Under the pieces are notes generated by a model. That model made no database searches. It saw only the letters and a list, made by a program, of their open reading frames with translations, and was not told the DNA's origin. DNA of 62,335 bases, the filler included, from Dimorphilus gyrociliatus (lineage: Eukaryota; Animalia; Annelida): NCBI GenBank assembly GCA_904063045.1. It is 4 parts of 4 records of this genome, joined end to end, with 100 filler letters (N's around TTAATTAATTAA, not from the genome) between each part and the next. Parts side by side here need not be neighbours in the genome. Positions count along the whole stretch, not along the records: positions 16,054 to 27,162 come from CAJFCJ010000266.1; 3 more parts are not named here. One strand, 5' to 3'. Shown here piece after piece: positions 1-62,335 of the stretch (position 1 is the first letter of the stretch; each line of letters begins with the position of its first letter). Made by a program: the position numbers and the translations under genes.

Positions 1-3000
1 TTCCACTGGATCTCAAAACTCCTGTTACATCATCAATAGTTACAGGGATATTTGACCTGATTAAACTATAAAACATTCCTTGAGTAGACCCTACATCTGT
101 ATCATTTGCCTGAACTTGCAAAAGATACTCATTTATTGATATTAACTCATCAACAGATACTGTATAATTTGCCTGTAGGAATTGAGGTTTTTCTGTGTTT
201 GGTAATGATTTTTCTGAACAATCATCATTTGTAAAACCATTCTTGCATTGACAAACATTTGGTGCAATGCATGTACCATTTCCAGAACAATCTGATTGAT
301 TTGCACATGAAGTTTTAGAGCAAGTTGCCCCAAACCACAGTGGATCACAAGAGCAATTGTCAAAAGAAAGACAGCTTCCATGGCCTGAACAAAAGTTTAA
401 AGACTGACAAGAATATTGAGAGCAACTGTTGCCTGAAAATCCCAAATCACATTTACACTCATTTGGTGAAATACAAGTCCCATTGGCTGAACATGGTGGA
501 TCACACAGCGGTTGACTGCAATTTCTTCCAGTAAACCCACTATCACATATACATTCTGTTGAATTTTTACATACTCCATGATTACTGCAGTCATTTAGTG
601 CAGGGCAAATTTTCAAATTCTCACAAAATTGACCTATAAATCCATTGTCACAAATGCATTTATTTGGTTCTACACATTCCCCATTCAATGAACAATCTTT
701 TTCACATATTGGATTAGAACAGGAAGTACCTTCCCATCCCTCTTTACATAAACATATATCAAATCCAATGCAAGATCCATGACTTGAACAATAGTTTACA
801 TCTTCACAGGTATAATCTGAACAAGTTGGTCCTGAATATCCCACTTGACACTTGCATTTGTCATGATCAATGCACACACCACCATTTAAACATCCATTAG
901 AGCATACAGCTATTTCAGAACAATTATCTTTTGTCCAACCTTCTTGACATTCACAAACACCAGTTTTCACACAAATTCCTCTTGATGAACAATTTCCTTT
1001 GCAAAAGGCTTTGATATCACATTTTGGTCCTTCAAAACCTTTTACACAGGAACAAAAGCCTTCAGAGCAATTGCCATTTACACATTCACCACAGTTGCCA
1101 ATCTGGCAGTAGTCTCCAGACCATCCATCAATACATAGGCATATCTTTTCCTGGCAGAATCCTCTATTTGAGCATTGATTTTTGCATTGTTTTAAAGTCA
1201 AAGCACCTTGTTTTGCCATTGTCTGATCATCTGACATAACAACATCATAAATACATTTGTTTTTGTCATCTTCACTAAAAGTCTCTCCCTTACATAATTT
1301 TGATGCAAGATCAATTTTTGATTGGGTTACATTTTCAAGATTGTAAACCGGTTTATGAGTGGGATCAAGATAGCTGGAGTCCATAATATCATCTTTATGA
1401 AAATTGGACAATGTAGATGACCAAGAGTTGAATGTACCACCATTTTCTCTAAAAGTATTCAACATTCTCCATGATTCAACAAAATCAATATGAGAAGTAA
1501 AACTTTGACCATTCGGACCCTTATAATCATCACTTGTATCATCATTCATCAGTCCACAAATGCCAGAAGTACGATTATGCATTTTGTTATCTGCAGTACT
1601 TGCCAAACTTAAATATTGACGTTGCAACTTTTCACTGAATGACGCTACAACTGTAATTGAAGCACCAGTGTTGATTTTTACAGATGTAATAAGAATTGAA
1701 GGATCATCATTTTGTAAAAGTAAAGATTTTGATGAAATATCAATTCGAACTGTGTCATTATCAAATGTCATTGAATGATTACTGTTCAAGTTATCAAGAA
1801 GAACACCATCTAACCTAAGGGAAGGAAAATCTTTAGAAGTTACATTTACTTTTGTAGATATTGTTAAAACAGAAAATTGGCCTATTTTAATTGCAAATGC
1901 TCCAATGAATGATGTTGTTTTATGGGCAAAAAATCGGTATTGATATGAAAGAGTGGGTGAGATACATCCCCAAAATTGGCCAATTCCAAAATAGTCAAAT
2001 TTTCTACCATCTAGAGTTTCCAAATGAGGATCTCCCCAAGCAATTGTTGGATTACGAATTTTACATGCACTGCCTATCCAAAATCTAGAACATATACATC
2101 TAGATTGGCAGTTACTTACTGGTGTACAAACGCCATGACCATTGCAGTTGTTGGATGGATTGCAAAGTGGCTGTTCACATTCCTTTCCTTTCCTTCCTGG
2201 TAAACAAATGCCATTTATTCCACATTGATTTTTGCAAAAGCATTCCCCAGAATGTGATCTCTTTTCCATAAAGCTCCTAGAGCATCCCGGGCAGATTTGG
2301 CAATGGCATAACCCATTTAGCAATCTGGACACAGATCCATCAGGACAGATACAAGGACAACTGTTGTATCTACTCTGAAGATCTTTTGCTGATCCATCAG
2401 GACAACAAAGGCAGGTTCCAGAATTGAATTTGAAACTATTTTCTCTTTTTCCTTTATCACATTTGCAAGCACACATACACTCATTATTTTTCTTGTTAAA
2501 GAATCCATAGCTAATTGCATTTTGAGAGACACAAGTACAAATATCATAATTACTTTTCTGTGTATAATTTAGACAATGGCTGCAAAAAAAAGCAGAATGT
2601 CTAATCAATTTTTTCAAAGATGATTAATAACTTGTAAACTGCTTTTGTATTTTGTCTTAGGTCTAAGCTACAAGATTTTTAATCTCAATGAAAAATCAAC
2701 AAGAATAGCATTGTAGGCTTTTCAAAGCCTGTATAGTATTTCTCTATTAATTCCTAATTGTATTAAACTTGCCTTTGGTAATAGTATGAAATACAATTGT
2801 TATAGCTCACCTGAACAAAACTAGCTGTTTGGTAATACAGTTTTGACAAAATAGATCCTTTTCATAACTGGAATGGGCTATTTTCCCAACAATTGATAAA
2901 TGTCTGAAATTTGCAGTAGCAGTATCAGGTGTATTATAATTGCATATATTTTCATCAGCATATCCACTCTGAATTTCCAATTCTTTAGTTATCTTCATAT

Positions 3001-6000
3001 AAATCAAAGATTCTTGTGTTGTTTTTAATGGAAGAGTTTTGACATTAATATCTATATGAATAATAAATTTAATCATGGTATAAATTTAGCATACATGTCC
3101 ATTAGACACTGCTCAAAGCCTTCTAACAGTCACCCAACTTGCTTGATATATAATATATATTATAATTATACAATATATAAAAAAGAACTCGAGAGATGAA
3201 TTCTAGTAAACATAATCTTGAATCAGCAGTTTGCTACCTGAAATCACAGCTTGTGTGACACAAATGGCAAGCTGTTCCTGCAACATTCACACTTGAGCAT
3301 TCACACTATTATACATTCAGACCATTATCACCACCACTCATAATGAAAAATGTTACTTTTGACCTAATATAATGACATGTTGAAATGAAAAAATTAAAAA
3401 CGTACCAGCAAGCCAGTTTTTTACAGATTTCTGGGTACCACTTTTTTTAAAGAATGTGTTATCTTTGCTGCCGTTTTCTTGCTTCTCCAATGGCCACTTT
3501 AGTGACAATTTTGCAGTAAATGGAATAGTCACTTTTCCATATCCTTTTCTATCCAGTATTGATTGACAATTTTTCCTTCTCATTTCTCTTTGTGTTTTAT
3601 AATTTTCAATTTTTCTTTTCTCATGAAAGATAAAACCAGTATGAGTTATACTGGAAAGGAAGCATTGATTTGAGTAAAGGGTCAGTTGGTCCTTCGATTC
3701 AAGTGATAGAGAACCAATTAATAATTCAGACAAAAAGATTACACCTGGAAATTTCAATCCATTAATGTCATAATAAAAAACGTATTTATTATCTTTCTGC
3801 AAAGCTCTTGGTACACTCTGAAAATATCTTATAGCTTTGTGAATAGAAATGTCATAACTAATATCTATATCGCTATTTGACCTCAATGACATTTTTAAAT
3901 ATTTCATGCCACCATCTCCCAGTATTTTGGTTTCCAATGTTGTCTCAAAAGATGAAATATATTTTGATGTAATTGAAATTGACATGTTGTCATTCTGTTT
4001 GAAGAGATAAAAGAGAATATTTCACATGTTTCATAACAGTAAATAGACTACAAACCTTGAGGGTGATATTTGGAAACACTTCATTTACAATAGGTGGAGT
4101 ATGTGTCAAATTGTTCCCATTTAAACTACCACTCTTTTTTAAAATTTCATCAAAATCATTATTCTCCACAGTAAAATTGTCAGTTAATGATCTTAAATTG
4201 ATTAATTCTATGGCTTTCCAACCATGCAATAAAGGTGTGGTATTGATTACATAACCCAAACTACTGGAAGCTTCTTGACCAATTATTAAAGTGTTGATAT
4301 CAACTATATCATCACTTTCTGAATAATACAAACTCTCGTAAAAATTAGCATCATTTTTACAGCCTATTTCATGAGACCAAAGCTTTATTTTATCAAAATT
4401 TTCACTCTCCAATCCACTCTGTGTGAAATTAACCAAGTTAGTTTCTAAGAAAATGTCTTTATTCACTGTTTTCTCTAATTTGACAACTTTTTCCAAGAAA
4501 TGACAAGAATTCTCTACAAATACAACATCCTTTTTCTTGTATTGCTCAGATGTTTTGACAATGATGTAGTAGGACCACAACTGTAAATCTTTATAAATAT
4601 ATTCTTCACCTAAACATTTCATATTCATTTGTTTAGTTATAGTTTTCCTTTGCTGATTTGATTGAAGAAATTTCAGCAGTTCATTGTTTGAAGGAGCCAA
4701 ATTCCATTGATTTTTTTCAGTAATACTTGGATCTTTAAATATCCCATTTACCTTGAAATGTCCATACTTAAAAACATTCAATGGATTAATTTGATATCCA
4801 ATCAAAACTCTGTAATTCAATAGTGGGGTTGTATAATTTATGATTTTATGATGAACTCCAACATCTTTGCCACTTACGATAACATTATCATTTAGCCTAA
4901 ACTCATCATCTCCATTCAAAATAAATATTTCATATTGGCCATTGATATCTCCATTTAATTTCTCTTTACTTTTGCATTTATATAATCTGGATGATTCTTT
5001 GATTTTAATAACATTTTCTTCAAATTGAATGTTATTGATTCTCTGTTCAGAAGTCAACTCTGGCTCCGGAAATCCATTTTTACAAATGTTTTCGTCCCAT
5101 ACTTTACATCCAGTTGATGTTGTTTTGTAACAATTTCTAATATCAATGCATTGTTCACATTCCACATTGTTAGTACTAGAACAGTAGTGCTCATTACAAT
5201 TCAGTGATAATATTTCCTTTGAACAGTTGTTAGGTTGTATTGTTAAGCAGTTCCAAAAAAACCAATCAGAACAGGGTTTATATGGCGTATCAGGTGTACC
5301 TGGAAGGCAAGTCTGAGTAGTATCGCACCACCCACATCCATCTTTATTGGTACATTGCCTACATGATGTATACCTAGGACATTTGGATATTGAGCACCTT
5401 GTACCATACCATCCTGGGTTACATTGGCAAGTATTTGGACCAACACAAGTTCCATGGTTGTTACAATGTCCAATATCTTTACAAGTAAACTGTGAACAGT
5501 CAGACTTTGTCCATCCTGAATTGCAAATGCATACTGATCCAAGACAGATACCATTTTTGAAACAATTATTTCTACATGAGCTAACCTGGTATTCTTTACA
5601 GACAAAAGGTTTAATGATGTCATTTTTCAGATGATTTGTAAACTGTGTCTGCAATGGATCTCCATTTTCAATCCAGATGTCAGGCACAACTAGATTTTTG
5701 GTACTATTTGTATAATCCCTTCCTCTAAGTATCTCTGTGATATCTTTATAATTGGAGAAAAGATGTATTGTCATTAGTTGGGAAAAATGGTTAAGACACC
5801 ATAATTTGGCATCATCATAACTTAATGGTCCAAAGTGAAAAAAAAAGCAAGAATTTTCTATTTCTTTCCATCCACCAAAACCACAAGAAGAACTTAGATG
5901 ATTATCTTGAGGTAAATTCAGAAAATTTTCTGAATAATCAAGAATTGGAAGTAAAGAGTTATGTCTTCCATCATAGATTCTTTCATGAATTTTACTTGTA

Positions 6001-9000
6001 GGAGTTTCACCCCACCAATTTTTAGTACAATTTTTAGAAAGTAGACCAGTTGAATTTCTGTAACAGGCTATTTGAAAGCAGCTAGAATCATCATTCAAAA
6101 CATTTGATGTAACTTGAAGAAATTCAGCAGATGTGTATATAATATTTCTTTGTGTTTTTGCTTTTGCTACTGAATTTTCACTAAATACACAATCTGTAAT
6201 CAACAATTTCCCTTCCTTTAATGTTGGCAGATGGAGTATTATATTTTCTTTAGCTGTATTCTGATAAAATGTACTTTTACTTAAAACCAAATCTCCATTG
6301 ATAACATGCAATAAATTTTTATTACTGGAACACTGATCAAAGAGAACTTGTTCAAAAAATACTTCAACTCTGTCTTCGTGGTTCAGATTGCGAATTTCAA
6401 AAAGAGAATCTTGAACAGCATCATTCTGATGAAATGTACATTGAGTTATATAAATTTTCAAATTGTCATTCTTTATAAAATGATTTTCAAAATTCACTAT
6501 TTCCATTAACCGTTGTTTTGAATCATGAATATTTAAATTTTTTAAATAAATAAATGACCTCCTACTCTTAACTGCAATAGGAAATGCAGTTGACGAAAAT
6601 TTCAAATTTTCAAAATGAAAGAGACTTTGGTGTTTTAAAGTGTCATAATGGATATTTAAAGACACTATTTTGTCATGATCAAATGAACTGTTCACAATAT
6701 GATATTCGGCTTTTCTGTTTTCCTCACTGCAATAAATGAATTCGGTATATCCAAAAGTTATACAAGAAGTTATAAACTTTTGTATTCTGATTGAAAATTG
6801 ATGATATCTCATTTCAAATACTGGAATATCATAATCAGTCCACTCCTTACTAAAAGTAGATTCAAATTCCACTACCATTTCTTTTTGAGTTTCATTAATT
6901 TTCCCAAAAACAGTGATTAGGTAACTATCACGACTTATCAAATGAATTCGTAAGAAACAAAAATTTTGGTCGAAATAAAGATTTTTATGAAAAATGTTTA
7001 TATAGTCTCTAAATTCCCATTGTGGATTAAAAGTAAATGCTTTTTCAAAATTATATATTGGTTTAGTATCATCACAAATTTTGTCTGTATCTAATAGAGG
7101 AATTAAATTCTGTCCCCAATTACTTTCTATTTTCCAACCACATAGAGATTCGTTGAATGTACACTGGGTAACTTTGAAGACAAACAATTGAAAAGAGTGA
7201 GTACATTATCATAGAATTTTTGTAAAAAATTATTACCCACCTGGTCTTTTAGTTGAAGAGAAGAGTAATACCAAACGCTCCCTATAATCAGCATAGTCTA
7301 TATCATAGTTTAAGTGTATTTGAATATCATTTTCATATATATACAATGGACTCTGAAATTCGGGAATTATATGATGAATTATAAGATTATCAAATGTTTT
7401 AAAATTTACCCTATATTTTTCCCATTTCCGAAAAATTGATGCTCCATTTTGTAATTTAATTTTTATAACTAAATCGTTTGGGTATCCTTTCAAAACATTA
7501 ACTTTAAAAATGAACCCATCAGGAACTTTTAACTTTGCAGTACATCCAGAGTGAAAAACATTCAAACCAAACGAATCAAATAATAATTCTTTATCTTTCA
7601 AATTGTAAACTGTTCCAATTGAACAAAATGTAATTGATGAAAATTTTGCATATTTAGAAGGATTCGAATATGACATGTGACTATTTTGCTGGTCTAATTC
7701 AACTGATCTACCATTGTTCTTAAATTGGCTATTCTGAATAGTAAGTTTCTTGAATGAACCCTTTAAATTCAGTCCACATTCAGTCATAGATTCTACAAGA
7801 ACATTAGATATCATTGCAGTTTTTACTCCATTTGATCCAGTGATTTGTAAGCCATTGGGAGAGGATGAGAAAATTGAATTTCCAACAAAAACATCATCTT
7901 CAACTGCCAAATTTAGGCCAACTCTATCAAATCGAGAATTCTGAACATAGCTAGTTTTCCCATTCAAATTTACAATTTCGGAATGATAAAGTATTGGAAA
8001 GCAATTGACAGTTAAGAAACTTCCATAATCTGATTTTATAAATTTATGACACTCTATTAAGGTCTCTGCATTTGAGCAATCTAGAATATATTCTGATTTT
8101 GGAAAAGAATTACTTGGTTCTGAAATTTCTGCTGTAAATTCTGGAAAATTGCAGATAAATTAAAGTTGAATATGTAAAGAAGAAAAGAAAAGTTTTAAAT
8201 GCTTTGTGCTTATTCACATAATTTTAGGCAAATTTTGACTTAGCTACAAAGGTTTGCCTGTCTTTTAGGGTGATACAAACACGAAATATTCAACAACTAA
8301 GAGTTAACTAGTTACCTGGAAATATTAATTGGTTGAAATGTTGACAGACCAGCTCATTTATATGAAAACGTTGCTCCAAATTGCTGTCTTTTGTTATATT
8401 AAATGAAACAATTCCTCCTGAGTAAAGTAGATAATAATCCTTCTTAAGTTCTTCTAGGCTAAAATTTCCAAATTTAAATGGTGCTTGAGTGATGAGAACT
8501 TGTTCTTTTTTAGTTGAATTACCAATATACAAGTCCCCATTCACTATTAAATATTTCCCGTGATTCATTGTTATTTTTGTATTGTTTTGTAAAATTTCTA
8601 AATTTCCATTGACTACTGTTGTATCTTTAATAAAGATATTTCCGGAAAGTGTTTGATGCCCATCTAAATAACCTTGTATAGTGGTATTTGATTTTCTTTG
8701 TTCTTGTTCAAAATATTTCAGTATGGTCAGCTGTTGGTCCAAATAACTTGGAGATAAATTCACTTTTGCCAACATACCATTTTTATTTCCATCATATACT
8801 TTTGAATTATATTGTTGAGTATTGATATAATTATGTGTGACGTTGAATTGACAACGATCAATGGCGCTTACATCGCAAACAAGTTGACAATCTATTTCAT
8901 AAGTACTTTTTCTATTATTCAGAATGTTTCGAGAGATTAATGGAAAACTCTCCCCTTCAAGTCTGAATGAAGAATCGACAATATTCCCCAAAAATCTATT

Positions 9001-11327
9001 ATCAGTGATACTAATCTGATTTTGGTTGGAATTAAAAAATCTTAAAAGAACTGCTGCACCACTTATTTTACAATCTTGAAAGAGATTGTTAGAAAATATG
9101 AGTTTTGAATTGGAGGCTAACAATTTCAGACCATACCATCCAACAAAATTTTCAATCACATTATTTCTAATTAAAATATTTTTGCTTTCATTAGTGGAAA
9201 TTTTTAAATTATTTAAACTTAGGAAATTACTTTCTGCAGAGCAATTAATAAAGTGATTATTCTCTATAAATAGACTGTACTTATTATTTTCAATATTGAA
9301 AATATTCTTAGATTGTTGATTGACATTTGTATTATTTCTGTAAATGAATGTTATAGATCTTGATGGATCAGTAGATCTTTCTCCCTCTATTTTAATGAAA
9401 TCATCTTCATTTGTTACATTTGACAAAATTTCAAATGTATTATTCACAAAGATTACTTTCAAAGTTTTTTCTTTGTCGCTTTTTTCAATTTTTATCTTAC
9501 TATATCCTTTGATGATATTATCTTTGAATATGAAATCTCCATCACTTGGACCATAATCATTTAATCTCCATTTATCTTTAAAATCAGAGGAGATTTTATT
9601 ATTAATAATCTCCACATGATTATTATGAAACAAGTTAACATTTGACTCAGACTCAAGGTAGTTGTTTGAAACTTTTATCATACCCAGAAAAAATGAAATA
9701 TCTATTGGATACTTTAAAAACAATATTTAAATTTTAAATTTTTTTGAAATTAAAAATTTACAGACTTGAAAAAATTTGTTCTCAGTAATTTCCATTGTTG
9801 AACGTTTAATAATGTCTTTGTAAGAGTTCAAAGACAATCCATAAATTGACTTATTGAATGTACAATTTGATATTATAATTTCAACATTTTCTGCAATTCT
9901 ACGATCGTTTTCTTTCAGATCTATTGAAGAATTGTGAAAATAACTAGAATGTATTTGAAAAATTTTGTTGTGAATTCTAAGTTTTCTTAGGCCTAGTTTG
10001 CAATCTATTAATGTTACATTATATAATTGCCAAGTTTGCGGTGAATAGTTCATATTAATAGCATAGTATTTTTGAAAAGATGATATATGAATATTGGTGA
10101 GAAGGCTGATTCCTTTAAAAAAAAAAAAAAGAAATATATGTTATTTAGCTTATGATCTTCATTTTCTAAAGTTATAACCTTTGCTCGCAAAACTAATACG
10201 CATTATTGCGCTAATATAAGAGCATTGAAAGGTTACATTCCAACTCTGAGATTGAAAAATAGACGAGTCAAATGTTTGATTCATATTAGAAATAAGTTCA
10301 TTTCCATCAAAAACATTACATTTCCATGTGGAATATCTGTCAAAGTTTATATTTATAATTTGATCTTCTCTGGCTTTAAATGTCTATAAAGTGTTAAAAA
10401 TATTCAGAATTGAAAGAAAAGAAATAAGAAATATGTTACTTTAAAAAATCCATTTGATTGACGAACATCATAATATATTGGATATGGTATGTCATTTTCG
10501 TCGCAAATCTTGCAAGTCAACTCTGTATATATATATTCTGTTTCTGGTTTATCCAAATGTATAGCAGACAGAGCATGATCACCTAATGAATATATATATA
10601 ATGTGTAAATGGGAAAAAATTTTATCAAAACTCATTCCGTTACCAATAGATTTGACGTCATCAATTATCAATACATTTCTAGATCTAATATAAATGCCAA
10701 AACCATTGTTATTTTCTAAAGAAATCGATGATAGATTATAGTTGTGTGACATGCTGTCGCTTATTATAGAAATTGCACTTTTAGAAGTAGAATTTCGAAT
10801 TTGGATATTTCTATTTTAGGGAAAAAAGCGTTGATAATTAATGAAAATAAGATGAAAATATACCTGAAATGTAGAATATTGCAATCCCGAAAATGGACTG
10901 CTGCCTTTTCACTTATTACATTTAAAACAGATACTCTGGGTGAATTTTTTACAAAAATTCCATTATCTAAAAATATAAATTCCTTTGAGAATTCCATCTC
11001 TTTTTAATCAATTAAAGAAAACCTACTTTCATCATATTCTATTTCAATATCGTCTCTGTTGCCAACATTTTCAACATTCATAATAATTGGATTATCAATT
11101 AATCCATTGATTGTCACTTCGCCAGAATCTACGATTATCTTACTGAAATTTGATACAAAGGTTAATTTTGCTCCGGGTAGAATGACTAACGAAGATGGTT
11201 GAACAATTCCGATTATCTTATGGTATCCCGACGGAATGACCATATCTCTATTATCAATTGTATCATTGTATTCAACACAGGATATCCACCATAATTTTAT
11301 TGTCAGCAGAAAAATCAATGTATTCAT
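1..11327 (-). CDS. Giant multi-exon extracellular or cell-surface protein (about 3,000 aa or more, 3' end beyond position 1). Signal peptide, beta-helix (PbH1) blocks, CUB-like, degenerate SRCR-like, MAM, C-type lectin, EGF x2, PSI, Cys-rich region, VWD, about 10 EGF repeats, start of a cadherin repeat
   Basis: Start MNTLIFLLTIKLWWISC at 11327. ORFs 11004-11327, 10764-10997, 10404-10628, 9727-10053, 8308-9723, 7233-7967, 3990-7187 and 3353-3985 join through GT-AG introns of mostly 50-70 nt. Manual translation of 2579 to 1 is open and has WGDPHLETLDGRKFDYFGIGQF (VWD), tandem CxxxCxxxGxC..CxCxxGWxGxxC EGFs and PQFLQANYTVSVDE..QVQANDTDVG (cadherin). Other motifs: CTFNESLCGW (MAM), WKEIENSCFFF (CTL), CRQCTNKDGCGWC (PSI). 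Confidence 0.8.
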
Positions 11328-12619
11328 TATTGATTGCTTTTAAAATGCGATTTAGCCTACACTATCAATAAATTCTCTTTTCTTTCTGCTCTACTTTTCC
11401 GTCATGCAAAATGTGATCAAAACACAAAATAGTAAGAACTGGAAGTACTTCTTTGTTGATTTATATATCTAAGATCAAATATTTCAAGTTAGAAAATGTA
11501 GGTTTCCTATTGAAATTTGTCTTTTGTCATTTAAATGATGACAGAATGAAAGTAGAATTTGAGAAAAAAGTATAATAGCTTTCGAAAGTACCTTCAAAAT
11601 CTGTATTATTGTTGGAATTTCTTTTCATATACAGTATAGGCAAAAAGTGCCCAGCCACCTTGTAAAATTTTTAGTTTTGATAATAAGATATACAAGCAAT
11701 TTAATTATTTTCCCCTTTTAATTTGTTGTTTACAGATCATTTAAAAATAGATTTTTGGAATTGTTCCAACTGTTCTTTTCCGATAGTATGAATAAAACCA
11801 CTGATGAATAATGTATGTTTTGCGTGGTTAAAGAATGGTTATAAATATTATATTGACATAAAGGATGCGACCACAACAAACAATAGGCCTAACATACGTC
11901 TTTATTGTTGTAATACATTGAAATATTTGTCTTCTACTATTAAATCGCAAATCTTAACAACCAAAACATCCAATTTTTAAAAATTGTACTTAGTTTTATT
12001 ACAATTGAAGGAATTTCTTACTCATCACAACTACATTGTATATATGTTCTTTTCAATCATTTAATAATTTGTCAAAGTACATGTATTTACACAAATAGAA
12101 CATTTAAAGTTGGAAATTTATAATAGTTGACTCCTATTTCAAATGGACAGTTTGCTGGAAAATAAGGAAGAGGTGAGAATAAGAGATTTTCAAATTGTTC
12201 AAACAACAAGTAGATCATCATAATTCATTATCATCTATTTCTATAATTGTGATAGCCCCAGTTTTTCTCTTCTAGCCGTTTTTTCTTTTCAGACCAAATA
12301 CAGTTTTTTATTCCAAAACATATTAGTCCAATAGCCAAATTAAAAATCGTAATACTTTGAATACTACTTACAAGCTCAGCTAAGGGAGGCTTATCCATTT
12401 TCAGATTATTTGACACTGTCACTTTTAAAATCCTGTCATTTCCTTTAATTTGAATATATAAAGCACAAAACGAAAATAAAACATCTAAAAAAAATCCATG
12501 TGGTTGTATGTGCCACTGAAAGAACTGCGTAATCTTTTGAAATATTATAAAAATTGTTCTGATGTTCATTGATAGGCTACTATTATTAATCCTTATTGGT
12601 AGCATGCGCTACAGAGAGG

Positions 12620-13260
12620 AGACCATCAGTGATAATCTCAGATAATTATCCAACATTCAAAGGCATGGCCCAGGAGCCAAATCAAATAGACTGGAGATTT
12701 ATTCACTAAGGCTCCCTACCAAGGAGGATTATGGGAAGTAGCCGTGAAGGCAGCCAAGTACTTGACAAAGCCTTACTTACACAACCAATGGTCTCACCAG
12801 AAGTGGCAGATGCTGTGGTCATTGATCGAAAAGGTGATCAATGACAAGCCACTCCAGCAGCCACTGGACGACCCTGACCAATTATTGGTAACGCCTAATG
12901 CAATTAAGAGAACACAAGGGGAGCTACGATGGAGCGAGAGCAGATGGAGTCAGAAATGCTGGAATGAGATGCAAAGGCAATGGAGGAAGATCTATGCGCA
13001 TGAGTTAGAAAGACAACAACGGAAAACGAGAGGAGAAAGAAAGCTACAGGTTGGAGATAGAGTGATAATATCAGTGAGTGTATATCAGTATGTATGTCAG
13101 TGGATATCAGTGTGAGTCGGCGTCACTTAAAGGGCTAACTTGACTTAGCCAAAGCTAGGATGGTCCAGTTGAATCGATGCTACATCACGGGAGAGAAGAG
13201 AAAAGCACCCAGTTAAATGACGCCAGCAAGCTATAAAAGAGTGTGAATAAAACTGACTAT
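12620..13260 (+). mobile_element. Bel/Pao LTR-retrotransposon remnant (integrase C-terminus and DUF5641-like tail, possible LTR piece)
   Basis: Locally GC-richer. Translates to APYQGGLWEVAVKAAK...LIEKVINDKPL...LVTPN...RQWRKIYAHELERQQRK...LQVGDRVII, matching Bel/Pao integrase motifs. An in-frame stop is present. Confidence 0.75.
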
Positions 13261-13809
13261 AATTAATATGTCAAATGATTAGGTTGGGAACAAGTAAAAC
13301 ACCAAAAAAAATCGGACGTTTTTCTCCCGCACCAAATCTTTTTTCCAATTATCTGTATAATATATTTGTTATAATTTCAGATAAATGAAATATCATTAAT
13401 TCATGTTTTAGAAGAAATAGTTCATTAGACAATCATAAAGTGTTAATTGTCTATAAATTAGAAGAATTAAAAAAAAAGAACCACGAATTCTGATATATGG
13501 ATAGAAAAATTCACATCTACACAAAGAAAACTTTTAATGACATTTATAAAAAAAAAAAGACCATTTTCAGTTTGAATAGATTGTAATAATTGAACTCTAT
13601 TGTAAAGAATTATGCCTGATTAAATACAACAATAAAAATCTTTATATAAAATATTTTGAATTTTATATATAGAGAATATATTAAATACTTTGAAAAAAAA
13701 AAGTGAATGTATTGTCTATGTTAAACAATGGGACAAAATCTTTTTGTATATATAATCTAAAGTATCATATTAAATGAATCTGTACTCTTATATGATTTCT
13801 AACTATTAA

Positions 13810-14969
13810 ATGATGATTTCAAAAATATTCCTCTCCTTTCTAGTTTTAAATTTATCAATTGAAATATTTGCAAATCAAATTTATGTGGAAAAATCAAGTT
13901 GAAATAAATAATTTTTTTTTGCTATTTAAAAAATAGAATGTTAACTGTTTTCTTTCATTTTTTTTTCCAGTTTGCAAACAATTTACTGGAATGTCGAATG
14001 TAAAATTGAAAAATAGTAAAGGTGTAAGAATAACTTCAAATATTGAAAGGGAAGAATGTATTGAATCTTGCGCAAACGATACGCTGTGTACAAGCGTTGA
14101 ATACAATACGATATCAAAGGATTGTCGAAGAAAAGATTTTGGATCTTATGGATATAATACAAAATATGAAAATAATACTTTCTATTATACAAAAATACTC
14201 AATCCAAGTAAAATAAACAAAATATTTTTGTCTTTTTACAAAATCAAAGTTTTTCTAACTTTTTATTTAAAGGCTGTGAACATTGGAATGATTTCACTAC
14301 TCAACATATTACCAATTGTGATCCTTGCATTGTTAAAGTTACATACAACGTTAGTTTATCTACATGCAAACAAATTTGTTTAAAAGATAAAACATGCTAT
14401 TCAATAAGCGAATATTCTGATTGTGTTGGACTCTCTACAGTTTCAGTTCTTGGCTCAATGAGTCAGGGTTCAATAGTTCATAGTCGTAAACCTTTATGTC
14501 TAAGTAAGTTATTCTCAAATTGAGGTTTGTTTTGTTTAAGAATCAAAAAATATAGAAATCATTTTAATCAGAATTATTTAACATCTCTACTGAAAATTTC
14601 TGTGTATCCTCCTCCAAAGAAATGTTGGTTAGTTCACTTGGAGATGGAAATTTAGAATGCTTATTTGATAGTACGAAAATTCCAATAGATGGAAGAATTA
14701 TATTTACTTCAGCAGCAAACGTATCTGGACAAATTGAAGTGACTATTTATAAAGTAAACACTACTCAGTGTCAAGACATTTATGTTTTAAATAATGAAAA
14801 TAACAAATCTATCATTTGTAATCTTATAAACAACATAGATAATTTATGTAGATATGTCTGTTCTGGCAAAAACTACAATACTATTATTGTGCACAGTTTT
14901 TCAAACCAAAACACTTTTTGTGAAATTCAACTTTCGTCAAAGTCTGATGTTGTTGGTGTATGCGTTTGA
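13810..14969 (+). CDS. Secreted multi-exon protein with PAN/Apple-like domain(s) and a C-terminal Cys-containing domain
   Basis: ATG 13810 MMISKIFLSFLVLNLSIEIFA (signal peptide). Intron to ttttccag, then EECIESCANDTLCTSVEYNTISKDC (PAN pattern) and a second CKQICLKDKTCYSI pattern. Last exon is ORF 14622-14969. Confidence 0.6.
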
Positions 14970-15953
14970 AAAAATTATTTAAATCTTGAACAACAAAGTT
15001 TGTATTGAAATCTCAAGTTTATGAACACTTTAGTTAATGTTTTTGTTTTATATTCTTTATTATTCCACTAGCACTGAATAAATGTGATGAAAATCCAACA
15101 AAGAGAAAAAGTATCTTTTGCTAGGTTAGGATTATTGATAAAACCACGCATTTAATAAGGAAACAAACTTAATATTCTTGCAAACTACCAAAGTAATTCT
15201 ATCTAGAATCAGACTTTCAATTATTGTTATTGATAATCTGGATAACATGACTACTATGAACTATCTACTCTGCAAATTTATCTGTTCAATCATCTCTCTT
15301 GAATAAATTATTTCTTTGGAATATTTTGTGAAATGTAACAAATTTGAATGTCATTGTCTGGTAGTATTTATCAATAAAACATTTTTTTTTAATCAATCTT
15401 TTCAATGTTGTGCCGTTCCTTTGTCGATTATATAGTGGCTCCATCTGTTATAGTCAAATATTCTACTTAATATAAAACGATAGCATTGTACATACTAAAT
15501 ATGTCCAGGTACAAAAAGATAAAATATATCATTTGCTGGGTTTAGGCCTACCCAATATAAAGATTTTTATTCATCACTTTCTCATAAGTGTCCTTATAAA
15601 ACTTTATTCAAAAAACTAATAATTATATTCCAAGTACTGATAGTCCATTGTATTCAACCTAATTGCGCTGTTCAGTTTTAAATGGCTGAACTCATCACGT
15701 GACCTATCTAAACAGAAAAGAAAAAAAAGAGTGCTTTCTGGTATTGAATGATTTATTAAGAACCTATTGAAAAGAGGAAATTTTATAAAAAATATTTTCC
15801 ATATAACAATACACTACTCATAAAGAAATCTTTTAGGAGAAATTCTTTCTTGTACTAATCTATTGTCTTGTCATATCATCTTTACAATAGATAAGAAAAG
15901 GAAGGAAGTAGTAACAATACAATGAAATATTATTAATCAACAATCTTCAATAA

Positions 15954-16053
15954 NNNNNNNNNNNNNNNNNNNNNNNNNNNNNNNNNNNNNNNNNNNNTTA
16001 ATTAATTAANNNNNNNNNNNNNNNNNNNNNNNNNNNNNNNNNNNNNNNNNNNN
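15954..16053. other. Artificial contig-joining spacer N44-TTAATTAATTAA-N44
   Basis: Exactly 100 bp with a six-frame-stop 12-mer; identical at all three gaps. Confidence 0.97.
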
Positions 16054-16086
16054 AATTATGTTAAATATTTTGCATAAACAATTTTT

Positions 16087-17075
16087 GGTAAAATTTGCTT
16101 TCAGGGCCCCCTTAAAAATAAATATTAGAGAAAAATAAATAGACAGTTTCTTTTAAAATAAATTTTTATTAATTTTTATCCGCGCAAAAACTTCCATAAA
16201 CGGATTTTCTTTTTTTAGAAATAAATAATCTTTTATATGTTCACTTAAATTATTTTTTATGTTATTTCCTCTCGTTTTTAAGTAGTGTTTCAACCACTTC
16301 CATTGGTTTTCTATATTTTGAGTGTGAACTTCTGGTATAATTTTTCTTTAAATGCATCTTTATGTTTTATTGTGAAATGTCCATATTCATATAATTTAAT
16401 ATCACAATATCCTTTCCATTCGTCTGTAATGATAACAGAATAATCTTCTACATTTCTATTGATGATTTTTTGAAGTGTAGTTTTATCTCTTCTCATTGCA
16501 ACTTCAAAAAACACTCTTTTGTCGATCTACATAGTCCCCCAACTACCCAAACTTGTTCATTACATCTTCCTATGTTGTACTTACGTTTACTAATTGCACT
16601 TTCATCAATTTCTACTACCTTTCCATCACCTCCTATTTTAGTCAAATGATCTAACCCGATTTTGCTACGAATTAAATCAATCACTGTTTTATAAAGCTTA
16701 TAATTTATTCCATATTCCCTGTTTATTCCACAGAATGGTGTTTTAACAGACCATTCGTAGATTATAAAAATTATTTGTTTTAAAGATGCTTTGATGTTTG
16801 TAAATACTGAACCTTTGCGTATTGAAACCTTCAATTTACCACATTTTTTAGACTTACACAACCAAATTAATCCGTCAACATTGTGATGTGGTACTAAAAA
16901 CATTCCTTTTCTGCATTTTTTACAAAAAGATTTTTTTTTCAAAACTCCCAAATCACATAACCAAGAAAAAAAATTGCGCGGACAGATCATTTTATTATGC
17001 AATTCTATTCTATTTTCAACCATTGGGGGTCAATTTTACAAAACTTTAAGGGGGGCCCTGAAAGCAAATTTTACC
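16087..17075 (-). mobile_element. Merlin (IS1595/ISXO2-like) DNA transposon copy 1; transposase has two frameshifts
   Basis: TIR GGTAAAATTTGCTTTCAGGGCCCCCTTAAA at 16087 and inverted ending 17075. 8-bp TSD CAATTTTT on both sides. Motifs VVEIDESAISKRKYNIGR, IITDEWKGY, HTQNIENQWKWLK. ATG 17023 is preceded by CCCCCA. Confidence 0.9.
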
Positions 17076-17150
17076 CAATTTTTTATTAGATACAGATTTT
17101 GAAATACTTTCTATTTTAAAAAAAAATATTTTTTAATGATTTTTAAAAAA

Positions 17151-17305
17151 TACAAATTTTAAATTATTTTCCAACTTCAAAAAAAAAGAAATTTTTAAAA
17201 AATAAAAATTTGTGATAATTTTCTATTTTAAAAAAATACAGATTTTAAATTATTTTCCAACTTCAAAAAAAAAGAAATTTTTAAAAAATAAAAATTTGTG
17301 ATAAT
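17151..17305. repeat. Local direct duplication with period of about 86 bp
   Basis: ttttaaattattttccaacttcaaaaaaaaagaaatttttaaaaaataaaaatttgtgataat occurs twice (about 17157 and 17243). Confidence 0.8.
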
Positions 17306-17393
17306 GATCTGCTTTACTTAAAGTGTTTTATTTAATAAGTAATACATTTTTAATGATTTTTAAAAAACTTTTAATTTGAATACAATTTTTGTT

Positions 17394-17735
17394 TTAAAAT
17401 AGAAAAATATATCTACGTAACAAAGAGCCATAAAACTGTCTTAAAGAAGTAACTTTGTTTTTAAAAATGAATAAAATAGAGAGAATTTGTATAATAAAAC
17501 CAAAGGCCATATATCCATTAAAAAGCATAAATAAACTCATTAATAGAAATAAAATAGAATAAAAATTCTTAAAAACCAAAATATTATTAAATCGAGGTTT
17601 ACATATCAACATTGTACCAAAAGTCATTATAAAATATCCTGAGATGATCAATGCTCTATCATATAAAAGAATGGAACCTAAAATGAAAAAAAATCCACCA
17701 ATAATAAATAAAATAAATCCTGTCTCTTTGTCCAT
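17394..17735 (-). CDS. GOT1: Got1-family ER-Golgi vesicle transport membrane protein (113 aa, intronless)
   Basis: MDKETGFILFIIGGFFFILGSILLYDRALIISG resembles the Got1 N-terminal G..F..LG..L.FDR.L pattern, with hydrophobic segments throughout. The likely start is 17735 (CCCCCAA-ATG), not the upstream ATG in the ORF track. Confidence 0.7.
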   Translation of the reverse strand: MDKETGFILFIIGGFFFILGSILLYDRALIISGYFIMTFGTMLICKPRFNNILVFKNFYSILFLLMSLFMLFNGYMAFGFIIQILSILFIFKNKVTSLRQFYGSLLRRYIFLF

Positions 17736-17871
17736 TTGGGGGTGTTTATGCAATAAAAGTGTAAAAGAAAGATTTTTTACTGAATTTAAATTTTTTAAAA
17801 AATATAAGAAATAAAAAAAAATAGATCTAATAAATTCAAATTGAATATTCAATTTCAAATAAAAAATACCC
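17736..17871. promoter_or_regulatory. 136-bp bidirectional promoter with CCC signals before both ATGs and an 18-bp palindrome
   Basis: CCC-ATG on + (17869-17874), CCCCCAA-ATG on -, perfect palindrome AAATTGAATATTCAATTT at 17838-17855. Confidence 0.6.
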
Positions 17872-19056
17872 ATGAAATACCATCCAGAATTATTATTAGA
17901 ATTATCTAATTATAAAAAAAATAATGAATTAAATATACCAACACTTTTATTATCAATTTTTATAAATTTTAAGGATGGTTATTCAATAGAAAAATTAAAG
18001 GAAATTTTTTATTCATATAGGAAAAAGAAATTTATTAAAAAAGACATAATAAATTACCTAAATGATGAAATAAAAAATAATTTTATTTTTATAAAGATTT
18101 GCATAAATACAGAAAATGAAGTTCAAATCAGAGAAGTACAAGAGCATGAAGAATCTTCATTTGTATTTCTGAAGAACTGTTTTTCTAGTAAAAATAAGGT
18201 ATATTCAATTTCAATGATAGAAGAAGTTATAAAAAATACTGTTAAACAACAAAATGAATTTTCTGCAAAGATTCAGCTAAAAATAATAAATTTTTTTAAA
18301 GCTGAAATGAAAAAAAAAATTTTAGATGCGAAATTGAAAAAAAAAGAAGAAGAAAAGAAAAAAACTAAAAAAACAATCAAGTCCGGAAAATTTAACAAAT
18401 TAAATTTCACAGAACTGAAAAGAGTAAAACAGGATTTTACAAAATTTGGTATGTTTACTGTTTTAGAGACAGATAATAATAAGATATGTTATGATTATAA
18501 AACACCATATTTAAAAAGATTAAGAAGACCGGAATACGTGAAAGATCCTGTAAAATTGACTTATATCAATTTAGGTAATCCCTTGAGAAAACCTAAATAT
18601 GAAATTCGTGACAAAATTCCGAGAAAGAATAGTTTATTAAAGATAAATAATCAAATAGATTATGAATATGATTCTGACGAAGAGTGGGAATATTGTGAAG
18701 GGGAAGATATCGACTCTATAAGCAGTACTGAGTTAGAGTCAACTACTGAAGATGAAGAACTTAAACAATTTATAGAAAAAGATGAAATTTTTAAAAAAAC
18801 TTACTTAAAACCAACTCTTCATAAATCTAACCTAAAAACAGTTGTATTTAAAGAATATGATGTTGATTCTTGGAGAAAGACACCTTTTTTCAGAAATCAT
18901 ATTATTCAAAAAGAACACGAAATAGAAATTGAAAATATGTTAAAAAATGGAAATAGTCTAGAAAAAATACAAGAAGAAATTAATAGTAAGTATAATTTAA
19001 ACATATATGTTATTTCTAAGAAAATTAAAGAAATATTAAAAAATAATAAAATTTGA
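17872..19056 (+). CDS. RLF2: Chromatin assembly factor 1 large subunit (Rlf2/Cac1/p150), reduced form, 394 aa, intronless
   Basis: K/E-rich coiled stretch followed by RNPL-like GNPLRKP and IDYEYDSDEEWEYCEGEDI (CAF1A DY.YDSD.EW signature plus acidic tract). Confidence 0.8.
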   Translation: MKYHPELLLELSNYKKNNELNIPTLLLSIFINFKDGYSIEKLKEIFYSYRKKKFIKKDIINYLNDEIKNNFIFIKICINTENEVQIREVQEHEESSFVFLKNCFSSKNKVYSISMIEEVIKNTVKQQNEFSAKIQLKIINFFKAEMKKKILDAKLKKKEEEKKKTKKTIKSGKFNKLNFTELKRVKQDFTKFGMFTVLETDNNKICYDYKTPYLKRLRRPEYVKDPVKLTYINLGNPLRKPKYEIRDKIPRKNSLLKINNQIDYEYDSDEEWEYCEGEDIDSISSTELESTTEDEELKQFIEKDEIFKKTYLKPTLHKSNLKTVVFKEYDVDSWRKTPFFRNHIIQKEHEIEIENMLKNGNSLEKIQEEINSKYNLNIYVISKKIKEILKNNKI

Positions 19057-19249
19057 TAAATAGTTTATTTTTATAGGAATGTTTAATACAAAACATATTA
19101 ATTTAAATTATATTTAATGTAAAAATTCAACTTTTATTAATTTTTTTATTTTTTATTTATTCTATATAAAAAAGTATTAACACAAAAGAATTGATTGAAA
19201 TTACTAATTTTATATATAAAATTAGAAAACACAAAGGATAAAATTATTT

Positions 19250-20222
19250 GGTAAAAATTGCTTTCAGGGCCTTCTTAAAATAAAATATTAGAAAGAAATA
19301 AAAATATAAGTAAATTTAAAATGACATTTTAATAATTTTCATCCGAGACAAAATGTCTAAAAATGGATTTTCTTTTTTTAGAAATAAATAATCGTTTATA
19401 TTATTCTTTATATTACTACCACGACTTTTTAGGTAGTGTTTCAACCATTTCCATTGATTTTCAATGTTTTGTGTGTGAATTTCTGGTATATTTTTTTTTA
19501 AAGTTAGTTTTATGTTTAATTGTAAAATGCCCATAATCATGATATTTTATGTCATTATATCCTTTCCATTCATCGGTTATAATAATGGAAAGTTCTTCTA
19601 CATGTTTATTGATAATTCTTTGAAGAGTTAATGAATCTCTTTTTTCTACAACTTCAAAAAAGCATCTTCTTGTGGCTTTACAAAGACCACCAACCAACCA
19701 CAATTGCTCATTACACCTTCCTACATTATATTTTCGCTTAGTAACAGCACTTTCATCAATCTCTATGACTAAACCAGGACCTCCTATTCTAGCTGAGCTG
19801 TCAGATGTAATTTTACTTCTAATTAGCTATATGACTGTTTTATAAAGTTTATAGTTTATGTAATATTGTTCAAATATATCTATAGTTGGCGTTTTTATGG
19901 ACCATTCAAAGATTATAAAAATTATTTTTTTTAGTGATGCTTTTATTTTAGTGAAAACAGAGCCATCACGAATTGAAACCTTACTCTTAACACATTTCTT
20001 TGATTTACACATCCAAATTAAGCCATATATGTTATGATGTGCTACTATATTTCTATCAATTTTACATTTTTTACAGAATGATTTTTTTTTCAAAATATTC
20101 AATTAAGAGAACCACGAAAAAAAAGTGCTCGGACTAATCATTTTTTCTTGCAATTGCAACCTTGTTATTGACATTAGGGGAATATAATTCAGTTTTAAGG
20201 GGCTCTGAAAGCAATTTTTACC
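19250..20222 (-). mobile_element. Merlin transposon copy 2, diverged and degenerate
   Basis: TIR GGTAAAAATTGCTTTCAGGGCC at 19250 and inverted ending 20222. Motifs VIEIDESAVTKRKYNVGR, IITDEWKGY, HTQNIENQW. One in-frame TAG and frameshifts; no clean TSD. CCCCTA precedes the ATG. Confidence 0.85.
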
Positions 20223-21471
20223 TAAAAATTTTTTGGATGTTATTAAAAAAAAGATGTTTTATAATCAGATTAGAGTAATATAAATTACTGAAATATTAGA
20301 CATAGCTAGTCAAAAAACGTTTTTCTAAATTCTTTTTCCCCAAAATTTATATGTCTAATTTTTACCTTGATAACATTTAAACATCTTTATGTATATCTTT
20401 TATTATTTTAGAACAGATTTGTTACTAACTTAGATAGTTAGAACTTCCGTTGTATTCTTGTTTTAAGAAAGTAAGAGTGTTAGTATAAGCTTTATCAATA
20501 CCTATAAATTCTCTATATTGTTAAACATTGTGAATAATAGGACCATATCATTAGGATCATCTCATTTTCCACCAAATGTGTAACTGATTAAGTATAAAAT
20601 TTAGGATGTTTTCCTATAAAAAATGTTCTCTTGGCTTTATAGTACTTATTTAAAAAGTTAAATTCTTACCTACTAGTTTCAATCGTTCTATCTTTTGTAA
20701 AAATCTCAATAAAATTATGTTTCCTAATATGCTACCTTTTAGGCAACCAATGCAGTTGAACCTTACATTTCTTATAAATGCTTATATTTAATAAAATGTT
20801 TGTTTCCTACAATACGAATTGCCTACCATCAGACCAAATTATTTTAATGTGTAATCTTCACATTATATAATATTATAATTATAAGCTATGTTTGGCATTA
20901 AAGCCATGTTTTTATTTATTAATAAAGAGACTTTTTGATTAATATATTTTAGAATAACTCCATCTTATTTATTTCTTGTTTTATCGAGAAAGTCATCAAC
21001 TTAATTGAATGAAATTTTAAAAGCATTTTTGATAATATCATCTATTTTAGTTAATTTTGCATTGCTGATAAATTTATATCTTTCTAAATCAGTTTTACGG
21101 TAGAAATTATTTTCTTGAAAGCTTTTTTTAAAAATTAAGTATATTCAAGCGAGGGACGTTTATCATTAAGAAACTTCTTTTATGGGTGTAACGATTTCTC
21201 ATAGTACCAATATGCGTTCCTTTTATTGTTTATTTAGAGTAATTAGTTATTAGTATATTGAACATTTGATTTTTTATATAAAATGTACAAATAATAAACG
21301 AATTCTACTCTAACGCTCTCGTTTTTTGCTAGTATTTTTACATTTGGGATTATATATATCATTTATACAGCAATAATAAGTTTTTATAAATTTATTTAAA
21401 AAATGAAGAAAATTAACTCCCAAATAAAAAATTCCATTTTCATATATAAATATTATATATTTATATATATG

Positions 21472-21510
21472 ACTAGTAAGCTTAGCACCCGTTTTAAAAA
21501 TAGGTGGTTG
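21472..21510 (-). mobile_element. Possible Helitron 3' terminus
   Basis: Minus strand reads CACCTATTTTTAAAACGGGTG (hairpin), then ctaagctta, then CTAG followed by T, the canonical Helitron 3' geometry. The 5' end was not located. Confidence 0.4.
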
Positions 21511-21582
21511 AATAAATAAACTACCATTATATAAACAATTTTTCTTCTCTATAATAACTCTTTGTAAACAACATTATTAATA

Positions 21583-23035
21583 CAGTCTGGGAAAAAAAAG
21601 AAACAAGTTAAAAAAGTCAAAAATGGCATCTACTTAGGCTATTTAATAAATTTTATTACAATTATTTTATTCAGGTTAATGATATTTATATAAAGGGAAT
21701 TGTTTTTATTTAAAACCTGATTTTATTGACTTTATAACCAAAATAAGTTTCAACAAATCTTAATTTTGAAGAAAAAATTCAACAAAACCAATTTAATAAA
21801 AATATGCTTTCCTTTGTTTCTTATACACTCTACTATTCTTTTATTCATTGATTCACACAGTTTTTTAGACAGATCTGGTGTTATTGTATTCCAAACTTCT
21901 ATTATTTTTGCTTTTAATTCATCATGAGAAGAGAACGATTTAATTCTCAATTCATATTTAATTATTGTCCAAAGGTTTTCGATTGGGTTCAAATAAGGGG
22001 ACTGTGATAGCCACTGTAGTAAATTAATATTATTTGTTTGAAAATACCTTTTAGAAAACCGACTTGTATGCTTAGGGTCATTGTCTTGCTGGAATTTAAT
22101 GACATTACAAGCTAACTGTTCTTTAATTTCAGGCAAATTTGTTGCTAATATTGATACATACTTGACAGCATCCATTATTCCATCAATAAAGTGTAACTTC
22201 CCCACTCCTTTCGAACTAAAACACCCCATACCATTATTTTTTTATATCCATACTTTTTTGTCAGGTTAATAGGTGTTTTCATATCATCACTTTTCCACAC
22301 CTTAAACCTTCCAGCATCATTGAAATATGAAAACGATGTTTCATCACTGAAAATAACATCGTTCCAGTAGTTCTTCCCGAGAAACAACCAGCTTTTGCTA
22401 TTTTTAACCCCTACTCATATGGTGGGGCAGATGCGGGGGTTTATTGGTGTTACTGCTCTGAATCCACTGCCTTTGAGGAAATTACGAATTGTACGCGATG
22501 TAATCGTAATTTTACGTTCTTCATACAGTTCTCTAGCAATTTTATAGCTACTTATTAAACTATCAGTCTTAAATTTTTTTTGATTAGTGATAAATCATGA
22601 TTATTTAACACCTTTTTCCTATCAGTCCCCGTTTTACGTTTTACTGACCGAATTCTTCATATCGTTTAACAATTCTCGAAACAGTAGACAAGCTAATACC
22701 CATTTTTTCGGAAATGTCCTATATGTATATCCTCTTTTTTCAGGGATAAAACCTGACCTTTATCAAACTCGGTGTATTGAGCTTTCATAGGGGCTAAATA
22801 CGTTATATATTTATACTAAAGTGGAGGGAAATTGTATTTTATTTTTTTTTCCCAAAATTAAGATTGATGAAACTTATTTTGGTTATAAAGTCAATAAAAT
22901 CAGGTTTTAAATAACAACAATTTACATTATATAAATATCATTAAGATTGAATAAAGTATTGTAATAAAGTTTATTAAATAAATAAAGTAGATTTGATTTT
23001 TGACTTTTTTTCTTTTCATTTTTTTTCCCAGACTG
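21583..23035 (-). mobile_element. Tc1-like (DD34E) transposon with long (about 190 bp) inverted repeats; transposase is a pseudogene
   Basis: TA-CAGTCTGGG...CCCAGACTG-TA ends. Inverted repeats about 21583-21775 and 22845-23035. ATG 22788. Motifs FSDETSF and FQQDNDPKH...LNPIENLW, with 34 residues between the second D and the E. Stops and frameshifts present. Confidence 0.9.
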
Positions 23036-24055
23036 TATTTGTGCGCTAAAAAATAACATTTTTAAAAAAATTGTATTTATTAAGAATAGGCTCAAATAGT
23101 TTCTGTTTTTTCAATTGTATTTTTATTTAATTAATAAATTTTAGCAGATGATATATTTTTTATCAGTTTAAAATCAATAAATTAATAAAAGCTCAAATTA
23201 GATCAAAATATAGTTTAATCTTGAGCGAAGATTATTTGAAATTATGTTCTTATACAAACTATTCTCTACTTAAAAAAGTATAAAAAATATTTGAATAAAT
23301 TCATTTTTTATAATTTTCCAAAAAAAATAAAACTTTAAAATGTTAATAAGTATATTTTATACATTGCTTATAAGAAAAGACTTTTATAATTTATAATAAA
23401 ATAAATTTAATCAAGTATTTTTTATATTGTTGATTTTTACATCATCATAAAAAATTCTTATTTAATTAATTATAATTTTTTAAACGTAAGATTTGTTATT
23501 ATTTATTTTTTATAAAGACTGTAAATTTAAAATATGGATAAAAATACACTAAAAAGGAACTTTTGATTTTTTTAAAAAATAATTATCCGTAAATATACCA
23601 AAAAGGAAATAGCTTATAATCAATTCTTATATAAGCTATCTAAGAAATCAAAATCAATAGGTTTATAATTTTTATAATTAGAAAGTAAATACTAAAAATA
23701 TATTTTTAATGATGGACATTTATAGACTGATTATACCAATTATGGTTTGTACTTTTGCTTATTACTTAAAATTAGAGAATATTGTTTAATTTCTAATTTA
23801 AAGATTTTGCTGCTTTTGTTAATATACAAAGTAGAGTGTAAATAGTATATTCATAGAATTTTTAAGTTTCATTATTATCATTTACAAATTTGAGAAAAAC
23901 ACATCATAAAAATATACAAAAAACTTTAAATTAAAAATTAAACAATATTCTCTAATTTTAAATAATAAGTAAAAGTATGATTCTATTTTTAGAAAGACAT
24001 GATTTACGTTTCCTTATTTGTCAGATACTATAAAAGCGATCGTGTTTAGATACCC

Positions 24056-25098
24056 ATGTCATCAATTTTATGCTTATTTAACCTTTCAATTATAAGTACA
24101 GCTGCATCTAAAAACTATTGTTATGACCGTATTAGTAAAAAAATAGAAGAGTTGGATGATAAATGTATTGCAAGATTTGCATGTGGTAAAGGTGCTGCTA
24201 TTTGTGGTTGGATTAATAGGGATCTGAAGAAGTATAATGAATATATAAATTCTAATCAGGAAGAAATTTCTCAGGATGATATAATTGATGCACAGAGTAT
24301 TCTTATTTCAAGTATTCGAAAGATGAATGATGTGCTCAAAAATTCATATGGCACTGAAGAGTTAATGAATTGCTATCTTGAAATTGTTTCAGAAATGAAT
24401 AAATTATTTAATCAGGACGACCTAGAAGAATATTATTCAAAAATGAAAATTAATGAAATTCCACCAAATAGAAATCGTCCCCTGTCTATAAAAAAGAACA
24501 AGCAAAGGAAAGTGAAGAGTATAGGGAGAAAAAAAGTGAAAGAATAGTAGAGTCTAAAGGGGCACATGGGTGGATTATAAGATTAGGACCCTGGAAATTC
24601 GAGAGAGACCCAGATCATGTACCTTATTTATACAGAGTTGGGAATCGTATTGCTGAAACAGTCAGATATTATACAGTATATAATAATAGTGAAGAGAGCA
24701 ATAGTAGCGCAGGTGTAGTACCAATAGAAGACGTAGATAGCGATGATTGTATATTTGTTGACACTATTGAAGTAAAAGAAGAACCCCTACACACTGAACC
24801 ATGTCGGCCTATTCAAAATCAACAAAGCAAGGGAAAACTTAGGAGATCACAAGCTGAATTAAAATCAGGAAATGAAAAGAAGCAAAGTCGGGAATTCACA
24901 GAACAATCATCTTCGTCAACTAACGAGTCTAAAAATTTGAGAAAGAAAAAACAAAGAAATAATAACAATCATGAGCAAGAAGAAGAGAATGAAAGCGAAA
25001 GCAGAACAAAAAGAAATCTCTATTCGAGAATACGGAGTGAACTATCACCAGACTTTGACGGGGAAGATGATACGGACCGACAAATAACTCGTGTATAA
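24056..25098 (+). CDS. Orphan intronless gene with N-terminal signal-like sequence; 163 aa as read, about 347 aa if a -1 shift at the A7 run (about 24529-24535) is allowed
   Basis: CCC-ATG start, MSSILCLFNLSIISTAA. The -1 frame after GGGAGAAAAAAAGTG is open for about 187 codons (..SERIVESKGAHGWIIRLGPWKF..KNLRKKKQR..ITRV*) to TAA at 25096-25098. Confidence 0.6.
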
Positions 25099-25806
25099 CT
25101 TTTTACCTTAGTTTTACATTCTAGTTATTGGTTTAATTAGAGTTCTTATTCAATTTTATTTATTATATTTCAATCAGACTTCAGCTAAATTATTACCGTG
25201 GTTTATAGGATTAGTTGCAATTTAAGGTATTTTAATTTTATTGAATAAAACTTATTAATTATTTTTTTTTAAGTATTTGATGCCTTTATTTAAAATTATA
25301 AGTTTACCAATTTAGGTATTAAGCGATGCAAAGTTAAAATACTCTTTTTTAATATTTAGCCCAAATGTTTATAAAGCTAATTGTTCAATATACAATTTAA
25401 CAGACTTACCAAAAAAGTCCCTGTTTAGTTTTATATTAATATAAATTTTCAATTGTATTTCAAATCTCAATTTTTTACATATTTAACAACTTTTTAAAAA
25501 TTATTGTTGATTTACAAAATGCAAAAGAGACTTTTTTAATTTCGTTTTTTAATTGATGAACACTATTGTATAATTATATTTAGACAATTCAAGTTTTTAT
25601 GATAATTTATCATATATATATAATATATTTCGATCAACTAAAAAACTGAACAGAATTTGTGTTTAAAAGAGCTGTAAAATGGTTTTTTATAAACTAGGAA
25701 AACCATCAAAAATAAACACCTCAAACAAATGCGATGATACTATAAACAGTAACTTCGCACTTTTATAATTTCTTGATATTTATTTTTCGTATTTAACAAT
25801 TCTATA

Positions 25807-27162
25807 CATACTGTGTGGTAAGAAAAAAAACACGACACTCTATTTTTTATTAAAAAGCGCGTTTTAGGAGATATAAAAATATATTGTTATATTAATAAAG
25901 GCTGTATTTTCACATAAATTAGTATCCTAATGCCTATTTTTTATTGGTATTGACTAAAATCGTAGTTTGATGGATTTTTTTGAGACTGTTAAGAGAAAAA
26001 CAGGACATTTTTTATTTATCAATTTAGCACCTTTTGCTCTATAAACCAATAAAGAACGTTTTTTGGAAGATAATGGCAGCCTCTGGTACACATTGATGGG
26101 CATATTACTCTATTGACGCACTATTTCTACCTTTAATTCTTCTTTTGATTTGAATACCTTTTTTCATATTTTTGTTTTTATAAGTTCCCAAAGGTTCTTT
26201 ATTAGGCTGAAATCTGGAGATTGAGCAAGCCAATCTTCAACTATAATATTATTTTCTATAAAAACTCTTTAGCCAACTTGTTAGTGTGCTTGGGATTATT
26301 ATCCTAAACAAAAATATAGACAGATAGTCCCATTTTGGTAACTGAATCAAATAAACAAGAGTTTAGCATATTACAATGATAGGTAGCGTCCATTTTTACA
26401 TATATGAGTTTAAATATTCCTTTACCTCCATATGACCCTATACCATAACAAACCCTCCACCAAGTTTTAAGTTGCTTTAAGATTATCAAGATTATATTCT
26501 TTATTGTTACCATCTGAATTTTGCAGTTAAATCTACATTGGTTACTAAACATCATCTTATTTATCGCCTGTTCTGGGCACTCTTGGTCCATCTCTTGTCC
26601 GCCTCAAAACGTGAAAGAATATGACAAGGCACCAATAAAAGCTTTTTTATGAGAGAACATAAAAAATATTGTTATTATTAGGATGTTTACATATTGGAAC
26701 ATGGGATATTCTAACTCCTATATCTTCCCCGGTATTTTTGGACAACTTCCTACACGAAATATCATTCTTTTTTGAACTTGATTGAGTATATCGTCATTTA
26801 TAATAAAGTAACTTTAGATGACCTGCCATTATTACATAAATTCTTATTATATTTACTGTACTTATTGACAATGTAACCCAACTAAAGACTTTGGAATATC
26901 AAGTATTTCTCCTATTTTTCGATATGATAAACCTGATTTGATCAGGCCTATGACCTCTCCCTTTTTGCTCCCTGAGTATTGATGTGACATTTTAGGGCAA
27001 AAAATTTTTTATTTATACTAAAGTGGAGGGAAAACTTAAATTTGATTTTTGTTTAGGGGGGTTTCTTAGCAGTCTCAAAAAAATCCATCAAACTACGATT
27101 TTAGTCAATACCAATAAAAAATAGTCATTAGGATGCTAATTTATGTGAAAATACAGTCTTTA
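25807..27162 (-). mobile_element. Second Tc1-like transposon with long inverted repeats, degenerate; right end cut by the contig end
   Basis: 25896-25995 is the reverse complement of 27062-27162. ATG 26990 (CCCTAAA-ATG). Remnants DNNPKHT and DWLAQSPD. Left boundary is approximate. Confidence 0.8.
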
Positions 27163-27262
27163 NNNNNNNNNNNNNNNNNNNNNNNNNNNNNNNNNNNNNN
27201 NNNNNNTTAATTAATTAANNNNNNNNNNNNNNNNNNNNNNNNNNNNNNNNNNNNNNNNNNNN
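27163..27262. other. Artificial contig-joining spacer
   Basis: N44-TTAATTAATTAA-N44. Confidence 0.97.
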
Positions 27263-27379
27263 TGGTCTGTTTTTGCCTAATCTTAAAGAGAGTAGCATCT
27301 AAGGAAAAAACCTAAAAATATCATTCAACAGAGATAACTTTCAAAATACACATTGTTTTGTTTTTAATTAGAATATATT

Positions 27380-28110
27380 CTATATTTTTGTAAACATCTT
27401 CTTACAATTAAACCAATTGAATAAATATCTTCTTTCTCTTTAGTTGTTTCTAAATAAATAAGTATTTTTGATTTAATGAAGTAATTGTGGCATTTTTTCT
27501 AAAAAAAATATTATTTCATTTTACTTATTTATTAAAAAGAACATAGAGAAATTATTAACATTATAGAAAATATTTTCTAGAAATATGCTCTTTTCAAAAG
27601 TAATTGAAGCATCATGCAATTGAAAAATTCCTGTTGTAATATCATTGATCATTTTTACAAATTCCCAATTCCTATAAAAATCTTTTGATGTTAATTTAAT
27701 TTCTTCAGAAAATTCATTGGAATATGCATCAGAGGCAATAAATTGACTTTTTTGTAATATGTTTAACACTACGAAAAAAATGGAAATATATTATTTAACA
27801 ATAACTTATTGCCAACAATTTAAGGAATGTTTAAGAGTATTGAGGCTTAAGACTATACTCTCAGTGTCTGTCTATTTTTGTTGGTCTCTTTATGATAAAT
27901 AATATAAATAGTAACCTTTGAGTACTGCTGTGATTCTAGCTTTATTAATCATTTTAAGACTATAGAAATAAAAAAGAGAATGATCAATCAATGACATATA
28001 AGAAAAAACATATATTGAAAGAAAAGGGACAAAGGGCAGTGAACAGAAGAGTGTTGAAATTGTATCAAGGTGAAATTCTTGGTGAAGATGATATTATGGA
28101 TTTCTTTACT
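27380..28110 (-). CDS. Protein-kinase-like (probably pseudokinase) exons directly 3' of the GPCR
   Basis: LKHSLNLLNILQKSQFIASDAYSN (subdomains IV-V-like), WEFVKMINDITTGIFQLHDASITFEKSIFLENIFY (alphaE/VIb-like, no HRD), KEKEDIYSIGLIVRR (subdomain IX-like). Exons are bounded by plausible GT-AG introns. Confidence 0.45.
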
Positions 28111-28148
28111 CTAACTAGAATAACATTGCCCAGAATCTTAAATAAAAA

Positions 28149-31100
28149 TCAACTATTCTGAACCTTTATCCCTTTCCCCCATGACATACTTAAACAATCT
28201 TTTTTGATGACTTTTAGATTTGACAATTTCAAAAATATCATTTAGGGAATACATAATAGGATTTAATAATGAAGTTAATGGAAGGGAAATGGCGACAATG
28301 GCAGCATAAATATCATTAGAAATATGAATTTCAATAAAAACAGCTAAAATTCCAATGATAGAAATTGGTAAACAACATATAACATTTGATATTACAAGTA
28401 TAAAAACTAATTTAAAAACTTTGTAAGCATTTCTTTTAATTTTTTCATTGTCTTTAAATATGAAAAATGAGTTTAGAATAGTAATTGATATATTTATATA
28501 GAGGATAGAAATTAAAATAGTAATTGCTAATAATCCACATCCAAATGTTACAAATGAAAATATCCATCCATCAGTTCTTTCACTTCTTATATAAACAGAA
28601 AAGCAGATTGGTGTTTTTCTGAAAGAATTCTAAAGAAATAAAACCTCTAACTTATTTAAATCTAATATTTAAAGGAAAACAACCTTAAACCATAAACTCT
28701 GCACTAATGCAATGAAAGAGCACAAAAGAAATAGTAAAATCATGAGTACTATGTTAAGTTGTTTAATTTTTGAATGTTTATTGGCGAAAACAATTCCTTG
28801 GTGTCTTTCTAAAGTCATTAAAAAAAGACTCCCGTATGAAAATAAGACTGAAAATGTTGCAGATGATCCTAAAAATAGACACAATTTGCCTTCTCTCCAC
28901 AGTAAATCATTTACAATATATTCATTTTTATAATATAAATCAACAATTGCAATACTAAACATATAGACTGATGTTAATAAATCACCAACAACTAAAGATA
29001 ATCTATAGCCATTAAAAAGATTTCCTAGTTTAAAGATTAATGCCAATGTAAGAATGTTTGCCATTATTCCAAATAATCCAAAACACCAAAATATAATTCT
29101 AATATAATTTGAACTTAAAAGATTTGAACAAGTGCTAAAAACTGATTTAGATGATAAACATGTTACATTTGAATTAATTAATTTCCATATTAGACAGCAT
29201 AATAGGAGCTTTTCATTATAAACTTTTTGAATATTTCTCAAATTTGTCACAATTTCTTGACTATCAGATGCTGGAAACTTTGTTCCATTCAAATGTAATT
29301 GTGTTAATTTTGAAAATTGTATAAAAGAATATTTATTTATTGTTTTTAAATGGCAGTTTGAAATTTTCAAAATATTTAAATTTGAGAATAATGACATATT
29401 GTTATGAAATATTTGAAGTGGATTATTTGAAATATCTAAATATTTTAAATGGAAGCATTTCCAGTGGATAATGTAAACAATATTTTTTATATCATTATAA
29501 GAAAAATCCAAATATTGAAGTAATATTAGATTAATATTCACTTTTTCTAGAGATTTCACATTACTTTTAGTTAGTGTTAGTGAAATGAGATTTGGAATCA
29601 TTTTTAATGTCTTCACATTAAAATGTTTATTATTTGAAATTTGAAGTGATTTTAAATTTGTATTTAATATTTGAATTTGTAAAATAACTAATTGTCCATA
29701 AATTGATAATTTTTTTAAAGAATAATTCAAAAGTTCTACAGTAAGATTCTTTTCCATTTGTTTTGATGTTTGTAATGCTCCATTGCAAATATATTCATAA
29801 AGTGTAATGTTTTTACAAAAATCCTTAGGTTTAAATAGATTAGTTGAACAGAAAATTTCATCACTACCATATTTACACTGTATTATTCCATCACATACCA
29901 TATTTAAAGGAATAAACTGTTTATTCTTTCTACATTTAAACAACCATTTCTTATTTTTTTCTTCTAAAAAAATGTTCACTATGTCAACAATTTTCATGAT
30001 TTTTATCTTTCTATTATTTACCACAAAACATTTCATCATCATTTGTAATACAATGATTTACTCCATCACAAACTAGGTCAAGTGTAATGCAATAATTTCC
30101 CCTTCTACATTTAAAATCTCCTTCATAGCAGGTAAAATCTTTGTTCTGACAAGTATAAAAATCATAAAAGGGAAAAGAAAGTTTTTTTTCAGTTTTTCCC
30201 AAATATGTATAATGCATATAGCACTCTTTGGAGTTTCTTGCAAAATGATAAGAACAAAATTGAGGACTTTCGTCCTTACTTCCTTCGCAGTCAATTTCAT
30301 AATTGCATTGTTGAAAGTAAGCAATACACTTTTCATTACATTGAAATTGATATGCTTCTCTACAATCTGTAATTGAGGTTTTATATTATTACTATTGGTA
30401 TTACTATTATTTTTGTTACTTTGCGAATATTTTTCATCAATGGCAGTAGCAGTGCCACAATCTTCATCACTTTTATCCAAACAATTTCTCTCATTATCAC
30501 ACATTAGATCTTTATTGATACATTGTTTATTTCTACATTGTCTGAAAAAGAGAGAGAGAGGGTATTAATCACACAATAAATGATTGTCTTGAATGTATCT
30601 TTCAAACCTATGGTTGCAAGAGTCTCTCACTTGAATGAAACACATAGGATTTATATAAATGGATTAAAATATATATATATAAATTTATATATAAATTTAC
30701 TGCAAAATTCTTCATCAGATCCATCTGGACAATCAACATGAAAATCACATACCAAAGTATAACTAATTTCCATATCTGATTGGAAGCAATCAAATCTGTT
30801 TTCCAAAAGATATCTGCAATTTTGTTCATCTTCTCCAAATGAACAATCACATATACCATCACAAAGATATACAATATTGATATATATTTCACTACTTTCA
30901 CATAAATAATTGTTATATTGATGATATTTCAAGGCATTTTTCAAATATAAGAAATTGTTGTAAATTTTGTTGGAATCTAATTTGAGAAGAAAGAAGGAAA
31001 ATTTATTTTTATTAAACAAAAAATTAAAAGTTTATACAAATGAACTTTTGACAAATAAAATAGTTTTGTTTTCTTTTACACGTAACTCTTCTATTTTGCC

Positions 31101-33681
31101 AATCTAAAAAATAGATTACTGTTTATAAACTATAAAATTAATGCAATAATACTTGCTGTAATCATATCGATATTCTAGATTACGTAAATTTTTAGCTATA
31201 GTCTGATTACGGACATAATGAAATTGGAAAAATGTTTTTGTGTCTAAAATTGCATACTAATGAAAATTCAACACAATCTCCAAAAGAGCTATAAATATTA
31301 TGAACTGTATCCCAAGCGTGTTTATAAAATGTAGCATATGTTGCTGTATTGTCTCCATAAATATTTTCATAGATTAAAAAGATTTCATTTCTCTAATGAA
31401 TGAAGCTGCAGCTAAAGTATTTTTTGTATCCAATTAAATTAGATTACCTGCAAATTGGAAGGCATGTATGTTGGAATTTGTGAATATGGAAAGTTTGATG
31501 ATGTAACATCAATTTCACTTTCCTTAAATTCAATTCTCTTTAAAACTAGTAAAAGACAATTTTTATTTTTTTTTGTTAAGATATTTAAAGAGACTGTGAA
31601 TACCATCATAAATGTTAAAAAATGTCATATATTCTCCACTCTTTTTAAATATATAAGTAAAATATGATTGTAAAAATAGCATTACTTCCAGTGGATTTAT
31701 ACTACGAATATCAGCTAATGTCATATTCATTGATTGACATCTTTTATCCATTTCATACACAGACAGTTGTCTGTTCTTTTCATAATTAAACAAATAACAC
31801 ACTGAGTTATATTCATAAAAATTTCTTCCAAAACAATTTGATGGTTTTATCATTATATTTGTACAAACTAAATCAAATTTATAAATCCGATAGCCTCTAT
31901 TGCAATTTTACTTGTTTTTATCTCTTTTTTTTGGAATAAAATTTAGAAAAAAATAATGTTTTACTTTGATTGGAAAAATTCACAATCTGTAAGATTTCTA
32001 GATGTTTTATTACAGCGAATTTCATTTATATTTTCTGTTGTGGTCAATTCTTCATTTTCCCAAGTATAGACAAGTTGAGTATGGTTAAATCCAAAATTTT
32101 TGCAAATAATTTCATGTTCATGTTGGTGAACAAATGGAACAGTTTTCCAATTATGATTCATATACACCTGTAAATTACCTGTAATAGTACTTAGAGAATG
32201 TTGTCTCCAAGGTAAAATAGAAAATCTATTGGTTGTAAATCTAAAGTTTTTGTCTTGAAAATTTCATGTAAGGGAAATAATTATGCTCATGATCATTTAT
32301 TTAAATGATTTCCTTTTTCACCTTTGACACATGCCGTGTCTAATATAGATAAATTTTGACCAATATGTTCATTGTATTGACAATTAAACAAATGAAGTCT
32401 ACTTGTTGAACAATACCAAATTGGTTGCTAAATTATGCAAAGATTATATATAATCTTATATAGGCTTAATATATAACATCCTCTATACATACAACTTGTT
32501 TTGTTGTTTTGAAATAGCATGTATTAAAATGATAAGTCATGTTAAAATTAAAACACAAACTATCACAAAAATATTGTAATTTTTGAATATGTTCAAAAAT
32601 AGGTGGACCAACTCCAAATGTTTTTGTATATAAAATATATTCAGTTTTTATATTAAACATATTTAAATAAGCAAATGTTCTATTTTTATTGTTTCCTAAC
32701 AATTCGAAATTAACATCTAAAAAGAAACAAAAGTTGAAATCAAAAAATTTTGTTTGAATATATTTAAAAACAATCCTTACCTGACAAAAGTGTAAAATAG
32801 CAGACTGATTCAACATTTGATGCTTTTTCAATGTATTTGATTTTTTTGATTTTTTGATGTTTTAAATATAGTTTTGCAGTTTTAATTTTACTGATATTGT
32901 AGTCTCCTGTATGATTATATACAACAAATTCTGCTAGTTCACAAATTTCTTTTGTTTTAGCATTAAATACAAAATAACTTATTTTCAAGTATCTTAAAAG
33001 GAGATAAAAGTTCAACATTTTAGAATTAATGGCAAAAAAATCTGTAAAATGCAATAAATTTAATAACAAGTTGATAAATAACAAAAGCATAAAAATTGTT
33101 GATCACATGACTAATATCTCATGAGCAATATTTTTAGACAGTAAATAACAATGCTTTCAAAGAGATTAAACAAAAAAGTTGATTGATTATTAGTCAAATT
33201 ATCAGAAAATTTTCTTATGTAACATATACATCTTGATGTTGTTTTAAAGCATTTTATACATAATGCAGTTTCAGTGTTGTTTGTAATTTTAAATCTTTTT
33301 GAAGAAAAACAAGAAAAAACAAACATAGACAGATGTTTAAACAACTTACATTTCATATTTGAGATTTTCTTTGAAATCCAATTGTAGTACGACTTTTTTG
33401 ACATTGTAAAATTTACATGGATAAGAATATGAATTTAAAAAATCATAGTCCATATCTTTGCATAACTTTAAATTCTGAGACAACTTTAATCTGTTATATT
33501 TGATATTAAATGACACATTTAATTGATTTTTAGCAATTAGGTATCCCTTATCAGCACTAATGCTATTTAAATGGAAATTTTCTATTTTTAAACTATAATT
33601 AAAATCACTACAAACAAAATTCAAACTAATCAACAAAATAGAAATATATAATCTCAAGTTCATTGAAAGATTGTTGTTCAT
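28149..33681 (-). CDS. GRL101-like LDLa/LRR class A GPCR with extended ectodomain (C-type lectin-like, SRCR-like, several LDLa repeats, LRRs, 7TM)
   Basis: Signal-like MNLRLYISILLISLNFVCS. CFGRNFYEYNSVCYLF (CTL). LDLa repeats such as LCDGICDCSFGEDEQNC, VCDFHVDCPDGSDEEFC and LVCDGVNHCITNDDEMFC. LRRs. STCSNLLSSNYIRIIFW, LVVGDLLTSVYM, LMTLERH. Last TM exon 28632 onward has LPISIIG...LLNPIMY; first stop at 28149. Confidence 0.85.
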
Positions 33682-33899
33682 CTTCAGAAGTATGATTACT
33701 ATAAGTCATATGAAAAGTAACATTGCTATTAAGTTATTAATTCATGGGCTTTAAATTTTAAAATACCATAACCATATTGCTTTTCAATTTGAAATATTCG
33801 CTTATATTCAATTTTAATCCATTTACATTGCTTATAAGATTTCACTTCAATAATAACTCCATTAGAAGATGATTTAGATTTTACAAATGAGTTAGTAAA

Positions 33900-35120
33900 T
33901 ATAGGACCAGTGAACATACTAACAAAATCATTTTTGGTACCATCATACTTTTTACCTATGCATAATTTTAAAGCAGGAATTTGGTGCGAAGTTAGATGTA
34001 CCTGGTATGTATTTAATATAATTTGGGGTAGATTGCCAATATCAAATCTGTCTTCTGCAATAGTTTATTTATATTTTGCCAGAATTTGGGTAACTTTTTC
34101 CTTCATCTCTGGATTTTCTTGTTCAATTATTGTCTGAAGGGTATGTATTTGACTCTCATTCTTTTTCATAGTAAGAGGAACTGGGTAAAGTCCCTTGAAA
34201 GATAAGTGCTGTGTTCCAATAGAGTAATTCTTTTCTGTAACTGGCTGGAGTATAATTTGCCTCCTGCCAAAGTCAAGAGTAGCTCCATTTTGTTGTAGAA
34301 AGTCACACCCAATGATACATTGTTGTGTAATGATTTTGTTGATCAGAAAGCATTGTTTAATAATTTTTCCATTAAAATAAAGTCTGAGAATGATTTCTCC
34401 ACATATCTCTCTGCTATTACCTGAAGCAGCTCTAGCATTTTTCACAGTTTGTTCTGGGAAGGATGCTTTTCCTTGAACTTGTCTTAATACCTTTTTTGAA
34501 ATGAAAGATCTGTCACTACCAGAGTCTATCAAGACATCAAACTTAAAACCAGTATTAGTTTCAAATTGTCCAATAAATGTTGAAGCATTTCACTCAGATT
34601 GTTTGCTTTGTAACAGCTGACAAATGGATTCGTCACTATCTGAAAAACAGAGAATATCTTGAACTTCATCATTTTCTGACATGCTTTCATTGTCTAATGT
34701 TTCCAATTTTTGTAGCTTAGGTTCCTCTTTCAGTATCGTCTTTGCTGGTTGATTTTTCTTATAGTACCTGTTTGTTGGAGGTGATGCATACTTTTGGACT
34801 TTTTGGCTTGAAAACTTTTCCTTAGTAGCATTTTTTTTGTCAGGTAGATGCTTTCTATTCCAAAAATTTGGGGTTTCTGTAGAAGCATATTTTCTGATTA
34901 CCTGGGTTTTTTTGGGCTCTTTTCTTTGTTGAGTTTCCAATTTTGACACCATTGTGATTGCTTTTCTTTGAGTTAGTTTTAATGAAGTTTCTGCTTGCTT
35001 AGCAGCATCATATAGTTCTGCCAATGTTTGACATTTAGGATGTAAGGTGTACACTAAATGTAGAATATCCTGTTGTAATCCTCTTTGTAAAACTTCCATC
35101 AGTTTTATTTCTTTTTTCTT
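33900..35120 (-). mobile_element. Ty3/Gypsy remnant (gag C-terminus, aspartic protease, start of pol linker)
   Basis: TLAELYDAAKQAE (gag-like). FDVLIDSGSDRSFIS (retropepsin DSG) and CIIGCDFLQQNGATLDF. In-frame stops; no intact RT seen. Confidence 0.75.
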
Positions 35121-35899
35121 TCATAGTTGCAAGCAATTGTGATTACATTGGTCTAGGTGGAGAAAACCTCTTTATCTAATGTTTGAAAATTTTTTTTTCA
35201 GCAACAAAGAGGAAAGGAAATTTTAGAAATGTAGATGAATGTTCATGGAATAGAGGTGTATCTATAGCATTTCTAACTTTTCTGGCAATCTTGTAATATT
35301 ATCAATAATGTATTTTTCTTAATTAAATTTGTTTTCATTTAAAAAGTGACACAATCTAGTTGAGAAGAGATTAAATTAGTAAAAAATAACATTTTACCAA
35401 TAAGCATCTTTCTCTGTTTTACTTCTTAATCTAACTTTTTCATTTTAAATTATATAGCATTTTCACTTGTGGATAAAAATGAAAATTAATGTTTTCACAT
35501 TTAGTGCTTTGTCCATACCATAAAGTTAAAAGTTAATTTTTAAATGAGGACAGCTGATTGGGTAGTGTGCGAATTGAACTTTTTCAGCTGTCCTTAACCT
35601 TGACCTCTTCATTAATGATGCACTAACAATTTCTTAATCAGGACGACACACTTAATATAATTAAGTATTGTATTAATAAATACAAGAGATGTATATTGGA
35701 TTACCAGAAAAATTGCAATATTTTGAAATCTATTACATTTAACACTACTCAATACATCAATTACTTGAAATAGTAGTTTTTTAAATTAACCTTTAAAATT
35801 GTTACAATATTTAGATTTGTGGCAGTTGTACTAATATTAATTTTATCTCTTTTTCTATTTATGAACAGTTTGTATTTTGAAAATTGAAATAGACTTAGA

Positions 35900-36640
35900 A
35901 TTTGAAGAGATTTTATGATATTGTGCACTTAGATATAATGATATATCAATGCTTAGACTTTAGATATTTGGGGACATTAGAAAGTCTTCTGTTTCATAGG
36001 AATTACAATGGTACAACTATAGAAATACTACTATTTTGTAGGAATTATAATGGTGCAACTTTAGAAAGACTTTTATTTCATTGAGTTAACTTTAGCACTT
36101 TAAAAAGAAATGTGTCAAAGTTGTTTTTCTTAACTATTATCAGATGTTGATGGGATAGATGTGTTATGTGGAAACATATGCTGACCGTATACCCTTTGTT
36201 TGGTGATTATGTTTTTGTGACATCATTCATTGTTTTTATGTTTTTGTGACATATGTAATCCTTTGATAAATTGAACCCAAGCTTTGGGAAATGTATAAAA
36301 GGAAATACATTTCACCAGTTTGGCAGTTCAGTTCTTTAACTGTTAACTGGTTGTTTAAACTTACTTCTTTAGAACAAGAAACTGATTTACTCAATACATA
36401 TTCTTTAAATGAAATACTGCCATTTTGTTGATTAATTTATACAGAAATTACATTTCTTAAGACTACTTGTGGACGAATTTGAAATGTTCTATTTGTGTGA
36501 GTACTTTGGTAAGTTGTTAAGTGATTGGAAAGGACGAATTGAAAACAATTAAACTTCATGGTTGTGAATTGAATGATGAACAAGCTAAATATCTAGGAGA
36601 AACATTTAAACATTGTTCAGCACTGGAAGGTATATATGTC
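35900..36640 (+). pseudogene. Degenerate NLR/LRR-like remnant
   Basis: LKTIKLHGCELNDEQAKYLGETFKHCSALEGIY (RI-type LRR like those of the contig D NLR) and 12-aa repeats LESLLFHRNYNGTT. Paralogous pieces at about 37200-37350 and 39940-40040. Confidence 0.5.
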
Positions 36641-36944
36641 ACAAGAGAAAAAACAAAACATGACAGTTTCAAAATATAATCTCTAAACAAAGGCTACAAG
36701 ACAAACATATACTGCTACACCGCACAACTGCCTTATCAATATCTAACAATAACTAAAATAAAATGAGAGCAGGCAAACTCATCCCTGGGAAAAGATGTCT
36801 CCTTTATGGGAAAATTCATCCCCTTTTTGGGAAAACTCATTTCTTTTTTGCAAGAGCAGTTATACACAATCTTCTTTTTATTTCTATTAAAACTGATAAA
36901 ACTTGCTCTTGCAAAAAAGAAAATGTCCACAAATCAGTACTTTT

Positions 36945-37450
36945 ACCCTAACCCTCACACAGCCCTTAGCTGTACCTAACCTTTTCCTTTAGCCCTTAGA
37001 GGAGACCCTCCTAAGTACAAATCAGTTGCTGTCTTCCTTTGCCTAACCACTTCTCAATCCAAATTTATTTCATAGGAAATAGATTCCTTGACCATAACAG
37101 ATGGTGCCACAATGGAATTAACAATGGAACAAACAATATAGAAAAAATGCAAGTCAAACTTGTTACAGATGTGGAAGGGGCAAGCTTGTTTTTGCAGCGC
37201 CATATGTTAGCATTAAAGTCATGTAATAGTTTTTCATGTTTTTGTTATATGTGCATTGTGAGACCATTACATTTTAACTTTGCAATCTTTTGACCAAGTA
37301 AACCCAAGCTTTGGTAAATGTGTAAAAGAAAATACATATCCAGGGTTGACCAAAAATGCCAACAAATGAGAACTTTCAAGCCAAGATTTGGATTGAGTAA
37401 TGGTTAGGAAGAAGAAAACAGGCAACTGAATTGTACTGAGGAGGGTCTAT
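36945..37450. repeat. Non-autonomous element (Helentron/HINE- or MITE-like) with degenerate AACCCT tract and about 63-bp inverted repeats
   Basis: agaccctcctaagtacaaatcagttg...ctaaccacttctcaatccaaat (about 37003-37065) is inverted at about 37387-37448. Related AACCCT-rich segments at about 50590-50770 and 59805-59990. Confidence 0.5.
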
Positions 37451-38060
37451 TATGGAAGAAAGAAATTTTTTATATTGCAGTGAAAGCAGTTACTATAGGG
37501 CTATGTTCAATTAAAAGACGAAATTTTTAAAACAATGATCTTTGAATCACCCACATGTATACGTATGTAGAGTTAAAAATAATTACCTACAAAGCCACCC
37601 ATACTTCCTAAACTTCCACCTAAAGAGGGAGCGATAGATTTTGATGAACCTTTGGATTTCTCAATAAACTTGACACATTTAATTGATATTACACATTCAG
37701 TTCTTCTATGAATATATCTTATGTTCCATTTGGTATAACACCAAGCACAATGCTTTAATTTAGAACATGTCCTGCAGGATTAAGATAAAATAATGTAATT
37801 TCAATACAACAAAGTACAAATATGGTGCAGTCGACAGCCCACAATTCAACTTTAAGGAATGATATTTTGGTTTATGAAAGTGACAAAACCAGAGCAAAGG
37901 AAATAGATGAGTATCTCTCATAAAAATGAAATAATATTGAGAATTAAGGGTAGTGAATTCAAAGTTGATGGTAATAGTTTTTTGAAATACCATTCATCAA
38001 CTGGGGCAGCTACAATTCCTGAAGGTATGGCAAACTGAAACTTTCTTTTCTGGAAAACAT

Positions 38061-39090
38061 TTGGCTGAAGAAGTATTAAAACATCACTGTGACTCTAAAG
38101 ATGCTATTCCATCAATGGATAATTGTGCCAGATTAGCAAATTGGACAAAAATGAGATTTCAGCCAGCAGAGCTAACAGATGTCCACTCAACTTTTGATTT
38201 ATCATTTATACCTAATAATTTTTTGGTGAAAGATATTAAAATGAAAGATGACAGGATAATAATATTTTCAACTCCAAAACAAATTGAGCTTTTGTCAAAG
38301 GGAAAGATATGGTTTTTGGATGGTACATTCAAATGTGTTAGAGATCCATTTTACCAGTGGTTCACTGTTAATGGATTCATTAAAAAACATGGAGAAATGA
38401 AACAAGTTCCCTTACTGTTTGCATTTATGGCCTCCAAGAAAAAGACAGATTATAAGAAATTATTTCAGGTAAATGCTTTTCAACTTGCAAAAACAAAATA
38501 TTAAAAATGTTAAAACAGTCAAGAAAGGAGCTGACCAATCAACATATACCAATGAAATTTGTTGTTGATTTTGAAAGGGGTATCTGGAGAGCTTTGTCAG
38601 CTGTTTATCCTGAGGCTACAATTAAAGGATGTGTCTTTCACTGGACCCAATCAGTGTTTAGAAAAATTCAGGTAATCCTTATAATCATTCACCATGAAAA
38701 TATGAATATATATTTTAATTATAGGAATTGGGCTACTCTGGTGAATATAAAGCAAAAGGAAAGAGCTATCATAACATAATGATCTGTAAGGATGGCACAA
38801 CAGATTAAATATGAATATTCATGCAAATTCCTCATTGTATGTGATCATTGATGAATTAAAGAGAAAAGCAGAGTTGATTACACTTTACAAAAATTATATA
38901 ATTGCAATTATAATAGGGAAAAGTCATCCCCTTTTTGTAAAAGCAAGTTTTAGCATTTTTAAAAGAAATAATAAGAAAAATGTATATAATACAGTTGATG
39001 AAAAATAAGAAATTTATCAGAGTTAACAAACTAAATACAACATAAAAATGCTGAATATATGAAAATCACAATTTAAAGATGTTAATCAGA
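38061..39090 (+). mobile_element. MULE (Mutator-like) transposase pseudogene with introns and an internal deletion
   Basis: WFLDGTFK, KQVPLLFAFM, FVVDFERGIW, IKGCVFHWTQSVFRKIQ, GWHNRLN. GT-AG introns after LFQ and RKIQ. Confidence 0.85.
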
Positions 39091-39099
39091 ATAAATGTT

Positions 39100-39600
39100 T
39101 GCTGTTTTTTCCAATAGATCAAATGCTGTTATTTGACCAAATTTTTATTCCTCCCATATGTCAAAAATTTTCTTTTGTTTTGTTATTGTCATTTGCTTTT
39201 GATATTTTCTTAATTTCTTTTCAGTTGGAAGTTTTTGAAAAACTGGAATCAAAGAAACTTCACGTTTCAAGCTATCAACTAATAAGTAGAAGCAAGAATT
39301 AGGCAAAGTTTTTTCATTAAATCTCCTGTGCCATGCTTCAACATCATTATTTGTGCGAATACTCATTCCAAAAAAAGACCAGCTTTCTGGCGTCCAAATA
39401 GAATTTCTAATCCAGGTATTTTCTATATATTCATACAAATCTTTATATACATTTTTCTTGAAAGCTTCTTTTAAAGATGAAAAAATATGGGGTATTACTT
39501 CAGAATGAAGAAAAGGAAGAGCCAATAAATTTCTCATTATATTTTTAGAGGTCAGCTTAGTTTTATATTCAGTTGCATATCCCAAATTCTAAAAACATGA
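39100..39600 (-). mobile_element. C-terminal half of a second MULE transposase, tail-to-tail with the first
   Basis: LLALPFL, YIENTWI...WSFFGMSIRTNNDVEAWHRRFN. Confidence 0.85.
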
Positions 39601-40559
39601 AATGATTATATAATAATTGTATACAATACTGTTGAATAGTGAATATAATCTAAACTTAGAACTTAAGCATAATTCATATTTAATTCAACTGCTTTTGGTT
39701 CTAAATCATAAATGTATAGATTAATAAATTGTATTAATAATGCTAGGCTGCAACTAGCAATATTCTGTATATAATTTAATAGGTTTTATTGCCTTCCATT
39801 GTATATACACTGCCATACATGAAACTAGGTCATACTTCTTATCTTTATCAGTGCTATCTGCATAGTACAATGCTCGTTCAATAATACTTATCTATTGTAG
39901 AGTATAGCTGACAAATGTATGTGTACAAGAGATGTGATTTTGAATGCATGACAAGCTCAATGTATAGGAGAAACATTGAAACATATGCTGCTACACAGCA
40001 GAACTGCCTTATCAATATCTGACAATAAGTAAAATAGAACAACTTAGACATATAACTTTTTAAAGTTCATTGTTCTTTTACCAGTTTGATAGCAAATCCA
40101 TCTTTAATAGAAAGTTCTGCAATTCCCCTTTCATAAGATAAAAGTCATTATAAAATTTATCATTTTAATTAAAATGAAATAAAAGGGTTTCAAAAAGTTC
40201 CTTTTAGATCTGAGGTTGAATAGTGCGTATTAACATTTATTTTCAAGAAATTAGAATGATAGTACTTTAAGAAGAATTCTATTATGTGAGAAGTATACTT
40301 TTTACCAGAACAGATGAAGCTGCTGTGGATTGGTAAAGAGAACATTGAAAAGATGCTTGTCAAAATTGCTACAAATGCAAGGAAAAATGTTTGGAAGACA
40401 TCATATAGAAAAATGCCCAGAATGGCACCATTTGATAATGATTCATAAGAAATGTATTAAATGTATTAAATTCAATTTTATAACAAACAGTATTATTCCA
40501 TATGATAATTGCATTAAATAGGAAATGATCTCTTTCTTTGCAACATTTGACAAGACATA

Positions 40560-41215
40560 TCCAAGAAAACATGTTTGGTCACATTACAACATCTGTCTAT
40601 CAGCCAAATTAAAAGAATGGACTCTGTATTCGAAAAAGAAGTTAAGATAACAGATGAACAAGCATACAATGATGCTATCACTGGCAATGGCGTTGTTAAT
40701 AATGGTTCAGATATTGAAAAAATGGAAAACAAAATGATGAAAACATCACACAAGTTGTGGAAGATAATTATGGTATTGTTGAAAACTATTTATACAGAAG
40801 TAACGATTGGGTATAACATTAAAATAACAACAGAAAATCTTTCACAAAATTCACATAATGTGATGGAAACTTCTTTCCAAATTTCTCCAACATCAAAAAA
40901 GTGGATATGGAATCAATTTTCAAAGTTTTAAAAGGAATGAGTCAAAAAGGCAAAGATCTTTTACCTTATGATGGTTATATATTTACAATAAAGATGAAAG
41001 GATTAACAAAAACATTCTGGATATGGAGTGTAAGGAAGAAGAATCAGAAGTATTAAAACATCACTGTGACTCTGAAGATGCTATTCCATCAATGGATAAC
41101 TGGGCAAGATTAGCAAATTGGACAAAAAGGAGATTTCATCCAGCAGAGCCAACAGATGTCCACTCAAATTTTGATTTATCATTTATACCTGATAATTTTT
41201 CTAGGTATTTCATTG
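40560..41215 (+). mobile_element. MULE N-terminal remnant (FLYWCH-like and pre-catalytic region)
   Basis: SQKGKDLLPYDGYIF...TFWIW. 41040-41200 is near-identical to 38065-38225. Confidence 0.65.
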
Positions 41216-41551
41216 AATCTGTCAATGGTTTTTCTCATGCTTTCCATTTATATATTTTAGATAGAAAAATGTAAAAAATTATAATGTCAACATTTTAGAT
41301 GCATTCATTGGTTGATAAAATAAAAAAGTGTAAGAATTTAGCAGAATGAATCCATAAAAGTTGTCATTTTTTGGGGTATTTTCTATCAGAAGGTGATATT
41401 ATTTTTCTTTTGTTTTCATTTGATTAAAAGTAGATGATCAAGGATAGAGATACAATGGGGAACATTGGTAGTTACATTCGCATTGACTTTTAGTTAGACC
41501 ACCATTTCCAGGACCTAATTAAAATACATGTTTATTCAAATGTAATATGTG

Positions 41552-42242
41552 TCATATAAAAAAGTGATAAAACTCACATGATCTAATTAAATTAATATTG
41601 TGGCCAGTCTTAATAATGTTAGTCATACCACACTGAAGATAGGCATTTCTTATACAATACCAATGAGAACAAGTGTTACTTTTTTGACAATTACAAGCAG
41701 CCAATTCACATAGACATTCTGAAAATAGATTTTTATGGTTAATATTTCTAGATGTTTGTTTAAAAAAGTTACTAGTGCTGCAATATTTGTCAGAGAATCT
41801 CTTTAAACCTGCCAAACTGATATGTCTACATGATGGAGAATTCTTAACTGACTTCATACAATTGTAAAGAGTTTTATATATTTGGCACATTTTCTTAGCA
41901 TTAAAGATTCCATTTAGTTTTGAAATGGAAATTCTTGCTTGATTCTTGCAGGAAATTACTCTGTTTTGGCAATATTGAGTCCATATTCCTCTACCAGCAG
42001 TTCCATCTTTACCATTAGATTCAATTGTAGTTACATTAAAAATAATATCCAATTCCTTCTCCTCAACTCTATCACCATCATAATTAATATGATCATTTGG
42101 TTGAGAACTTTTACCACCTTCTACTCCAACTGTTTAAAAGATAAAATTATTTATTAATCAATTCAAATATTAAAAAATCAAAAACTTTACAAGTTGAAAT
42201 AGTCAGCAGAGTAAAACAAACAAAATAGAGCAATTTTCTCAT
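41552..42242 (-). CDS. Small secreted Cys-rich protein of unknown family (about 209 aa, 2 exons)
   Basis: MRKLLYFVCFTLLTIST signal peptide at 42242, a phase-1 GT-AG intron, then an open exon with about 13 Cys. Confidence 0.6.
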
Positions 42243-43383
42243 AATTCTTTTCAAACAGTTCAAACTTTTGCCTTGAAATGTGATTATTTTTTTTTACAAG
42301 ATCAAGCAATTTATATACCATTTTGTTCCTTTTCTAAGGTGTATTTGCACTTAAAAAAATTGCAATTAGGCAGTTTTCCTTTTTTTTATTCACAAATTCA
42401 GCACTAAATTTTGTCAAAACACCTATATTTTTTTAAAAATAATACTTCCGGTTTGAAATGAAACGTGACAAGAATTTTAAGCAGGGGTGTGTCAAAGCTT
42501 AATAGTCATAACAAGTACAAAAATAGCACATTAACCAAACACGAATAATGTTATTAAATGTTAACATTCCATCCTTCTGGTTTTTTTTTTCACTACCAAG
42601 CTATAGAAACTATGTAAGAATTGTTTATGGGTTTGTTGAAAATGAGAACAGGGAAGGTTCTCTCTAGGAGGAACTTCTCATATGTGCAATATATGATATG
42701 AAAGTAGCTGCTTACTTCCTGTTGGCAATATTTAAAACCTCATTTCCATAATTTGATATTATGAAATTTCCTACCAAGGTATTTGATTTATTAAAGACAA
42801 AGATAGTGAGTATTATTGTTAATAGAACTCATAAATAAAACAAGATAAGTTCAGATCAAATATAAAATCCATAAATAGTTTTTTGTCAAATATTGAAAGT
42901 AGGCCTATTTTTGGTTTATATCATGAGTAGTAAGTGTTCTTGTACTGTTTGGATATAAACTACTGGCCATTAGTCATTAGTCTTTAGGTATTTTTCTGTT
43001 CTGGCTACTGTACGACAACTAGCCCCATCCTGCTGGAAAATTTTCCCAGTATTGTAACTATGAACAATGCTGTTGCTCAATACCTCAATATAAGCTTAAG
43101 GAAATATTTCTCCTGTAGTAACTATGAGAATTCTATAGGCTAAATCTGGAGTTGTGTTCAGAATTATATTATTGAAAATTATTGACAATTTTAATTCTTA
43201 AAAAGTTAAGCCAATAGGAATAGTTATATGATATTTTTTGTGAATATTTCATTTATTATGTATATATTTAACATATTCTTTGAACCCATGATAATCAAAT
43301 GAAATACCTAATTAGCATGTTGAGGTAAGTAGTTTTTCTAGTTTTTCATTATCATCTGTGCAATTCGTGTCTATTTGTTACAG

Positions 43384-43634
43384 GAATATAGGTTTAATTG
43401 CACCAGCTGGTTCCATAGTCTCTTTAGCCTATGATATGGCTAAATGGTTAGCAATGATTTTGAACAAAGGCATTGCCTTGAATTGCAGAAGAATTCTACC
43501 TGAAGAAACTATTGAACATTTATTTACCAGCGAAATACCCTTTAATGACATAGTAACTAATCTTTTAGGCAATAAACCACAATTAGGCAGAAGGACAAGT
43601 TATGGATTTGGCTACTGGAAAGGATATCAATCTG
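43384..43634 (+). pseudogene. Isolated exon of a serine beta-lactamase-family (gigasin-6/AmpC-like) gene
   Basis: IAPAGSIVSLAYDMAKWLAMILNKG...YGFGYW family motif, flanked by ttacag acceptor and GT donor. Other exons are missing or decayed. Confidence 0.6.
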
Positions 43635-43899
43635 GTATTGAATACAAAATATACTGGTAGGTATGAAAATTGGCCCTATGGATCTATAATAGATCCACCA
43701 ATATTCAAAAGATCTTTAGGTGCAGAACCACTGGTTGATCATCAAAAGTGTATTGGTCAATGAATTAGACTGGTTCCTATCTAGGTCTTAAAGATACAAA
43801 GATAAAAAATAAGATAAGAAAACAATTGTACAACTTTGGTTATATTTTACATGCTTGAACTCTATTATTTTATGCAACATATACATGTACATCTTAAAA

Positions 43900-44459
43900 C
43901 CTACGCAAGAAAATGCTATAACATTGGCCAAACATAAGTCTGATTAGTCAGCTTGAAGGCTCATCTTTAATTACCAATAAAGGTTTGGCCAAGTTATAAT
44001 TTAATTAACTTGCCTAGGGTGTGGCCAAGTTATAATTCAATTAACCTTCCTAAATGTTGAACCTTGTAACATCCTGTTACTAAAGATAAATATGAACTAC
44101 ACATTTCGGCAACTGTAAAGTGATGATTGGATGTCAGAGACAAACCTCAAAGTATATAAATTCTCATTATTCTCATTTGGCATGCAGCTTCCATCTGGAC
44201 CCAAGGACCTGGGAAAATCATCTGGAAACAACCTCCACTGGAACCATCCATCTACTCCTCAACATTGGAAGACAGTTTGGTAATTTGGCAACCTGCTATT
44301 ACAAACTATCTACTCTGCTATTGAACTCTCATATTGTTACTTGCTTAAGTATTATTATTGCGAATAAACCGTTTTAATTTAAACATTTGTTTAAAGGTTC
44401 GAGTAGAACCAGTATTGTTATAACTTGCAAACGCATAGATTTTGCCAGCAGAGCAGTAA
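43900..44459 (+). repeat. LTR-like dispersed repeat with a short internal tandem repeat, shared with contig D
   Basis: 44035-44160 aligns by eye with 51245-51369. ggccaagttataattYaattaac occurs twice. AATAAA followed by ..AAACA at 44385. Confidence 0.45.
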
Positions 44460-44559
44460 NNNNNNNNNNNNNNNNNNNNNNNNNNNNNNNNNNNNNNNNN
44501 NNNTTAATTAATTAANNNNNNNNNNNNNNNNNNNNNNNNNNNNNNNNNNNNNNNNNNNN
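44460..44559. other. Artificial contig-joining spacer
   Basis: N44-TTAATTAATTAA-N44. Confidence 0.97.
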
Positions 44560-44925
44560 TATGTACGTAATAACTTTTTTCCTGAAGATTTCCTAACAAA
44601 TACCAGTTTCTGTCAAAAAATTATTTATTTCTTACAATTTTTTTATTATTAATATCCATCTATTTAATTTTTATTTAAATTAATTTTTTTATTCATGTAC
44701 ATTTTCTGTCAGTTTATGGATGTTTTCTGTCTGTTTATGAACATTTTCTGTCACATCCATTCAGTAAATGAGTTCTAATTTAAGAAAGCAGTTTAGTCTA
44801 CATTTAGAAAATGGATGCTAACAAGCAAGCATTGGAAAAATATTTCCTTTTTAGGATACAGATAAAAAATGCATTCCAACATTCAAAAGAAAATTTTCAT
44901 AAGAGTTTCAAAATTGTGATATTTG

Positions 44926-47900
44926 TTAGGATTTCAATTCTTTGAATATTTGATCAAATGCATTACCAACATGTTCATTAGATAGGAAGATAATGTTGTG
45001 TATATATGAATTTTTTTAAAAAAACTTTCTCAAAGAAATACTTTGTTCTTCATTTAGATTACAATCACTGACATCAATTTTTTCCATTGTTTGAAGATGA
45101 TTTTAGTTCCTCAAATATTTCATCAAATGATTTACCAATATGATCATTGAGTGACAAGTTGATATTGTGTATATATGAACACTTGTTAAGCAATTTTGCT
45201 AAAGAATTACCCTGCTGTTCATTTAGATTACACCCATGCACATCAATTTCTTCTAATGTGTTTGAAGATGATTTCAGTTCTTCAAATATTTTAGCAAATG
45301 ATTCAGCAATATCAAAATTGAATGACAATTTGATGGTGTGTATAAATGAACACTTTTTTAGAAACTTTCCCAAAGAATTACCATGTTCTTCTTTTAGATT
45401 ACAATTACTGATATCAATATCTTCCAGTGTGTTTGAGGATGATTCCAAGCCCTCAAATATTGCTTGATGTAATAATTTGCACAAATTTCTGTTATTTGAT
45501 AAATTGATGCTTCTTATATAACAACACTTTTGAAGCAACTTTCGAAAAGATTCAGTATGTCCCATATTTAAACTACAGTGGGAGACATCAATTTTTTTTA
45601 ATGTATTTGAAGAAGATTGTAGTCCCTCACATATTCCTGCAAGTCTTGCAAACAGTTCTGGATTTTTAGAGAAGTTAACATTGACTAATCTATGACAGTT
45701 ATTCAGTAAATCTGCCAACACAACTGCTTGATTCGTATTAAGAACACAATTTTTTACATTTAGATTAAGCAAAGAGTTTTTTGATGATTTTATGCCAAGA
45801 CAAATATTTTTAAATCCATTTTTTGTTAGCCGATTGTTTAATAAATTCAATGTAATAAGATTTTTACAATTTTTCAAGAGTTCTCCCAGAGATTCAGCTT
45901 GTGTTCCACTTAAATTGCAGGAATCAAAAGTTACATGTTTTAAATTTAGTAGAGGATTATGATTTAAATTATGAAGTAGGGCTGAAATAAATGTCATGCT
46001 ATGCATATTTCTTAAATTAATATCATTTATAGAGGAGAGTAGATTAATTATTTCCATTAGGCTATTGAAATCAGATGTTGATGTTACTTTCAGGTATGAA
46101 AGATTTAATATTTTTATAGAATTAAAATGTTCAACTCTAAATTTAATTATTAGGTCAATTATTCTTTTAGCATCACAGTAATATCCTGTTAAGTGTAATG
46201 ATTTTATTTCCAAAAACTCACTTTTAATTAGTTGATTGAAAAGTGTGAGTAATATTTCATTTGAAGATAGATATTTTATACTACAAAACCATAATACTTT
46301 ATTTTTGTTGTTTGAATATGTAATTGTAAGAAAACTGCTTCCTTTTACTTTTAGAGCAATTTTATCTTTTAAAAACTGCCCATTAAGTTCTTTTTCTTCT
46401 AAAGTTGAGTGAAAATTTTGATTTGATATTAATTTATGATAATTTGATAAGAAATCATGATCTACATTCATAATTTCACAATTGTAAGTCTCAAACTTTT
46501 TCAAATGTTTCTTTCTTTGTTTGTCTTTTATCATTAAAAAGAAACTGTCTCTACCTTGTATTCCAAACTTCTTATTTGCAATAACCAATTTTCTTAAATG
46601 AATTAAACTGGTAATAAATTTAATTTTTTTTTCTGTAAAATAGTTTTTAACATTGAGTGATTCATCAATAAATTCTGTGATAAACTTGGAAGAATAAATT
46701 ATTGTTATTTGAGAAAAATACCGAAACAAATTGCCAGTAATGTTTGCTCTACAACTAAATTTTGGTAAAATAGGCTCACGTTTTACAGATATCAATTTGT
46801 TTCCAATTTGTATTTTCTTTAAATCTGTTGAAATTGTTAATTTAAAAACATCCTCCAATAAAAAGTCTTCTTCAAGTAATATCCAATTATCACTATTTTC
46901 TTGATCTGTCACTTCAATAGTTTTCAATTTTGTACAATATTCACAACAGTAATCAAATAAAATATTCAAATCAACAGATGTCTCTACTAGTATAATATTT
47001 TCCAAAGATTTACCAAATTTATAAAAAATAATGTTGAGAATGTCATTGTTTAACCTTTCTTTCTTTAAATCCAATATATTTACTTCTTCTAAACCTTTTT
47101 CTAAAAGTTTTCTTATATTATCACTGAAGTTGAGCATTCTTCTAGCAATTTTAGAATGCAGTAGAATTTTTTCAAAGAAATATATATGTTTTTGTTTTAC
47201 AAAATTCATTACATTAAAAACATTAATATTGTTCAGTCTTTCAAAAATCTCATTGATGCCATACTTCTTTGGTGTGAAAATGTTAGATAAGAAATTTATT
47301 TTTGATTTTTTCTCCATTCTTTCAATTTTACCAATTAAATATTTGGCTGCAAGAAACTCTTGAAAAGATAAATGATAAAACTGTATTTCAACTTTATTTG
47401 TTGTCAATGGAATAATTTGAATTAAACTTTTAAAATTTGACAAAATAAACTCAATTTGATTTTTATCATATGTCAAAATAACTTTACTTTCTGATAGGCT
47501 TATAAGGCAAATTTCATAAAATTTTTGTAGCTCATAATCATTACTGATTGCAATGCATCCGTGTTTTTCTTGTGCAATATCAATTAAATGATTGATATTC
47601 CTCTTTCCTTCCATACCTGAAATAATATCATAGCTAACAATGGAATATGGCATAGACTTTTAATTTGTTCACTTTTTCTGACAACACTTTCCAGAAATTG
47701 AAAACTCTTTTCAATATCATTATCATAAAAACATTTTTGAAAAAAAGATTCCATTTGAGTGGTATTCCATCCTGTTAATTCAAATGATATATCACATTTA
47801 CATTTTAATTCTTTTGCTCTCCATTTACGAGACCATATTGCAGTTTGAATATTGCATTGAGAATTTTCTAAATAATTATATAGAGGGTGATTTTTTTGAT

Positions 47901-48705
47901 AAAACTCATCAGCTCCATCAAGAAAAAAGACAACATCTTTTCGCTTTTCAACAAAAATTGATTTCACTATGTTTTCAGTCATATATGGAATATTTTTAAA
48001 ATTTTGTTGGATGATTTCTTGAAAGATATTTGTATCTTTATTAACCTTTCTTAAAATGATGTATATGCATAGTTTTTCAGAATCAACATCCCATTTTTCA
48101 TTTGCCCATTTGTAGAGAAGATATTTAACATGTACAGTTTTCCCCATACCAGGTTCTCCTTGTATTAAAATCTTATTAAATCCTTTATAAAATATTCTAT
48201 AGAAGTTTTCATAGTCATATTCTGTTTCCTGTAATTCAGTATCAGTTATATCAGTATTCCGTACTTCAGATATTTCAATAGAGGTTATAATATCTGAAAT
48301 TTTTACTTCTTTTCTTGCAAAAGGAAGTAAGGGAATTGTTGTAAATTCATTTTTTCTTTGTATTTTAGTATCAAAAATTAATTTTTGCCATATTGCCTCT
48401 GTATTAGTCAAATATAGAGCAAATTCTTGACACTTCAAAATTTGAATATCATGGAAAATTGTACAAATTTCTTTAAAATCCATCAGTGACAGAATCTGTA
48501 AAATTGAAGATATTGCTAAACATTTTTGCTTACCATCATATTGATTTTGTAGTGTACTCTTCTGATCATTATCTATCACATCAAGTGATACTAGTTTTGT
48601 TGAAAATCTATCAAAGAATGATTGTATTTTAAGTTTTTCTTCTATATCATCCTTGTAGTAACTAAGGCATAATTTCTCTGCAGTATTGTGTTTATTTAAA
48701 TTCAT
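44926..48705 (-). CDS. NLR-type gene (CARD/death-fold-like, NACHT, LRR), intronless, with two frameshifts (possible pseudogene)
   Basis: Walker A GEPGMGKT, Walker B FFLDGADE, CHIPLL, FYHLSFQEFLAAKY, and RI-like LRRs. Frame breaks at about 47590 and 45080; one more LRR pair continues in the shifted frame to TAA at 44926. Confidence 0.85.
44930..45930 (-). repeat. Tandem coding repeats of about 168 bp (56 aa, paired 28-aa LRRs)
   Basis: Repeated L.SSSNTLE.ID.S.CNL....G.SL.KLL.KC..I..INLS.N units; the youngest units are highly similar at DNA level. Confidence 0.85.
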
Positions 48706-48959
48706 ATTTATTTTAAATAATTCTGTGTGAAGGGCACCTGAAACAATTTTTGTAAAGAGTATGGCCTGTGTTATTAGATATATATCAGTATTGAAAATAA
48801 CAAAAACTGCTTTGTAATTTACCAGAATATCACAACAGCAATTGAACCCAATGATTTAAATTTTCAACTTGATTTAACTTTTGTGCTATTTGAATTTTTA
48901 AAGAAACATATTTAATCAAACAATGAAAGAATATTAGTTTTTGTAAGTGATTATCAGTT

Positions 48960-49140
48960 AAAACTCTTGTCGACTGCAAAGATATGGTACATGGATGGTA
49001 CTTTCAAAAATGCAAAAGATCCATTTTTCAAATGTTTTCAATAGCTTCTTGAAGAAAAATGGAGAGTTGAAGCAGGTGCCATTGCTTTTTTCATTCCTAA
49101 GCTCAAAAAAGAAAAGAGTTTATAAATTACTTTTCAATGT
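48960..49140 (+). mobile_element. Short MULE transposase fragment
   Basis: AKIWYMDGTFKNAKDPF and a gagttgaagcaggtgcca segment also seen at about 62133. Confidence 0.7.
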
Positions 49141-49159
49141 TAGTTACTTTTGATTATAA

Positions 49160-50062
49160 ACTAAAGCAAAATGTCAAAACAGATGGAATGGAACATATCG
49201 TAATATTGATAATTGTAGGCAATATTTTCATTGCCATAATAGTGTTACATTGCCTCAACAATGTCCTGATGGATATTTTTTTGACACCAGACAAAAATGA
49301 TCATGACTGCATCATGAAAATGTGCGTTCCATTGGAAGAAGCTAAATGTTCACAAGTTAATGGATATGCTAGCTGGTCAGATTGGAGTCAATGTGAACAT
49401 ATTGAGGTGAAGGTATCAGAACTCGTTTTCGAAGTTGCACAAATCCTCCTCCTTTATATGGTGGATCAGATTGTCCTGGAAACCTAGTTGATACTATCAT
49501 CACCTGTCTCAATCCACTATGCGATATTGATTCAAATCCTTCATTCACAGTATTCATGACAAAATCTTTAAATGCAGGACGTGATACATTAAAATGCCAT
49601 ACTATTAATTATAATAATGGAGATATGTTCAATGCCACAGCAAATTCATTAGTTATCAAAGAAACTGGCCACTATTTTATTACTTTAACTGCAACAACTA
49701 GTGGTATTGGAGGTATTGAGTTTATAGAAGCATATTATAGGTACTCACTTCTTAAAAGAGATAATACACCATCAAATAATGGAATTGGAGATACATTCAC
49801 ACATTCAAAACTATACCTTCTAAGGTCTCTATCAAATTTCGGTGTAAGATCCCAAAAAAGTGATAGTGGTTTTATTAGTTCTGACTATGGGATGGAAACA
49901 TCATGGAGTGGTTTCAAATATGATACTAGCAATGCTTTATCAGTAAGGTTTGGGAGAGGGTTAATTACTGGATCCAATTTAATTCTAAACATAGATAGAA
50001 TTGAATTCATCAGAGGCTTTTCTGTTACTGATATCTGCGATTTTTGGAATAATACCTTCTAG
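49160..50062 (+). pseudogene. Chitin-binding CBM14-like, TSP1 and C1q/TNF-like gene fragment with frameshifts
   Basis: NCRQYFHCHNSVTLPQQCPDGYFFD (CBM14), WSDWSQC..RTRFRSCTNPPPLYGGSDCPG (TSP1), NNGDMFNATANSLVIKETGHYFITLTA (C1q-like). No introns seen. Confidence 0.65.
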
Positions 50063-50099
50063 CTACTATGGAACGTGGAGTTCAATACTGGTGCCAGAG

Positions 50100-51200
50100 T
50101 CTAAGGCTGCCAAACAGCCGTCTTCACATACCACTGTTTACTTTAAAACTCCATAGATGGACCGATTTCGTCCAAATTTAACACAATTGATCAGTTCATC
50201 AAGATCTGATGAACTTTGTAAAATTTCATTACAATCAAAACAAGTAAATATTTCAACTTTTGTCAGGGGTTAACTTGCTTTACTGACTAACAAGTAGGTG
50301 ATTTGTAGCAAAATTTGGTAGGATTGAACAAGTATCTATCATAAGATATAGTAAGGCTCTCAAGAGTCAGTCTGATGGCAATCTAACCAGGCACTTTTCC
50401 TTCTCACTTGAAAAAGTGGAAATATTCCCAAAATAATGTGAGATGTTAGAGAACATGAAACGTAGAATTGCCGCAATTCAAATTCTCTTAATATTTGTTG
50501 AGTCTTTGAATTTGTGGTGATCTCTTGAAACTTTTGTGGAAGTTGTTCCCCTTTTATCTAAACTTAGAACTTAGTGTCTAGTTCAACATTATATAAACTT
50601 AACCCTAGCACTAGTTTGAAATTCAGTGACAGCTCAGCCTATGGTCTGTTATTTTAGATAGTAGTTCCTAATACCTACACCAATCCAAAAACAAGCTTAT
50701 AGTGTGAGTGCAATTGGGGAACTGCCAGTCCTTAAAACTTGTACTAATCCCTAACCTTAAGACCTTATTATTGACCCTCAAATATGAAAGTAGAAACTTT
50801 TTTGGATTAATTTGTCTTTTTTTAACAAACCATTGTTAAATTCTTTTTTTAGATAAGTTAATTAAGCATTCCTATAGTCATTCAATCCTTCAATTGTATG
50901 AATTACAGTCTTTGAAAATTTTCTTCAATTGTTATGGTTGAACAGATATATCTGTATGTTTTTGGCTTATATCCTTTCAAGATTGTGGAAGCTGATCTAT
51001 AATTTGGTACATTGAAACTTTTATAACAATTGTAATCTCCATTAATAGACAATTTTCCATGGAATTAGTAAGTTGTGAAAGCAGCTTAAGCAATTAATTC
51101 TGGATTTAAAAATAGAAAATAAGCAAATGATTGTATTATTTTCATGTCTTAAAACACTGAAGTTCAGCTGAACTTCTGTACTCTGTGACATTGTGATTAT
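50100..51200 (-). pseudogene. Highly decayed LRR/NLR-like remnant interrupted by an AACCCT-rich element
   Basis: Short pieces resembling the NLR LRRs (KDSTNIKRI; LKKIFKDCNS..INLSKKRI); many stops. Confidence 0.3.
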
Positions 51201-51369
51201 TGGAATTTCATCTTTACCAATATCACTTAAAATTAATGTAAAACAACAATTAACCTTCCTAAAAAAACTTGACTACATTACATCCTGTCGCTAAAGATAG
51301 TGATGAAATAGACAAATTACCAACTGTAAAGCCATGATTGTATGTTAGAGACAAATTTTAAGGTATATA

Positions 51370-62335: not shown

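Follow-up and report, generated by a model that had tools for sequence, protein, structure and literature searches.

The question raised by this locus is whose genome it belongs to. The window analysed is a stretch of 62,335 nucleotides, joined from four parts of the Dimorphilus gyrociliatus assembly (GCA_904063045.1), and the locus is its 11-kb piece at 16054-27162 (CAJFCJ010000266.1). The original prediction was that this piece is a fragment of a microsporidian genome among animal contigs. In this study, we believe that it is very probably a nuclear genome fragment of a canonical (long-branch) microsporidian. Judged from sequence comparison, the source genome would be of the AT-rich, transposon-laden and incompletely compacted type, and the contig would have been co-assembled with whatever organism was sequenced. 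The features are listed in Table 1, and all the coordinates predicted for them hold.

Table 1. Features of the piece, in positions of the window
Feature	Position	Strand	Remarks
Piece as a whole	16054..27162		an orphan gene, two small housekeeping genes and 2 Merlin plus 2 Tc1 DNA transposons, all four decayed
Merlin copy 1, 989 bp	16087..17075	-	GG-start TIRs at ~16087-16116 and 17046-17075; CCCCC 1 nt before ATG 17023
Gene of a 113-aa four-helix membrane protein, probably Got1/Sft2-like (Golgi transport)	17394..17735	-	CCCCC 2 nt before ATG 17735
Divergent intergenic region, 136 bp	17736..17871	.	holds the CCC signals of both genes and AAATT-like stretches rich in A/T; motif literature PMC2803860
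CAF-1 large subunit gene (CAF1A/Cac1/p150 family), short microsporidian type, 394 aa, intronless	17872..19056	+	CCC abuts ATG
Merlin copy 2, 973 bp	19250..20222	-	GG-terminal TIRs, degenerate TSD; CCCC 2 nt before ATG 20174
Tc1-family transposon 1, 1457 bp	21581..23037	-	TACAGT termini, TIRs ~190 nt; CCCC 1 nt before ATG 22788
Orphan gene	24056..25098	+	ORF 24056-24547 (163 aa), hydrophobic N-terminus; CCC abuts ATG
Tc1-family transposon 2	25896..27162	-	99-nt TIRs, 96% complementary; right TIR reaches the end of the piece; CCC 4 nt before ATG 26990

Composition of the piece

The G+C content of the piece is 25.1%, with values of 14-37% per 500-nt window, which agrees with the extreme AT richness predicted. 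The genomes of N. ceranae, E. bieneusi, A. algerae and E. aedis have G+C contents of 24-26% (PMC2685015). The piece matches this range, and this was counted for a microsporidian origin. The same applies to two long ORFs, of 394 and 113 aa, which are uninterrupted despite the frequent stops in this DNA. Anncaliia algerae, Vairimorpha/Nosema ceranae, Astathelohania contejeani and Edhazardia aedis resemble the contig in their G+C content (24-27%), in a CCC-like signal at gene starts and in their short intronless genes. In AT-rich, transposon-rich microsporidian genomes, Merlin elements (transposase genes of ~880 bp) also occur alongside Tc1/mariner elements, as they do on the contig. RNA scans found no tRNA, rRNA or other Rfam family in 19169-27162, and no Helitron features were seen in 16054-27162.

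The CAF-1 large subunit

The taxonomic argument is carried by one gene alone, CAF1A. The predicted CAF-1 large subunit was confirmed by a Pfam match to the CAF1A core domain (PF12253, 29 bits, cut-off 25) and by a family profile, whose matches in the PDB were human CAF-1 p150 chains only (1.4e-5). The profile was needed for this match, the single sequence reaching only E 7.7 at best. The core F..RPP.Y...DYD.DSDEEWE, with an acidic stretch after it, is common to human p150/CHAF1A and yeast Cac1 and aligns to residues 561-629 of human p150. Cac1_C (winged helix) gave no Pfam match in the 394 residues. The gene is shortened, as had been proposed: human p150 has 956 aa and the Atlas clusters have 486-1033 aa. 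The long N-terminal PCNA/HP1-binding region is missing from the contig protein, which has a microsporidia-specific N-terminal domain in its place. Microsporidian homologues match the ORF from one end to the other and no intron is needed, in line with the claim that the gene is intronless.

An exhaustive HMMER (phmmer) search of 1.84 billion representatives returned 28 matches at E <=1e-3, the best with E 3.4e-18. The matches are 163-566 aa long and 24-40% identical to the query. Names were looked up for the top 20 of the 28, most of which carry none; every named cluster among them is microsporidian (Ordospora colligata, Encephalitozoon hellem, Astathelohania contejeani, Dictyocoela muelleri, Vairimorpha ceranae and V. 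bombi). The alignment with the family is collinear from a shared N-terminal M-x-x-HP-x-x-L motif through to the C-terminus, and 23 of 26 family members match PF12253. No best match with a metazoan or with a different protist group emerged from this search. The microsporidian origin is therefore strongly supported, since the relatives found in 1.84 billion proteins are short and of microsporidian type and the named ones are all microsporidian. In a word-index protein search, none of the 8000 most word-sharing candidates scored, and a JGI metagenome scan gave no relative.

It is extremely unlikely that the piece comes from another AT-rich eukaryote with compact genes, such as a rozellid or short-branch microsporidian relative, an apicomplexan, an amoebozoan or a nucleomorph, with a merely convergent likeness. 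Low G+C and short intergenic regions do occur outside Microsporidia, the identity of CAF1A to any microsporidian is only 24-40%, and the tree leaves the query unplaced. However, fungal, animal, plant and protist CAF1A proteins are plentiful and none appeared at E 1e-3, whereas the named matches are all canonical Microsporidia. The family-specific N-terminal domain of microsporidian CAF1A and the CCC at every start also argue against convergence.

The position of the source within Microsporidia is less precise. A tree of microsporidian-type members only, without outgroup, placed the query on a very long, unplaced branch. Because of this branch and the low identity, the source is a lineage without a close sequenced relative. 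The AT-rich microsporidian orthologues are likewise short (333-406 aa), but the contig protein is only 24-32% identical to those of the AT-rich, transposon-rich species, and no gene order around CAF1A is shared with the AT-rich microsporidia compared. The suggestion of a possibly undescribed microsporidium fits the identity of at most 40% and the long branch, which show only the absence of a close sequenced relative.

The CCC signal and the divergent gene pair

At seven of seven gene and transposon starts (17023(-), 17735(-), 17872(+), 20174(-), 22788(-), 24056(+) and 26990(-)), the ATG is preceded at a distance of 0-4 nt by a run of at least three C, with a partial circularity at 17735, which was chosen over an upstream ATG at 17873 partly for its CCC. 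Among all ATGs on both strands, 12 of 346 have such a run (3.5%). The chance that five independent starts would all carry it is ~5e-8. The signal claimed for six starts and for Merlin copy 2 is thus present at each of them. A CCC-like signal before start codons has been documented for Microsporidia (PMC2803860, PMC2685015), and together with this record the seven starts were counted for a microsporidian origin. In A. contejeani and V. ceranae, the CAF1A orthologue is likewise preceded by the CCC. It is not universal in microsporidian loci, being found at 0 of 7 starts of a Tara-type contig and at 1 of 6 in Ordospora. From the literature, the intronless genes of the contig would most likely be transcribed in the microsporidian style, with a CCC-like initiator right before the start codon and hardly any 5' UTR.

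The genes starting at 17735 and 17872 are divergent, which bears out the head-to-head arrangement proposed. Their adjacency was not found at the CAF1A loci of Ordospora, V. ceranae, A. contejeani, a Logan contig or a Tara Oceans contig, and this was counted against a microsporidian origin. The first gene had been named GOT1, and this name is only probable. In favour of it, the top three neighbours by language-model features are Got1 clusters (score 0.83, the level of a lead), and the AF2 model (pLDDT 72) has four helices at 3-24, 27-44, 52-72 and 76-112. The Got1/Sft2-like family (PF04178) has the same size (~110-140 aa) and four transmembrane helices, the number predicted here. The contig protein differs from this family in that neither PF04178 nor any other Pfam family matched it, even at E 10, and a word-index search found no relatives. 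An Atlas fold search with the AF2 model returned generic helical hairpins only.

The orphan gene has a second frame, open from ~24483 to 25098 and lacking an ATG. The two frames form a single gene, interrupted at an A-run either by a real frameshift or by a homopolymer error in the assembly. No Pfam family matched it, even at E 10, and the AF2 model of its N-terminal part (pLDDT 45) was too poor for a fold search. An exact look-up of six ORFs of the contig in a collection of 15 billion proteins found none of them present.

The transposons

Both predicted Merlin copies were verified against the features that define the superfamily, namely a DDE_Tnp_IS1595 transposase, GG-terminal TIRs and an 8-9-bp TSD (PMC8101967). 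Copy 1 is flanked by a perfect 8-bp target-site duplication, CAATTTTT, at 16079-16086 and 17076-17083. Its transposase ORF (16493-17023) spans 176 aa of the N-terminal part, is 61% identical to an intact 292-aa transposase (P0001) and is broken downstream by stops and frameshifts. Copy 2 is 74% identical to copy 1; its transposase matches DDE_Tnp_IS1595 in Pfam with 43.6 bits and is interrupted by a single stop and one or more frameshifts. Neither copy has an intact transposase, and some of the breaks may be homopolymer assembly errors. The size of these elements (~980 bp, transposase ~290 aa) is as in A. algerae, whose Merlin CDS is ~880 bp (PMC4202319), and was counted for a microsporidian origin.

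The two Tc1 elements were also verified against the features of Tc1/mariner (a DDE_3 transposase, a TA target and TACAGT termini with TIRs), and both of their ORFs are broken. The transposase of transposon 1 is split over three frames and matches DDE_3 narrowly (29.2 bits, cut-off 28.6); TATAAATA lies ~27 nt upstream of ATG 22788. That of transposon 2 is heavily decayed, with the motifs DNNPKH and SPDFSLIKNLW still legible. All four Merlin and Tc1 copies appear to be non-autonomous.

The contig Merlins differ from others of their superfamily in being broken and in belonging to a sublineage with CCC before the ATG. This CCC was found only in their three closest, AT-rich relatives (L001, L002 and L003; 24-31% G+C) and in 0 of 37 distant metagenome Merlins. 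Because the same signal precedes their ATGs, the Merlin and Tc1 elements would be long-term residents of the CCC-using genome rather than transposons of the host animal. Its presence on resident transposons and its absence from distant Merlins give a small usable clue to the direction of transposon transfer between microsporidia and animals.

Microsporidia and metazoans are documented to exchange transposons (PMC4202319), all four transposons are broken and the orphan gene has a frame break. These points would suit microsporidian DNA inserted into a chromosome of the host animal by recent horizontal transfer, rather than a living parasite. We consider this very unlikely. The 394-aa and 113-aa genes are intact with their CCC signals kept, and no animal-like sequence occurs across the 11 kb. 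Both ends of the contig lie at transposon termini, which is typical of assembly breaks induced by repeats. The stretch is moreover assembled in runs of very small size that bear three organism labels, and a part of it in marine metatranscriptomes, which is hard to square with a single-copy insertion in one host.

Occurrence in sequencing runs

Near-identical DNA was found in small runs (31-255 million letters) with three organism labels from six studies, and part of the stretch was also found in two marine metatranscriptome runs. We infer, with library types guessed, that this distribution suits a passenger with a small genome more than an animal locus present in one copy. It would also fit a common environmental spore or a shared contaminant, and no feature of the piece ties the contig to a host. 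Real microsporidian DNA could accordingly have reached the sample with gut content or prey, through a hyperparasite of another symbiont or by contamination across samples or in the laboratory, or the assembly itself could be a microsporidian project. Such a source without infection seems unlikely to us, though less so than integration. No observation argues against it directly, though the spread over six separate studies lowers the odds of one laboratory contaminant.

It may be, though we lean against it, that the contig represents a deep and so far unsequenced microsporidian lineage with a large transposon-rich genome, whose Merlin and Tc1 elements acquired the CCC-type start signal of the parasite. 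In this reading, the three organism labels and the presence in marine metatranscriptomes would point to several marine hosts. If this is true, CCC-bearing transposons would mark elements that have long resided in microsporidian genomes, and they would polarise transposon transfers between microsporidia and animals. If the organism labels are those of hosts, the contig would be a candidate for a host-parasite association that is new, and genome binning could target it.

The parasite record is useful, and the biology itself is of no new kind. Flagging non-target parasite sequence in a public assembly matters for decontamination, and the Merlin elements, Tc1 elements or genes of the contig could otherwise be reported as those of the host animal. 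A microsporidian lineage without a close sequenced relative seems to be recurrent in several datasets, marine metatranscriptomes included.

Layout and composition of the contig

The contig (record CAJFCJ010000266.1, positions 16054-27162) consists of 11,109 bases with zero N. Its G+C content is 25.1%, and ranged from 14% to 37% in 500-nt windows. Later searches covered the contig on either side of an AT-rich intergenic stretch at 19126-19168.

Features of the contig
Feature	Position	Strand	Remarks
Merlin copy 1	16087-17075	-	
Tandem repeat, 86-bp unit x1.9, 97% match	17139-17305		between Merlin copy 1 and 3' end of Got1-like gene
Membrane-protein gene, 113 aa (Got1-like, probable)	17394-17735	-	
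Divergent spacer, 136 bp			between Got1-like and CAF-1 genes
CAF-1 gene, 394 aa	17872-19056	+	
Merlin copy 2	19250-20222	-	
ORF-free DNA, ~1.3 kb			between Merlin copy 2 and Tc1 element 1
Tc1 element 1	21581-23037	-	
Very AT-rich DNA, ~1 kb, with 59-nt inverted repeat			between Tc1 element 1 and orphan gene
Orphan gene	24056-25098	+	CCC-ATG start
Tc1 element 2	25896-27162	-	right TIR reaches contig end

The arms of the 59-nt inverted repeat (23750-23977) are 93% complementary and lie 110 nt apart in ORF-free DNA of 14-20% G+C, a MITE-like arrangement.

The CAF-1 and probable Got1-like genes

The 394-aa protein matched PF12253 (CAF1A) with 29 bits against a Pfam cut-off of 25, and its language-model neighbours were clusters of CAF-1 subunit A. 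A family profile of the query and its relatives, searched against the PDB, matched chains of human CAF-1 p150 only (E 1.4e-5), at residues 561-629 of 956 aa, where the core F..RPP.Y...DY.DSDEEWE and an acidic stretch are located. Because of the PF12253 match, the profile match to p150 only and the length of 394 versus 956 aa, the protein is a shortened CAF-1 large subunit, as originally predicted.

Quicker searches that preceded the exhaustive HMMER search, including a metagenome scan with the CAF-1 protein, returned no relatives. The HMMER search against 1.84 billion representatives returned 28 proteins at E ≤ 1e-3 (best E 3.4e-18, length 163-566 aa, identity 24-40%). Names were checked for the top 20 of these 28, and the named clusters among them were all microsporidian: Ordospora colligata, Encephalitozoon hellem (one member with a UniRef name), Astathelohania (Thelohania) contejeani, Dictyocoela muelleri, Vairimorpha ceranae and Vairimorpha bombi. 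One cluster without a name lies on a Tara Oceans metagenome scaffold whose genes are closely packed. Ordinary fungal, animal or plant CAF1A did not appear within E 1e-3 in this search. The original prediction had named best hits to metazoans or another protist group as evidence against a microsporidian fragment among the animal contigs, and the opposite was found. Its core claim stands, and we consider the contig very likely to be microsporidian; infection of the sequenced animal and a new host record would be candidate extensions of this reading.

The alignment of the CAF-1 family was collinear from the N- to the C-terminus, and PF12253 was matched by 23 of 26 members. In the maximum-likelihood tree, the query branch was very long (2.43 changes per column) and its placement had no support. 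Built without an outgroup, the tree shows only the absence of a close relative among the matches.

The 113-aa protein had been labelled GOT1. Four predicted helices and the top three feature neighbours, all Got1 clusters (score 0.83, at the level of a lead), speak for this label, whereas the Pfam Got1 model did not match at any threshold. A word-index search with the protein found no relatives, and a fold search with its model was uninformative. The stretch GGFFF...G...YDRAL..SG presumably resembles the Got1 signature. The protein is probably Got1-like, and the label holds in this weaker form.

The CCC signal at start codons

A CCC-like motif immediately before the ATG, together with 5' UTRs of <7 nt, is a microsporidian trait in the literature (motif: PMC2803860, PMC2685015). 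On this contig, the ATGs at 17023, 17735, 17872, 20174, 22788, 24056 and 26990 are each preceded, at a distance of 0-4 nt, by a run of at least three C. The predicted signal at the listed starts and at Merlin copy 2 was thus present in 7/7, versus 12 of the 346 ATGs on both strands of the contig (3.5%). When the two Merlins were counted once and the two Tc1 elements once, five independent starts remained, and the probability of a C-run at all five by chance was ~5e-8. The starts at 17023, 17872 and 24056 are the first ATGs of the longest ORFs and were thereby picked without regard to the motif; the start at 17735 was picked over 17873 partly by the motif. The start at 17872 was validated independently, as its N-terminus MKYHPELL aligns with homologue N-termini that share M-x-x-HP-x-x-L.

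Called genes in four reference loci served as controls. CCC was found 0-4 nt from the ATG at 3/6 genes of the V. ceranae locus, 2/2 of the A. contejeani locus, 1/6 of the Ordospora locus and 0/7 of a Tara-type contig, and in A. contejeani and V. ceranae the CAF1A orthologue itself is preceded by it. Because these loci range from 0/7 to 2/2, CCC use varies by lineage within Microsporidia, and the contig resembles the Nosema/Vairimorpha, Thelohania and Anncaliia type. A CAF1A homologue of 402 aa (P0038) was observed on contigs from ENA ERZ27290172, Logan SRR25680263 and a Tara Oceans metagenome scaffold (L089/L090/L091). These compact contigs reach up to 200 kb, and a thymidine kinase gene adjoins CAF1A. 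They appear to represent a marine, microsporidian-like genome in which the CCC motif is not used (0/7 called genes).

Merlin and Tc1 elements

Merlin copy 1 is bounded by GG-terminal TIRs and flanked by a perfect 8-bp TSD, CAATTTTT, in agreement with the definition of the superfamily (PMC8101967). Its N-terminal 176 aa showed 61% identity to an intact 292-aa transposase (P0001), which is encoded on a 984-bp Logan contig, in its own right a complete element with similar TIRs. The element size agrees with the Merlins of A. algerae, whose CDS averages ~880 bp (PMC4202319). Copy 2 has 74% identity to copy 1 and contains the DDE_Tnp_IS1595 domain. Both copies carry stops and frameshifts.

Among 40 metagenomic Merlin loci with a matching N-terminus and a recognisable ATG, CCC preceded the ATG only in the three closest relatives (L001, L002 and L003; 48-62% identity to copy 1, 24-31% G+C) and in 0/37 others. 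CCC thus characterises this AT-rich Merlin sublineage rather than Merlins generally, which argues for adaptation of the contig's elements to a genome that uses CCC. The three loci probably derive from other microsporidia in unrelated datasets. L001 (Logan SRR23162985), L003 (OLSO01021811.1) and L002 (JGI 3300026616) are intact, AT-rich Merlins of ~985-1040 bp, with CCC 2-3 nt before the ATG.

The two Tc1 elements belong to different families (~70% column identity). They share a near-identical 25-nt block, TTTCCCTCCACTTTAGTATAAATA (coding strand; 22803-22827 and 27008-27032), which lies 10-20 nt upstream of the CCC-ATG in both and is promoter-like, with a TATA-like box. Element 1 ends in TACAGT and matched DDE_3. 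Both transposases are broken across several frames.

Recurrence in other datasets and origin of the contig

The Got1-CAF1A stretch was found in DNA runs with three coded organism labels from six studies (5-55% of sampled words) and in two marine metatranscriptome runs (17% and 9%). The DNA runs were small, with 31-255 million letters. With library kinds guessed, this favours a passenger with a small genome, present at appreciable load, because a single-copy locus of an animal would be unlikely to assemble at such depth. The recurrence also bears on whether microsporidian DNA was integrated into the host genome. We believe that this is highly improbable: the housekeeping ORFs are unbroken, the contig lacks any host flank, and several datasets contain the sequence.

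The left end (16054-16086) includes 33 bp outside the Merlin TIR, and the right end (27064-27162) lies inside the Tc1 TIR. Both are probably assembly breaks at repeats, and neither flank is informative about a host. The genome probably carries further copies of these elements.

A microsporidian contig here is of a known kind, since assemblies of other organisms are well known to contain such contigs, as are microsporidian genomes rich in both TEs and AT (PMC4202319, PMC7313128, PMC6944219). Of interest are its lack of a close sequenced relative, its recurrence in several datasets, marine ones among them, and the CCC-bearing transposon lineage.

The orphan gene and frame breaks

The ORF at 24056-24547 encodes 163 aa and terminates at TAG TAG; its hydrophobic N-terminus may resemble a signal peptide. 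A second frame is open at ~24483-25098 without any ATG and is far too long for chance at this composition. The orphan is a single gene of ~345 codons whose frame breaks near an A-run. Neither part matched a Pfam family, and the single-sequence structure model was too poor for fold searching. The product contains several cysteines, is charged and of low complexity in its C-terminal half, and could be a secreted, parasite-specific protein.

In the orphan gene (24483-24547) and in Merlin copy 2 and Tc1 element 1 (19485-19500, 22225-22245), the frames break at A or T homopolymers or directly beside them, and some of the apparent decay may thus reflect homopolymer-length error in the assembly. In-frame stop substitutions are also present, which shows that the decay is at least partly real.
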